Assembly (NCBI RefSeq): GCF_037042905.1
Contig: NC_087250.1
Location: 7,752,001-7,816,000, forward strand
Source: Lytechinus pictus
Lineage: Eukaryota
Direction: 5' to 3'
Length of the DNA: 64,000 bases
Shown: positions 1 to 64,000 of the stretch, piece after piece
Layout: each line of letters begins with the position of its first letter
How positions within the stretch are numbered: the stretch's first letter is position 1
Translations under genes and position numbers: made by a program
Notes under the pieces: generated by a model
What the model saw: the letters and a program-made list of their open reading frames with translations, nothing else
Databases searched by the model: none
What the model was told of the DNA's origin: nothing

Positions 1-997
1 CATCACAATCCTTATACCTGTTACCAATCATTACAATCCTTTTACCCTGTTACCGATCATCACAGACCTTATACCCTGTTACCAATCATTACAATCCTTA
101 TACCTGTTACCAATCATTACAGACCTTATACCCTGTTACCATACATTACAAAACTTATACCCTGTTATCAATCATCACAAACCTTATACCCTGTTACCAA
201 TCATCACAAACCTTATACCCTGTTACCAATCATTACAATCCTTATACCTGTTACCAATCATCACAAACCTTATACCCTGTTACCAATCATTAAAAACCTT
301 ATACCCTGTTACCAATCATTACAATCCTTATACCCTGTTACCAATCATCACAAACCTTATACCCTGTTACCAATCATTACAATCCTTATACCCTGGTCCC
401 TGTTACCAATCATCACAAACCTTATACCTTGTTATCAATCATTACAAACCTGATACCTTGTTATCAATCATTACAAACCTGATACCCTATACACAACCTG
501 TTACCAATCATTACAGATCTTATACCCTTTACACAGCCTGTTACCAATCATTACAAACATTATATCCTGTACACAGTCTGTTACTAATCATGACAAACTT
601 TATACCCTGTACACAGCCAGTTACCAATCATTACAAACATTATATCCCGTACACAGCTTGTTACTAATCATGACAAACTTTATACCCTGTTACCAATCAT
701 TACAATCCTTATACCCTGTTACCGATCATCACAAACCTTATACCCTGTTACCAATCATTACAAACCTTATACCTGTTACCAATAATTACAAACATTATAC
801 CCTGTACACAGCCTGTTACCAATCATTACAATCCTTATACCATACCCTGTTACCAATCTTGAAAAATCTTATACCCTATACACAGCTTGTTACCAATCAT
901 TACAAACCTTATACCCTCTTACCAATCATTACAAACCTTATACCCTGTTACCAATCATTACAGACCTTATACCCTGTTACCAATTATTACAGACCTT
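1..997. repeat. Minisatellite with a ~29-bp unit (CCTTATACCCTGTTACCAATCATTACAAA) and ~40-bp variant units; runs off the left edge
   Basis: Direct tandem periodicity (e.g. CCTTATA at 182 and 211). ORFs 458-1195 are translations of this repeat. Confidence 0.95.
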
Positions 998-1447
998 GTG
1001 CTGATTGGTGTAGGGACATTGATGGAAATAAATTCAGATCTGAAATCAGTTGAACTTCAAATTCTCTTACCATGTTCATTTTCTAGTTACTTCCTTGTTT
1101 TACTTGTACACCACTGTAACCAGCGAGGGGGGGGGGGGGGGGAGGTTGGCACTTCCCCCTTAATAGAAATTATGAAAACCTACATTATTTACTGAAAATT
1201 TTCAAAAAATTCATCATAAAAGTGCACAAAGTTCTTCACTTTGAATTTAGAAAATGAAAAAGCGCCCCTATGACAAGCTTGATTTCTTTGATCGCTCACT
1301 TATGAGTTTCTTAAAAAAAATTTTGGTGTGTCTTGCCCCTGGAAAGAAATTTCTGCTTACCGCCATGACTCTCATGCCAGGTGTGAACCTAATTTCAATG
1401 TGTGTTTGGGTGACCTTTGACCTCTGTATTGTTCTCTGTGACCCTAG

Positions 1448-1501
1448 GAGGAGGAAGGATATTTAGAAGAGATGAATACTAAAGAATTGATAATGGTTTA
1501 A
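1448..1501 (+). CDS. Possible terminal coding exon of an upstream gene (EEEGYLEEMNTKELIMV*)
   Basis: Pyrimidine-rich acceptor TGACCTTTGACCTCTGTATTGTTCTCTGTGACCCTAG|GAG. Open phase-0 frame to TAA at 1499-1501. ATTAAA near 1726. No homology recognised. Confidence 0.3.
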   Translation, partial: EEEGYLEEMNTKELIMV

Positions 1502-1835
1502 TCTTTCCTGTAGACAAACGTTCATTCAAAGCCCATTATAAGACTGGAAGTTGTACGCGATATCAGTGGAGGCCACTTTTCAGACAAAAGTTGCTGGCAA
1601 AGAGAAGAGAAAAGAATAAGATTAAAAAAGGATTATGTGAGACAAGACATAATCACTGTTTGAGAGACTCATCTAAAGGAGACTTATTACAGACCTCTTG
1701 TTAATATGAGGGAAACATGTACTGTATTAAATGTATTTGAAAAAATGAAGTGTACACATAGGTACTAAAAATGTGAGTAGCAGTTAGCAATTCCATTTAT
1801 TTGAATGAAGGATGAAAGAACACTAGATTGAAGCT

Positions 1836-2170
1836 ATATGAGAAAGTCTCTTAAATCAAGGTTAATTGTCAAAATATTATCATACATCTAGATCTGGTAC
1901 TTTAATGTAGACTTATCTTTGTAAAATCATAAAATCTTAGCTCAAAATCAATAATTCTGACTATCACTAACACAGAAAGCTTCAAAAAATACCTGACATT
2001 TGATGGAATTCCGTGCTTATTTTGCTCATTTCTCACCAATCCCGCATTTTCATCCAGAGCCACTCGGCACATATTTTTCATTCATACATACAAACACTTT
2101 GGTGGTAATTTCATTGGATTCTGTTCAAACTAATTTTGAGATAGTTACCACAACTGGTATTCATCTCTAA
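1836..2170 (+). mobile_element. 5'-truncated copy of Kolobok-like MITE family A
   Basis: Colinear similarity to the full copies at 47255-47645 and 53275-53685. Confidence 0.75.
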
Positions 2171-2480
2171 ATGCTTTGCGCATGGGCATAAGTGCCCCAT
2201 GGCCGGGATTGAACCTCAGACTTATGTGTCAAGTCAGGCGCCTTAGACAAGTTGGCCACAGCACCTTCTAATACTAACATAATGCTGAATGAATCCATTC
2301 AAGTAATTTTGCCAAAGCAGTGTCCAAATTATTATGTTTTCAATGTTTAACCTGTTGCTTGTATTTGCAATCAGGGTATGGATCTTAGCACTGATTCGGA
2401 GGGGGAGGGGGGGGGGGGGTCGGTGCTTTAACACAACCTAAGATTAGAAAGAGAGAAATAGAGAACGACAGAGCATGCAA

Positions 2481-2950
2481 TATGCTTTTCACACTGTACT
2501 TTTTTTCCTTAACCCCGGGAAATTGGTGGGGCTAAGGGGGGGCCCTAGCCCCACCAATTTCCCGGGGTTAAGCTTAGCCCACTTCGTTTTCACACTACGT
2601 TTTAGCAAAGTGGGCTAGCACGGTAAATAGTACGGTATTATCTGGCCCTGCAAAAAAGCAGGGTTAGCCGGCTTATTGTGGTGCTAGCACCACAATTGCG
2701 GTGCTAAGAGATGCAGTGTGAAACGAAACCGGGCTAAGGAAAAGTGGGGCTAAGCAATAGCCAATCACAGAAGTCGAAATTGCACGTTAATCACGCTCTG
2801 TGTGGTAAAATCATCAATATTCATGAGCTGTGGGATAGTCCGGGGTTAAGGTGTTAACCCCGGCTAAGCAGATAGTATGGGGTTAAGAAAGACAGTGTGA
2901 ATAAAAAAAAAGATAGTATGGGGTTAAGGAAATGCAATGTGAAAAGCATA
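2481..2950 (+). mobile_element. Harbinger/PIF-like MITE with TATGCTTTTCACA TIRs and 3-bp TSD
   Basis: Ends TATGCTTTTCACACTG...GCAATGTGAAAAGCATA, flanked by CAA/CAA. Internal GGGGTTAAG repeats. Inverted near-identical copy at 37275-37806. Superfamily inferred from TIR/TSD type. Confidence 0.8.
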
Positions 2951-3048
2951 CAAGAGTCAGAGTGTCACATTTGAGTTAGAACTGGCAGACAAAATTGTGG
3001 GCAGTGTCCTCTGAAAAGTAGTTTCCGGACCATTCTGGTACCTGACCT

Positions 3049-3440
3049 GGTAAATTGCCAATTCGTCTACTGCCAACTCGTCTACTCACCACATGGTCTA
3101 CTTTCATTTGGTCTAATGCCATTCTGTCCAACATTTCGTCTAACAACAATATGGTCCATTAACCATTTAGTCCAATTATCACTTCATCTAATCACCATTT
3201 CGTCCATGACCATTTGGTCTCATAACCAGTTGGACTAATATTCACTTCATTTTCATTCATTTTGCACAATTAACAAGTCCAATTAGATCAAATGGTATGT
3301 GGACTTAATGGCTATTGGATCAACTGGTTATTAGACAGAATGGCATTAGACCAAATGAAAGTAGACCATGTGGTGGGTGGATGAACTGATGATAGACCAA
3401 ATGATAGTAGATGAGCAATTGGACGAATTGGAAATAAACC
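3049..3440 (+). mobile_element. MITE family C (GGT...ACC termini, internal ~15-bp CATTTGGTCTA-type repeats)
   Basis: Imperfect TIRs GGTAAATTGCCAATTCGTC / GGACGAATTGGAAATAAACC. Imperfect 8-bp flanks CCTGACCT/ATTGACCT. Other copies at 8143-8513 and 35804-36208. Confidence 0.8.
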
Positions 3441-4061
3441 ATTGACCTTTCACTCATGTGTGTGCACCTGAATTCACAAAAGGGGTGCCGAGTTGGCCTA
3501 GAAAAGCAGAGCATTTCCTAATCAATTTTTGGGCTGCAAGTCCACCCGAGGAAAGAAGAGTAATTGCCAATCCAAACACAATGAGGCGGAAAAATTAGGC
3601 CCAAACAAAGCTTCATTGATGTAAAAAGTCAGTCACCTTACTCTGGGTTCATAGGTTTCCATACTATTGTATTGTAGAGAATAATGCATTTCATTTTGCA
3701 AGAGATTTTGCTGATGAGCTTTTGGCTGCTTTGAAAATTTTCTAATAAACTATTCAAATTCAATTCCTTTCAATTAGTTCATTTCAAATCAATTCACTTC
3801 AGTTTTCTTCATTTTGATGTAAAGGTAAAAGAAAGGAGTTGCAGCAAATGATTGTTTCATGAGAAAGTCTTTTAAATCAGGGTTAATTGCCACAATATTA
3901 TCATATATCTAGATCTAGTATACTGAAATAAACTGATCTTTGTGAAGTCATGAAATCTTAGCTGAAAACAGATAATTCTGATGATCACTAACATAAAAAG
4001 GCATATGTGGGACAGTGTATTAATGTTGCTTGAAAAAAATAATAAGAGTGAAATAATGCTC

Positions 4062-4640
4062 ATTAATACCTATACAAGTCATATTTCGCACGCTACTTTC
4101 CATCCGAGACCAACGAGGTAAACATTTGCCATGTTGCCCTCCCCGGGCTTTGCCCATAGGAATCCTGTACAAAACAGAGGGCAATATTGGCCATATTTCT
4201 GCTAATGTGCTTGCGCAGTAGGAGCCGATTTTGATCGCTAATTTCAGTATTTGAAAAATCTGGCTGGAACCAGTTTATGAACCAGTGCATTGTAGATTTC
4301 TACGCGTTAAGTGTATGTGCACGCCATGCATGACGCGCGACTGCAAGGTGACAATTTACGTCACAATGGCTTACTAATGGTTTCTTTGCTAAGTTCGTGA
4401 ATAACCTGAAATCAGAAGTAGTGATAAGCCAACAGGCTTAAAAATTGTTCCGAATAATAGCTTGAAATACACATTGTACAGCCTTAGGTAATAATAATAA
4501 TATTGACTGGCTCTTCTTCTGGAAACATCAAATATGTTGCACTTAAAAGAACCATATTGCCCTCGTCTTAAGACTCTGGCCAATATGATTCTGTTGCGGG
4601 CGACATATTTGATGTTCCCCTCAAGGCCAGTCAATATTAT
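4062..4640. mobile_element. Inverted-repeat plus long terminal hairpin element (family H2)
   Basis: IR ATTAATACCTA (4062-4072) / TAGGTAATAAT (4485-4495), followed by a ~145-bp imperfect palindrome at 4497-4640. Confidence 0.6.
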
Positions 4641-4892
4641 GTAAATATTTATAACGCGCTTTTCCCACATGGCCCAAATGCGCTCACAATGTCAGTTAAC
4701 TTATTTATACAAACAAAAAATCAGAATGACATATTAAATGAAGGCAGTTGCCTAGAACAAAAGAGTTTTAAGGGACTTCTTAAATGACTCAATTGTTGGG
4801 GATTGTCTTATTGTGAGAGGGAGTTTGTTCCATTCCATTGAGGATGAAACGGTGAATGTTCTATCTCCGGTCTGTATTCTTTTAGTTGGATA
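4641..4892 (-). mobile_element. 3' end of an L2/CR1-group LINE (ORF2 C-terminus plus 3' UTR)
   Basis: Minus strand 4892-4752 reads YPTKRIQTGDRTFTVSSSMEWNKLPLTIRQSPTIESFKKSLKTLLF*, matching the L2 ORF2 terminal motif GDR.F...W N.LP..IR.....FK..LKT.LF. Followed by a GCGCGTTATAAAT L2-type tail. Confidence 0.85.
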
Positions 4893-5065
4893 TGACATAT
4901 GCAAATACCTGACATTTTATGGAATTCCGTGCTTATTTTGCTCATTTCTCAGCAATTACACAGTTTTTCCCAGTGCCATTTGCCACATTTTTTTTTTATT
5001 CTTACATAAAATACTTGGGTGGTCATTATATTATGCGACCATTACAACAACTGGCATTTATCTTT

Positions 5066-5280
5066 AATTTGATTTGATTTAATTTAATTTTATTTTGATT
5101 TTTTATTTTATTTCATTTCATTTTTAATATTTTATTTTATGTTATTTTATTTTATTTCATTTTATTTATTTCATTTTATATTATTTCATTTTATTTATTT
5201 CATTTTATTTTATTTCATTTCATTTCATTTTATTTATTTTATTTCATTTTATATTTTTCTATTTCATTTTATTTTATAAT
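5066..5280. repeat. (ATTTT/ATTTC)n low-complexity microsatellite
   Basis: Direct pentamer periodicity. Confidence 0.9.
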
Positions 5281-6046
5281 AGTAATTGTATTGCTAAAGT
5301 GTTTTTTTTAAGAGATGTGGGCTGCTTGTAATTGGTTATAATAATATATCTAAGCTTTGATTTTGAATTAGAAAACCACATTGATCCTGAAAAGTTTGAA
5401 TGATATAAAACATTTTCTATGTGTGTACGAGATTGTCAGATTTTCGCAAACCACTTTCGTCTTTTATTTTCTCACTGAACTTTATCTGGACATGTCTGTT
5501 AGTTTTACCCCTTCCAGGACACCATAGCTAAACTTCCGAAGGAAAGCGATAATATCTTCCCTATTTTCATGAGCAAAACTTGGGAAAGATAATGGTCCAT
5601 TTGGCACGTAATCTACCCCAAAAGGAAGTATTTCGTTAATAGGAAGTAGGACGAAAGACCGCATTTGATAAGCCCTGCATTGATTTATCAAATGGATTGA
5701 TTTTGTCAAAGAGGAAAATAAGTGAATTGAATTAAATAGAAAAAATGGTTTCGACAGAAAGAAACATGTTCTAATAATACAAAACATTTACAGCATGCTT
5801 AATATATGCTTTTTTTAGTGCACTATTTTGTGTTAAAACTAGGTAATTAAATGAAATGGGCATAATACATTTTGAAAATCATTAAAAAGTGAATTATGAA
5901 ACAACATCATCTTGTTTATTAAATGACCCCTTTGAAGTAATGTTTTAGTGGCCCAAAGATGGAGTGGTATGTACATGTATGCAGTGCTTTTGATATAACC
6001 ATACGGAGAAGGTGCTACGTCAAATGACTATTGGCTTGGATTAAAT

Positions 6047-6322
6047 TAATAATAATAATATAATAGCTGGATTTATAAAGCGCTTTTTGCCAGAGGATAC
6101 AAAGCGCTGCTATTATTACCCCTGCGTTAACTCGAGATACCATAATCGGCGCTCAGTGCGTGCAAGGAATTACTCCTGCCGGGTACCCATTCACCTCACC
6201 TGGGTCGAGTGCAGCACAGTGTGGATAAACTTCTTGCTGAAGGAAAACATGCCATGGCTACGATTCGAACCCACGACCCTCTGTTTCAAAGGCAAAGTCA
6301 GAACCACTCGACCACGACCATG
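6047..6322 (-). mobile_element. tRNA-derived SINE with CORE-like centre and L2-type tail
   Basis: Minus strand: A box TGGTCGAGTGG, B box GGTTCGAATCG, CCTTCAGCAAG...GACCCAGGTGAGGTGAATGGGTACC, then GCGCTTTATAAAT...(ATT)n tail. Partial copies near 2170-2265 and 12865-13065. Confidence 0.85.
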
Positions 6323-7427
6323 AAGCTTTGGTCATTCCCTTGTTGACCTTAAGGATTGCAATTATGATTCGAATTGTTGATCAACAAGTGTGTCTTGATA
6401 CAAGACTAGCACAGCCACAACTGATTACCTTCAGTGCATAAGGCCCAGTCGGGTACTTGAACCTTCATATTCGGATCAATTTCCTTGATCAAAGGGTTTG
6501 CACAGCAAACCACCCCTTCTCCTTGTGAAAGGGAGGTGGGGGGGGGGGTAGGATGAAAGCACAGACTAAAATTTGAAACTTTACAACTAATTCCATGTGT
6601 AGAAGGAAGACTAGTGTTGTTAGACAGAGTTTTTTTCTCAATAATTTTCTCAATAATTCAAATTAATCCATTTATAATTATGTATCTGAGTAATATTTCA
6701 CCCTATAATAATGTTATATTTTCTGTATTATGCATTCATATTGAAGATATTCTGTATATTTCCAACTTATCATTGATTACAATTCGTAATTACTTGTATA
6801 AACTTAACTTTTTTGTATTATCACCTGGTAATAATTACGATTATTATGTTTTATGTATTATTTATGTATATTAAGATTGGGTGCCTTTTACTTTGTAAAT
6901 CAGACTCTGTATCTGTTTGGGTTTTTTACCGTATGAAAATATAATTTATCTATCTATCTATCTATGTCAAACTCTCTGTGTACAGCCAGCCACAGTACAT
7001 AGTGAAACTAGTCTCAGTACTTCAGACTCTGCATTATGCACTAGGCAAATTGCGAAATCCAAAGGTCTGTGCTTGCAAGCCCAGGGGGGGGGGGGGGGGG
7101 GCTTCAAGTGTTCCGGAAAAAAAAGAGAAATATCGTCGGGCCCCATCTGTGTCAATATAACCATGACCTTTCCTGACCTTATTGCGAAGTCGGATAAAGA
7201 CAATATTTCCTCCCATTCAAGTCCTACAATGACAATGGCAGACTGGTTGACTCTGCAGAAACATTCATGTTTTATCTTCTTCTTTTTTTTATTTGTCATA
7301 AGGTAGACTGTACATTTTTTGACCTTCTATATAAGTTGAATGATGGCTTATCTCGAAGTATTATTATTTCAGACCAGAATATGCAAAACCAGTGTTCGTA
7401 TTGATCTTTTAAGTCTAAATAACGCTG

Positions 7428-7569
7428 CAGTCACATTTCCCCTACGGTGGCCATACGGCGAGTCGAAAACAGCCGTTTTGTTTATTTTTATTCATACCAA
7501 CTACATGTAGCTGATACAAAAATGTTAAATGGCACCGTATGCCCGGCCACCGTAGGGGAAATGTGACTG
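7428..7569. mobile_element. Short palindromic MITE (CAGTCACATTTCCCCTACGG TIR)
   Basis: Long TIRs. Related copy at ~21027-21170. Confidence 0.7.
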
Positions 7570-7597
7570 GGCCATTAGCAAAAGTCAAACAGATTCC

Positions 7598-8065
7598 TTT
7601 ATATGACACCTAGATAGATCCTTGTGATTTGATTGGTTGTTTGATATCGTTCATTTAGCCCATTTTGCAATGACGTCATCAACTATGCAATTTTGGATTC
7701 ATTCATCGTGCAATTTGGGATCCATACGATTTTGTCCATTGCACGCGCGCACCGAGACTGCAGCTCATGCAGGCCCAGCAGTGCGCATGCATGTTGTAAT
7801 GACGTAACATTCACCAGACCAAACTCGCACTGCATGAGCAAGTTTTGCATCGAAATTCATAAATTTCATGTGAAAAAGAAAACCAATTTTTAGGTGTCAT
7901 ATAAACCAAATAATGAATGTTTTTTCATTCGTGCAATGGACAGAATACTTCATTCGATTAAAGATGAAATAATGATCCATTCAACTCGGCTAGCCTCGTT
8001 GAATGGATCATTTCATCTTTCACCTCATGAAGTATTCTGTCCATTGCACTCGTAAACATTCGTAT
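7598..8065. mobile_element. Inverted-repeat plus long terminal hairpin element (family H1)
   Basis: Perfect 15-bp IR TTTATATGACACCTA (7598-7612) / TAGGTGTCATATAAA (7891-7905), then a ~147-bp palindrome at 7915-8061. Second copy at 34570-35047. Confidence 0.85.
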
Positions 8066-8142
8066 ACTGGTCGCAAGAGATAATTGACTTGAGACGAGGA
8101 GTCACTGTAATGTTGTTTAGTTTGCTAGATACAGTGATTGTC

Positions 8143-8513
8143 GGTTTATTTTCAGTTGGTCCAATTACCAACTCTTCTCCTCATCACTATCCACAGGGTC
8201 TAGTTGCCATTTCGTCCACTCACCATTTCGTCTAATAACCGGTTGGTCTAATGGTCATTTTGTCCATTTACCATTTGGTCTATACTTTGGACCAAGTGCT
8301 AATTGATTGGCCGAAATGAATGAAAAGAAAATGGGTATTAGATCAACTGGTTATGAGACGAAATGGTCATACACAAACTGGTGATTAGACAAAGTGATGA
8401 TTGGACCAAATGGTTGTTAGATGAAATGTTGATGGATGGAATGGCATTAGACTAAATGAAGGTAGACCATGTGATGAGTGGACGAGTTGGCTATAGACAA
8501 ATTGGCAATTTAC
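8143..8513 (-). mobile_element. MITE family C copy
   Basis: Reverse complement of 3049-3440. Confidence 0.8.
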
Positions 8514-8626
8514 ATTGTCAGTCGATCTCTTTCTGTAGTGGACTCCCATTCTTGCACAATACTGAAAACTGTTCGAAAGGTACCCTCTAATTGTTACCAA
8601 TGCCCTCGAAAATGTGTATGATTATA

Positions 8627-9176
8627 CAGTGCGTCCCAGAAAACGGATTCCCATGTCTTTTTTCTTCAAAGGAAAATGAATTATTATGTTTCATGTACAT
8701 CATCATACAAGTTAATTATTCCTCTATATTTTGATACCTAATATGAGAGAAACACTCCACACGTTAATGAACAAGACCAGTTTTAAATTTTAATGTCAAA
8801 ATCAGGTTGCGCAGAAAAGTTGAACAGGATTGGTTCGTGACACGACGACCGTGCTTTTTCAACGACTGGCTTATCACTCTGTAGCATTTCTTGTGTATTC
8901 TTTGTTAAGACTAAGTTTCTCACACTGCATGATCCCTGAAATGAGAGTGGATTCAGATTCTTACTTGAGTTTCTGCGCAAATCATTTCTGATATGCCATC
9001 AATATTTAGTTTTTGTTATCTGCCAAACAATTTGCTAAGATGTTGGTCTCATAGTGAGGATGATATTCTAATCTTACTTACATGTACCATACATATCAAA
9101 TTTAGAATAAAAAACATATTTAATAATTGTGAAATCTGTCTCTGACAACGGGTTTCCTTTTTTGTGGGACACACTG
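8627..9176 (+). mobile_element. Tc1/mariner-like MITE
   Basis: TA|CAGTGCGTCCCA...TGGGACACACTG|TA: CAGTG termini with TA TSD. Confidence 0.85.
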
Positions 9177-9344
9177 TAGCATAGTACCTCGTTGGTGTTG
9201 TGTGAAAGTTGTCATAGTGCGCTTCCAGGATCTTTGCTTCCCACTCCGTTGTATCTGAAAAAATATACTCTCTGTGACTGGGTGCTATATATTTTATCAT
9301 CTGTTTCCGATACTCCTATCTGAATTCACATATTTATCCCACCT

Positions 9345-9760
9345 CAGTGAACTTCATTGTCAATACCAACTTTCCTTTTCCTGACAGAAGGAGGTTTGTG
9401 ACTTGTTATCATTGTCAAAAGGACACAAGGGACTAAATGACAAACTAGCTTTTCTTTCTCTATCAGAAAGACATCAACGATTATTTCACAGTCATAGAGA
9501 TGTAACTTCATGCCAACACTGGCTTTCCTTTCACTTTCATCAGGAGATAATTGACGTTGTATAAATTAATAACTTTCATTTCATTGTTAGAAGAAAATAT
9601 CTGTCTTCAAGTAAATTACTAGCTTTTCTTTCACTTTTAGAATGACACATACAGTGTATAAAGTGACTTTATGCCAATACTACTTTCCTTTCACTGACAG
9701 ATGGACCTAATTTACTATCTCTGCCAGAACTCAGAAGGACATGATTTTCTGTCACTGGGT
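9345..9760. repeat. Diverged ~160-bp tandem repeat (about 3 units)
   Basis: Recurrent ACTT(C/T)AT...CAATAC...CTTTCCTTT near 9350, 9505 and 9665. ACTAGCTTTTCTTTC near 9444 and 9618. Confidence 0.6.
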
Positions 9761-9901
9761 TTTTTGGTGGGATGATGATGTTGAAACTAAGCCCCCCTGT
9801 CCTTTTCATTTGACACTCTGTTCATTCATATTCATAATTGTCCTTGAATGATAACTAAGTTTTATTCATCATCAGAGCACAATAAGGGATAGGGAAAGAG
9901 C

Positions 9902-10517
9902 CAGAGTTTTGCTCAATTACTTTCTTTAATTACAATTAGTCATTTACAGTTACGTAATTGAAAAAACATTCAATTACAATTACTTTTCAATTAAATTACA
10001 TTTCTTTAATTACAATTACCAATAACTTTTGTCAATTACAGTTAAAAAACTATTACTTCCTAAAGAGTCATAAATTAAATCAATTTATATTTTGTATGTA
10101 GAGCACCCATTTCAACATAATTTCCAGTTAGAGAGAAACTGACAAAAGGAATATTTAATAGTTTAGAGTGCATTGATCCTGCCTATCGCTCCCCTTAATG
10201 CTAAAATCAATTGACATTCTCAATAATATGTAGATCTGCATGCTTCATTTGTAGAAATCATGACGTACAACATGTAAACTCAAGGGAGAAGAGAAATAAG
10301 CAATCCAGAATTAATTGAATAATAAATTAAGTAATAAAAGTTATGTAATTGAATGTAATTAACAGTTTAAAAGTAATTGATAGTAATTTAAGTCAATTAC
10401 AATTTTTCAATTACAATTACATTCCCTTTTAAAATTTCAATTACAAATTTCAATTACTCAAAAAAATGTAATTAATTACGTTATTGATCAATTACTTTGT
10501 GATTGAGCCCAACCCTG
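9902..10517 (+). mobile_element. hAT-like MITE with CAATTAC subterminal repeats
   Basis: CAGAGTTTTGCTCAATTAC...GATTGAGCCCAACCCTG termini. 8-bp TSD GAAAGAGC/GAAAGAGT. Confidence 0.8.
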
Positions 10518-10661
10518 GAAAGAGTGCTGTCAGTAAATATAAATGATGTAAACAAAATTTTGACATCTTTGGCTTCCCATAATTTGAGACCATGGCATTA
10601 CTTAACCAGGACTTCAGAATTCGGTCATTGGGTTCATCATGTTCCATTGCTTGAATACTCC

Positions 10662-11216
10662 CCCGGGGGGGGGGGGGGGGCACTCGACCAAAAAAGTAGT
10701 AGGGATGTGCCGCGGGCGAGACAAAAAACGGGGGCCTTGGAGCGGGCTAATTGTAAAAAGGAGGGTCCTCAGAACGGGCTTCAGCACTACAAATGTTTGT
10801 GAAAACGGGGGTCCTTGGAACGGGTCGCCTGCATGTGAGTGCGTATGCATCCCTATTTGGAACGGGCATACGTGCATGCAGCTAGCCCGGCGGCACGGGC
10901 GCCGGGTGCGCTAGCGCAGAGGCGATAGTCGGATAGTGCTCTGCGGCCGCTTTTCATCAAAATTGCGGCTCATTGTAGCAGATCAATGCGACCGGAACGG
11001 CGGAACGGAAAATATGCAAAGCTTTGGAGCGGATTTCTTTCTTCTTTTTTCACGATAAGAAGAAAATGATATGCCTTGGAGCGGCTTTCTTTTTTCTTTT
11101 TCTCAATAAGACAAAAATGCTATGCCTTGGAACGGAAATTTGAGTGTAAAAATGGGGGTCCCCTCCGCGGCACATACCCACTATGCATTATATACTGAGT
11201 GCCCCCCCCCCCCGGG
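10662..11216 (+). mobile_element. Non-autonomous DNA transposon with CCCGGG(G)nCACTC TIRs and perfect 8-bp TSD
   Basis: AATACTCC at 10654-10661 and 11217-11224. TIR CCCG(G)nCACTC / GAGTG(C)nGGG. A related right end occurs at ~61415-61535. Confidence 0.9.
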
Positions 11217-12764
11217 AATACTCCCCAGTGAGTGGAGAATGTACTTTAATATTGTGTGTAGACAGGACTCAGTACAATGACCGGTGAAAACCTTCAAAGT
11301 GTTTATAGAATAGAAATTGCCATTGTATTGAAGCATTGTATATTAAAGGGATAATATTTATCATACTCCCCAGGGAGTGGGCAGTGTGTGCCTGTTTGTA
11401 CTCCTGTCATTGTGATAGAGAGTAATATGAAAACAGTAAGCATTTATTATGACCTACCTTTGTTTTATTCTGTTTGAACTTAATTTCCTCAACATTGTGC
11501 CCTTTATGTTGTTGGCCTCTTGATGACTTATTTATCTTATTTTCGTTAGATTTACAAGTTCTAATGTTTCTCTTGGCAATACTTACAAAATTATTCAGCA
11601 CAAGTAATGCAGTTTCTTCAAAATCACATAATTTGTATATAAAAATATAAATGGAGTAGCTAGTACAAGGCTTTATATGAACAAGATTGATCAATTATCT
11701 CCAGTGTGAATGATCTTTCAATTATTTCTAGTGTAAATGGCCTTCCTATCTTACCCCAAAACTCGGTCATCAAGATTTCTTTTCCTGCCTTTTCCGAAAA
11801 CAATGTTGTGCTTTTCCTTTTGTTTTCACTACGATAACACTTAACCTAAAGCTACTAAAGTTTCTCTCTTTCCTTTCCTCTGGCTCTTACTCCCTCTCTC
11901 CGTCTCTTTACCCTATTCCCCATCTCTTACCTTGTCTCTCTTTCCTTTGATGTTCACATTGTGCTTTCTTCCTGTCATTCATAATAGCTGAAAGCACCCA
12001 CACCCACAACCTCACCTGCACACGCACACGCACAACTGTACCCACACACACAAATCCATGACCACACCCACAGCCACACCTATACACACACACCCAGACA
12101 CCACACATACATACACTCGGCCTCACACACTCAAACCCTCAGCTATACACCCACACAGGCACTCCCACTCACATGTACTCACATACCCACACATGTATCA
12201 ACATACTCTCACCAACACCCACACCCGCATTTCTTCTAAATAGTTAAACCTGATCACCTTTCCACTCTTTGTCTCTGAGCAATCCATGAGGACTCCAGAA
12301 TTAGATAAAGATAAAATTTCACTCAATATGCACTGTAAATTCACTCCTTAAAGAGTGAATACTTTCACATATTTTTTTTTACACATTTTGAGAAATTCTA
12401 AATTGTTAGAAATCCATCAGTTGGTCTTTTTATCAAATAATTTAAGTTTTTTTTAAATATCAATTGCATCAATAGAAAATGAAGATATTTCCTCCAGATT
12501 CCCAATATTTTTCTCTGTTTTTATATCTTTTCCTATATATTCTTCTTTCTCCTTAAATATTTATATATCTCTCTATACCTGGTATTCCTTCCTAACACTG
12601 TTTTACCACTTTATTGGTTTCGGTTTGATAGCTCTTTGACACAAGCCATAAACTCTCTTTATTTCCTTACAACAATGTTTAGCTTTTCCTTTTGTTTTAT
12701 CAGTCCTAGCACTTCACTTCACTGCCACCACCCCACACCCACAATATATCACTGGCTCTATACA

Positions 12765-13211
12765 CAGGGGCGGGGCCAGGATATCTTGATGGCGGGGGGG
12801 GGGGGAGGTGGGCTGCACATCGTAGGTGATTTCATGTTTCCCTCAATTGAAAAACACGGGGTAATATAATAATAATGATAATAGCTGGATTTATGTAATC
12901 CTTTTTGCCACAGGGTACTGCAAAGTTAAGATATTATTAACCCCCACCTTAAGCTGGAGCTACCTCTTAATGAGCAGCACTGGGTGCATTCAAGGAATTA
13001 GAGGGGACCCATTCACCTCACCTGGGTCAAGTGCAGCACAGTGTGGATAAATTTCTTGCTGAATGTGCATTACTTGACCCATGCCCTCTCTTTCTTAATA
13101 CTGTTCCTTCTTTTTCTTTCCTTTTTCTTCACTTTACCGTTTCTCCTTTTACCACTTGAAAAAAAAAAATTGGGGGGGATGTCACCCCTACTCCCTTTAG
13201 TGCCGCCCCTG
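12765..13211. mobile_element. CAGGGGCGG...CCGCCCCTG element carrying a nested SINE fragment
   Basis: 9-bp TIRs. Internal 12865-13065 matches the SINE at 6047-6322. Confidence 0.6.
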
Positions 13212-13440
13212 GCTACATGTACATGTACGCGTGTATAACTTCCTCTCCACCGAGCTGTCGGAGTACTTCCTTACAAATACAAGCATTTTAGCCATCTCTC
13301 TCATTCCGACTCTACCAGTCGTTAGGGGAGGTTGTGCTTTTGAGGAACTCCTACCATTGTCCTCATTTGTGATTGATATTGGATATTTTCTTCAAGGTTA
13401 GATCCAGGATCGGTAAGAATAGATTAATTTCTCATTTTTG

Positions 13441-14357
13441 AAGGCATCTTGGTCTAGTGGTTCTGTTTGGAGCCTATCAATGATAGGGTCCTTGGTTTGA
13501 ATTTCAAAGAGGGATGAATTTCCCTCAGCGATGAATTCTTCGACCAAGGTTGAGTTAATGGGTACCTGGCAGGAACATCCATTCTAAGAAATCATTGTCC
13601 TGGGTTTGAATTTCAAAGATGGATGAATTTCCCTCAGCGATGAATTCTTCGACCAAGGTTAAGTTAATGGGTACCTGGCAGGAACATTTCTTCTAAGAAA
13701 TGATTGTGGGTTAATGCAATGATCATAATTTGCCAAAAGCATGAGGTCCAATGGTTCTGTTTCTTTTTTTTTCAATTAAAAGGTCATGGGGTTTGAATCC
13801 CCAAAGATGGGTGAGATTCCCTCAGCATTTAATTCATCAACCAATGTTAGGTTAATGGGTACCTGGCAGGAATATTCATTCTTTGAAATGATTATGAGCT
13901 ATAAATAACATGGTGATAAATTTGCGAAGGCATCTTGGTCTCGTGGTCCTATTTCTTGCCTTTCAATCAGAAGGTGATGGGTTTGAATCCCAGTCATGGA
14001 TGAATTTCAGCAGTGAATTCATCTACCAAGGTTAAAGTGAAGTCAAACTGGCAGAAATAATTCTTTGACATCATTATGGGTTAATGCAATGGTGATAATT
14101 TGCTAAAAGGAGGATGGTCTACTGGTTATGTATCTGGCCTTTCAATCAGAAGGTCATTGGTTTGAATCCCAGCGAGGGGGGAATTTCCCTCAAACAATGA
14201 ATTCATCGACAGAGGTTAAGTTAATGGGTACCTAGTAGGAACATTCATTGTTTGAAAGATTTGTGTGGGGAGAGGATTCAGGCAGTGGTGTTTTTTAGAG
14301 CCTGGAGCACTTTGCAGAGTGGATTATGAGTGCTTTATATGTTGCATTAGTATTATC
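13441..14357 (+). repeat. Tandem array (~5 units, ~180 bp) derived from a tRNA-SINE
   Basis: Units carry A-box-like TGGTCTAGTGG, B-box-like GGTTTGAAT and (mostly) AATGGGTACCTGGCAGG. Unit starts at about 13441, 13600 (5'-truncated), 13735, 13926 and 14105. Confidence 0.8.
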
Positions 14358-15074
14358 AGAATTGTCATTCAGAATCATCAGATATTCAATGCTCAAAACT
14401 TATATGAATGTCCTTTTAAGAATGTTCTTTCTTTCCTTGAATTTGCTTTGAAGGTTGTGATAGTATCCAATGCCTCTATGAAGGGACTATCTGCTGCCTT
14501 ACGATTTCAATTGTGAATTTTTTTTTGACTGTGCAGCATATCGACAAATTTCAATTAGACCTTTTAATACAATTGTTGAATTGCCCATGGATCCAATCTT
14601 TTAGGAGTGATGATTTTTTTAGGGGGTTAAAATCTTCCTCTGGAAAATTCTTGATCTAAACAGTAGCCTATTTATGACTCTACCTACAGTGCTTAAATCA
14701 TTTTCTTTCACATAAATCCCTTTTGCCATTATTACTTCCTTAAAATGCACTGAAGTGGGTCAAGTATACTTAGTATATTGATGCCGCATGTGACAATATA
14801 ACAGATTTTTTTTCATATAGGAAGCAATGCCACAAAATTTTTGTTTGGGGATGTGTGTGTGTGTGTGTGTTAGGTTTGTGAAATGGCTCTTGGTCTAATC
14901 TCTATTTATGGACTTGTTCTTTTAGTTCTTATTTTAATCATTTGGTTCAATTGCAACATTTTGATGTCACATTATTTCATTTAGACTATTTGATAATAAG
15001 TATAATAATAATTAGCCACTTCAGTTAGGAAACTGCTCTATCAGCGGGCCCTGCATATTAAGATAATATGCTAT

Positions 15075-15213
15075 CATCACCATCTAAATGCTGAGGTGCC
15101 TAGCAAGAAGGCAGAAGTCCCAATATTTATAAGTCTTTGGTATGACTTGGTCAGGGATTGAAGCCATGACCTTTGATTCATGAGGCAGGCGCTCTTCCAC
15201 TGAGCCACCACGC
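15075..15213 (-). mobile_element. tRNA-derived SINE (5' part), related to 49244-49509
   Basis: Minus strand TGGCTCAGTGG A box, degenerate B box, then GTCATACCAAAGACTTATAAA central segment shared with the 49.3-kb SINE. Confidence 0.7.
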
Positions 15214-15428
15214 ATGGTTATTCCCATGTCCTCAAGTTGCAAAGGTGAGGCTTTTTTGCGTGACATCCTTTTGACCATGCATACACCATTGAGCCTGCCT
15301 GATTAGACCAATTTGTGACAAATAAAAACCATAAAAGACCAACTTAAAGAGAATGAAATGAATATGAAAAATATATTAAGATATCTATCTATTGCTCCAA
15401 AAGTTTGGTTATTTCAAAGTCTTTCTAA

Positions 15429-15808
15429 TGCTGTTTTCACATTGAAGGCGAAGTGGAATTACTCGGGAGTAACTCTGGATTGAGTTGACGCGGACCGACA
15501 TTACACCCCCTTTCAAACGGGCAAGCTCCGCAGCGGTGTAATCGCAGTCGTTTCCGTGGTTTCCAAGCGAGTTCATGCCATAATGTGTGGTGCGCGGAAT
15601 CTCCCCATGCGGAAATGAAAGAGATGGGCGATACCGCACTTCTGGTGTGGACTAAATCCGTTTGTAACCCTCTTTTCAAAGTGGGTTGAGTACTCTGCTT
15701 TGAATCCGGATCGAAATAATCCTAGAATTTTCATAATGCCCTCCAAGGTGGAGTAACTCCTTCTGGACTCCGGAGTAAAATTTCCACTTTGTCAGTATGA
15801 AAGTGGCT
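15429..15808. mobile_element. Harbinger-like MITE
   Basis: Imperfect TIRs GCTGTTTTCACATTGA / TCAGTATGAAAGTGGC, flanked by TAA/TTA. Confidence 0.6.
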
Positions 15809-15875
15809 TTACAAAACCAATACCAAACCAACTGATGATATGCCACTCCTAATAACAATATCCTTGATTGCTCTG

Positions 15876-16476
15876 GTGGGTGTCTCATAAAGCTGTTCAG
15901 TAGTCTGTAAGTTACGTGACTTTATGAATGACTGGTGATCTGTTCTTATAGGAACTACATCAATCGGAACTACATTAACCAATGAAAATCTGGTGTATAT
16001 CATTTGGCACGAGAAAGGATCACCAGTCGTTCTTAAAGTTTATCTTTACGTATGAACAGCTTTATGAAAAACCCACGTGGTGGCCATTTCACAAAACTGT
16101 TCGTGAGTTAAGAACAACTTAAAGAACGACTGGTGATCCTTTCTTGTGGTAAATGATATTCACCATTAAGTGTTCATTGGTGATTGTTTAACACGTAAGA
16201 AAGGTTCACCAGTTGTTCGTAAAGTCGCTAGTAACTTGCGAGCAGCTTTATGAAACACCCACCTGGGGGGTGTTTCACAAAGATTTAAGTATGACTTAGA
16301 GTCGCACTTAAATGCCTAGTTGCGCGCGGTATAAAAGCCATGACCGCATTGGTCAGATCAGGCAAAGAGGACCCGCAATACTGCGTATTGATCAATTAGA
16401 TTGCGCGTTGCATTTCAGATACGCGTCAGCATTTAAGTGCGATTTAAGTCATACTTAAATCTTTGTGAAAAACCCC
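15876..16476. mobile_element. Three abutting Harbinger-like MITEs (15876-16076, 16080-16262, 16266-16476)
   Basis: Each has G(T/G)GG...T(T/C)TCA(T/C)AAA TIRs. Bounded and separated by single CTG/GTG trinucleotides. Confidence 0.8.
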
Positions 16477-19400
16477 CTGGAGTCTGATTCATTGATGTGA
16501 GTGTACATGTAGCATTGCTATGTGAAGTGAGATAGGATAAACGATACACGGTCGGACCATATTAGTTTCAAGTTTAAATGTACCTTGGCATTTGCCCAGC
16601 CGGCCATTACTGGTCCCACAGGTGCGTTTCTGTGTATGTTTGGGAGAGCATGGTAAACAGAAGAATCTCATATGCATGCTCTGTACATTTTTTATGTATT
16701 GCCCTATTGCTAACTTCTCGTTTTACGATGGTGCATTTATGCTTCCAATTTCAGGCCTAAATCTGGCATTTGTTTATGGTTAAGCTCAAAACATGGTTGT
16801 ATGTCCTTACTTTATTTAAATGCTAATTGTAACCTGACTAAAAAAGGTCTGTGTTTACAATTGGTACTTGTACTTCTCCCCCCCCAAAAAAAAATGTTAT
16901 TTTGAGGATTTGTGAATTCAAAAATAATGCATTTCGTAATTAATGCGCAACTGATGTTCATCATCATTAGTAGTTTGTAGGTCGACCACCTTTTCCGTAG
17001 ACATACAAAATAGCATGGGTCATGCATGAAACATGAAAAATAAAGAAATTCAACTTAACCATGAATTCCAGTTGCAGGTAATTCAGGGTTAATCAATACA
17101 TCTACAAATAAGTTTCTAGGAAAACTTTTAATTGATGGTTGTAATTACTTTGAAAGGGAAACAATGTGGTTTATGCATAGTGGACCAATCTCTCACAGGA
17201 TTATTTTCTCAGGTGTGGTGTCACAATTATGGTTCCATTTGCACGTATGTAGTTTGGGTATGATGTTTAAAAATACAATGTTCTTTTTGATATAGCATGT
17301 ACCCCAACTTGATGCCAAATCCAGTGACCCATAACACAAAGCTTAGCAATCATCGTACAACATATTTTAATTAATTTTTTAATTGATTGCACTTGCTTCA
17401 ATGTACAATTGATTGTGAAAATCAAGGGTGCGGTTAAGCGCTAAAATCTTGATGTTACGGGACCTTAGGTCAATGTAGCTCTTTGAATCCAGCTTCAGAG
17501 CCAAAATTCGCCTTAAAAAGTTGCCCAAATAGTACTCTGTGGCAGTGCAATTGTAATGAGCGCAGAACATTCATTCTCCTTTCCTAAATGAAGTGTAAAC
17601 GCAACCTTTTTCCCACGGATATTATCTTTGGACATGTGGAATAATAATTTGATAATTGAATATTGAATAAAATAATTTGATAAAAATGTAGCCTCTTTCA
17701 AAACTGAATCACCCCTTGCTAAAATTTTGTAATTATTTTCTACTTTGCTATTTCGCCGTCATACATCAAAACAACGTCTCTCGCCTTCCAGAATCGAGAT
17801 ACAGGAATACCATTACCAAGAACATAGAATGTATGCCCTTTATCCACTCCCTGGGGAGCATTCCAACAAGAGTTTCCAAACTCATTTGCTAGCCATAGCA
17901 CAGACTTCCACATTCTACCTGGTACCCATTGAACACCTGGGTGGAGAGTGGCAGTGTGACGCCTTGCCGAAGGACAGCAAAGGAAAAAGACCTGGACACT
18001 CCCTCCTTAAACTAGAAAAGCACTGTTTAAAAACAATATTTGCTGGTTAATTATTGTCTTGAACAAGTTGAATTACATGTATGTTAATTGATGCACTTTC
18101 TGGACTATCATTTTCTTTTGAGAATCAGGAAGTAAAGTACCTGATATGCAATACACACATTTAATACATACAATGTACCCTTCAAGTGTGTTAGTGTATG
18201 TTTGGTTAATATCTTATTAGCGAAAGATGACAAGGCTTAACAAGGATATCTTTGCCATATCTTCTTCCTCTTTCTTTTCCTGCTATTAGATACCTTCATT
18301 TAAAGGGAGATGCAGATCTGCAAAGTAGTACTGGTTTTCGGTAATTATTACTGAAAAATGAGAGAGAATACTGGTGGTTTCTTGCGAATTACTGATTTCT
18401 AAAGTTTCAGCTGTGGAATTTTTTGTGAAAATAGTGATTTTCTTACCAAAATACAAAATTTCAGCCTTTAAAATACTGAAATGTTCTTGATCAGGTTGGC
18501 ATCTCTGGAGATGTTTGATCGTGTTTGTTGGGGCTTTAAACCTGGAATATCATATGGTTTTGAAATCAAATGAATTAGAAAATTATTCTTTCTCCTATAT
18601 TGCATTATGTTATGAATATTACTTCTTGTCTATGCTTTCAGTGTGGTTAATGGGTCTGCAACACAGTACAATTTAGATCTTGTTCACAAATACATTTTTG
18701 TCAGAACTTTGCATCTGTTCAACTCTGGTTTTTTTATATTCCAAAACAAATCAACAAAGGCTTGCATGGGAGGGGGAGAGGGGGGGGGGGGTTGTTGTGC
18801 TAACCCTTCACGAGAGGAAAGTTCCCTGAATATATGCAGCTTCCTTGAATGCTTCGAGCGTCCGATCAAGGTAGCCGTGCTAAAGCCGGGGTAATAGTAT
18901 GCAGTGCTTAGAAATATTTGTATTAATCACTAGATAAATGACTGCATAGTGTTTTATTATGTCACAACATATATTTTTCTGTTTTTGTTATGGATCACCA
19001 TGTGAACATATCTCTTCTGGACTACCATGTGAACCCGTATATTTTGAATATAAAGTCAATAGGAAAAGGTGGAGTCGTAGCAGGGATTTCCTTAATAGTG
19101 TGGTATTATGTAATACCTCAGAATAATCAATGTGAGAAAATGGCTGGTGTGAATATAGAGAAAAGTGCAATTGATGAGTTCAGAGAGAGAGAGAGAGAGA
19201 GAGAAAGAGAGCTAGAGAAATAGCAAGAGATATTGTAATAAGGAGAGATATGGGGGAGTAGCACAAACCCTACGAATATGTGACTTTTTACAGGAGATGT
19301 AATGTGTGTTTATTGAAGCTCTTTTTGTTAAAATTATGATTTTTTTTCACATGTTTTGTGTTTGCACCGATGTAATCTTTATTTAGTAGCATAAATAGGA

Positions 19401-19490
19401 CGGCAAATACATGAAATGAATGAATATCATGAAATACTTTAAAAGACTGACTTTACGAAACGTCGATTTTCTTTTTTCATCTTTCTTCAG

Positions 19491-20595
19491 ATTTTCAAAG
19501 AATACTTGATGATGGATGGTGACATCGCGAGAGAATCCAGCGGCAACGATGATTTTGAAATCATCGGAGGCGATTCTCCCGGATGCAGCAAGTCCGACGG
19601 AGACGGTGTGGTGGTCTCAGTTGAGGTTGACATCATTGCTAACGGTGATGACCTGTCAGCCTCCAAGCAACTTGATGGCGAAGAGTCCTCAGAGGTGAAC
19701 GGTGTAGGCCAGGGAGGGGAGGAAGGTGAGATAACCCATGCAAGGATAGGACAGGGTGATGTTGATGACAAGCCTAAGCAATCTGCAGAGGAATTGATGG
19801 AGGAACTTGGCATCACTATGGAGAGTGGTGACCAGGAAGATGAGGAGAGTAAGGTTAGTCCAGATGCAGGGGAGGTCGTTGAGGAGGATCAGGTTTCAGC
19901 GACGACCATGAAGACAGAAGAAGCAAGCGTGTCGCTGGACACTCTTGCAAAAGAAGAGGAGGCTGAGCCCAAGACTGAGGCTGATGATGGAAGTCAGGAA
20001 AATGGTGTTTCCATTGAGGTAATGCCTGTTGGAAAGGTAGAAGACACTCCAGAAACGCTAGAAGACAGTACTCCAGAAACACCTGATGACTCTCCCGCAG
20101 ACACTGACGATGTCACAGAACCTACCCCTAGAGATGAAGTGCCTGAAGAAACTCCAGAAATACAAGAAGAAACTCCAGAAACACGAGAAGACAGTACTCC
20201 AGAAACACCAGAAGATTCTCCTGCAGATGCCGATGCTGTTTCTGAACCTTCCCCTGAAGAGGTCACTGAGGATGCCCCTCAAGAGGTTACAGAGGATACT
20301 CCCAAAGATGTTACTGAGGATAGTGCTAATGATCTCATAGTGGAAACTCCCAAAGACCTCGCTGAAGACATCCCCAAAGACATTCCAGATACGGAGGAAG
20401 ATACCAACCAGGACTCGGCCGTTGACGTGAATCTAGACACATCTCAAGACACGTCTCATGATATATCACAGGATATCAGTTTGGATGTTTCTCTAGACAA
20501 ACCACAGGAGCTTGGTGAGGATGCACCAGCTTCTCAGGATGATGACCAAACCCTGACAGAACAGAGCTTAGATGAATCCCTTAACTCTGAGGAAG
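19491..20595 (+). CDS. Exon of a large acidic, intrinsically disordered protein (probable start ATG at 19509 or 19512)
   Basis: Acceptor TTTTTTCATCTTTCTTCAG|ATT. Long open Asp/Glu-rich frame. Donor GAAG|GTAGGT leaves phase 1, which matches the next exon. Confidence 0.85.
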
Positions 20596-21666
20596 GTAGG
20601 TCACCACTTCCTTACAAATCTTTTCAGTCAAATGTTAGATAGTCATAAAATGTGACGAGACAGTCTTTTCCCCTTTTCAGCATAAATCCTGGAACCCTCT
20701 GCTAATGATGATCTTCCATACTTGTAGGTAAACTTGTCTATAAAGATCACCAAAGTGGTACAAGACAAATGGTCTTTGAGAGCAGGTGGTCTTACTGAAC
20801 GGGATCATGTTTTTGGTCTTTATAGACTGATGGTCTTTTTATACAGGTAGTCGAGGAAAGCAGGTTTGACTGCACACCGTTCATGAAATACACAAGATCT
20901 GAAGTGGTTGTGTTAATATTCTCACGATTTTATCCAAGATCATAATTGTTGTCATCTGTAACGGTTGATTGAGTTCTGGTTGGGTCATACAAATTGTTAG
21001 AGCTCATGGTGTAGCTCATTATACTTCAGTCACATTCGCTCTACGGCGGTCGTACTGCGACTCGAAAACAGCCGTTTTAACATTTATTGTACCAGCTACA
21101 AATAGGTGGTTTGAATGAAAATGTTTTTGACTTGCCGTACGACCGCTGTAGAGCAAATTTGATTGACGTATGAGTATTGGAAAAGTTTCATGGATTAATT
21201 TCTGATGGTCATACGATACTTGAAAAGATAACTCTACATTACATTACATTAATAACACCACGTAAGTAATATCAGATAAGATATCTGACCTAACGAATCT
21301 AAAGAATAGTATTTTACCTTAAAAGAATGTTACAACGTACTGTAGAACAATCTACAGGATTGGTCGTAACTTGTAGTAAACCTAACTGAAAGAAGACGTG
21401 TGAACATTATTTGTATCACCCTTCTCAGAACTCAATATTTCCTTTCAAGAAAACAAAACCTACATAGTACTTGAATACCAGTATCAACGCTGATATTTGA
21501 ACAAGGAAATGAAATACCATATCTCTGGTACGTGTAGTTGAATTTCAACGCTTGTGATATTTGATGAATGTTGTCCAGTCAAGACCGAAACTCGAGATCA
21601 TCTTAATGACCATTATACGGAGTGAAAGTGATGACAAATTTCTATGAATAGGAGTTTTACTTTCAG

Positions 21667-21713
21667 CTGAAGAAGGTGAAGAACCCACGTCAAATTGTCA
21701 ACCTCAGAGCTAG
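21667..21713 (+). CDS. Candidate alternative terminal exon (G|CT: AEEGEEPTSNCQPQS*)
   Basis: Acceptor GTTTTACTTTCAG|. Phase-1 frame continues the acidic composition to TAG at 21711-21713. AATAAA at 21923, 22352 and 22417. Confidence 0.3.
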
Positions 21714-23699
21714 AAAGATACTAGGATGTTCATTGCAGAAGGTCATAAAAGCCCTGTTACACAAAGGTTGTAATCGATGTCGGATACAATCCTGATTGGT
21801 CATTGGGTGATTTCAAGTTCAGTGTTGACCTTCTGGTGTTGGTGTAAATGTAAATTTTTGCACGATTATACCACCAAATATAAGATGATCCCGAAAAGTC
21901 ATTCACTAGTTGTTGAGATGTCAATAAAGTGATCTGGATCACTTTTACAAAATCCGAATAAGTCTTGGAGCTAGGGGAAGCAATCCAACAAATTTTAACA
22001 CCCAACACCAAGGCCAACACCAGACTTGAAATCACTCAATGGTTAGTCTGTGAACAAAATGTGCATTCAACAATGATGTTGATTGGCCATGGCAAATTCT
22101 GTGATTGATTGCCCCTTCTGTGTAACAGTGCCCAAAACTTCTTTCCATCCGACCTTTATAATCATTTATTGATTACCCCCCCCCCCCCGTTTCAGTTGTG
22201 TTGGAATTTCTATTTTCATTATTGTTGGTGGCATGTTAGTCAAAGTTGTGCTTAGTTTAGTTTGGGAATTTATAGAAGATTTATTTTTAGTTTGTTTGCT
22301 AGTTTTAGTTGCAATATTTATACTTTGATTTCTGTTTTCATTCCTTCCCAAAATAAAATCTGCACTTAGCTTTTCTTTGGAAGGCATGGCAAGAGGCTGG
22401 TTGAAGAGGAGGACACAATAAAATGCATTTAAACTGCATCATTATAAACACATTCTGGTTGAATATAAAAACTTTTTTTTTAATTACCCTAACCCTGAAC
22501 TCCCCTCTTGATCAACATGTAGTGTAGCATTTCATATCCAGCCGCAGAGCTCATTTTTGGCCTTGATGAAGAAGAATAATTTACTTTATGTAAGTGCGTT
22601 TGAATGAACAATGAATGTTTGAAAACGCTTCTCAAAGGAAGCACAAAGACACCTACTCTCCTTCTACTTTGCCATGCCTTCATTTGCATAGATGGTCAAA
22701 TAATCTTTATGTTTCATTTTGCATTCAAACCCGCTTTATGTTCCTTTTGTCCCCATGATTTGTATTTTATGTTTCTTGTTACACAGTGTAAATGTTGTTT
22801 AAAATTTTATACAACGCTGTTTACTATAATATAGATAACAATGCTTAATTTATTTTGAATTATATTGAAAATTTAACTTTGTTATTTAAGAATGTAAACA
22901 CTTGTTTAAAACTTTTAAACAACTCCTGACACATTCATATTGTAAACAGTGATGTATACAAATTTTAAACAGCGATTTTACTCTGAATGTCCTTGTCTTT
23001 GTTTTGTCCTTTGTGTTTCCTGTTCAATGTCTTTAACACAAAAGTAACAAAGGGAAGTCAGTTAAGAGCTACTAACTTTAAAAGCTCATTTTGCCTCAAA
23101 GCAGCAGTAGAAGCGAAAGCTACATAAAATTTGCTGCTTTCTAGTTTTGTTATCCTTTCTATGCTGAATTATTATTTAAAAGTTTTATTTCTTTGGGCAT
23201 TGGGAAGAAATATGTGGAGAATGGGGTACACACTAAATCAAGATCGAATATTGAAAGGTTTGACACGCACTGGACTGGGGTCAACTGTAGGTCAATTTCA
23301 GTCTGTTTTATTCTTTGCCATATGTCATTATTAAGATAAATGAGGTCTGTTTCATGAAAGTTGTCTGCAATGACAAACTGTCTTTCTCCGACAGTTACCA
23401 TAGTAACAGTCAGAGGCCAGTGTTTCTGAGCCAATCAAAACCAAGGATTTGATTAAAATTGTCCGTGCTGACAACTCTCATGAAACACCCACAAGTTCTT
23501 GTGGTCTGTCATCGATCTTGTTGGGGTCCCATTGCCATCATCTGGGTGTGAAGAATCTTTCTTCCAGATGGGTTTGGAGGGTAAAGCCTTATCCCCTGGG
23601 AATTCAGATGTAGTCCTTTTGTGACTAGACCAAGTCTTTGTTGGGTCTGCTATAAGTAGCTGACCCTAGTGATAAGTTAACATGACATTGTTGTTACAG

Positions 23700-26600
23700 T
23701 GACTCCACAGCAAGGAGATGAAACTCAGAATGACCCAGATCCGGGGGAAGGGGAAGGAGAACCAACTGCTGCACCAACACCTGATGAACCAACAGGAGAA
23801 ACTGAAAAGGAAGTAGCAGAAGAAGAAACACCAGCAGAAGAAGTGCCAGCTGAACAAGAAACACCACCTGAAGAAGAAACACCAGAACAAGCACCAGCTG
23901 AAGTAGAGACCCAAGCTGGAGAAGAGACACAAGCTGAAAAAGAAACACAAGCTGAAGAAGCAACTCCAGCTGAAGAAGAGACACCTGCTGACGAGACACC
24001 AGCTGAAGAAGAAACACAAGCTGAAGAAGCAACACCAGCTAAGGAAGATACACCAGTCGAAGAACCAACATCAGCTGAAGAAGAGACACAAACTGAAGAA
24101 GAGACACCAGCTGAGGAACCAACACCACCTGTGCAAGAAAAACCAGCTGAAGAAGAGACACCAGCTGAGGATTCACCAGCTGAAGAAGCAACACCAGCTG
24201 AAGAAGAAACACAAGCTGAAGAAGAGACAAAAGCTGAAGAAGAGACGCAAACTGAAGAAGAGACACAAACTGAAGAAGCAACACCAGCTGTGGAAGAAAC
24301 GCCAGCTGAAGAAGAAACACCGTCTGAAGAGACACCTGCTGAAGAGACACCAGCTGAAGAAGAATCACAAACTGAAGAAGAGACACAAACTGGAGAACCA
24401 ACACCAGCAGTGGAAGAAACACCCGCTGAAGAAGAAACACCGGCTGAAGAGACACCAGCTGAAGAAGAAACACAAGCTGAAGAAGAGACACAAACTGAAG
24501 AACCAACACCAGCAGTGGAAGAAACATCCGCTACAGAAGAAACACCGGCTGAAAAGACACCTGCTGAAGAGACACCAGCTGAAGAAGAAACACAAGCTGA
24601 AGAAGAGACACAAACTGAAGAACTAACACCAGCAGTGGAAGAAACACCCGCTCAAGAAGAAACACCGGCTGAAGAGACACCTGCTGAAGAGACACCAGCT
24701 GAAGAAGAAACACAAGCTGAAGAAGAGACACAAACTGAAGAACTAACACCAGCAGTGGAAGAAACACCCGCTCAAGAAGAAACACCGGCTGAAGAGACAC
24801 CTGCTGAAGAGACACCAGCTGAACAAGCAACATTGACTGAAGAAGAAACGCAAGCTGAAGAAGCAACACCGGCTGACGAAGAGAAACCATCTGAAGAAGA
24901 GACACAAACTGAAGAGGAAACACCAGCTGTGGAAGAAACGCCCACTGAAGATGGAACACCGGCTGAAGAGACACCTGCTGAAGAGACACCAGCTGAAGAA
25001 GAAACACAAGCTGAAGTAGAGACACAAACTGAAGAACCAACACCAGCAGTGAAAGAAACACCGGCTGAAGAAGAAACACCCGCTGAAGAAGGAACACTGG
25101 CTGAAGAGACACCTGCTGAAGAGACACCAGCTGAAGAAGAAACACAAGCGGAAGAAGAGACACAAACTGAAGAACCAACACCAGCAGTGGAAGAAATTCC
25201 CGCTGAAAAAGAAACACCCGCTGAAGAAGAAACACAAGCTGAAGAAGAGACACAAACTGAAGAAGTAACACCAGCTGTGGAAGAAGCACCTGCTGAAGAA
25301 GAAACACCAGCTGAAGAGACACCTGCTGAACTAGCAACACTGGCTGAAGAAGAAACGCAAGCTGAAGAAGCAACACCGGCTGACGAAGAGAAACCATCTG
25401 AAGAAGAGACACTGGCTGAAGAACCAACACCAGCTGTGGAAGAAACACCCATTGCAGCAGAGACACTGGCTGAAGAAGCAACACCAGCTGGAGAAGAAAC
25501 ACAAGCTGGAGAAGAAACACAAGCTGAAGAAGCACCACCAGCTGAAGAAGAGACACAAGCTGGAGAAGCCACATCAGCTGAAGTAGAGACACCAGCTGAA
25601 GAACCAACACCAGCTGCAGAACCAACACCAGCTGAAGAAGAGACACTGGCTGAAGAAGAAATACAAGATGAAGAACCAACACCACCTGTGGAAGAAACAC
25701 CGGCTGAAGAAGAGACACAGGCTGAAGAAGAGACACAACCTGAAGAAGAGACACAACCTGAAGAAGATAAAACTGCTGTACAAGAGACACCAGCTGAAGA
25801 AGAAACACATGCTGAAAAAGAGACACCAGCTGAAGAAGAAACACCTGCTGAAGAAGAATCAAATTCTGAGGAAGTGGTTGAGAAGAGGGTGTCTGCCTCA
25901 GACTTGGTTGAAGAGTTTGGACTGACATTAGATGAGGGTGATCAGAGTGTATCTGTATTTGGTCAGGAAACTGAAAACAAATCTGGTGATGAAATGGTGG
26001 AAGAAGAAAAAGTTGTTCCAACGACACAAAATCCAGAGGAAGCAGATATCAGATTAGACTTTTTATGTAGCACAGAGGAAGCTGAAGTTACAGAGAAAGG
26101 TGCTGAGGAAATTGAAACAGAGGATGTTGTGGATGGGGTAAATATAGATGAAGTAGCAAGTACATTGGATGTCTCTCCCACAGGAGATGAGGGTGTTTCA
26201 ACAGAACAATCAGAAGAAGTTGATGCCAGTGAAGGAAAAGAAGCTGTGAAAGATGCAGAAGAAGAGTCATCACCTGTAACCCAGGAGGCTGATAATGTAG
26301 TAGAGGAAGTATCAGACAATGTGCCAGCAGCTGTTGAGACCGAGGTAGAAAAATTGAGCAAGGAAACAAAAGAGACAGAGGAGAAAGAGGATGAGACAGT
26401 GGAGGGATTACCCAAGGAAGCACCAGAAATTATTGTCACTAGTGAAGAGGCTATTGTGGATGAAGAAGCTGGTGATGATGAAGTGAAAGAGGATACTAAC
26501 CAGGCAGCTGAGGAAATGGCCACAGAAGAACAGGAGGTGGTGGAAGAGTCAGTGAGGGAAGAAATCACAAGGGATGTTGAAGCATGTCCTGAAGATTCAC

Positions 26601-27593
26601 CAGATGACGGGGACAAAGCAGTTAGTGAAGAAGTAGTGGAGGGTGATTCAGAACAAGTAGAAGTTATTGTTGCAGAAGCCGAACAAGCAAAAGAGGAAAT
26701 TATTCAGGCAACAGAGGAATCAGCCACAGAGGAACATGAGGTGGTTGAAGAGCCAGTGAGGGAAGAACTCACGGAAGATGTTGAAGCATGTCCTGAAGAT
26801 TCACCAGATGATGGGGACAAAGCAGTTAGTGAAGAAGTAGTGGAGGATGACTCAGAACAAGTAGAAGTTCTTCATGATGAAGCAGAACAAGCAGAAGAGG
26901 AAACAGTAAATGATGATGTGTGCCAAGATGCCTCTGAGGATACAAGTGATGAGGCAGTTACTGAAGAGGTGAAAGTGACAGACACAGAAGAAGCCACTGA
27001 GATACCATCACCTGAAAAAGAAGCTGTTACAGAAGTTGTTGAAGAAACTGTTGTGGATACTGTTGAACTGGAAACGGAAGCCACATTATCACAAGACATA
27101 GAGAAGGAAGTGGTTATTGATACAGACATTGCAACAGAGAATGTTGAAATTGAAGAGTCTACAGAGGAAACGGAGCAAGATGTTCCAGAGGAGGCAGACC
27201 AAGCGGTGGTAGAACAGGAAGCGGTAGAAGAAAAGACTGAGGAGGTGAGCCAGACTGAAGTAATAAAACAAGAGGTTGGAACGGAAACAGAACAGCTGCC
27301 ACCGTCAGAAGAAAGTGAAGAGGTGGCTGAAGTGATCCCTGTGGAACCCCAAGAAGAACTGAAGGAGGAATCTACTGAGGAGCCACAGACTGAAGAGCCA
27401 AAGACAGAATCAGTGGAAGAAACCAAAGAAGTACCAGAAGAGCCTGTTGAGGAACCTCCAAAGGACACACCAGTCAATGGTGTTTCTGAGGATACTGTCT
27501 TCAATGGGGTGCTTCTTAATGGACATGATGGTGGTCATCTTACCAATGGACATCATGTATCTGAAGACGACCACTTGACCAATGGTGATGAAG
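23700..27593 (+). CDS. Giant symmetric (phase 1-1, 3894 nt) exon encoding a Glu/Thr/Pro/Ala-rich repeat region
   Basis: Acceptor TTGTTGTTACAG|TG completes G|TG from the previous exon. 1298 codons without a stop. Donor GAAG|GTGAGT. Confidence 0.9.
23815..25860 (+). repeat. Coding minisatellite: 15/18-nt units (AEEETP/AEEETQ/AEETP) with a 120-bp higher-order repeat
   Basis: 24541-24660 and 24661-24780 are near-identical. Frame is preserved throughout. Confidence 0.95.
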
Positions 27594-29684
27594 GTGAGTC
27601 TGGAGGTTTTGTTTTTATTGAAAATGAGCTAGTCTGGTTTTTTCAATTGTGAGATGAAATTCAGCTTCGTAATTAATAAACAGAGAACCAGGACAATGGT
27701 ACATGCCCCCACCCCCCCAAAAAAAAGTATGAAAGATAGGAAAAAGGATATTTACAAACACTTTCTAGTTCGCCTTCTGTTAATGTTGTAAATAGAACAG
27801 TTCAAAGTGAAAATATCATTTTTTTAGAGAGAAAATTTGTTGAAAATCCTGATATTTGGTAGAGGTTACAAATATTTTTCTTTGTTTTGTTTTTTGAGGG
27901 GTGAGGTGATGAACCAAATAGCAGCTCACATTCGGAAAGCCAGACTAGCCACAATGTACAGATAAGATATCGATCTTAGATACTGCTCCAAATGAAACAA
28001 ATAATTCATATTAAATTGGTCGTTCCAAAATCACTTAAGCTCTTGCCTCTTGAGGAATTTAGTTAAAGATTTGTAATATGGGTTTCTAGTATCTCCCTTC
28101 CTCCTGGTATGTGATGTGTATTATACCTTCCCTCTATCATTAATTTCCATCCTTGTTTCACTCGATGCCTCATTCGTTCGTTCAATCATCAAAACCATAC
28201 CCCCCATGCAACGTGTTGCATGCATAGACTAGGACTTAGGATTGTATGACTCAGTTAGTTTCCTTATAAACGATCATTATCGTAGGCATGCCCATATGCT
28301 AAATCATAGTTGTTCCTTGCAAAACTTGCCAATAATATATCTTTGAAGAATGAAATAGATAGATCTCCCTTTTTTCCTGAGTTTAGAGGCATGTCTCCTG
28401 TAGACCAGATTTATATAGTCTCAGAAAAAGTAGACCATATCTATATAGTCTCGGCAAAATTAGACCAGATTCATATAGCTTTCAGAAAAAAAGTAGACCA
28501 AGTCTAGCAACTAATAGCTAATTTTGAATCATGACGATAAACCCCTCCCCCAATATTACAGTATTGTGAATAACCATTATCCACAAGACGCTTGATTTTT
28601 ATCTTTTGAATATATTAATTTTTTAACTTTTTCCTTGTACTCTTCCTAATTCAAACAATTTTTGGCAAATACAAAGTTTTAAATGCAATAGAATAAATCT
28701 ATATTAAAGCACTGTTTTTTGTGAATTCCATGCAAAAAAAAAATGATATAGATGTTCTTATAATGATCTCATAATGTTTTGTTTCGAGATTTTTTTTAAT
28801 GACTTTTTACAAAAAGTCAGTTGAGAAGACTTAAGAACTCGATCCACTTTACAAATTTATTAACGGTACTATGGTAGTGTATAGGAAAATTTGAACCTTA
28901 ATGCCCATCTGTATTTACCGTCATACTGAATCATTACAGGATATATAGTTTGGAGGAAATATGATGTAATTAAGGAAAACAGCTGATATGAATAGATACC
29001 CGGATAACCCAGATTCTTAATAATTCATGTCCATTTACCATGTGGTAATGATGTTTTTAATTATGTTATTTGTCAGTTCATGTATGTTTTGTTGGGGTGG
29101 AATTCATCATTTATTGATACATATGGGAGAGGGGGGAGTTAACGCTCTTCAAACTTTCCTGTGAAAAAAACCTACATGTTACGTCATCGAATTTCATACC
29201 AAAATCCGACAATTTTTGTGCGAAACTACACTCTCAGCATTTCTTGAAAAACCTGTAATATTAATTCTTATTATCTTACTATGAATAAAATCAAATTGAG
29301 TATGCTTGGTTGTTTTTTTGTAGCACACCATTTTCAGCTATGCTACTTGTAGTATCAATACTACCATATATTTGCAACAATAAATGGCTTTTATGAGATA
29401 GATGTATCTAGAATTTAGTTGCGCAAACTTTGAGCAAGAATATTTGGAAAGTGTTAACTCTCTCCAAGATGTCTGTAATTTGGTGTTTCATGGTATGGTT
29501 ATGTTCACACGGTCAACTAACATGGGTATGTTGTTTTGTTTTTCTTGTTTCTAACCCGTCCTTTTCCCCATCCGTCATTGTATTCACCCCATATCAACAT
29601 TGCCCCTCCTCCCGACCACTCCCATCACCCCCACGTCATTTAATGGAACAACCCACCCCTATGTCATGTAATGGAACGACCCAG

Positions 29685-29759
29685 TTCCAGAGATCACGAG
29701 CCCGACCAGTCCTAAGCCGCTGAGAGAGAGACTGCTGTCGTGGGAGGCTATAGCGAAAG
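29685..29759 (+). CDS. 75-nt symmetric cassette exon: (V)PEITSPTSPKPLRERLLSWEAIAK
   Basis: First AG after a 214-nt AG-free zone (29469-29682). Phase 1-1 and open in the gene's frame. Donor AAAG|GTACCA. In-frame tandem acceptor 6 nt downstream (29691). Confidence 0.75.
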
Positions 29760-29775
29760 GTACCACCGTGCATTG

Positions 29776-30683
29776 TGCATGCATGCCTGGCGCCCTCTAT
29801 ATGCAGTGTTAGGCCAACGTAGTTCGACTCGGACACACTATCGTGAATGTCGCTCGACAAAATTATGAAGAATGCAAACTTGCCAATTCTTTTTTAAGAT
29901 TCATGTCAAGGAACTACAAGCTGTGAAGCTACGGTGACGACGGGAACCATTATATACATGGTCTAAAGAGTTACCCGTTTTATGACTTCCGATCGAACCC
30001 AAGTTGGCCCAACTCTTCATATTAGGTGGCTCTAAAATGGGCTAGTCCAGCCAATATATCAAATACCCATTTTACCCCAATATTGATATTTGCATGCCCA
30101 CTGACCAACAAGGAATTGCAGTTTTGTTCAATAAGCATATCTTGCATGTTCATACTAAGCCTCTGACCGGTATTCTGAAGTCAGGTTTAACGTACACCAT
30201 GGTCTAACTCTGTGCTAAAAGTATGGAAAGCCAAAAAGGTAAAATTTTTCCTCACATTGTATGTTTCTTATGCTTACTGCGCTCTTTTCCAATGCGTGAA
30301 TGGGGAAGAAAGCTATCTTATTGATCCTTGGGAAACAGTTAAGAATTATTTGAGAGAAAAAGTGAGCTGATACATTGAAATTTCACTGTTACATTTATGC
30401 CACTCTTGGCTATCCATAGTTAAACCACAACTTTAAACCAGAAATTGAATTAAACCGGACTTCAGAATATGAGCCTGTGTGTATAAAAGGTTCTTCTATA
30501 TAAATTGTGCAGTGTTTGTGTATCTTGCATGCTAAATACTTTTCCTCTTTCAGACACTTGTAATAAGATGAATTTATGTCATATAAAATGCATGTTATTA
30601 CTGAGCACAGTCTATTTTATTTCATTATTAGTAGAACAAGAACTGTGTCTCATGCTGTGCATTTATGTTTTTTTTATTGCATG
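29776..30683 (+). promoter_or_regulatory. Cluster of TGCATG (Rbfox-type) intronic splicing elements downstream of the cassette exon
   Basis: TGCATG at 29776, 29780, 30091, 30143, 30526, 30589 and 30678. Confidence 0.65.
30165..30476. mobile_element. MITE with TATTCTGAAGTC TIRs
   Basis: TATTCTGAAGTCAGGTTTAA / TTAAACCGGACTTCAGAATA inverted ends. Confidence 0.7.
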
Positions 30684-32209
30684 ATTTGTTTTATATTTAA
30701 ATTAGAATGCTTTGCATAAAATGCTCTGTGCACATCATACACCCCTTGCTGTTGAAATCATTATTTATATCAGTGTATTGTTACTTTTCACACTTTATAG
30801 ATGTCATTAATACATCAGATCTATCACATATATGTACTTCTTTATGATTATGTCACTAGTTTTGTTTACCCTACAAAATATGCTTTGTAGAGAATTTGGT
30901 GCACATTCTATCATCTTTCTGTTTAGAAATTATTTATGTCAGTTTATCGTTGCATTTTATTATTTTATAGGTACCATCGATTCATCAAAATTTATCACAC
31001 ACCTGTTCATAAGCCTATAGCTGTGTCTGCTCTACAATATTGTATATTGTTTAATTTTTTTCACAATCTGTCCCCCTTGCTTTTAGATAGGCCTATATGT
31101 CGGTTTATTGTTGCTTTTTATAATTCCCAAGTTCCATTGATTCATCCGCATTTATCACATACTTGTTATCACCCCATCGTTTTATTATCCATTATGTACT
31201 TAATATTAAGTCTTCTATTTTTAAATTTTGTATTCGAGGTTGTTAAGTGACTTTCATTTTACTTCTGTTCACATAGTGCATTATTATATGATCAAATCAT
31301 CTCATAGCTAGTACCAGAAGGTCGTTAGTATTTTGAGGACATACATAATGAAGATGGAGTTTCGCAGGTTTATTATTATTGGATGGATTTCTAATTTACC
31401 ATACATGTATGAAAATGAAATTCAGTATTTGAAGCAGCACAACCAGGAAACAGGACCATTATTCCCACTTTTGACACAAGATGGCGCTAGATATGTTTTG
31501 CAACCATTTTTTTAGAATGGCTGAGAGAAACAACATCCTTTCTCCTCCAAACAAATCATGTTTCTTTGATACCAGTGCCATTAGATAGACAGTGACTCCT
31601 GCAAATTGAAATGTTCATTTGGTTATCGCGTGTTCTCCCATAGTCTTTTTAATGTAAATGCCAGGTAAAATGATCTCCAAATGAGTTAGAAGAGAAACCA
31701 CCCGTGTGATTGTTCAAAGAAAAAAAAGTGCCAAATCTTTCTGGTCAAAATGTGTAATTGCTTAGAAAGTAGCCAATTAAGCCTGGCATATCAGCAATGT
31801 GTGGGTTCTTGTTCCAAGCAATGACAAGACACTGTCCCACACATGCTTATCTGTGTATTAATGCGATTGTTTTTCAGCTTAGATTTCATGATTGCATAAA
31901 GTTAGGTTTCTAATGGTAAATACAACAGATTTAGATCCAGTATTAAAGATACATGTATGGTGGCTAAAACAATTCATTTTCAAAGACTTTCTCATGAAGT
32001 CAGCAAGTTCACTCGAAAGCCAAACTACATAATGATGCATGCAAAACTCTCCTTCTTTGTATTTCGTTGCAGTTTTAATTTCACTGTAATTTGTGAAAAA
32101 CATGTTTTTCCATTTTTGAAAAACAAAAAGCCACAACAAATATTAATGCCAAATAATGTTTCTTGGTAATAGAGACTTCCATGTTTACATTTCCTTGTTT
32201 CATAAACAT

Positions 32210-32600
32210 TTAGGCCTGACATGTCAATAGTACTGACAGAAACACTGAAGGTGTCACGTGCGTAAAACATTCCCCATAGACTTGTGTGTTAAAATGGCAC
32301 TTTTGAAAAATTCATAAAAATAAACGTGAAATAAGAGGGTCGAATGTTTACTGCCATTGGATAGGATATATATCTGACATTCCATATCTGACCAGAGAAG
32401 GGTATCGTAGCCAGGTCATTTAAAAAATAAATGGCTATTTATGAAGATAACTACGATGGGATCAAATTTATCAACTCAACAGTAAAATAGCCCTAATTCC
32501 TCCGCCAGTCAAAAAATAGTTCCAAAGTCATTGATATATCTTTCCAATTTGGGCAAAGGAAGTTCAGTAGTTTCCATTTCTAGAATCAGTGTTAGATTTT
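32210..32600 (+). mobile_element. Interspersed DNA element; related inverted copy at ~59470-60315
   Basis: Shared blocks (CCCATAGACT.GTGTGTTAAA; GGATATATATCTGACA.TCCATATCTGACCAGA; AAAATAGCCCTAAT.CCT.CGCCAGTCAAAA) in opposite orientation. Confidence 0.7.
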
Positions 32601-33049
32601 CAATTATATTCATACACTTTTGTCAATCGGCAATATCAAATCGAAAAAAATTCAAATGGGTTGGGTCGAACGAATATCTGTAGCCTTCCTGTTGTAATTA
32701 GGCTCATGAAATCTGAATTGAGGGGATTCACAAAACGGTGCGCCATCTAGTGAACAGTCCGAAATTTGCAATGCCTCATGGGGAAAAGGTCGACATATCT
32801 GCGTTGTGCGCACTAGCTCTATAGTGCATCCATGCATGTGATAATTCAGCGCCGGGCAACCCGGCTCGACTGGCTTGCATAATGCTGTTTCCTGATACTA
32901 GGTTCCAAGAGATGGGAGAGAAAATTGACTGCACATTTCTTTGCGAAATTTAGACCATTTTTGGTGAATTCTTGCCTAGATTGTTTTCATTTTTAAATCA
33001 TCAGAGACAGTACATTAGCACTGTGCACTGCCTGTGCCTGCGCTTGATG

Positions 33050-33286
33050 TCATATAATAAAATACAAAAGAACAAGTGGGGATATGACATCATCAGCCCA
33101 CCTAATGAATATTCATAAAGACTAGAACTAGTCTAGTCTAGAACTGTTTCACCGGAATAAAGCAAATCTTTAAAATTAAATAACTTTGTTATTTGTTATC
33201 CGGTTTTGATCAAATTTTCAGCATTTTGCTCTGTGAAATTTTCTCTATTTATTGAGATATATATGTTTCCAGCCTGGACCACCCCT
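33050..33286. mobile_element. Right end of a Kolobok-like MITE
   Basis: Ends ...GGACCACCCCT|TTAA. The subterminal ATCCGGTTTTGATCAAATTTTCAGCA resembles 56070-56100. Confidence 0.6.
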
Positions 33287-34569
33287 TTAAGCATCACCAT
33301 CTGAAACGACTTGAACATCAGACCTTGAAACTCTGCATAAATTTTGCAAACTCCCCCATGTAGCTTGAATTACAGGTGCACACCCCAGTGCCGAGTTTTG
33401 CTTTCAATTAAAAAGTTTTACAAACTTGATATTTGTTGACATGTATGAACTGGGGAAATCCCCTTTGATACCACATCAAATTCTTTCCATTGTAGAATTA
33501 CATTTTATCCCACTTTTTTATTACTATTTTCAATGGGTAAGAAATGATGCATGGCAAACTCTTGTCAGCATACAATCTGTTTATTGCAGTCATGAAAATA
33601 GTCTGCAAAAACAGACCTTTGGTTTCCATATACTGCATAATGCAGGGTCTGAAATAGGAGACTAGATTCACTCATGTTCTACTGTGGCTGCTTGTTTGAC
33701 ATAGCATGGACATGGACATAGGTCCATGGACACAGACACAGAGTTTGGGGTCTGCTAGTCTCCACACCAGACATGGTATTAGTTGTTAGTGTTAAATTAG
33801 AGTCTGTGCTAGAAGACTAGTCATGATACTAGTTTATCCCCTCAAATCATGGTATATTAGAAATGTATCCCTGCTGAAGCATGACACCTCATGGAATAGT
33901 CATTACTATGTCATCACCATGTCGTTAGTTTCTTTGATCATTATTCAGTGCATTCACACTGCAAAAATCTCCGCTTTTATGCAGGAATCTTCTTGCTACA
34001 TGGTGTAGAAGCCCTATACCATAAAAACATTGAATGGTTGCGTTTTTTGTCAGTCTGAATGCCACAAAGAAACACATTTTTTTACATATTGTACAATGCA
34101 TGATTTAGTATCACTTCAGAGATAATCAAGGTGAAAAATTGTGAGTCCTACATGTAGTCTCCTAGTGCAGAAACATGGTTCTGGAGCAAACATGTTTAAC
34201 CATTGCACAAATTTGCGCAATTAATGAAGGCTTTCGAACCCTACATGTATAACCAAAACATGATTGCATGTACTTCATCTCAAGCGTGCCCTGAAATGCA
34301 TTTTGATCGGCAATTTTATACCAGCGTAAAGTTGATAAATTCAGCCATAGTGAAAAATTACTCTGCCCAAGATATGACACACTAATTCAAGATTATTGAT
34401 TGCTAGTCATGGGTTTCTACTTGATTTTACCACAGCTGAAGGCTTGATTAATGTTGAGGAAATGGCTAAGGCTTTCATGATATGATTTCTTGTGAGATAT
34501 TCTCCTGCTGTATTAATAGATGCTGGTTGATATTCTCTGTAGACCTGTAAATCCTCAAATTATTAGACA

Positions 34570-35047
34570 TTATATGACACCTAGATAGATCCTTGTGATT
34601 TGATTGGTTGTTTGATATCGATCATTCAGTCCATTTTACAATGACGTCATCAACTGCGCAATTTTGGATCCATTCATCGTGCAATTTTAGATCCATACGA
34701 TTTTGTCCATTGCACTCGCGCACCGAGACTGCAGCTGCAGGCACCAACAGTGCGCATGTTGCAATGACGTAATGTAACAATCAAACAGACCGAACTCGCA
34801 CTGCATGAGCGTGTTTTGCATCGAAATTCATTAATTTCATATGGAAAAAAAAAATCAATTTTTAGGTGTCATATAAACCAAATAATGAATGTTTTTTCCT
34901 TCGTGCAATGGACAGAATACTTCATTCGGTGAAAGATGAAATAATGATCCATTCAACTCGGCTACACCTTGTTGAATGGATCATTTCATCTTTTACCTCA
35001 TGAAGTATTCTGTCCATTGCACTCATACACATTCATCATTTGTATAT
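34570..35047. mobile_element. Family H1 IR plus hairpin element, second copy
   Basis: Colinear and highly similar to 7598-8065, same orientation. Confidence 0.85.
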
Positions 35048-35570
35048 TATATGTATTTGAAGAGTCTCAGGGATCCCATTCTCGTCTACTTCCTTAAATT
35101 AGTTGAGTGGAAACCAGTTAACATGTAAAGGAACGCTCAAAGCGTTCCTAAAAGCAACCGAAAGTGGTCTTCCTAAAACTAGGGTAGTTTGGAAAACCAC
35201 CTCATGATTTGATTTTCAAGACAAAAAGCAATCGAAATTGGTCTTCCCAAAACTAGGGTAGTTTGGAAAACCACCTACATCTTGGTGTGATTTTCAAGAC
35301 TGCTATGCCTTGGTGAAATAGTTTAAATGTAGGTGAGGACACAACCGTTTTTCGGGGAGCGATCTCCGCACAGAAGTACACGAGTGTGAGCATGCTACGT
35401 GCGCTACTCTGTACACACTTCTTGACCAAGTGAAACTACTATTATCAACTGTTATTAGATTTGGTATAGTGACGGGTTGTGCATGTAGAAATCAATCTTG
35501 TTTTGAGAACTGATAGTGCTCTGCTGCCCTCTTGTGCTGTAATACCATATAGTTGCCCAGGCAGAGTGTG

Positions 35571-35749
35571 TGTGTGTATTTGAGTTTTGTCAGACGTGTA
35601 TCAATCAGATATGATTATTTACATCTGGGACCGACTTTTAACGTCACCATCCGAAAGACGTGACCAGGGCTCGAACCCTGAACCTCTGCATCAATTTGTA
35701 ACTTCCCCACACAGCTTGGATTACAGGCGCACGCCACAACGCCCAGTTT
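35571..35749 (-). mobile_element. 7SL(SRP)-RNA-derived SINE, copy 1
   Basis: Minus strand begins CTGGGCGTTGTGGCGTGCGCCTGTAATCCAAGCT (7SL Alu-domain-like). B box GGTTCGAGCCC and (CA)n tail. Perfect 11-bp TSD GGCAGAGTGTG (35560-35570, 35750-35760). Confidence 0.85.
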
Positions 35750-35803
35750 GGCAGAGTGTGCTATTACATACCAAATTTGAATGAGAAAAAAGGGGGTATT
35801 AAA

Positions 35804-36208
35804 TGAATTTCCAATTGGTCTAATGCCAATTCGTTCAATTGCCAACTCATCTACTATCATTTGGTCTACCATCAGTTCGTCCACTATCCATATGGTCTAA
35901 ATTCCAATTTGGTACACTCACCATTTCGTCTAATAAACAGTTGGTCCAATAGCCATTTAGTCCATTTACCATTGGGTCTAATTGGACTTTCAGTGTTAAT
36001 TGTGCAAAATGAATGAAAATGGAATGGATATTAGACCAGTTGGTTATGAGACGAAATGGTCATACACGAAGTGGTGATTAGACGAAGTGATGATTGGACC
36101 AAATGATAATCGGACCAAATGGTTGTTAGACAAAATGTTGATAGACGGAATGGCATTAGACTAAATGAAAGTAGACCATGTGGTGAGTGAACGAATTGCC
36201 AATTTACC
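35804..36208 (-). mobile_element. MITE family C copy
   Basis: Reverse-complement similarity to 3049-3440. Ends ...GCCAATTTACC. Confidence 0.8.
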
Positions 36209-37274
36209 ATAGTAAATCATGCTTCTCATCAATGTTTGGAGTTATCATTGTTTGCAAAAAAGGAGTTTTCGAACCCTTTAAAAAAATCTATTATAAAATG
36301 CTTAAACTCTGTATAATTTTATTCCACCTTTTTGGTCTTTAATAATTTATCTAGGTTTACTTCCTTTACGTACTTATATGCCAAGTTTTTAGCATGATAT
36401 GTGTTTTGAATTTTACCAAGATCTACAGGTTGGTTTGTTTTTTACCCAGAGCTCACTTCAGGACTTTTTTTTCTTCACTTCTTGAAAAAAAATATGGTAT
36501 ATATTGTGTACCGGTATGTCCATGATATAAACATGGAGCTACTAGCTCTATGATATAAAGTTTTATTTGCCCATTTCAGTGATATAACCAACCTTTGTTC
36601 ATTAGTTTTAATTAAACAAAGAATGGAAAACTACACAATCCTCACAAAGTTTTTAGTTGGGTAACCTTGTAAACAAAACAAATGTAGCATGAAGTTTGAA
36701 GCAAAGAAGGAAACAAATACAACGTTTTATTTTTTTTTCTCTCTTTATTAGTAGTCATTTACACTGGAAAAACTTGGTGGGGTGCATCCGTTTCTTCAAT
36801 GATTTTTCACACAATGTAAATTGGGCCTGTCTGGGTTCTCTGTATATTTGTAGACTTGTAGTGATGGGTTCTCTGTATATTTGTAGTGATTCACACTGGG
36901 GAAAACAGGGATGTAGATGAGTTTTCACAGTGTAAATGAGCCTTGTTTTATTTCTTATCATTTACACTGGGGAAATTTTTTCCTTTCAAATGATTTTTTT
37001 ACAGTGTAAATCAGTCTTGTTTTGTTTTTCATTATGAGTACCCTTTTACACTTGAAAACGGATCTATACATTTCCTTCCTAAGCTTGTCTTGTTCTATTT
37101 GGTGTCCTCTGTTGTCTTTACTTGTACCTTTTTGGACATTACTGATGGAGGGGGGAGGAGTTGTGTCTTTTAAATTGTTATATAAGTTGTCATTTATACT
37201 GGCAAAAACAGAAGTGGAGATTTCCTTTTCTCCTGATGATTTTGTGCACGGGTTAAGAGACTGAGAGAGGTATA

Positions 37275-37806
37275 TATGCTTTTCACACTGCATTTCTTTA
37301 ACCCCATACTATCCTTAACCCCATACTATCCTTAACCCTGGATTATCCTTAACCCCATACTATCTTTTTTTTTATTCACACTGTCTTTCTTAACCCCATA
37401 CTATTTGCTTAGCCAGGGTTAACGCCTTAACCCCGGACTACTATCACACAGCTCATGAATATCGATGATTTTACCATACAGATCGCGATTAATGTGCAAT
37501 TTCGACTTCAGTGATTGGCTAATGCTGAGCCCCATTTTTCCTTAGTCCAGTTTCGTTTCACACTGCATCTCTTAGCACCGCGATTGTGGTGCTAGCACAG
37601 CAATTAGCCGGCCAACCCTGCTTTTTTGCAGGGCCAGATAGTACCGTACTACATGTATTTACAGTGCTAGCCCACTTTGCTAAAACGTAGTGTGAAAACG
37701 AAGTGGGCTGAGCTTAACCCCGGGAAATTGGTGGGGCAAAGACCCCCCCTCTTAGCCCCACCAATTTCCCGGGGTTAAGGAAAAAGAGTGCAGTGTGAAA
37801 AACATA
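37275..37806 (-). mobile_element. Harbinger-like MITE, inverted copy of 2481-2950
   Basis: TATGCTTTTCACACTGCA...TGCAGTGTGAAAAACATA. Extra CCCCATACTATCCTTAA internal repeats. Confidence 0.85.
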
Positions 37807-38997
37807 TTAGTTTCTCTTGTTCTAGTCTCGCATCCTCCGTCGCCTCAGCAACTCTCCATAGACCCGTTGAAACCCTGTCTCCATTCCGTTCACATCTCGG
37901 CTGGGCCTTCTCACAGGAATCCATGGCAATGACTCACCGAGACGTGATTGGAAACCGGCTCGCAAGGGAGATGGGTCAGTCACAAGCAATAACCACGTGG
38001 AAATGGAAAATCCATTACACTGTAAAGTGTAAAAATACTGCTTAAAATTTGAACAAGTTGCTTATAATCCCGTCACTTTAACAACTTTTGTTCAAATGTT
38101 TAAGCAACTAGTTTAATCTTTTTAAACGAGCCTGTCACTTTATCAAATGTTGTTCACAATTTTAAGGAATTGTTTCATCTTTTTTTCAAACAACTTAGTA
38201 TAGTAGTAGTAGTTGTAGCAGTAGATGTCAGGAATCGTCTCCCCCCATACTTTCATAGACATAACCAGAAGCCTCGCACCTAGCAAGCCCCTGCACCTCA
38301 AAGAAAGGGGTGGATAATTTTGCAGAAAAAAATAATGGAAAGTGTCCAATTTACCATCGAACTAGTTCCTTTCCAATGTGGAAGTGATTGGTCCAATTTG
38401 GATTTTTGCTTTAAATTAGATCAAAAAATTAGTACAAGCTTTAAAATGTGAATGCGGCGGGGGGGGGGGGGGTGTTCCCCAAGAAGGATGAAGGGGGGTC
38501 ATATTCGCCTGGGACAACAGTCACAACACATGCATTTCAGTGTAGTTGCCCCCCCCCCCATATTTATAGCCCTATCAAAACCAAGAAGCATGTATTTTTA
38601 TTCACTTTTTCTTATCTGTATGTCCTTTTGTCTTGTCCCTATTCAATTAAAATACACTTTTTCTTATCTGTATGTCCTTTTGTCTTGTCCCTATTCAATT
38701 TTGACAATTATGTTTGTATTTCTTAGAATTTTATTTAAATATCCGAGCTGTAAAATAGTTATATAGAAAGAACACTGAGGCATGGAACACCCCTTCATCA
38801 TAACCCACCAGTCTGAGCCACAACTCAAGAGAACAATAGCCAAGTGCTTGTATTGTGTTGCATGGTGGAAAGTCATTGAGAATTGATCAATACCAGTCTG
38901 GCTAGGACAAAAGGGGAGTTTCCAAATCAACATATCAACTTCTCGGGCATGACATCTTTAGTCTACTTAAGGAGACCCTTTGAAATTAAGAAATGAC

Positions 38998-39052
38998 TTC
39001 TACAAATACTACTACTACGACGACTACTACGACTACTATTACGACTACTACG

Positions 39053-39113
<61 letters not shown>

Positions 39114-39270
39114 TACTACTACTATACTACTACTGCTACTAATACTATTTTTACTGTACTACTACTTCTACTACTACTACTTCTACTAGTAATACTACTA
39201 CTACTACTACTAAGTACTTATAATAATAGTTATAATGATAACATTACTACTACTACTACTATTACAGTCT
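38998..39270. repeat. (CTA)n microsatellite
   Basis: Direct trinucleotide periodicity. Confidence 0.95.
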
Positions 39271-42068
39271 ACGACTTCTAGTAGTACATTTTGATACATT
39301 GTCATTACATTAGAATCTTTTAACGCGGACTGTATACATCAAAACATTAGATTTATTATCAATTATAAGAGAAAGCATACTAAGCCTGTATGGCAAACCA
39401 TGTACAATATTATGCGATAGATTATATCAATTATACTATCTAGGGATGTTGCAGGTGTCACAGACTTCCACCTACAACGTACATAATAAAAAGAAGTCTG
39501 ATTTAGCAACCTAGATTTATTTCTTTCCCTCTTGCTATAGAGGAACAGTTCTCTTTCGTATGAATAACAAATGTCAATAGGTGTTGCATGTGCTAAAATA
39601 CGGCTCAACTTTCCCCAAAACCACTTCACGCAACATTAGCCCTGCACAAAAGCCCTGTGAGATTCGGTACAAGTACGACACGAAAGCAAAGAAAAGAAAG
39701 AGGAATTAAAACCTTTTATTCCTCCTTAAAACCAGTGTACAGAGCCTCACTGTGGTTGTGCAATAAGCTGATTCCATAAGGAGCTGTCTTTTTTTCTTTA
39801 CTCCGCATATCAGTCATCAATAAAAATCCTCAATACAATATCACAGTCTGAACTCTTTGTCTATTGAGTCTGTCAGTGTCGAACGATCTCTACGCTCGTT
39901 GAGGCAAGGGCTTGTTCTTAAGACTTCCGTTGCTTGCCGATTAGACACCGGAGCTGAGCTAGCCCATGACTGTCTTGCGGAGAAGTGCTGAAACAAAACT
40001 TGACAAGTTCTTTTTTATGAGTTGATAGACGCGGCAGAGGAAGGTGTCATTAGACCTCTATGGACCGTTCCGATATATGACTCCGGTTTTGAGTGGAACC
40101 CGTGCAAGGTGTATGGAGGTTGTGTAGAATAGTCTCTAAAACTTGAAAAGATCTAAGGAAGTTGATAGACAGAAGAAATCTCAAGGGGAACCTTTGCAAA
40201 GTGTATGAAGGCTGTTTTGAATAATCTTTAAAAACTTCACAAGATCTTTCAAGGAGTTGATAGACGGGGCAAAGGAACTTCGGAAGGTGTTGTTGGACTA
40301 TAGACTGACAGGTGCAGACAGTTCCCAACGTCTCGTCTTGAGTGCTTCGTGTGCAAGGTGTATGCAGGCTGCTCGACGTAGTCTCTACATTCTGTGCACC
40401 ATCTCCACCTCTGTTACAAACCAACAGACGCATTACAGTGGGCAGCTCTGACTCGGATTATTATTCTCTTGTTGTTTCCTCGCAAGACAGGATGGTCACA
40501 ACCATTAGATCTTAATATTTTGGTTTAAAGAGGCTTCAAGTATATGTGTTCTCAGGAGGTTCTTCCTGTAAAAAGTGTGGCTACCAGCTTTCTTGTGAAT
40601 ACTAATGGTTAGGATTCAATAACATTATATTTGTGGAATTTGTGCATTTTTCACTACATCCTTGAACAATTCATTGATTTTAGTAGCGATAAACAAACTG
40701 AATACCCAGTAAAAGATTGATTTGCTCTTCCCATGGACCTATACTACAGAAGACAGACTACTGACTGTAACTACTAGAAGAAATTAGAGAAGGAATATCA
40801 AATGTTCTTTTATCTTTAGATTGCAATACAGGACTGCAAGTTCAGTTGAGATCTATTTCTCGTTTCACTTGTTACAAGAGATCCACGGTGTCATGTATCC
40901 CCATAATCAACATTGTTTAGATCATCAGTGTTATATATCCTTGTAATCAACATTGTTTAAAGGTAACCCTGGATTTCAATGGATTAATGAAGGAGCTTGC
41001 CCATTCTACCAGCTTGTTGAGCCGTAATCCCGATTGTCCGCATCTAGTCACCCTTAGAATTCAAATCAGGTCATTCTTTAAAGCAGTAAGGACCTAGCTG
41101 TAATACAAGAAAGACTGTCTGCCTCCAATCTGCTTTTCTTCTTATTGTGGATATAATAATCTGTATTGTTTGTGACCTTTGTGCACTGGCCCCAAAGACA
41201 TACCTGAAGAGCCTGCACCACTTGCTTTCATAGAACAGTCATCAAGGAGAGAAGAGCTGAGTATTTCATTTTCATGCCCATCCAGGCATAGCAGCTTACA
41301 TTGTCTTGCAGATTGTCTTTGACAATACATGGATCACCCCAAGTCAACAAGAAGAAACCTTTGATTCGGGAAGGGCAATATTAGAGATTGTCAATGCATG
41401 ACATTACCATTATATCCTCAAGCAAGGAATTCTCATTCTTTTTACACCAAAACCAGGCAGTGTATGTTCACTCATCAAATACATTTGATTGAGGACATTT
41501 GCACGTGCTTTGTGAATTGATACATGAGGATTTTTTCTTCTATTTGGAACACATTAGGAACATAGTCTGGACTTAAGCCAGTGCTAGACTTCAATGTCAT
41601 CCTCATAAGTTCCTAGCAGTGTATTTTCCTACGGACTCTGTGCTCACCATATACCCTTTGCTTGAGGACATTGGCACTTGCTGCACAAATCGATACACGA
41701 AGCCGAAGGGGAATCTACCTCCTATTTGCATCCTATCTCGTCACAAGACTTTACCCCAAGTTTAATTTGCAGATCATTTACTGCGTGACAGACTGTCTGT
41801 TAAACAAACATAAGATAACAGGAAAACACTTAATTTGCAACCTTTGAAGTGTACTCTGGACAACGGTCGGCCCTTATTAGGGTTGTCACTAGCGGAAAGG
41901 GGGCGAAGCTTGTAGCCTCGGCAGTGCCACCACTGGCGGCGGCGGTGTTGCTCCACAACGGTACGAGTCATTGGATTGTGTGTTGGTTGTGTCGAGGACA
42001 CCTGTTACAGGATAGGAATCCATAGACTGTGATTTATTTGTGTTGGATTAATACAAGGTTTGCTCAAC

Positions 42069-42096
42069 ATGGCGACCATGCAGCCAATTATTAGAG
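42069..42096 (+). CDS. Coding part of an alternative first exon (MATMQPIIR-E)
   Basis: Strong Kozak CAACATGG. 28 nt ending in a phase-1 donor AGAG|GTAGGT, in frame with the exon at 62953. GC/CpG-richer patch upstream (~41860-41970). Confidence 0.7.
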
Positions 42097-44637
42097 GTAG
42101 GTTATCACCTAAGTTCTAACTTTTTTATAATAAGATTTTTAAAGATTTTGTAGAGTAGTGTTTTAAAATATTAATTTTCAAATGGCAATGTACATACTCT
42201 ACACCACTCATTCAATGAACAAGGTTATGATATAACCTTGTTCTCAGTTATATCTCCATGTGTGGCAAAATAAGGATGGCAATGTTTGGCTTATTTTCTC
42301 TTTTTCTTTGGGAAAAATGCTTGATTTTTTTACACTGACAGTTTCCATCACAGTTATTCGTCATACAACTTGGCCCTTAAGTAAATTTGATTCTTTAAAT
42401 TATTTTTTCTTAATTAAAAATAGAGATTAAAAAATGAAAATTTTCTTGCCATATTATTTTCTATCAATAGAGGGCGTACACAAAAATATGCCCAAAATTC
42501 ACGTTTTTGAGCGCTCTAGTGAATACAAAAATTATTCCCAAGTTACTGATGAAAAATAAATTGCAACTGTATCGAAATTAGTAATTTTGGTCACAAAAGT
42601 GATATTTTAATCATTTTTTAAAGTGTGTGCTGTGTACAGCATTGGCATGCCATAGTCCTACCTGTAGATTCTCCACAGGCAGGATGGTTGCAGTGAACAA
42701 GTGCTCTACACCAGACCTACCAGATGTATAGTACATGTACAATAACACCAGTTGGTGGACTGTACTTTATCAGAAGAAGAAGAAAAGTTTGGATCTGATA
42801 TTTTTGGATGATGGGCCCCTTGCCATCTTAGTTATGGTAACCTAAAACCTGTCGCAGATGGTTGCATTTTAAGCTGCATATTATTGCATTAGCTGAGAAG
42901 ACCATTACCCAGCCTAACGCAGTATACTATTCGGTATTCGGGTGCAATCACACTTTTGCCTACGAGCTCATCAGGGATCGTACAGAGTTGCATGCATTAG
43001 AATGAAGTGATACAAGCTAAAGTGAGACAATTTAAGGTAAATCGAGCACTAACGCTGTAAAAATGCCTGCGTAAGCCGCTCGTTGCTTGTTCTTGCACAT
43101 CCTTTGCTCCTTCCCATTCGTCTTTGCTCGTATGAATTTTGGTTGCGTTCAGATGTGGATGTTTGAAAAAATACAAACTACCAAGCTCAAACCCAATACC
43201 TCTGCGAAATGACCTTGTATTACATGTAGCTTGTTTCATTGTGTTTGTTTTGCGTTCAACAAAGTTTGTCTGCGTTCAGGCAGTCTGCAGCTGAACGCAA
43301 GCCATAACGCAAAGGCACGAGCCAGGCTATTAGCCTACTGTACAATTGTCATATTGTACAATTTATAAAGCCCAGATCTTGATGCAGAGCCCTATTGGGC
43401 ACAAAAAATCATTAGTAATTTTTTTTTATATTGGTATTGTATGTTAGCTGATTTCTGTACATTCATTTGTTGGTTATGAGTAAATTTTAAAAAAATTTCA
43501 TAGTACCTTGAGGCCACAAATAGACATTGCCTGTGAATCCGTGAATAAAGATAATCAATTATAAGGCAAATATAAATGTATTCCTATTTGCTACTACTTC
43601 GCAGTTTGAGTTAGCTTTGACATTTTAATCGCTTGGTATTTTGGAAAGGTCACAACACTCAGGTTAAATGTTATGTCAGACAATGTCAATATGCCTTGTT
43701 GTTGTCTTATGAGTACAGATTGGTTTGATCAAACAATACTTAACATACATGAAGGATGTTTAGTGAGGGGGCTGGTTACGTACTGCTAGACTCTGTAGAG
43801 GAGAGATGGCTGTGTTTTTAATAAGCCGAAATTTGTTCAAGCCAGGAAAAAAATGACACGGGGGCTCGGGGTGATTTACCCCTCAAAATGCTCAAAAGGG
43901 CCCTGGAAAATCTAAAAAGACTGCTGGAAAATCCCCATTCGCTGCGATGTAAAACTTACCAAATGTTTCAGACAATAGGCAGGAGGTTGAAAAAGTAGCC
44001 CCTGAAAAAAAAAATTGTCTGGTTCTAGCTTACAGTCTGTTCACTGCCCTTGGCACAAAGAAATAAACAGATATTTTACTTTCACAGTGCACCCGGTCTA
44101 AATAATTTATTGTCGTTATATGAACTTCATAAACTTTATAAACTTTCTCCACTCCTTGGGGAGCATCCCAACACTTTCGTTTCCAAACGATTTACACAGT
44201 AAAAACGCTGTTTGAAATTTTATGCAGTGCTGTCTACTACATGAACCTTATAGTACATGTATACCCCTTTCATAAACCTAACCTCCAATTAGCCGCCTAA
44301 TAGTAATGCAGATAATTCAATAAAAATTGCGTTCACAAACTCCGAAAATTATCCGCATTATTTTTACGAGCGCCCGTCCTGAAAAAGGCGGATAATCGTC
44401 ATGACAACTGGACACGCCCCCTCCGATGCGTTTGTGTTGGAAAAGGGTGACCTTGTGACCGCACCATGGCAATTATCCGCATTATTTTTATGCAAAATCT
44501 ATTAAATTAACTTTATTGCCATTATATAATCTTTATAAACTTTTTGGACTTTTTCCACTCCTTGGGGAGCATCCCAACACTTGAGTTTCCAAACTCAATT
44601 TGCTAGGCATTCTACATAGGCTTTCACATCCTACCAG

Positions 44638-44806
44638 GTGGGTGTTTCATAAAGCTGTTCGTAAAAGAGCGACTTTACGAACGACTGGTGATCCTTTCTT
44701 GTTGTTAATGGTATATTGAATTTGCAATGGTTAAGCGCGTAAGAAAGGTTCACCAGTCTTTCTTAAAGTCGCTCTTAACTTAAGAACAGCTTTATGAAAC
44801 GGCCCC
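44638..44806. mobile_element. Harbinger-like MITE inserted in a SINE fragment
   Basis: CAG|GTGGGTGTTTCATAAAGCTG...CAGCTTTATGAAACGGCCCC|CAG. Same family as 15876-16262. Confidence 0.85.
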
Positions 44807-45089
44807 CAGGTATCTATGGACACCTGGGTGGAAAGTGGCATGTGGATTTAAAAACAGTGTTTTCAAATTCTCACATGACTTCATATTTTCTTCCTCAAAT
44901 TTTATTTCCTCCCTGTAACAAAAGATCCTAACATTGTCACATCATGGACCTACCCACTTCTAGTTGTCGTTTTACACCATTAGGTCATGTGGACTTTATT
45001 ATTGACTGAGCATCAATAACACTAGAGACAGATCAAGATAAGATTACAAAGGACAACAAAATAACTGTCTATTTAGCTAAACGATTTAC

Positions 45090-45325
45090 ACAGTAAAAAC
45101 GCTGTTTGAAATTTCATGCAGTGCTGTCTACTACATGAACCTTATAGTACATGTAGATGTTCAACAGTTGAAATAAGCATGGTTGATTTATTGAAGATGA
45201 AATATAGAAAAATCAAACTTTGTTGATTAAGATTTCAAACACTTGTTTTAACTTTTTAAACAGCCACTGTAGGGTTTATATAGCAAGCAGTGTTGTATAA
45301 AAATCTTATACAACCTTTTACTGTG
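45090..45325. mobile_element. CACAGTAAAA...TTTTACTGTG MITE (CACTA/EnSpm-like termini, TA flanks)
   Basis: TA|CACAGTAAAA...TTTTACTGTG|TA. Confidence 0.65.
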
Positions 45326-45892
45326 TAAGTAGAAACTTTGATCTGGACATTATGATTGCTTGTGAAGCGTTCAGTTAATGGGTACAATTTGAAATTGAGA
45401 TGTCTTGCAGTTCATTGCAAAAAAAAAATTGTTCGAAAAATAGCCTACGCTGATACATTTACTGTAGTGAACAAGTAAACGAGTTTGTGAAGTTTTTCAA
45501 AGACAAGCTTTGGTCAAATTTTTCAACAAAATCTGTTGGTCAGGTCACCAATAATTGGTCAAAAAATAGACAGTTTGTCAAATTTTTAGCTAAATTTGAC
45601 CAATGAATTAAACAGTTTGACCAATTAATTAGTAAAACAGTTTGTCCAACAGATAGGCCTACACAAAAAGAAATGTCTTTTTTGGCAGTCTTTCAAATAT
45701 ACCTGACATAGTTCATGTTAATGTTCATGTACATATTGACATTGCATATGTATATACGGCAATGGTAACAGCAACAATACCTGACTGTATTCAAACCCAT
45801 TCTAGTTCATGCTTTAGCCTGAAAGTGAGCAATAATTGATATGAAATAAGGATGTGGCACATTATCGCTAACGAGAACCTCAATAGATTTCC

Positions 45893-46208
45893 GTTGCTAG
45901 GTAACGCTTAGTCACTTTAGTCACCACTCGGCTTAGCAAGCAACATTTGGTCGTTTTACCCGGCTCCGGAAACGTCCCATTTTGATTTTGAGATTGGATT
46001 AGTTCTTAATCCGATTAAAGCCTTTTAATGAGATGATGTGATTTAGGGAGGATTATACTGAAACCGAGAATTGCATGTGCTGGAGTGTATTTCATCGATA
46101 GACAATCGTTCGGTAGCGTCGCACCGATCAACGTGGAATTGACTCCGATTGGCTTTCGCACACCTTACATTCGCCTAGTCTGCAGGCACAGACCCCGATT
46201 GAACCAAT
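45893..46208. promoter_or_regulatory. Candidate intronic promoter/enhancer with an RFX X-box
   Basis: GTTGCTAGGTAAC (45893-45905), CCGGAA (45966), CCAAT boxes (45993, 46148, 46204), in a locally CpG-rich stretch not repeated in the window. Confidence 0.45.
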
Positions 46209-47254
46209 GATCGACAAGTTGGTCTTCCACGCAAGACTAGCGCAACTAAAACTTGCTGTATCAATTTCAGAGTGTGAAACAATGTGTGTTTCAATTTCAG
46301 TGTGTCCACAAGTCATTGGCAGGGGACCTTAGGCTGCATGTTCAGACCACTTTTCTAGTTTTCTTGAATAAAAGGTTGGCACTGCAGACTAACGTTTGCC
46401 TGACTTTTGCTGCGTTTATCAGGGTAGGAATGGTCGGATTCAGGTTTCAAAGCAGATTACAAGATACTCTTTGCGGGTGATAAATGAAATGGATTTTGAT
46501 TAAGGGGTTTAAAAAGCCTTTTTTGACTATGCAGATTTGTGCAATCCGAAATACTTTTGAGCCAGATGATGTGTGGGTTTCTTTTGTAGAGATGAGTGGA
46601 GATTGTATTTTATTCACAAGAGTTTTATAAAAAAAAATTGATGCTGAAATCCTGGAAAAATTACATGAATACAAATTTGTTCAGACAGTATATCAAGTTA
46701 ATAAAGATCTAACTTGGTACCAAAAGTTTGAAGCCAATGGTCTAGGATTTTACTCATCACTTGACAATGTTACTTTAAATCACCTGTTTGATGTTGCTAT
46801 GTTAGGTAAACCCTTTGCAAGCCTACATATTGTGGAGAACAGCCTTACCACAAAAAACCTGTCTATCTTAGTATCTTACTTGGTGCTAAACCAGTGGGCT
46901 GTAGGCTTTTGTTTGTTAATGGTTAACATTGATTTCAAGTAACCTTTCATATGTTGCTTTGTCAGAGAGGTAATACAGTGTATGCCTAAAAATGTAAAAA
47001 ATGTCATTTTTAGGGGGTACTGGTGAGCTTTCTGAATATATAATTTGATTTATTAATAGTTCCCTTGCTCTTATGGCAACAAAAGAAAGGGAAATCCCCT
47101 AATTACTGTGAAGTATACTAGACTCGTCTGCCAGATTTCTCTAGTGGGCATTCAATGAGTTATGAAAATATCTGTGTCTCGGAGTCTTTGACTTGCCTCG
47201 TCATCAGCTGAAGCACTTTTGTTTCTTGCTTGCAAGTTTGCAACCATTATTTAA

Positions 47255-47645
47255 AGGTAAAAGAAAGTAGTTGCAGCAAACAATTATCTCATGAGAACGT
47301 CTTTAAAATCAAGGTTAATTGTCACCATGTTCATTTATCTAGATCTGGTACATTGAAATCAACTTAGCTTTATGAAATCACAATATCTTAGCTGAAAACC
47401 AATAATTCTGATGATCACCAACACAAAAAGGGCATATGTTGGACAGTATTAATATTTGTTTGGAAAAATACCCGACATATTATGGAATTCCATGCTTATT
47501 TTGCTCATTTCTCAGCAATTACACTTTTTTTTAAGAGTCATTTGGCACACATTTTTTTATTTATACATACAAACATGTGGGTGGTCATTTTGTTTGATTC
47601 TGTTCGAACTCATTTTGAGATCGTTACCACAAGTGGTATTTGTCT
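47255..47645 (+). mobile_element. Kolobok-like MITE family A, full copy
   Basis: TTAA|AGGTAAAAG...TTTGTCT|TTAA: TTAA TSD and purine-purine start typical of Kolobok. At least 6 copies in the window. Confidence 0.85.
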
Positions 47646-48298
47646 TTAAATGGATGATGAAGGAAAGAAATGCTCGAAACATGACTCTAATATATTATGG
47701 TCCAATTGGATCATCACTGTACTTTGTTATTTTGTCAGTCATAACTTATATACTTGTATTTATTTCATAGAAAAATCTCATATCATTCTTTTAAGCCTTC
47801 CATTATTCCTTAGTTAGTAAATTATTAGTATTTTTCAATAAACTTACATTTATCTTCTATTTCATATCTTCAAAAAAAAAAATAGTGTACTTGTGGATAG
47901 CAAGATTTTCCTCTTCCTAGCCCATATGAAGGTATACAGATGTAGCTAATATTGCAAATTCAAAAGACCAAAAATGGAAAAATATTCCCCCCCCCCCAAC
48001 CCGGATTGGGGCTATCAACTTGTTATCATAATTATCCCATTATTTGCTCCTTTAAAAACTAACTTACAATCTCTATATCAGGAATGATTTTATCGCCCAA
48101 GATGATCTCAAACGGTTAAACCAAATGTGTTTCTGAAATAGAATGGTTATTTTTAGTATTCTGGATGTTCCAACGCTCACTGAGTTAACTGCACCTCTTT
48201 TAGAAATGATCAGAAATTGTTTCAAAAAATAAAGGTTCCAAACTGTATTTTTTAGTGTCTAAATCTTTTTTTTCCTTCTGATCTGTTAAAAAAATAAA

Positions 48299-48403
48299 TA
48301 CTACTATACTACTACTGCCACTATATTATTACTACTTCGAAGTTCTACTTCTACTTCTTCTAATACTACCACCACCACCACCACCACCACCACCACCACC
48401 ACC

Positions 48404-48447
<44 letters not shown>

Positions 48448-48477
48448 ACTACTACTACTACACCACTACTACTACTA

Positions 48478-48527
<50 letters not shown>

Positions 48528-48537
48528 TTACTAAGGT

Positions 48538-48584
<47 letters not shown>

Positions 48585-48645
48585 TTTACTAAGGTCTTCT
48601 ACTACTACCACCACTACTACTACTAGTCTACTGCTACTTCTTCTT

Positions 48646-48676
<31 letters not shown>

Positions 48677-48689
48677 ACTACTACTTCTA

Positions 48690-48727
<38 letters not shown>

Positions 48728-48805
48728 TTACTAAGGTCTACTACTACTACCACTACTACTACTAGTCTACTGCTACTTCTACTACTACTACTACTACTAC
48801 TACTG

Positions 48806-48853
<48 letters not shown>

Positions 48854-48940
48854 TTACTACTGCTACTACTACTACTACTACTCAGTACTACTACTATTAC
48901 TACTACTATTACTACTACTACAACTGCTGCTGCTGCTACT
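48299..48940. repeat. (CTA)n/(CCA)n compound microsatellite
   Basis: Direct periodicity. Confidence 0.95.
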
Positions 48941-49171
48941 GTTGTTGCCAGTCCATTATTAGTTACCATACAATTCCTGTTAAATCCAAATACAATATCT
49001 GTTTGACCATATATCATTATGTATGGAACAGTGTGACAGGTATTTTAATTTGTTTAAATTGGTTGAATTTCCAACAGGAAAATGCTTGTTTGGCTTGATG
49101 GTGGGTAAAAAAAATGAAAAGCAAATGAAGGTTATGAGAGGGAATGTACACACTTAGATGATTGTTTTAAG

Positions 49172-49669
49172 GGTTCCATGACATTTACTCCGGCGACAAT
49201 TGCTCCGGCGACAATTTCTCCGATGGAAAATATGCATGTACATACCGGTGTGTTGGCTCAGTTGGTAGAGCGTCCGTCTCACAACCGGGAGGTCGGGGGT
49301 TCAAACCCCGACGGCGTCAGACCAAAAGACGTTAAAAGATGGAAGTTGCTGCTACCCTGTTTGGCGATCAATGATTAAATGGATAGATCATCGTCGATCT
49401 GGCGCTGCACAGCGGCTGCCTGGCCCACGATCAATTGGGCAAAGCAAATTTTCGGAGTATTTCATTTCATGTCTATTTCGAACAATGAAATATGGAATTT
49501 CATCATCATGTTAAGCCAAACATAAAATCTAACCTCCAAATCTAAATAAACCCTTATCATTATTGCATTATTCTGAACCAAAAACTCTAATGCAATCCAA
49601 ACTCGAACCCGACGCCCTCTGAGATATCAGGATCGGAGCAAATGTCCCAGGAGCAAATGTCATGTCACT
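49172..49669. mobile_element. MITE with 8-bp TSD, hosting a SINE
   Basis: GTTTTAAG|GGTTCCATGACATTT...AAATGTCATGTCACT|GTTTTAAG. Confidence 0.8.
49244..49509 (+). mobile_element. tRNA-derived SINE
   Basis: A box TGGCTCAGTTGG (49254-49265), B box GGTTCAAACCC (49298-49308), tRNA-unrelated body, (CAT)n end. Confidence 0.85.
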
Positions 49670-50541
49670 GTTTTAAGACATAGAAAAAAAGACATAAAGA
49701 AACCATTTATAATCTAAAAATATGAATCCAGGTACATGTTTTTTATAACTATCAGATATGGGAATTTATTAGAATTTCTAGAGACAAAGTAAAAATGTTT
49801 CTTGTCAGGAAAGTCAGAAAGACAAAGTATCTGTCATTTAAAGGAATATAATATTCTTAGTATAATGTTCATTTTAAACATGTAAAAAAAGGAAATAAAA
49901 GTCCCTCTTAATCTTTTGCAAAGGGTCATTATGGTCAGCCCTTAATTGACCACCTCTTTGCCTTTCCAAACAAAATGCTTTTCCGTCCAAATTTTGGTTG
50001 ACCGAAACATATTGAAATTGAAGACAAACTTTCAGAGGGCAATCCTGCAAAAATAACAAATGTAACTACTGTAGATTTCCCAGTAAAAATGCGATAAAAA
50101 AAACAGTTTGGTTAGTGTGTTCTTTAATATTGAACAGCATGCGAAACAATTTCTTGAGATTTCTTGATACTTTTTTTTTTTTGGGGGGGGGGGGGGCTGT
50201 ACTGCCCTTTCTCAATGTCTTCAATTTTGAACACTTTTCTCCTGAAAATGTCTTGTCCTGGTAAGGGGAGCTTGTTCCCCCCCCCCCCTGATCACCATCT
50301 ATGTTGAGCAGTATTCCCAAACACACTGAACCCACAACCTATGTGAATTAAGCTGTAGTGTCACATCGAATAAGCTGAATTTCATGGCTAGCTAACATTT
50401 TGGTTAGCAACGCTGCGGTTTTGCTGAACGGTATTCTTTTTTCTGTCTGCCTGTATGAGTCAGTGAGGTACATTTCCCCATAAAGCTACAAGGAGTTTTA
50501 CAATAAAAAAATACAAAACCATGTTCACATGGCACTGTAGA

Positions 50542-50991
50542 GAGCGAAGTTGGCTCAGTCGGTAAAGTGTCTGCCCGTCTAACCAAAGATCGTGGGTTCG
50601 AGTCCACCCCGCGCGGATGACCGAAGCCAGTGCGTTGTGTGTAAACGTCTCTCCCCTGTTTCATAGATGCTGGCTATGTTAAAAATGTGGAAAATACTCC
50701 GTCCCTCGGATAGGACGTTAAATGGAGGCCCCGTGTAGAGGAGAGTCACCACCTTTGCACGTTAAGAAACCACTGCACTATTTGAATAAGAGTAGGGGGA
50801 AACCCTGGTGCAGTGGTCCACCTGCAGTCCCCCAAGCAGTTATATCGGGAGGAGTGACCTGCGGGTCACATTTCTGTGTGTGCGCCCTTCTAGGCGACTC
50901 AGATTGGCTTGCTCCTCCAAAAATGCGCCTTTGAATGTCTTTGACAGATACATGGCGATATACAAATGCTGTGCATCATCATCATCATCAT
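50542..50991 (+). mobile_element. DeuSINE-type tRNA SINE
   Basis: A box TGGCTCAGTCGG and B box GGTTCGAGTCC. Central CCGTCCCTCGGATAGGACGTTAAATGGAGGCCCCG...GCACTATTTGAATAAGAGTAGGGG resembles the Deu domain as I recall it. L2-like tail ending (CAT)n. Confidence 0.85.
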
Positions 50992-51434
50992 CTGTATTCC
51001 AGACCTCGCCTTGTCGGTGCAGGAACGCCCATAGCATCACACTTCCGCGCACCCTATCGGTGCAGAAAACCCTTGTGCGAAACTAAGGACGTTTCTGCGC
51101 ACATGCAATGCGCGAAAGTATGGTACTATGGGTGCTCCTGCAACAACACAACGATTTCAATGCGCGCGGTCAGTCAAAACGTTGTATTGCTCTGTTACAG
51201 TACATGTTTCCAATGGGATTTGCACATTTTATTAAAAAAATGTATGGCATCGCCGTGAAAAATCCTCTTATATCTCAGAAAATAGAATAAATTGCTGCCT
51301 ACAAATTTAGTTACGAATAGAGTAGGACTTGTACTTTAATTTTCTGCAAAAATCTCAAAATAATTTTTTTTTTGGACCAAAATTGACTGATACAACGGTT
51401 CGGATGACCGCCGACGAAATATGCAAAAAGAGAT

Positions 51435-51610
51435 GTGTGTGTGTGTGTATTTGAGTTTTGTCAGACGTGTATCAATCAGATATGATTATTTACGTCTGGG
51501 ACCGACCTTTAACGTCACCATCCGAAAGACGTGACCAGGGCTCGAACCTCTGCATCAATTTGTAACTTCCCCACATAGCTTGGATTACAGGCGCACGCCA
51601 CAACGCCCAG
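51435..51610 (-). mobile_element. 7SL(SRP)-RNA-derived SINE, copy 2
   Basis: Differs from copy 1 by 3 substitutions and a 7-bp indel. (CA)n tail. Possible 6-bp TSD AGAGAT (51429-51434, 51620-51625). Confidence 0.85.
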
Positions 51611-52493
51611 AGAACTTTGAGAGATTAGGCTTTTCCAAGGCTTTTGCCTCTTCAGGGTGATCCTCCACCGAGGATCCGATCTGCAGAATCACTTAGAGCA
51701 TTTAAAAAAAATATATTTTACATCACATCTGTTTTCATCTTATTTTTATGCAATATTGAAGCTAATTTGATCAGTTCATGCATCCAAACATCAAAACATC
51801 TGTAATTCCTAAGCTCCTCCCCCATTCTTGCTGCGCCTCGAATTATTTCACTAGATAGATGGTGCATAATTAATGCTGTATTCATTTATCCGTTCAGACA
51901 ATTTGTATCCATAAATAAATTCTTATAGTTTGCCATATATATGTTTTTTATTCATATTTTGTTCGTAACAGTCTTGCATATTGAGATGGTGTTTAAACTT
52001 CTGCTCGTAGTAATTAATGACATTTTTTCGTTGACCCCCACCCCCCTCCAATGTTAAAATATTCTACATAACACTCTTTGCAGTACGAATGATATAGTAG
52101 TTGTTTAACAGTTTAAATAAGATGTTAAAATCTTAAATGCAAAAGTGTAATTTTTGGTAAATTAAGCATGGTTGTTAAAACCCTTAAAATTACTACTGTA
52201 GATTTCATATAGTAAACAGCATCTAAAATTTTTAACATAATTTTTACTTAATTAACAATCTTGTCTGGATACTCGATATTCATTTTATACTCGAAATTGC
52301 TTCTTTATACCGTACTTCATGACACATTTTTACCTGAGGGATCAGGCGGGTTATTATCAGAGGAAAGGTATAATTACTACAGCAAGAAAAGCTGACATGC
52401 AAGTTCAAAAGGTCAATCATTAAAGCACATGGACAGGTCCAACATTTCAGCCGAATATAGTCTTTTCAGACCTCCTGAGTCATTGGATGTTAA

Positions 52494-53131
52494 AGGACAA
52501 GTCCATCCCACAAAAAGTTGATTTGAATTAAAAAGATAAAAAAATCCAACAAGCATAACACTGAAAATTTCATCAAAATCAGTAAAGTAAGAAAGAAATG
52601 ACTTTTTAAAATTTCGGTTAATTTCCCCCAAAACAGCTATATGCACATCTTGGTCCGTATGCAAATGAGAGGACCGATGTCATCCACTCACCATTTCTTT
52701 TGTATTTTATTATATGATCAAATTATATATTCTGATTTTCTCCTGATTCTCTGTGAAACAAAGTTTTCTACCTCCCGGAAAAAGTGGAACTACCATTGTT
52801 TTAGCATTTTATGGTTCAGTCGTGATCGGACGAACGGGCTTATTCGACGTTTGGCTCATTAGCACTTCTTTTGTATTCTTTGTTAAGATTTTCTCACTGA
52901 TCCCTTAAAGGATTCAGATTCACACGTGAGTTTCTGCGCACATCGTTTCGGATATGCCTCGGTATTTACTGTTTGTAATCTGCCATGCGTGAACAATTTT
53001 CTAAGCTGTTGGTTTCGAATGAGAGATGAGATTCCACTCTTGCCATGAGTACCAAATTTATAGTAAAAACATGATTAATGATTGTGAAATCTATTTCTGA
53101 AAACGGGTTTCCTTTTTTGTGGGACGCACTG
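52494..53131 (+). mobile_element. Chimera: left half of a Kolobok-like MITE fused to right half of a Tc1-like MITE
   Basis: 52494-~52820 matches 55617-55885. ~52820-53131 matches 8835-9176 and ends GGGACGCACTG|TA. Confidence 0.8.
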
Positions 53132-53274
53132 TATATGGTTAGATGAACTATGCATGAAACAAATTTTCATTTGACAAAGTAAATGGTCATTTAGCAGACA
53201 AAGTGGAAATTATACCAACTGGGGATCAGACTACGAGTCTGAGTGGGTATCAGACCAAATGTAGGGTAGATTAA

Positions 53275-53685
53275 AGGTAAAGAAAAGTAGTTGCAGCAAA
53301 CAATCATTTCATGAGAAAGTGTTTGCCACCATATAATCATATATCTAGGTCTGGTACACTCGTGTAAACTTATCTTTGTGAAATCATGAAATCTTAGCTC
53401 GAAACCGATAATTTTGATGATCACTAACACAGAAAAGCACCGGTGGGACAGTGTATTGATATTGCTTCGAAGAATACCCGACATTTGATGGATTTCCGTA
53501 CTAATTTTGTTCTTTCTCAGCAATTACAGTTTTTTTTTTATTACAGTTTTTCCAGAGTCATTTGGTACATATTTTTTATTTAAACATTTATTTATACATA
53601 CAGGTACAAACATTTGTGTGGTAATTCTATTGGATTCTGTTTAAACTCATTTTGAGATCATTACCAGAACTGTTTTTTGTAATCT
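53275..53685 (+). mobile_element. Kolobok-like MITE family A, full copy
   Basis: TTAA|AGGTAAAG...AATCT|TTAA. Confidence 0.85.
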
Positions 53686-54528
53686 TTAAATTGATAGTAT
53701 ACCAAATGAGTTTTGTTCATGTGGTATAAGACTTCTGTATAGACTGCTTGTAGTTTTAGACCAAATTAATATAAATAAGTTTTTGTGTGTGATTACACTT
53801 GTATGTGTGGTACTCAGTTTGAGATCAATGGCATTTTTGTTGCCACTATTCCTGGAAATCAGCTTTTTATATATACATATATATATATATATATATTTTA
53901 ATACTTACAGAGACCATTAGACCCTGCTCATTGTTACTCAGTTTCATGCATGGACTGAATCAGGACAAACAGAAAAAGATGAATACCGCCCTCTTGTGGT
54001 GGCAGCTTGTACAAGTTTCTATTGGATAGGAATTCCTAATGTATATAGAAATTGGTGCTTGACATTTGATGTTCCTGTTTTATCCCATTATTAACAGCGC
54101 CCCCTTGTTATTACCCATTTAGAGAAACCGGGCATAGTGATAATTTTACACAGTCATTTCTTGTGAAATTTGATTGTTTCAGTGGTGGGAAGAAGAAAGG
54201 TGTGGGGAAAAACTGGGAATGGAAGAATGTCAGAGAGCAGCTGCCCGACATGTATTTTTATCTTTTAATGGAAATTATAACTTTGGTGTGGGGGATTAAT
54301 TGATTCCATTTTCCACCAAAGTGGACCCAACTGCGGTAGAAAAAGGTTAAGGAAAGGGGTTGCCATTTGGACAGCCCCCCCCAAAAAAAAAAAAACCCAA
54401 CTAAATGTGTACATCCACAGTAGCAAGAATTATTTTGGCCGGCTCAAATATTGGTAATTATAATAGACTTTGTCGAGTTTTTTTTTTTTTATTGTCAGGC
54501 AGAATCTTGAAGCAGGAAAGTGTTATTA

Positions 54529-55040
54529 GGGTGTGTTTATGCTTCCATTGCGAGGACAGAATCAGCGTTTTCAAACGTCGATTCAAAACGCCGATCGTAA
54601 ACGTGGTTCTGGGAGTGCTCTTTATGCTTAACTCTTCAGAGGCGAAATCACGATCTCCAGCTGGCTTCGCATCGTAATTTTCATTGAGCAGGAGAGCGAG
54701 GTCAAATTGGGCGCGCCTTTTTCCGAGTGTTGTTATTACGTGGAGATAACATGCGACCATATGGAGCAATGCGACTGTATTTGCCCGCGGATTTTCATCT
54801 CGCCGGAAGCATGTACCAAATGACGTCATTTAAACACGTTTACGATCGTGGTTCTGTTTATACTTCCCCAGAAAGCCTGATTCTGGTCAAACGACGTCTA
54901 CAAACGCACCTTTTTGTGAGTTTACGATCGGCGTTTTGAAACTTCGTTTAAATGAAAGTATAAGCATGGACGCAACCGTGTTTTGGACTAATCACGTATG
55001 GAAACGCTGATTCTGGCCTGAAAAGTGGAAGCATAAACAC
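54529..55040. mobile_element. Harbinger-like MITE whose right TIR is interrupted by a hAT-like element
   Basis: GTGTTTATGCTTCCA...TGGAAGCATAAACAC TIRs. The residual end resumes after 57387. Confidence 0.75.
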
Positions 55041-55616
55041 CAGGGTTGGCACGTTTTAAACGGTGTGTTTTAAAACATGTTTTAAAACGCGTTTTAAAAC
55101 ACCCGTTTTTTTTACAAAAAAAACGTGTTTTAAAACACCTCATAGACTTGTGTGTTATAAATATGCATGGATGTGATTTTACATGAATATATTTTTTATA
55201 CTTTTTTTCTTAAGTGGTATATTATTTTCTTCTAACTAAATCTCTTTCTCACCACCACTCTTTTTCTCCTCTCTCTTTCCCCCCTTATTCTCCCCTTTTC
55301 CATTGCTTTGTCATGTTCCTTTCCTCCTGTTCAATTATGTAGATCAATCTATATATTCTCATTTTAACAAGCATTTGAGTGTTGTGCTCACTTTTAGACA
55401 GGGAAAGAAACACTATATAAAATAAGCTCAAATATGTAATAGTAGTACTTGAATGAAATGGAAGTGTTGCACAAGCACAATAATATTTTGCAAATAGACA
55501 GTATAACTGACATTGTAACCTTGAGGTACACACGAAAGTAGGTGAAACTTTGCGCTTTGTAAAGATGAAGAAAAGCAGTTTAATTCAGAATAAGATAATC
55601 AGCTAGCAAACCTTAA

Positions 55617-56160
55617 AGGACAAGTCCACCCCAAGAAAAAGGTATTATGCTGAAAATTTCATCAAAATCGGATGTAAAATAATAAAGTGATGACATTTTA
55701 AATTTTCGCTTAATTTCGCAAAACAGTTATATGCGCATCCTGGTTGGTATGCAAATGAGGGGACTGATGACATCACTCACTATTTATTTTGTATGTCGTT
55801 ATTTTCTCATTGTCATGTGAAATATATATTTTTTCCTCCCTGAACATGAGTGGAACTACCATTGTTTTAACATTTTTTGGTTCAGTTAAGTTGGTCATTA
55901 TTATCAAATCTGTATAAATTGAAATATTTTATTGTTCAAACAATTAAAAAAACAAAAGAAATAGTGAGTGAGGGACATCATCAACTCCCTCATTTGCACA
56001 TCACTGAGTTGTTATAAATGTTTTGTGAAAAATAAGCGAAACTTTAAAATGTCATAACTTTCTTATTTTACATCCGATTTCGATGAAATTTTCAGCATTA
56101 TGCTTGTTTGAATTTTCTCTACTGATTCAAATCAGCATTTTTCTGGGGTGGATTTGACCT
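55617..56160. mobile_element. Kolobok-like MITE with long TIRs, nested in the hAT-like element
   Basis: TTAA|AGGACAAGTCCACCCCA...TGGGGTGGATTTGACCT|TTAA, with extended imperfect inverted arms. Confidence 0.9.
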
Positions 56161-56588
56161 TTAACCCTAACAATCTTAGGGGACTGTAATGGCCCCCTTA
56201 AAAATTTCTATGATAAATCCATAAGAACAGCAGGGCCACGCCATATTGTTCAAGACTATTTTTTTGATACATGCATGGATATGCGGTTATGATATTACAC
56301 AAGTAAAGCCAATGCAAATTTTTCGCCAACATTTTATCTGTATCAATATTTGTACTTTTTGTTAATGATTGGAAAATTATTGCCAATAATTTCCATTAAA
56401 AAACGATAAAAAAACCCAAAAGTAACCACAAAACTGTACATAAGAAATAAAAAAAAACAGTTAAAACAAACAGTGAAAAAAACAATTTGATTAAAATTCC
56501 TCAATTAAAGAAATAAGCAGTTCAAGGGCCTAATACATGTATTTATAGATTTAATTTTAAACCCAAATTTATATTTCATGCACTTGTG

Positions 56589-56820
56589 GGTATCCGGTAG
56601 GATGTGAAAGTCATTGTAGCTTGTCCAGTACTGTGTGCGCCTCACTAGCGACTGACTGGAATACTACCCAGGGAGTGGAGGATGTGCATACATTGTGTGC
56701 GGGAATGACTGATTGAATCCGATGACTGGGTTAATAATATATCTGTAAAGCGCTTAGACACGTCGTTCCAATGTATTAAGCGCTATATAAAAGCGGACCA
56801 TTATTATCATTATTATTACT
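56589..56820 (+). mobile_element. 3' portion of a SINE with L2-type tail
   Basis: GAATACT.CCCAGGGAGTGG motif shared with fragments near 11216, 11363, 17843 and 44150. GCGCTATATAAA...(ATT)n tail. Confidence 0.65.
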
Positions 56821-57564
56821 TAAAATTTGTATAATTGATACAAATGAAATAAAGCATATTGAGTAAATGAATTGTCATTTGTACAGCGCTTTGTAACTTT
56901 TGAAAAAGCGCTTAATAAGAAGTAATTATTATTATTATTATTAAATGAAATTAAGCTTTGAAAGCCTATAGTCTATAGATTATGTTGTTTTCTTAAATAG
57001 TGCAACTTCTTCTCACCCCTATGGATTGATAAGACTAAAAAAAACCTGAGACTACATGTATGAGGAATAAACTTATAAAATGTCAACTTAATTTTTTGGC
57101 ATTCAATTTCCTTGATTTAGTAATTTTGGGAAAAATATGAACTTTTCTGTTGAAAATTCAGTCACAAAAATTGTAGTCATCTCTTAATACTCCAAAAATG
57201 TAATTAAAACATCAAGAGCTTAAATCATATTGTATTAAGTGTATAATTTAATTGATTTACAGGAAAATTACACCGTTCGTTGGAATAAAAACGTTTTAAA
57301 ACGATTTAAAACGTTTTAAAACAATAAAAAACGTTTTATTTGTTTTTTTTAATAAAAAACGTTTTTAATTACAACCCTGATAAACACTGCCTTAGTCATT
57401 CAGGTTTGATCTCCCTTTGATAGTGCCTCTGATGAGCTGTATGTGGTCATCTTCTTGTTTTGTCTATTTCTGTCTAACCTTCCTTTGGGATCCAGCCAAA
57501 TTTAATTTGTGGTTGATCGGTATGAATTAGAAATATCAACGATTAGCCTGTCTTGATTCACCAG

Positions 57565-57826
57565 TGCCCTGTCTTACAAAGAGTTGCGATTGATCCGATC
57601 AACCACAACTATGGAAAGCCAGCAACGTCAGCATGTAAATTGCATGTTTGTTGAAAATATTTTCTAGATATGATGTATATTCATCGCTTCCTTGACAAAT
57701 TGGAGTGTTCTCCTTTGTGTGCAAAGGACATATTGCAAATTTCCTGTAGAAAAAATTATGACATTGAAGGTTTTCCATAGTTACAATTAATTGGAACAAT
57801 CGTAACTCTTTGTGTAAGACTGGGCC
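57565..57826. mobile_element. Harbinger-like MITE
   Basis: GCCCTGTCTTACAAAGAGTTGCGATTG / CAATCGTAACTCTTTGTGTAAGACTGGGC inverted ends. Confidence 0.7.
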
Positions 57827-58193
57827 TAGTTCTTGAATCCATGTTGACTGGAAACATACATTGGTATCTGTAATCACTCATAGGGACACACAGAGCTATC
57901 ATAAAGTCGATGCGCATTAAAAAACATGCAGTCTGGAAGTAGACTACTTCGCAAAGCCTTCACTCGGTTTTAAGGTGACTGAATGCGCAGCCTACAACGA
58001 CTTGTGTATTGAAGGCCCTCTCGGTCAGGAAATCAAAACAGCAAGTTTTGCATGTGCTAGTCTTGAGTGAAGACCCACTTGTCGATCAAAGTTTCATTCA
58101 GTGTCTGTGCGTGGAGACTAGTCTCGTAAGACTGAAGAAGGAATGCTGATGGCTGATGACTCACGACATGTATAGAGAGGATGATGGTGCGTC

Positions 58194-59230
58194 ATGACGA
58201 CTCATCCTCATTCATCTTCTAATCATGTGATGCGGACCAACATACCTTAATCGTCAGAGGCTCGATTATATCAATGATACGGAAGAAAAAGTCCTTTCCG
58301 AAATGTGTTCATTCTCTGTGCCTTCCTCCGCTCCCCCCTCCCCCATGACGACTCATTATCATTCATCTTCTAATCGTGTGATTCACACCAACAGACCTAT
58401 ACCGACAGAAGCTTGACCTTAACCATGATAGAGAAAACCCACATCTTCCCTGAATTTGTTCATTCTCACTACCCACCCCCCTCTCCACTGCCCCACCCCC
58501 ATGACAACTCATTATCATTCATCTTCTAAACATGTGATTCACACCAATATACCTATACCGTCAGAAGCTTGATCTTAATAATGATAGAGAAAACCCCTTC
58601 TTCCCTGAATTTGTTCATTTTCTGTACCCCCCTCCCTCCACTGCCCCCTCCCCCATAACAACTCATTATCATTCATCTTCTAATCATGTAATGCACACCA
58701 ACATACCTATACCGTCAGAAGCTTGATCTTAATAATGATAGAGAAAACCCCTTCTTCCCTGAATTTGTTCATTCTCTGTACCCCCCTCCCTCCACTTCCC
58801 CCACCCCCATAACAACTCATTATTATTTGTTATCTTCTACTCTTGTGATGCATTCTTGCAGACCAACATACCTGTATCGTCAGATGCTCGATCTTAACCA
58901 TGATAGAGAAAAACTCTTCTTCTCTAAACTCACCAAAAGTCCAACATCATCAAAGGTCTATGAACAAGATTGCGGCAATTCAATCCTTGAATTTGTACTT
59001 TCTCCGAACCCCCTACTCCCCGAGTCCCCCCCCCCCCTGAGACTCACTCTTATCATCTTTAATCACGTGATGCATACGGACATGCTTACATCATTAGCTG
59101 CTCACTCTTAATGATAAACAAAAAAATAACTTCAGAATTTGTCCGTTCTCTTTACCTCCGAGACGACTCCATCGTATCTTCTGCTTATCATGTGATGCAT
59201 GCCAACATAGTGAACATACATCATTTTACA
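58194..59230. repeat. ~155-bp minisatellite (about 7 units; degenerate units resume at ~60330-60500 after an inserted element)
   Basis: ATGAC(G/A)ACTCAT...TCTTCTAATCATGTGAT recurs at about 58194, 58345, 58501, 58655, 58809, 59040 and 59163. Confidence 0.85.
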
Positions 59231-59469
59231 TTAAATTGTTGCTTTTGATAAGTGATACAGTAAAATTAAAATCACCCTTTCTGGATTGGCCATTTTCTGT
59301 GTGCCCCCCCCCCCCGCAGGTTGCACTGGCCTATTAACATTGGGGAAGGCAAAAGATATTCATTCGAGCCAACCCATTCTCATTTTTTAAATTATTTTGA
59401 TATAACTGATTGACAAAGTCTATGAATATGATTGTCCATCTAACTTCTATCTATTGAGGGTAACTACTA

Positions 59470-60315
59470 ACTTCATTTTCCCAAATTTGGAAGAAATGTC
59501 ACCAACTTTGGAACAATGTTTTGACTGGCGGAAGGATTAGGGCTATTTTACCATTTCAGGTGATGAATTTGATCTCTCAGGAGATGTCTTCATAAATGCC
59601 GATTCATTTTTAAAATGAGCCGGTCAAGAGACCCTTTTCTGGTCAGATATGGATTGTCAGATATATATCCTATCCACTGGAGAGAATAATGACGGCGATA
59701 TGGCCATTCTAAAGGTTCACTCAAGCGTGACGCGCGCACAAAAGAATATGACGTAATATCATTAGCATAACAATGAAGAGTTGAATAGGGGTAATTAGCA
59801 TAACAATGGAAGAGTAGTCGGGAAACATAGCCATTGAATAGGGGGTTGATTAGCATAACAATGGAAGAGTAGTCTGGAAAGATAGCCATTGAATAGGGAT
59901 GATTACCATAACAATGGTGAATACGAAGAGATAGGATGGCCATTGAATAGGGGATCATTTAAATAACAATATTCGCAGTGACGTAGTAATGTTACGTATA
60001 ACAAAGAAAGAGTAGTCTGGAAAGATGGGAATTCAATGGAGGATAATTTAAATAAAAAGAGGTAGGACTACGAGGAAGGTGGGTTTTCAATGGGGGATCA
60101 TTTAAATAACAATGAGCTCAGTGACGTTGTAATGTTACGTATCGGTTGGAAGCGACGGAAGAGTCTCCCTGGAAACGAATCAACAAACAAAAAATTGAAT
60201 GGAAGGATTGAAAATGCTATAAACATTCGACCCCCGAATTTCATCTTTATTTTTAATGATTTTTTTTAAAGTGCTAGTTTAACACACGAGTCTATGGGAG
60301 ATGGTTTAGGCCCAT
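59470..60315 (-). mobile_element. Inverted copy of the 32.2-kb element with an internal ~55-bp tandem expansion
   Basis: Shared blocks with 32210-32600. Repeated TAGCATAACAATGGAAGAGTAGTC...CCATTGAATAGGG at 59760-60170. Confidence 0.7.
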
Positions 60316-60942
60316 GAGAACCGCAATGACTTATTATTATCTTATCATGTGATGCAGGTTGACATACAGAAATCATAAGAAGCTTGCTCTCATTTCCTTA
60401 AAACTTTTGTTCATCCGCTGTATGCCACCCCCTCCCTATGACGACTCATGCTTATAATCTTCTAATCACATGATGAGTACCAACATACCTACATCATAAG
60501 AGATCAAGTGTTTCCACTTTGAAGGAAATTTCCTGAAAATTCCGGGAAATCTGGATCATTTTCAGGAAATTCCGGGAAGTCAGAAAATCACAATTAAACG
60601 TAGCAACTGTCAATGTTCATGTGATATTTAAGGCATTGTTTGCCTCATACGTAGCTCAAAATTTTCTGTTCTTGCTCCTCGTTCGCAATTTGTAATTTTG
60701 TTGACTATTCGTAAAAAGTGCATTAAACAAAAAAGGTTATTTTCCTTGATTTTGGTCACTTGGACTAAGTTTAGGTTTAGGCTCAATTTGTTAATTGTCT
60801 GATTTTTGTTAAAAAATAAAATTTGAAAATTCCAGGAAATGTCTCTGAATTTCAGGAAATTTCAGATTCAGGTTTCGGGAACTTTGTTTTGGATCTGTGG
60901 AAACATTGTATAGGAAACAAAAAACTTATGAACTGGTGTTGA

Positions 60943-61308
60943 AGATAAATACCAGTTGTAGTAACGATCTCAAAAGGAGTTTGAACAGAATTCAATGAAA
61001 TTACCGCCAAAGTGTTTGTATATATAAATAAAAAAACATGTGCCAATTACAATTAGCTCTGGAAGAAAATGCGTAATTGCTGAGAAATGAGCACATAAAC
61101 ACAGAATTCCATCAAATGTCAGGTATTTTTCGAAGCAATATAAATACACTGTCCCATATATGCTTTTCTGTGTTAGTGATCATCAGAATTATCAATTTTT
61201 TAGCTAAGATATTATGAGTTTACACAGACTACTAGATGTATGATACTATTTTGATTTAAAAGTTTTTCTCATGAAATAATTGTTTGCTGCAAGTACTGCA
61301 TGTTACCT
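60943..61308 (-). mobile_element. Kolobok-like MITE family A copy
   Basis: Reverse complement of family A, flanked by TTGA on both sides. Confidence 0.8.
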
Positions 61309-62020
61309 TTGATATAGAAAAGGGATTAATAAAAATAATAATAACGGTATATTTACCCAGGGTAGCCACTTCAGTTCCGAAAACTTCTCCCAGCGGGCCC
61401 TGGTATTATTATGACCCGGCTACCCGGAGACCCTGTTTTTCACTCTGCCCCAGTAGGCTCGTAGACCCCCATTTCAGGGTTTCGTGAGGCACACCCCCAT
61501 CAAAATTAATTTGAGTGCCCCCCCCCCCCCCCGGTGAATAATACTCCAATTAGTAACACACTCATCTATCTCATCATTTCTCTCATCATATAAAGAATGA
61601 AAAAAATATAACTATGATATCTGCAAGCATCATGAATATTTAATGTAAGCAGTTATTAGTGTGTAAATTATTGAATAAAAGTAATTTTCATTTAATATGC
61701 ATATATCTCTCCTTGAATGTTATTTTGATTTTGATGTAAATATGTGCATGTTGCTGTATGTTAATGTAACAATTTCTGAAGATTGTCAATTCCATTTCCA
61801 TGTATATAAACTTCATTTGTGATTGGCATATAATATTTGATCAAATTTTGCAATTTTTGTTTCATATATTTTACTCAGTTTAGCTTCATGGTTTAGCTAT
61901 CCTTCAATTTTTCAGAATGACACTCCATAAAATGAACTCTATACTCTTAATTATTTTACTTCTAAATCTGTATTGGTGTGAATTCTGCTCCTGCTGCGTA
62001 TGCCTATACTGCTGACTGCT

Positions 62021-62091
62021 GCTGCTACTACTACTACTACTACTTCTACTACTACTACGCACTACTGCTACTACTTCTACTACTACTACTT

Positions 62092-62128
<37 letters not shown>

Positions 62129-62142
62129 TTCTACTTCTACTT

Positions 62143-62224
<82 letters not shown>

Positions 62225-62421
62225 GCACTACTGCTACTACTTCTACTACTACTACTACTACTACTTCTACTACTACTACTACTACTTCTACTTCTACTAC
62301 TACTTCTACTACTACTACGCACTACTGCTACTACTTCTACTACTACTACTACTACTACTACGCACTACTGCTACTACTTCTACTACTACTACTTCTACTA
62401 CTACTACTACTACTTCTACTT

Positions 62422-62464
<43 letters not shown>

Positions 62465-62478
62465 TTCTACTTCTACTT

Positions 62479-62518
<40 letters not shown>

Positions 62519-62602
62519 TACTACTACTACTACTACTACTACGCACTACTGCTACTACTTCTACTACTACTACTTCTACTACTACTACTACTACTTCTAC
62601 TT

Positions 62603-62639
<37 letters not shown>

Positions 62640-62893
62640 TTCTACTTCTACTACTACTACTACTACTTCTACTACTACTACTACTACTACTACGCACTAC
62701 TGCTACTACTTCTACTACTACTACTTCTACTACTACTACTACTACTTCTACTTCTACTACTACTACTACTACTACTACCACTACTACCACTACTACTATA
62801 CTATTCCCATACTACTACTACTATATTACCACCATTGCTGCTGCTACTACTACTACTGGGCAATTCCATAAATTATGTACGTACTACTACTTC
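62021..62893. repeat. Long (CTA/CTT)n microsatellite with a recurring TACGCACTACTGC subunit
   Basis: Direct periodicity. Explains the poly-Y/L/T ORFs. Confidence 0.95.
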
Positions 62894-62952
62894 TAGTATT
62901 TCTATTTTATCTTATTAAATAATGTTCAATATGATCATATTTGTTTTTGCAG

Positions 62953-63221
62953 AAAATGAGGGCTACCGTGCCGGTCTCACGCGGAGCAAATCCAACCGCC
63001 TCGATTCTTCCAAATTTTCAAAGTTTGAATCCTCTCCGAACTCCTCGGGCAGTGAGTCCTCGTCAGGGAGCAAACGGCACACGTTCACCGGCGCGGGCCG
63101 CCTCAACATGTCCCGATTCTCGCAGTTTGAGAAGGGGTCAGATAGTTCCGACGGCGGATCGCAACCGATCAAGAGAAACGCCGGAACTCGATCCAGGAGT
63201 CTCAAGTTCGGTTCCGGAAGT
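62953..63221 (+). CDS. Downstream exon of the same gene: (E)NEGYRAGLTRSKSNRLDSSKFSKFE...RLNMSRFSQFEK...RSRSLKFGSGS
   Basis: Acceptor TTTGTTTTTGCAG|AA (phase 1, G|AA=Glu). GC-rich coding-like composition. Donor AGT|GTAAGT (phase 0). Confidence 0.85.
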
Positions 63222-63791
63222 GTAAGTACTCAATTTAATCTGTTGATTACTGAATTCTTTAATTCCCGTAGGCTTTCTATAGGGGTTGCCCAATTCTGGT
63301 AAACAATGGGTTAATCAATATATTGCCACTTGGGTCTCCACCTGCTTTTCTACTCCCTCTTCCTCTACTATCCTTTTTCAGTGGCTTAATGAGCCAACAA
63401 CTTTGAGGGGCCAGATATGGTGTTTCGGGCAAAATTTAAAACAAGTTGCAAGTGAGCAAAGCAAGGGAGTAAAAATTTCGACATTTTCTATAAGTATAAC
63501 ATTTTGATTTCTTTCACTAATATGTATATATATATATAATCCACATACAAATAGTGCAAAACACTATGTTAAGAGTGCTCGACTATATAGGAGCAATAAA
63601 CAAGTAGAAATTAGTGTAACTTCATGCACTACAGATCTGTTTCATAGGAACAGCAAGACTGCTGCTCCCACTCTTAAGGTACAAAGTGAATTGATTTAGT
63701 GTAGGTTATACAAGTTCATTTATGGGAAGTTCATGAAAGACTGTGACTCGTTTGTTTATGTATATATATATACATATACATTAAGAGTTAA

Positions 63792-64000
63792 AGGTAAATT
63801 CTAGTTTTGGTAACGATATCAAACTGAGTTCGTACAGAATCCAATGAAATGACCACCAAAGTGTCTGTTTGTATAAATAAAACGCATGTGCCAAAGGATT
63901 CTGGAAGAAATTGTGTAATTGCTGAGAAATCAGCAAATAAGCACAGGATTCGGGTAGAGCGTCGGGCCCGACGCTCAAAGCAATAATTATACACTGTCCC
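63792..64000 (-). mobile_element. Family A-related MITE, truncated by the window edge
   Basis: Reverse complement of the family A 3' half, starting after TTAA. Confidence 0.75.

Follow-up and report, generated by a model that had tools for sequence, protein, structure and literature searches.

According to specialists, independent lineages of SINEs derived from 7SL RNA are extremely rare, and three have appeared in print (PMC13023118). Kojima reported in 2018 that SINE1 occurred in Euarchontoglires only (PMC5786205), and in 2020 described SINE1-1_EBu (Ebu1-1) from the hagfish Eptatretus burgeri as the first SINE1 outside that group (PMC7245038). Kosushkin et al. (2026) added Urop from the shrew mole and, by their own statement, knew of no further case (PMC13023118). 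An initial annotation of the locus studied here had listed Euarchontoglires and hagfish as the only known hosts of 7SL SINEs, a statement superseded by the publication of this third independent lineage.

All described 7SL SINE families have a central deletion of about 183 nt in common (PMC13023118). In Alu, B1, Tu and Urop the whole sequence comes from 7SL; these families have a poly(A) tail and depend on L1 for their mobility (PMC13023118). SINE1-1_EBu is 282 bp long and contains 96 nt from the 5' part of 7SL and about 44 nt from its 3' end, which together make up the full Alu domain, along with a 7SL-type box B (AGCTCTGCGCT), RTE-derived segments and an (AAC)n tail. The chimeric 7SL/tRNA SINEs, such as the Tu types of the tree shrew and GarnAlu of the bushbaby, are fusions of whole monomers that occur in mammals and have A tails (PMC7245038, PMC13023118).

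Here, we describe a retroposed family with a 7SL-like head and Pol III promoter box motifs, copies of which lie in a 64-kb stretch of DNA that was analyzed over its whole length of 64,000 nucleotides and is referred to below as the window. The element resembles SINE1-1_EBu in joining a 7SL head to a non-7SL body and tail, in ending with a simple repeat instead of poly(A), in its apparently chimeric origin and in its presumed mover, a sequence-specific LINE other than L1 (PMC7245038). However, it is 179 bp long, has about 47 nt of 7SL and a box B of the tRNA type, and ends in a (CA)n tail. It shares with Alu, B1, Tu and Urop a 5' Alu domain (helices 2–4 and the UGUAAU turn) placed at the very 5' end, but differs from them in that a 7SL 3' part cannot be detected, an A tail is missing and the 3' stem-loop is LINE-like. 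As in the Tu types and GarnAlu, 7SL and tRNA-like promoter modules appear to be mixed (PMC7245038, PMC13023118); in the present element, however, the 7SL 5' domain and the T-arm-like box B segment may both belong to one monomer instead of two fused ones. In its general layout of Pol III head, body, 3' stem-loop, short-repeat tail and target-site duplications of variable length, the element also resembles SINE2 elements, which have a tRNA head and a LINE-derived tail; the difference lies in its head, for which the SRP model gives a score and the tRNA model gives none. Judged by sequence, it would be classified as a SINE with a 7SL-derived head, of the SINE1 kind, that belongs to none of the described families, from which it is set apart by their published descriptions.

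An alternative that would remove only the novelty of the element is that it is a genuine 7SL-headed SINE whose family is already held in Repbase or Dfam, or that it belongs to a known vertebrate lineage. Repeat libraries contain many families that were never described in papers, which gives this explanation some weight, but we consider it unlikely on three counts. Literature searches, including a full-text search with three words from the element, turned up no published description of such a family. Two papers by specialists give supraprimates, hagfish and now the shrew mole as the only groups with known 7SL SINEs (PMC7245038, PMC13023118). Finally, the combination of 179 bp, a (CA)n tail and a 5' domain alone is unlike the poly(A) tails of the known families and the 282 bp and (AAC)n tail of the hagfish element.

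A retroposed insertion and its copies

The insertion, SINE copy 1, is 179 bp long and occupies positions 35571–35749 on the minus strand, as established by reading of the sequence, blastn against the window and alignment of the copies. The initial annotation had described a minus-strand element of about 180 bp, and the minus strand of this interval reads as given there. It lies between two perfect 11-bp direct repeats, located by an 11-mer search: one at 35750–35760, on the 5' side of the element (minus-strand sequence CACACTCTGCC), and one on its 3' side at 35560–35570 (minus strand). In its plus-strand reading, GGCAGAGTGTG, this 11-mer occurs exactly twice in the window, both times directly flanking copy 1, compared to 0.01 matches expected from shuffles, and the perfect 11-bp target-site duplication reported earlier is thereby upheld. 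On the minus strand, copy 1 starts with AAACTGGGCGTTGTGG and ends with ACAAAACTCAAATA followed by a short (CA) run, the (CA)n tail of the initial annotation, which merges into the target-site duplication. In all three copies found in the window, CTGGGCG or CTCGGCA is preceded by AAA(A), so that all begin with AAA(A)CT at the same 5' start. The true start of the element is therefore 2–3 nt upstream of where it had originally been placed.

An 18-base word from the head occurs three times in the window, twice exactly and once with 2 mismatches, compared to 0.03 expected. Sensitive blastn with the element as query likewise gave exactly three copies in the window and nothing else above noise. At this density, the genome would contain tens of thousands of copies, although such an estimate is very rough. 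Copy 2 (about 51435–51619, minus strand), recognized by blastn, by its match to the Metazoa_SRP model and by alignment, is young like copy 1, and has a candidate 6-bp duplication, ATCTCT, at 51620–51625 and 51429–51434. The two young copies are 98% identical in aligned positions, with three transitions among 176 aligned positions. They also differ by two indels: near the 5' end, copy 2 is longer than copy 1 by 5 nt, and between two GGTTC repeats it is shorter by 7 nt. Copy 3 (about 33181–33399, minus strand), recognized by blastn and alignment, is an old and diverged relative with 72% identity over about 145 nt and a different, A-rich 3' end. It is flanked by a possible decayed AT-rich duplication at about 33401–33414 and 33168–33180. 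Because the old copy 3 carries the longer form at the GGTTC-repeat site, that form is probably ancestral.

Taken together, these elements have several features of SINEs: they are short (179–219 bp) and non-coding, and three copies sit at unrelated sites within 64 kb, with duplications that are perfect in copy 1 (11 bp), a 6-bp candidate in copy 2 and a decayed candidate in copy 3. The duplication, the copies and their common 5' start thus define a retroposed family that was recently active and has an older layer. That copy 1 is a retroposed insertion, as proposed in the initial annotation, is confirmed by its target-site duplication, the three copies and the simple-repeat tail.

None of the nine CpG sites of the young copies survives in copy 3, and eight of the nine read TpG or CpA there, which fits methylation-driven decay. 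In the window as a whole, the observed/expected ratio of CpG is 0.52 at a G+C content of 37.7%, and TpG and CpA are in excess. Compared to typical values, this ratio speaks against a mammalian host and is no more specific than that; the invertebrate deuterostome suggested in the initial annotation may be the right host. The CpG depletion of the window, together with the loss of CpG from copy 3, suggests germline CpG methylation in the host.

Sequence collections outside the window were searched with words and patterns from the element. In viral contigs, a 15-mer gave at least 119 stretches, of which 80 loci were compared, and a 16-mer gave 24 loci. When all 143 outside loci that were retrieved were compared to the element by blastn, the longest alignment was 22 nt or less, and the viral-contig loci are therefore chance word matches. 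A 24-base degenerate pattern made from the element had no match in viral contigs, and patterns from the element had none in contigs of prokaryote genomes. In metagenome contigs, a two-anchor pattern found two loci, identical to each other, that have only the anchors in common with the element and thus also represent a chance match. Among the sequencing runs listed, 23 of 24 contain part of the element and six contain at least half of the 16 words sampled, counted as word presence only. The listed runs carry three organism labels and come from nine studies, with no RNA runs among them, and they do not enter into the conclusions drawn here.

The window contains several other repetitive features. 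Three long, imperfect foldbacks of about 200–240 bp each, at 8192–8397 (plus strand), 21799–22042 (both strands) and 35887–36122 (minus strand), consist of short repeats rich in GGTC/GACC and have weak, sub-threshold matches to MIR2630, a plant miRNA family derived from MITEs; they are likely to be a MITE-like family of inverted repeats. One of them is located about 130 bp from SINE copy 1. With the mir-7 model, a palindromic hairpin at 44664–44777 gave about 29 bits on either strand (below the gathering score of 51.8; E 0.06–0.09); an inverted repeat is a likelier explanation for it than a miRNA gene. Long arrays of trinucleotide microsatellites at 48593–49044 and 61966–62918 would translate into poly-Leu, poly-Tyr or poly-Thr in all frames. 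Two plus-strand open reading frames of 399 residues (19443–20642) and 1323 residues (23681–27652) are extremely acidic, consist of Glu/Thr/Pro/Ala-rich repeats with ETPAEE-like units, and have a short non-repetitive motif in common. No Pfam family matched either frame, and no homologue was returned for residues 820–1323 of the longer one. Overall, 319 of the 320 ORF translations scanned against Pfam (97 + 150 + 73) had no match, and the remaining one had a weak match to CENP-P (19.3 bits, below the Pfam cut-off of 25).

The 7SL/SRP-like head

The best match to copy 1 among all 4227 Rfam families was Metazoa_SRP, with a score of 30.0 bits and an E-value of 3.7e-6 in a search of 401 nt, or of 5.9e-4 when the 64-kb window is taken as the search space. 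The match covers a head of 47 nt at 35701–35747 (minus strand) that corresponds to the 5' domain of metazoan SRP/7SL RNA, comprising helices 2, 3 and 4. Position 1 of the model falls on 35747, i.e., on the third base of the element. A SINE head would be expected to start at such a place, which supports the reading of this segment as the head. Copy 2 gave a local match to model positions 1–44 with 23.2 bits and an E-value of 2.5e-4, in which 31 of the 44 positions were identical to the model consensus and pairs with a positive score accounted for ten more. Since a single base distinguishes the heads of copies 1 and 2, these count as one observation. Among the nine Rfam matches of the old copy 3 at E-values up to 10, none was to SRP RNA or tRNA. 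The initial annotation had proposed a 7SL-like head from a hand alignment to the human 7SL sequence, in which it counted 27/35 matching positions for copy 1 and 28/35 for copy 2; it was against the Rfam model (30 and 23 bits), and not against the human sequence, that this proposal was borne out.

An Rfam scan with gathering thresholds reported nothing at the element, and the match to Metazoa_SRP appears when E-value thresholds are used. The score of 30 bits compares to a gathering score of 70, and about 47 of the 299 model positions are truly matched. As expected, a fragment of only 47 nt falls below the gathering score. A gene for SRP RNA (RF00017) would be full length, include the S domain and score at least 70 bits, and no S domain was found in the element. 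With this score, and with the same composite structure in all copies, the element is neither an SRP gene nor a simple pseudogene, in agreement with the initial annotation.

Within the head, the likeness to 7SL consists of helices 2–4 and the UGUAAU turn. In the model alignment of copy 1, helix 2 reads ACU/AGU where the consensus is gCc/gGc, and this helix has thus been kept through changes on both strands. Further states specific to the element are GUUG in helix 3 and the loop AAGCUAYG. The UGGC loop of helix 3 and CCUGUAAUCC are identical to the Metazoa_SRP consensus. The linker between helices 3 and 4, UGUAAU (35720–35725, minus strand), which forms the U-turn of the Alu domain, is identical to the consensus CCUGUAAu and single-stranded in the minimum-energy fold; its retention had been noted before. 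When the head (48–49 nt) was folded in isolation, the minimum-energy structure consisted of helix 3, a single-stranded GUAA and helix 4, the same topology as in the model. The folding energies of the heads of the young copies gave z-scores of +0.26 and -0.08, with 112 of 200 and 88 of 200 shuffles folding as well, and those of the whole elements gave z-scores of -1.0 and -0.5. The heads fold no more stably than shuffled sequence, and these energies lend no support to the 7SL reading.

On either young copy, no tRNA (RF00005), 5S or snRNA family matched at E-values up to 10, and ARAGORN found no tRNA in the window; a head that aligns to a tRNA cloverleaf, the hallmark of SINE2, was thus absent from these searches. 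With tRNA absent and SRP matching at 3.7e-6 and 2.5e-4, the reading of the head as 7SL stands. The second-best Rfam family for copy 1 was mir-1268, which we take to be itself derived from Alu.

The likeness to 7SL ends at about nt 47, close to the point (about nt 45) where the initial annotation had the sequence depart from it. An alternative is that the element has the full Alu-like architecture, i.e., that roughly its first 105 nt are 7SL from which the central S domain was deleted while both the 5' and 3' parts of the Alu domain were kept. Infernal does align copy 1 globally to model positions 1–299 with 197 central positions replaced by 6 nt, and this global alignment scores 30.0 bits compared to 23.2 bits for copy 2, of which just the 5' part is aligned; moreover, a central deletion is common to all described 7SL SINEs (PMC13023118). 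However, beyond about nt 47 the alignment of copy 1 is weak: the part assigned to helix 5 contains many non-standard pairs, has low posterior probabilities and agrees with the consensus at hardly any base. For copy 2, the alignment is local and confined to positions 1–44, and the minimum-energy folds consist of separate local hairpins instead of a long helix 5. Because of this weak alignment and the local-only match of copy 2, we did not accept an Alu-like arrangement of 5' and 3' parts, and consider it improbable. The description of the element as "Alu-like" in the initial annotation overstates its architecture: it has only the 5' Alu domain, which is homologous to the 5' end of 7SL as in SINE1; the 3' segment that completes the Alu domain in SINE1, and with it the 5' plus 3' arrangement common to all described 7SL SINEs, is absent.

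Promoter motifs, body and tail

Both boxes of a putative internal Pol III promoter are present as sequence motifs. An A-box-like sequence, GGCGTTGTGG, at 35734–35743 (minus strand) matches eight of ten bases of box A from human 7SL (GGCGCGGTGG) and from the hagfish element (GGCGCAGTGG), both compared as printed in PMC7245038, and lies at the equivalent place in the Metazoa_SRP alignment. About 58 nt downstream is GGTTCGAGCCC at 35667–35677 (minus strand), at the position of the B-box-like motif that had been recognized initially. This box B is unlike the 7SL box B printed in PMC7245038 and is of the tRNA type. It is located in a hairpin, CAGGG-TTCGAG-CCCTG, that is similar to the T arm of a tRNA, and the AGGTT just before it resembles a tRNA variable loop. 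The consensus of the tRNA-type box B is GGTTCGANNCC, to which the motif is a perfect fit.

The box B hairpin is followed by a body hairpin formed by GTCACGTC and GGATGGTGAC (35643–35664, minus strand), which is predicted in the minimum-energy folds of both young copies and of which GATGGTGA is kept in the old copy 3. The tail (35571–35642, minus strand) comprises a predicted stem-loop, then ACAAAACTCAAATA and the short (CA) run. The stem-loop is modestly more stable than shuffled sequence, with a z-score of -2.0 in copy 1 (8 of 200 shuffles as good) and -1.5 in copy 2 (16 of 200). A blastn search with the element found no LINE with the same tail in the 64-kb window.

Elsewhere in the window, a tRNA-Val-like sequence at 49247–49319 (plus strand) exceeded the gathering threshold of the Rfam tRNA model, with 36.8 bits, but was not called by ARAGORN. 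It is followed, within about 150 nt downstream, by GACCAAAAGACGTTAAAAGATGGAAGTTGCTGCT. Rather than being a tRNA gene, this sequence probably forms the head of a SINE derived from tRNA, with the conserved body of that SINE downstream; the body presumably resembles a domain of SINEs in marine invertebrates. The tRNA-Val-like head and copy 1 have the 11-mer GACGTTAAAAG in common, at a similar distance from the T arm. We considered the possibility that the body of our element shares its origin with this SINE, and rejected it since the local alignment was not significant (42 of 500 shuffles scored as well).

The least probable alternative is that the element is an ordinary tRNA-derived SINE (SINE2) whose 5' end came to look like 7SL by chance or by convergence on the Pol III box A: its perfect tRNA-type box B in a T-arm-like hairpin, the AGGTT resembling a variable loop, the 11-mer shared with the tRNA-Val-like head and the fact that tRNA heads are by far the commonest (PMC7245038, PMC13023118) all point that way, but the head is matched by the SRP model and not by RF00005 or ARAGORN in the searches described above, the alignment to the tRNA-like SINE of the window is not significant, and boxes A and B lie about 58 nt apart, nearer to the spacing in 7SL (boxes at 6–15 and 76–86; PMC7245038) than to that in a tRNA.

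Proposed origin and significance

We consider it likely that the insertion belongs to a composite family of SINEs with a 7SL-derived head. The first 47 nt would descend from the 5' domain of 7SL/SRP RNA, from helix 2 through helix 3 and the UGUAAU turn to helix 4, and this stretch would also hold the box A part of the internal Pol III promoter. The consensus box B would come from a T-arm-like hairpin, itself of uncertain origin, which would be followed by the family-specific hairpin, the 3' stem-loop and the (CA)n tail.

Judging from the motifs, the element would be transcribed by Pol III from boxes A and B. In the transcript, the reverse transcriptase of a sequence-specific ("stringent") LINE other than L1 may then recognize the 3' stem-loop and repeat tail, and this enzyme would copy the RNA into nicked target DNA by target-primed reverse transcription, leaving duplications of 6–11 bp. 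By analogy with Alu, the retained 7SL 5' domain probably binds SRP9/14, and docking through these proteins would bring the RNA to ribosomes that are making the LINE protein, as has been proposed for Alu itself. According to a 2024 preprint, Alu cannot retrotranspose without a 46-nt 5' Alu domain, and this domain associates with SRP9/14 (PMC11760393). The hagfish 7SL SINE shows that a 7SL head is compatible with mobilization by a LINE other than L1, and Kojima argued from that element that the fold of the Alu domain is under constraint in SINE1 (PMC7245038).

More tentatively, the family could represent a further independent capture of 7SL, the first outside supraprimates, hagfish and the shrew mole and possibly one in an invertebrate, which would use only the 5' Alu domain of about 46 nt together with a non-L1 LINE that recognizes a stem-loop. 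We regard this as a serious possibility that falls somewhat short of being probable.

Each new lineage of 7SL SINEs is a replicate of the evolutionary experiment behind Alu. Experiments on human Alu identified the 5' Alu domain of about 46 nt as the minimal part for retrotransposition (PMC11760393). The present family keeps the 5' Alu domain only and appears to depend on a different kind of LINE, and two questions therefore become directly testable: whether the 46-nt domain that binds SRP9/14 suffices in nature, and whether docking to ribosomes helps the SINEs of stringent LINEs. If the host is an invertebrate, the known range of 7SL SINEs would extend beyond vertebrates. If the family does represent an independent capture, it would provide natural evidence that docking through the SRP9/14 domain benefits SINEs whatever the clade of their LINE, and that the 3' Alu domain is dispensable.

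Follow-up and report, generated by a model that had tools for sequence, protein, structure and literature searches.

A composite SINE of the sea urchin Lytechinus pictus whose head very probably derives from the 5' end of the host's own 7SL RNA

Results

A retroposed element and two relatives in a 64-kb window

The window, i.e., the whole stretch of 64 kb of Lytechinus pictus DNA analyzed here, carries a short retroposed element on its minus strand. A preliminary description had placed a ~180-bp minus-strand element with a TSD, a B box and a (CA)n tail at 35560-35760, and all of these features are indeed present there. The element, its parts and its two relatives in the window are the following:

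35571-35747, minus strand: SINE copy of ~170 nt with an (AC)n tail, by direct reading of the minus strand
35750..35760, minus strand: 5' copy of the TSD, CACACTCTGCC, 11 nt, by direct reading, an 11-nt shared word adjoining head and tail
35560..35570, minus strand: 3' copy of the TSD, CACACTCTGCC, 11 nt, by direct reading and shared-word scoring of the flanks
35701..35747, minus strand: 47-nt head, attributed to host 7SL RNA by Rfam Metazoa_SRP (30.0 bits) and alignment to host 7SL genes
35628..35700, minus strand: body with the B-box hairpin and the motif GACGTTAAAAG, without significant similarity to the remaining 7SL or to the tRNA-like SINE at 49247
35667-35677, minus strand: B box GGTTCGAGCCC, by direct reading
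35591..35627, minus strand: 3' hairpin with a 7-bp outer stem (CAGAUGU/ACGUCUG) and a 6-bp inner stem, by folding against shuffles
35571..35590, minus strand: terminal ACAAAACTCAAAT with the (AC)n microsatellite tail behind it, by direct reading and copy comparison
51449..51610, minus strand: second family copy, 94% identical, without one 7-nt GGTTCRG unit, head motif at 51578-51599
33290..33396, minus strand: 5' fragment of an old copy from this lineage with the 7SL head kept, head motif at 33363-33384

Read on the minus strand, the window copy opens with AAACTGGGCGTTGTGGCGTGCGCCTGTAATCCAAGCT. The CACA that starts the 3' copy of the TSD merges with the (AC)n tail, and the unambiguous part of the 11-bp repeat is 7 nt. 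A 22-nt head motif occurs at three sites in the window when up to three mismatches are allowed, compared to none in 100 shuffles. The copy at 51449-51610 is the one that had already been recognized as a second copy of the element. The old copy at 33.3 kb is identical to the family majority sequence in 83 of 111 columns (75%), and a fragment of a TIR element cuts it at a TTAA of its own sequence. The idea that this position holds an older subfamily ending in another tail was rejected, since the supposed tail is a fragment of that separate high-copy TIR element. A Pfam search of the open reading frames of the window (23681-27652 and others) gave no match.

The host had been taken for an invertebrate deuterostome, and its genome identifies it as an echinoid: the sea urchin sperm protein bindin is encoded in two adjacent exons (Pfam Bindin, 236.7 and 53.1 bits), and the Bindin family gives no match in any of 14 control genomes.

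The head matches the 5' end of the host 7SL genes

Genome-wide searches were carried out on the 811.7-Mb assembly (368 contigs). Among the 25 Metazoa_SRP matches scored out of ~6077 first-look candidates, seven are full-length 7SL genes (272.2-282.7 bits) and the other 18 are copies of the SINE (31.9-34.9 bits). Six of the 7SL genes open with ACCGGGCGTTGTGGCGTGCGCCTGTAATCCAGCT, and the gene in locus L037 with ACTGGGCG. The comparison with a host 7SL gene that the preliminary description had proposed as a check could thus be made with seven genes, and the 47-nt head agrees with each of them in 40-41 of 48 alignment columns. Over its first 30 nt the SINE is identical to the L037 gene at every position (30/30), and to the other six genes at 29/30. 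Moreover, the three nucleotides closing helix 2 in the consensus structure of Rfam read ACU/AGU in L037 and the SINE only, and ACC/GGU in the other six genes. This double change preserves the pairing and, being common to L037 and the SINE, points to an L037-like 7SL gene as the source of the head. A likeness to the 5' end of human 7SL had been put at 27/35 positions, and a by-eye recount against the quoted human string gives 27/36. The host 7SL genes are far closer to the head, which argues for an origin independent of Alu, as had been suspected.

On the window copy, Metazoa_SRP scores 30.0 bits (E 3.7e-6, 401 nt searched) with model positions 1-48 aligned, while the Rfam tRNA model (RF00005) gives no match at E<=10. 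Whether the head would score better as SRP RNA than as tRNA had been set beforehand as a test, and it does. To avoid a choice biased by the head, 12 further copies were selected by their tails (see below). Metazoa_SRP matches the SINE in seven of these 12 copies (18.8-32.6 bits) and gives no match at E<=1 in the other five, whereas none of the 12 matches the tRNA model at E<=1. ARAGORN predicts no tRNA gene in the window. The head is thus not recognizable as a tRNA, as would be expected of a SINE2.

The SRP scores of the window copy and the seven matching unbiased copies (18.8-32.6 bits) are far under the gathering score of 70, which is no surprise for a 47-nt fragment of a model of 299 positions. 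The SINE copies lack the full Alu and S domains at >=70 bits by which a 7SL gene or a full-length retrocopy is recognized; the seven real genes reach 272-283 bits. The element is thus neither an SRP gene nor a simple pseudogene, in agreement with the preliminary description. What is retained of 7SL comprises helices 2, 3 and 4 and the UGUAAU turn, i.e., the entire 5' domain of the Alu domain, including the UGUA U-turn motif reported before. The homology ends at the boundary with helix 5 in the Rfam structure line, and the helix-5 pairs are mostly non-standard. When folded, the SINE head and the L037 5' end give the same two hairpins, and neither folds better than its shuffles (z 0.07 for the SINE head, 0.68 for the L037 5' end).

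Behind nt 47 the majority sequence reaches a local score of 30 against the remaining host 7SL, a value that is attained by 11 of 500 dinucleotide shuffles (mean 20.9, sd 3.6) and compares to 29 for the reverse-complement control. By eye, GAGGTTC.GGGTT and CCTGGTCACGTC resembled 7SL nt 48-110; such an extended homology was rejected on these same scores (30 vs. 29). As judged from the alignments, true 7SL homology covers 47 nt only, which fits the earlier observation that the sequence departs from 7SL after ~45 nt.

Body, B box, 3' hairpin and tail

The body contains GGTTCGAGCCC, which agrees with GGTTCGANNCC, the tRNA-type B box consensus. This B box is part of a perfect hairpin, and the majority sequence has a 7-nt duplication there. 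Besides this consensus B box the element has a box A region, located in the head, and stretches of at least four T are absent from the SINE core. The tRNA-like SINE at position 49247 of the window was tried as a source of the body, as both carry GACGTTAAAAG ~20 nt after the B box; this candidate was rejected, because the score of 25 was reached by 193 of 1000 shuffles.

Folding of the whole element is unremarkable compared to shuffles (z -0.97). A two-tier hairpin is formed by the ~37 nt that precede ACAAAACTCAAAT(AC)n in the window copy (z -2.21, 4 of 200 shuffles as good), and the 3' hairpin of copy L054 behaves alike (z -2.54, 2 of 200 shuffles as good). A 3' stem-loop followed by a microsatellite is the typical layout of SINEs and LINEs that are served by a stringent reverse transcriptase, e.g., L2. 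The 3' hairpin is presumed to be the recognition element of the partner LINE. All listed copies end in ...CTCAAAT(AC)n with a variable n, and none of them has the A-rich or poly(A) tail of the Alu/B1 type. The corresponding architecture, in which both 7SL ends surround a central deletion of ~183 nt and a full Alu domain includes helix 5, is absent as well.

A young family of about 1,300 copies

A DNA search yielded 1692 first-look candidates, and the 48 matches listed, spread over many contigs, have identities of 89-100%. Counted at <=2 mismatches, the genome holds 1307 matches to a head 27-mer (including the seven 7SL genes), 742 to a 33-mer across the head/body junction and 1336 to a tail 27-mer, while reversed-pattern controls gave 0 for each of the three. 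Head and tail are thus found at a ratio of ~1:1. The 12 unbiased copies are those met first when the tail matches are followed along the genome (L043-L054), and were left out when the majority sequence was built. All 12 of these loci, chosen by tail alone, contain an element that is nearly full length and includes the head, so head and tail belong to one family of which most copies are full length. The family numbers about 1,300 dispersed copies, mostly full-length. With ~170 nt plus tail and an occurrence on all large contigs, it is a short (<1 kb), interspersed and, a minority of arrayed copies aside, non-tandem repeat in the sense of SINEBase (PMC3531059).

Substitutions relative to the majority sequence amount to 0-4.2% (median 1.2%) in the 12 unbiased copies, which also show internal length variants of 7-9 nt or 30 nt. 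Four of the 30 best-hit loci match the majority sequence exactly, in a non-independent set that was used in building it. The family is young and probably still active. A subfamily of 87-88% identity adjoins three 7SL genes; together with the 75% identical copy at 33.3 kb it indicates that the lineage is older than the recent burst. The stretch L045:262-340 is a degraded, 5'-truncated copy.

Retroposition marks and duplication of DNA

Conservation begins sharply at AACTGGG, one or two A residues ahead of the 7SL RNA start, and the 5' ends are thus precise. TSDs were scored as words occurring both in the 25 nt that precede the head and in a stretch of 28 nt around the end of the tail. The set comprised 45 copies with a length of 140 nt or more; 44 of them were parsable, and 36 are unflanked by another unit. 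A shared word of at least 8 nt was found in 6 of these 36 copies compared to 2.2% of mismatched-flank controls, and one of at least 6 nt in 16 of 36 compared to 21% of the controls, the latter two figures being inflated by overlap with (AC)n. Clear TSDs adjoin both ends in the window copy (11 nt), L006 (12 nt), L022 (10 nt) and L007 and L038 (8 nt each). They represent a minority, and many copies have a short TSD or none. TSDs and a 3' repeat of variable length, the marks of retroposition, thus occur together in this family, and the expectation of a multi-copy family with TSDs is borne out by ~10^3 dispersed copies with clear TSDs in some of them.

A minority of the copies stand in tandem arrays of two to four units with identical junctions (L021 with four units, L027, L028, L030 and L039), and other loci are segmental duplicates of each other (L004/L017; L031/L035/L036). 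Part of the copy number has consequently arisen by duplication at the DNA level.

Candidate partners in the host genome

Patterns in which the tail is preceded by non-SINE sequence, drawn at three boundaries, gave 5, 11 and 2 matches, in a search that more divergent LINE tails escape. The tail-without-SINE matches inspected are deleted, truncated or interrupted SINE copies, no partner LINE came to light among them, and the two tail-pattern loci L082 and L084 contain no long open reading frames. Many intact LINE open reading frames exist in the genome, with at least 150 RVT_1 matches among those listed from 12,239 candidates. The one LINE 3' end that was compared is poly(A)-ended and unrelated to the SINE tail. 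On the side of the SRP proteins, the host genome encodes SRP14 (30.6 bits, one exon).

Discussion

Based on the comparison with the host 7SL genes, we consider it very probable that the element is a composite sea urchin SINE with a head made of the first ~47 nt of host 7SL, and that it represents a SINE1 which arose independently of those of mammals and hagfish. Its 7SL-derived 5' head places it among SINE1 in the Repbase sense, while its architecture and the lack of poly(A) set it apart from the Alu/B1 type. The formal definition of a SINE in SINEBase includes at least 60% identity with tRNA, 5S or 7SL over at least 60 nt (PMC3531059). Over its first 60 nt the element is identical to each of the seven genes in 46-47 of 62-63 columns (73-75%), a value that rests on nt 1-47, the following 13 nt being unrelated to 7SL.

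Known 7SL-derived SINEs share traits with this element and differ from it in their overall organization. Like the Alu/B1 monomers (FLAM, PB1) and Urop, it takes its head from the 5' end of 7SL, with the 5' Alu domain and its U-turn; its box A region belongs to the 7SL part, and a B box lies ~70-80 nt downstream. Alu, B1 and Urop have both 7SL ends around a central deletion of ~183 nt (PMC13023118), consist of 7SL sequence only, carry poly(A) and use L1. The sea urchin SINE, in contrast, has nt 1-47 only, from an echinoid 7SL; its body is unrelated, and a 3' hairpin and (AC)n follow. The hagfish element SINE1-1_EBu was introduced by Kojima (2020) as the first SINE1 outside Euarchontoglires; it combines 96 nt of the 7SL 5' part with a 3' part, has RTE-derived tails and (AAC)n, and numbers 2363 copies (PMC7245038). 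Both elements are independent, 7SL-headed SINEs outside mammals with a non-7SL body and tail, and both are young, occur in ~10^3 copies and end in a microsatellite instead of poly(A); SINE1-1_EBu has the full Alu domain and an RTE-derived tail (PMC7245038), whereas the sea urchin SINE has the 5' domain only. The Tu-type SINEs of the tree shrew and GarnAlu of the bushbaby likewise join a 7SL-derived part to sequence with a tRNA-type B box. Those elements arose within the Alu lineage by the fusion of complete SINE1 and SINE2 monomers that already existed (PMC7245038), whereas the sea urchin SINE has no detectable tRNA homology and its 7SL part appears to come directly from a host gene.

The closest parallel is an experimental one. 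In a 2024 preprint, Moldovan, Yin and Moran report that Alu retrotransposition requires a 46-nt 5' Alu domain, which also associates with SRP9/14 (PMC11760393). The sea urchin head has the same extent (~46-47 nt) and the same predicted two-hairpin fold. The minimal domain was an engineered deletion construct used with human L1 (PMC11760393), whereas the sea urchin SINE is natural, belongs to an echinoderm and presumably relies on another LINE.

The history and life cycle of the element may be pictured as follows. At its birth, a reverse transcriptase at work on the RNA of an older SINE or a LINE-tailed RNA would have switched template to 7SL RNA and run to its 5' end. Template switching has been proposed as a route to chimeric SINEs (PMC7245038), and such a switch onto 7SL RNA would explain the exact 7SL 5' end. 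The resulting element would undergo transcription by RNA polymerase III from the 7SL-derived box A region and the downstream B box. Its head would then bind SRP9/14 and carry the RNA to ribosomes that translate the partner LINE, and a stringent non-L1 LINE would recognize the 3' hairpin and (AC)n and insert the copy by target-primed reverse transcription. Both the binding of SRP9/14 and the dependence on a LINE are inferred here. At ~1% divergence, the element may still be active. Taken as a whole, the reading that this is the first invertebrate 7SL-headed SINE, a separate birth of the Alu strategy that works with the ~47-nt SRP9/14-binding 5' domain alone and a stringent, hairpin-recognizing non-L1 LINE, is put forward as a tentative one, possible though not yet probable.

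The main rival concerns the function of the head. It may have provided just a source of a Pol III promoter (box A) and a defined 5' end, with SRP9/14 being irrelevant to mobility. The (AC)n tail and the 3' hairpin evidently do not suit a relaxed L1, so that the choice of the template may depend wholly on the tail, and tRNA-headed SINEs succeed without SRP9/14. Yet the break coincides exactly with the point where the structured 5' domain ends, and both strands of helix 2 were kept, while box A by itself, located at 6-15 in human 7SL (PMC7245038), would require just ~15 nt. By eye, the 87-88% subfamily beside the C10 7SL genes also preserves UCC/GGG in helix 4 and ACU/AGU in helix 2, and this same 46-nt domain is reported as a requirement of both Alu mobility and association with SRP9/14 (PMC11760393). 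We regard a promoter-only role as unlikely.

A second alternative touches novelty only: the family may be real and already be held in Repbase or Dfam, possibly as a SINE2 or as unknown. Libraries of sea urchin SINEs go back to 2005, with SINE2-1_SP to SINE2-6_SP (cited in PMC4758252), and automated Dfam libraries cover many genomes. On the other hand, papers from 2020 and February 2026 limit 7SL SINEs, in their accounts of the known families, to supraprimates, hagfish and shrew mole (PMC7245038; PMC13023118). In the latter, Vassetzky et al. (2026) describe the 7SL SINE Urop of the shrew mole; in that account all 7SL SINEs are said to follow the ~183-nt central deletion, and none to have been reported before beyond supraprimates and hagfish (PMC13023118). 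The preliminary description had named Euarchontoglires and hagfish as the only known bearers; both stand, and the restriction to them has been overtaken by the shrew mole (PMC13023118). As for a prior description of the family, searches of article full texts yielded none for a SINE with a 7SL origin from sea urchins or from any invertebrate. An existing catalogue entry appears rather improbable to us.

It is very improbable that, instead of a retroposon family, we are dealing with fragments of 7SL pseudogenes or with a satellite that duplication of DNA has spread. The tandem arrays of two to four units with identical junctions, the segmental duplicate loci and the many copies with no detectable TSD would suit such an origin. 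Against it stand the single head-body-tail structure that recurs on every large contig, at unrelated sites numbering in the hundreds, the variable tail length combined with precise 5' ends, the TSDs of 8-12 nt that adjoin head and tail in several copies and the nearly equal numbers of heads and tails (1307 vs. 1336). Finally, an ordinary tRNA-derived SINE (SINE2) whose head resembles 7SL by chance is barely conceivable in spite of the perfect tRNA-type B box GGTTCGAGCCC in a hairpin ~70 nt from the 5' end and the tRNA derivation of all sea urchin SINEs in the literature covered (PMC4758252), as neither the window copy nor the 12 other copies match the Rfam tRNA model, ARAGORN finds none, and the 30/30 identity to a host 7SL gene refutes it for the head.

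Although Alu, the SINE studied best of all, is one of the 7SL SINEs, independent origins of such elements are extremely rare, with supraprimates, hagfish and, since 2026, the shrew mole as known cases, and an echinoderm family widens the phenomenon to invertebrates. Together these lineages form a natural deletion series in which the others kept the whole Alu domain and the sea urchin SINE the 5' domain alone. A practical consequence is that Alu-like heads in sea urchin assemblies are at risk of being read as human contamination or mislabelled by repeat classifiers. If the element is active in this classic laboratory animal, SRP9/14 docking and recognition of the 3' hairpin become testable with a non-L1 partner. 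Should the proposed mechanism be true, nature would have reached the same minimal domain as the deletion mapping of human Alu, and SRP9/14 docking at the ribosome would be a general route by which SINEs gain access to the nascent reverse transcriptase of LINEs of any clade.

Duplicated copies of the SINE

The 7SL-headed SINE also occurs next to 7SL genes and in tandem. Three 7SL genes are clustered on contig C10, each starting at position 1501 of the locus cut around it (L031, L035 and L036), and each is preceded at about 45 nt by a SINE copy of an older subfamily. The copies, all in the same orientation as the 7SL genes, are:

L031, 875-1039 and 1288-1452: older-subfamily SINE copies
L035, 1292-1456: older-subfamily SINE copy
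L036, 1313-1456: older-subfamily SINE copy

They are 87-88% (L031, L035) and 77% (L036) identical to the SINE, and their linker is 10 nt shorter. All of them share a common upstream flank, so a single SINE insertion has been duplicated along with the 7SL gene unit. The copies at about 45 nt sit where one would expect the upstream promoter elements of the 7SL genes.

Elsewhere, the SINE is arranged in head-to-tail arrays of two to four units:

L021, 1151-1850: SINE array
L027, L028, L030 and L039: further SINE arrays

The short junctions between array units are identical, e.g., (AC)n-CTT-AACTGGG, thus indicating local amplification of the SINE as a tandem repeat. The 27-nt head motif, taken from the 5' end of the SINE and also matching the host 7SL genes, has three exact matches on contig C1 (22739240, 22741771 and 22744295, plus strand), spaced by about 2.5 kb. 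These may belong to a SINE-containing tandem repeat, or represent more 7SL-like units outside those scored.

Matches to mir-1268

The SINE head gives weak matches to Rfam mir-1268 (23-28.8 bits, against a gathering score of 83):

35698-35749, minus strand: mir-1268 match in the window
L051, 1363-1415, and L052, 1615-1666: mir-1268 matches

The mir-1268 family lies within Alu sequence; these matches are a reflection of the 7SL likeness and no evidence for a miRNA.

Other repeats in the window and the genome

Three further features were found in the window:

23681-27652, plus strand: open frame of 1323 codons
33165-33292, minus strand: fragment of a high-copy element with terminal inverted repeats (TIRs), also in loci L061-L074
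49247-49319, plus strand, running on to about 49400: tRNA-like head (Rfam tRNA, 36.8 bits)

The TIR element, with 1718 first-look candidates in the genome, looks like a TTAA-targeting MITE. Its inverted repeats of about 127 nt begin with TTAAAGGGATGGTCCAGGCTGG, in most loci some 500-600 bp separate the two arms, and its fragment breaks an old SINE copy (33290-33396, minus strand) at the TTAA of that copy. The first ~20 nt of the element resemble the SINE body motif GTTAAAGGTCGGTCCCAG, a likeness that may be due to chance.

ARAGORN made no call at the tRNA-like head, which is followed downstream by ...GACGTTAAAAGATGG...; this element is probably a tRNA-derived SINE of a family other than the 7SL-headed one. 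Within the open frame, an 18-nt unit recurs in about 117 tandem copies at 23815-25858, with 74% matches, and a 204-nt repeat occupies 26486-26904. The frame probably represents either an acidic exon of repetitive sequence or a minisatellite. Long ORFs cross this region on both strands, and a Pfam search of the frame returned no match.

Among the matches listed, stop-free reverse-transcriptase ORFs are numerous across many contigs and form groups of equal length (e.g., 1258-1269, 1021-1022 and 1008 codons); one LINE of these groups (L088) ends 3' in poly(A). Such groups suggest that several LINE families have been active recently.

Follow-up and report, generated by a model that had tools for sequence, protein, structure and literature searches.

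A short interspersed element with a 7SL-like 5′ domain and a Deu-like segment in the sea urchin Lytechinus pictus

Introduction

SINEs derived from 7SL RNA are called exceptional in the available text of PMC13023118 (Kosushkin 2026). The hosts of such elements named there are supraprimates, hagfish and shrew mole only, and all of the elements keep both 7SL ends. A stretch of 64,000 nucleotides from Lytechinus pictus (the window) carries, at 51435 to 51611 on the minus strand, an element of 177 bp, tail included, which starts with a much shorter piece of 7SL. This raises the question of what the element is composed of and how it could have spread. Its layout also bears on why Alu-type SINEs have retained 7SL, whether as a promoter or for the binding of SRP9/14.

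The element consists of a 7SL-like 5′ domain with its helices, a piece from the 5′ end of a Deu domain and a 3′ stem-loop; copies are dispersed, and one of them has a clear TSD. An earlier note on this DNA had described it as the second copy of a young SINE in which a 7SL Alu domain replaced the tRNA head of a Deu-type SINE, mobilised by a LINE ending in (CA)n.

Results and Discussion

Copies and age

A self-search of the window aligned the element (copy 2) over 181 columns with a copy at 35566 to 35747 (copy 1), both on the minus strand. The two differ at 3 of 174 aligned bases, each difference being a transition (35623/51494, 35636/51507 and 35712/51576), and copy 1 represents a long form with 7 bp at 35673 to 35679 that are absent from copy 2. 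The first base of the head is also unequal in the alignment. The near-identity reported earlier, with three substitutions and a 7-bp indel beside the B box, is borne out by this comparison. The self-search also found a third copy, about 75% identical near 33284 to 33395, which had been overlooked. This old copy covers about 33231 to 33396 on the minus strand, with a recognisable 7SL head, middle and Deu piece, and a candidate 7-bp TSD at 33224–33230 and 33396–33402. It differs from copy 1 in 33 of 136 columns (24% diverged), and 7 of its 8 CpG sites are now TG or CA, with no CG left. Because a copy of this divergence already has both the 7SL head and the Deu piece, the 7SL–Deu fusion predates the recent burst. 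The youth claimed for the family holds for copies 1 and 2, but the design itself is older.

The 3′ end of the old copy shows no significant match to the young tail (268 of 2000 shuffles scored as high); either a swap or a loss of the tail may lie behind this. The copy (33231–33396, minus strand) could represent an older subfamily with a different tail. A (CA)9 tract at 14853 to 14870 was rejected as its tail partner since the shared 11-nt word is insignificant (399 of 2000 shuffles).

In size and dispersal the element agrees with the definition in the available text of SINEBase (PMC3531059), the three copies being dispersed, non-tandem, about 170–180 bp long and surrounded by unrelated flanks. 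The identity of at least 60% to tRNA, 5S or 7SL RNA over at least 60 nt, also given in that text, is not reached. The 7SL match extends over just about 45–47 nt (32 of 45 positions without gaps), and it exceeds 60 nt only if the tRNA-like part is added. The young copies possess the combination of TSD and simple-repeat tail that is general among SINEs, the TSD of copy 2 being a weaker candidate.

Target sites and tail

The tails of the young copies are (CA)6–7, that of copy 2 being a (CA)7 at 51435 to 51448 (minus strand). Annealing of the tail to the target during target-primed reverse transcription predicts that TSD and tail overlap. This is what copy 1 shows: its 11-bp TSD, located at 35560 to 35570 on the tail side and at 35750 to 35760 on the head side, has 5 nt in common with the tail. 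For copy 2 there is a candidate TSD of 6 bp (51429 to 51434 on the tail side, 51620 to 51625 on the head side) with a chance expectation of about 2%, a tail overlap of 1 nt and 8–9 extra bases between TSD and head. The proposal of tail–target annealing is accordingly upheld by copy 1, one of the two young copies only.

There is no T4 run within the element. A T5 run lies just past the tail of copy 2, at 51425 to 51429 (minus strand), where the flanking DNA may provide a Pol III terminator. It would end a Pol III transcript near the natural 3′ end, and copy 2 is a possible source copy. Downstream of copy 1 no T4 run was found in about 265 bp.

The 7SL-derived head

The head of copy 2 lies at 51565 to 51611 (minus strand) and corresponds to nt 1–47 of 7SL RNA, which make up the closed 5′ Alu domain with the A-box region. 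The Rfam model Metazoa_SRP matches both young copies solely at model positions 1–44, with E values of 2.5e-4 (23 bits) for copy 2 and 6e-6 (28 bits) for copy 1, scores that lie below the Rfam gathering score of 70. Two 7SL references were used, L001 and L005, which are full-length genes from unknown animals with 270 and 280 (279.6) bits and not the host 7SL. Copy 1 agrees with L005 in 29 of 36 positions from the start and in 24 of 25 over nt 11–35, with a local score of 48 where the maximum of 2000 shuffles was 32; the old copy reached 36 against a shuffle maximum of 33. The Rfam match and the L005 alignment confirm the 7SL-derived 5′ end that had been proposed, which is the hallmark of SINE1-class elements and is judged here against a non-host 7SL. 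After nt 45 the identity of the copies to L005 drops to background, and the body gave no match to the remainder of 7SL past about nt 47 (1566 of 2000 shuffles as high).

The Alu domain's secondary structure is largely retained in copy 1. For helix 3, the loop pairs and the turn motif we use what we take to be the pair numbering of the Alu domain. All six tested pairs of helix 3 hold and one further pair is broken, the turn motif at 23–25 is unchanged, and of the loop–loop pairs 14–34 and 15–33 are Watson–Crick whereas 13–37 is a wobble. The closing helix (1–47, 2–46, 3–45) and helix 4 have Watson–Crick pairs in six of six cases, assuming that two extra bases are placed in loop 4. Two closing pairs are changed on both sides relative to L005, and the changes are common to the old copy. 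Since the comparison was made with a non-host 7SL only, these compensatory changes may be those of the host 7SL and are unassignable to selection on the SINE.

According to the available text of PMC4238359, the contacts of SRP9/14 lie in the turn and in helices 3 and 4, with SRP9 also touching helix 5. Helix 5 is absent from the SINE head. Judged from the bases in its helices, turn motif and loop pairs, the head would be compatible with SRP9/14 binding. For the element as a whole, the predicted fold is no more stable than those of shuffles (z 0.18), and in it the Alu domain is partly opened.

The middle segment and the B box

Between the head and the Deu piece lies a middle segment (51532 to 51564, minus strand) that probably represents the 3′ half of a head derived from tRNA and is 7 bp shorter than in copy 1. 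It contains a tRNA-type B box at 51538 to 51548 (minus strand), assigned on what we take to be the motif consensus, which is intact despite the adjoining loss of 7 bp. Its register was examined with a position matrix built from four tRNA-derived SINE heads of the window, excluding the anchor; a fifth head, near 43200, was left out of the training set for want of an anchor. Outside the anchor copy 1 gave a p value of 0.0004. It ranked first after three training heads among 54 B-box-like motifs, and so was the best of the 51 that were not used for training. The sequences on both sides of its B box fit tRNA-SINE heads (upstream p 0.02, downstream p 0.0003). Copy 2 ranked sixth, the old copy failed the test (p 0.61), and the Rfam tRNA model had no match to the middle segment at E values up to 10. 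We have moderate confidence that the middle segment would be a tRNA 3′ half. The earlier suggestion that the tRNA head was swapped for 7SL is supported as to the 7SL 5′ end but not as to a whole swap, the B box in tRNA register indicating that probably half of the head was replaced.

The distance from head to Deu piece is 92 nt in copy 1, 91 nt in the old copy and 85 nt in copy 2, a spacing that makes loss of the 7 bp from copy 2 the probable cause of the indel. Comparison of the 13 nt behind the indel anchor did not separate the long from the short form (9 versus 8 identical).

The Deu-like segment

The segment at 51498 to 51531 (minus strand) resembles the first 35 nt or so of a Deu domain, the part known as Inv or the 5′ part of Nin. 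A neighbouring tRNA-headed SINE at 50545 to 50992 (plus strand), of a different family and with a (CAT)n tail, carries a long Deu domain from about 50699. In the comparison of 51498–51531 with 50700–50732 of this neighbour, 25 of 34 columns agree and only 1 of 2000 shuffles scored as high; the likeness pointed out in the earlier note is real. For a comparison outside the window AmnSINE1 can be used, presumably an example of the 5S-headed Deu-SINEs. Against the Deu start of AmnSINE1_HS, as displayed in Fig S4 of Kojima 2020 (PMC7245038, available in part), 29 of 38 columns agree by eye, and the Deu domain of the neighbouring SINE was itself identified by eye against that figure. The domain spans 131–142 nt there. 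The rest of it is absent from our element, whose tail part scores 14 against the remainder of the neighbouring SINE.

Inv is the 5′ part of Nin, and Nin is part of Deu (PMC5804259), so the match of about 35 nt has the size of an Inv piece. It was recognised by its match to the Deu start and is a candidate Inv domain. DeuSINEs are recognised by a Deu domain of about 130–140 nt, of which only the first 35 nt or so match here. The designation as a Deu-type SINE is therefore appropriate for a Deu-related core, but not for a full DeuSINE, as about 35 of about 130–140 nt are present.

The neighbouring SINE (50545–50992) lies 440 bp from copy 2, and the window contains at least four SINE designs. Two tRNA-headed SINEs at 49247–49420 (plus strand) and about 15020–15210 (minus strand) are related to each other (score 84, shuffle maximum 46). 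A further tRNA-headed SINE, at about 6040–6325 (minus strand), has an AT-rich tail and a body that looks CORE-like to us. The bodies of the 49247–49420 and 15020–15210 elements resemble by eye the Meta domain consensus of Fig S4 in the available part of PMC7245038.

The 3′ stem-loop and a possible partner LINE

A stem-loop with a 7-bp outer and a 6-bp inner stem is located at 51462 to 51498 (minus strand), and is a candidate recognition signal for a LINE. In this region, which was picked after inspection, z is −4.9 for copy 2 (0 of 500 shuffles) and −3.4 for copy 1 (3 of 500), with pair probabilities of 0.88–1.0. One substitution falls within the stem-loop and gives a G–U pair in copy 1. This strong signal agrees with the second stem-loop before the (CA)n tail described in the earlier note. 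A GTCAC/GTGAC stem had been suggested as well. It forms in context, with a pair probability of about 0.75 at 4 of 5 pairs, but its segment does not exceed shuffles in stability (z +0.6 and +0.1).

No LINE was found within the window: among the listed ORFs (264, each 55 aa or longer), 260 gave no reverse transcriptase or endonuclease family, and the two young copies are the only places where the last 60 nt of the element occur.

Proposed origin and mobilisation

The reading that we favour, and hold to be fairly probable, is that, in a tRNA SINE whose body begins with the Deu start, the 5′ half of the head gave way to about 47 nt of 7SL, and that the product has a hybrid promoter, binds SRP9/14 and is mobilised by a LINE. 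In this sequence of events the 5′ 47 nt or so of 7SL RNA would have taken the place of the 5′ half of a tRNA-derived SINE head. RNA polymerase III would then read a hybrid promoter, with the A box coming from 7SL and the B box from tRNA. The 47-nt head of the transcript may fold as a closed Alu 5′ domain and bind SRP9/14, which could bring the SINE RNA to ribosomes that are making the LINE protein. There the LINE reverse transcriptase would recognise the 3′ stem-loop and prime on the (CA)n at a nicked target. Copy 2 is a recent insertion from which 7 bp, located between a pair of short direct repeats next to the B box, were probably deleted.

Several other explanations should be considered. 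A segmental duplication could have produced two copies that are near-identical, lie 16 kb apart and have the same strand. Alignment of the 500-bp flanks of copies 1 and 2 gave scores of 22 and 26, with shuffle means of 24 and 27, and 162 and 124 of 200 shuffles equalled or beat them. As the flanks align no better than shuffles, duplication is ruled out; each copy, moreover, has its own TSD candidate. The insertions are independent, as had been claimed, and we give a duplicated origin practically no weight. The 7SL likeness could also be due to chance, to contamination with human Alu or to an assembly chimera, given that the match is short and that the same head bases weakly match the Alu-derived microRNA model mir-1268 (E 0.03). 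The L005 score was, however, reached by none of 2000 shuffles, the three copies are dispersed with one decayed at 7 of 8 CpG sites, and the body is Deu-like rather than Alu. At least half of 14 sampled words are present in 14 of 24 listed sequencing runs, all from one organism, 9 of which are marked as possible sources. The other five of these 14 runs, which come from two studies and are not marked as a possible source, hold 13 or all 14 of the words, which argues against an assembly artefact. These observations make an origin by chance or contamination very improbable.

Two alternatives concern the head itself. It could be 7SL throughout, up to about nt 85, with a B box that evolved in place as in Alu and a tRNA likeness that is due to chance. 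The B box is indeed found some 70 nt into the element, not far from 7SL position 76–86 (PMC7245038); the comparison was made with a non-host 7SL, there is no Rfam tRNA match, and the old copy fails the register test. Such a head is nevertheless improbable in view of the background identity to L005 after nt 45 and of the way in which copy 1 fits tRNA-SINE heads both before and after its B box. The main rival accepts the same origin but assigns the 7SL piece no other role than that of A-box donor or 5′ stabiliser, recognition by the LINE depending on the 3′ stem-loop alone. It is favoured by the strong LINE-type stem-loop, by the broken helix 3 pair in copy 1 and by the fact that most SINEs move without 7SL, and in the available text of PMC4758252 5S rRNA took over the promoter role in some Deu-SINEs. 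What it leaves unexplained is that the retained piece stops at the end of the closed 5′ domain (nt 47), some 30 nt beyond the A box, and that helices and turn motif were kept. We consider this rival rather unlikely, though the most serious of those discussed, and prefer the reading in which the head also serves SRP9/14 binding.

Comparison with known SINEs

The closest layout is that of SINE1-1_EBu from the hagfish Eptatretus burgeri (Kojima 2020, PMC7245038). There too a 7SL head precedes the rear part of an older tRNA SINE, and the hagfish element likewise is young, independent of Alu and provided with a simple-repeat tail that is not poly(A). It differs in its length of 282 bp, in 7SL nt 1–96 followed by a 3′ piece that brings a B box of its own, and in an end made up of a bipartite RTE tail and (AAC)n. 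The urchin SINE, in contrast, has about 180 bp, 7SL nt 1–47 only, a tRNA-type B box, the Deu-5′ piece and (CA)n. Identity of the two was rejected, as by eye the SINE1-1_EBu consensus shares the 7SL start only and the 282-bp length and RTE/(AAC)n end are not found in the urchin element.

Alu, FLAM and B1 of Euarchontoglires and, according to the available text of PMC13023118, Urop of the shrew mole likewise have the 7SL Alu 5′ domain at their start. In these SINEs both 7SL ends are retained and a central part is deleted (regions 1–63, 76–83 and 267–299 remain; PMC7245038), the tail is poly(A) and L1 is used, none of which holds for the urchin SINE. The layout shared by Alu, B1, Urop and SINE1-1_EBu, with both 7SL ends and a 7SL B box, is not present in it, and its tail is (CA)n instead of the poly(A) of Alu, B1 and Urop. 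It is a real SINE, SINE1-like, that in layout is neither an Alu, a SINE1-1_EBu nor a DeuSINE.

The head finds its counterpart in the engineered elements SA46 and AY46, which contain the same 5′ 46 nt or so of 7SL (Moldovan, Yin, Moran 2025, PMC12199147). In the available text of that study nt 1–46 bind SRP9/14 and, with no B box, give about 86% of Alu retrotransposition, the domain being necessary and sufficient for SRP9/14 binding and for mobility in HeLa cells. The constructs are artificial, with a CMV promoter and poly(A), unlike the urchin SINE. The minimal piece is argued in the same text to have failed in nature because it has no B box and hence no internal promoter; the urchin SINE supplies the B box that SA46 and AY46 lack. 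It may represent an independent, invertebrate Alu-like SINE, a natural form of the 46-nt minimal Alu domain with a B box from a tRNA half and a LINE that reads stem-loop and (CA)n. We put forward this wider interpretation tentatively, as it falls a little short of an even chance.

Other elements offer partial parallels. In the 5S-headed Deu-SINEs (Nishihara 2006, as cited in the available text of PMC4758252) a new Pol III RNA likewise was placed before a tRNA head of which part was lost, and the same text mentions mollusc SINEs with (CA)n tails and an unidentified LINE (Matetovici 2016). In the Tu SINEs of tree shrews the leftmost unit stems from both 7SL and tRNA (PMC13023118), a possible precedent for the urchin hybrid; they differ in being mammalian, multimeric and L1-dependent. 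In Inv, Nin and Deu SINEs such as the sea urchin SINE2-3_SP (PMC5804259) the Deu 5′ start directly follows the head, as it does here, but SINE2-3_SP has a tRNA head and a Nin domain, of which the urchin 7SL SINE has the first 35 nt or so only.

Among the papers listed by searches of the full-text literature, none dealt with a 7SL SINE in an echinoderm or another invertebrate. In that literature a sea-urchin family of 7SL SINEs would be the first outside the vertebrates. With a B box that apparently came from elsewhere and exactly the protein-binding domain retained, the promoter and SRP9/14 roles of 7SL would have been separated by nature. If the wider interpretation is true, hijacking of ribosomes through SRP9/14 would be a transferable module, of benefit to SINEs in different phyla and with different types of LINE. 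In a model sea urchin, the young copies could also be of use as markers of insertion.

Other scans and features of the window

Scans with an element pattern gave no loci in viral contigs and 0 and 6 loci in metagenome contigs, with no further copies among them. Of the 6 loci, all of which were dismissed, four were 7SL genes or parts of them, another was Alu-like and the last was a bacterial match due to chance. L001, L002, L003 and L005 are animal 7SL genes or fragments in metagenome contigs and represent several distinct loci, L002 being cut at about nt 180. In the window, ARAGORN found no tRNA gene, weak Rfam matches to snoRNA and other models (E 1–10) were taken as chance, and sub-threshold Pfam matches to Na_Ca_ex and CENP-P as noise.

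Two long and very acidic open frames, at 19491–20639 and 23681–27649 (plus strand), encode about 380 and 1320 aa and are probably exons of one gene; the 23681–27649 frame contains an 18-bp repeat array. They matched no Pfam family, homologue or Atlas entry. DDFEII- and GFVFI-type motifs in these frames recall, in our view, LC3-binding sites. An exon at 62955–63221 (plus strand) encodes a protein like LIM-domain-containing protein 2, identical to a Lytechinus variegatus protein at 81 of 89 positions, which on its own already points to that species or a near relative as the host. Three long degenerate (TAC/CTA)n arrays of 217–833 bp are located at 38996–39212, 48299–48940 and 62025–62857.
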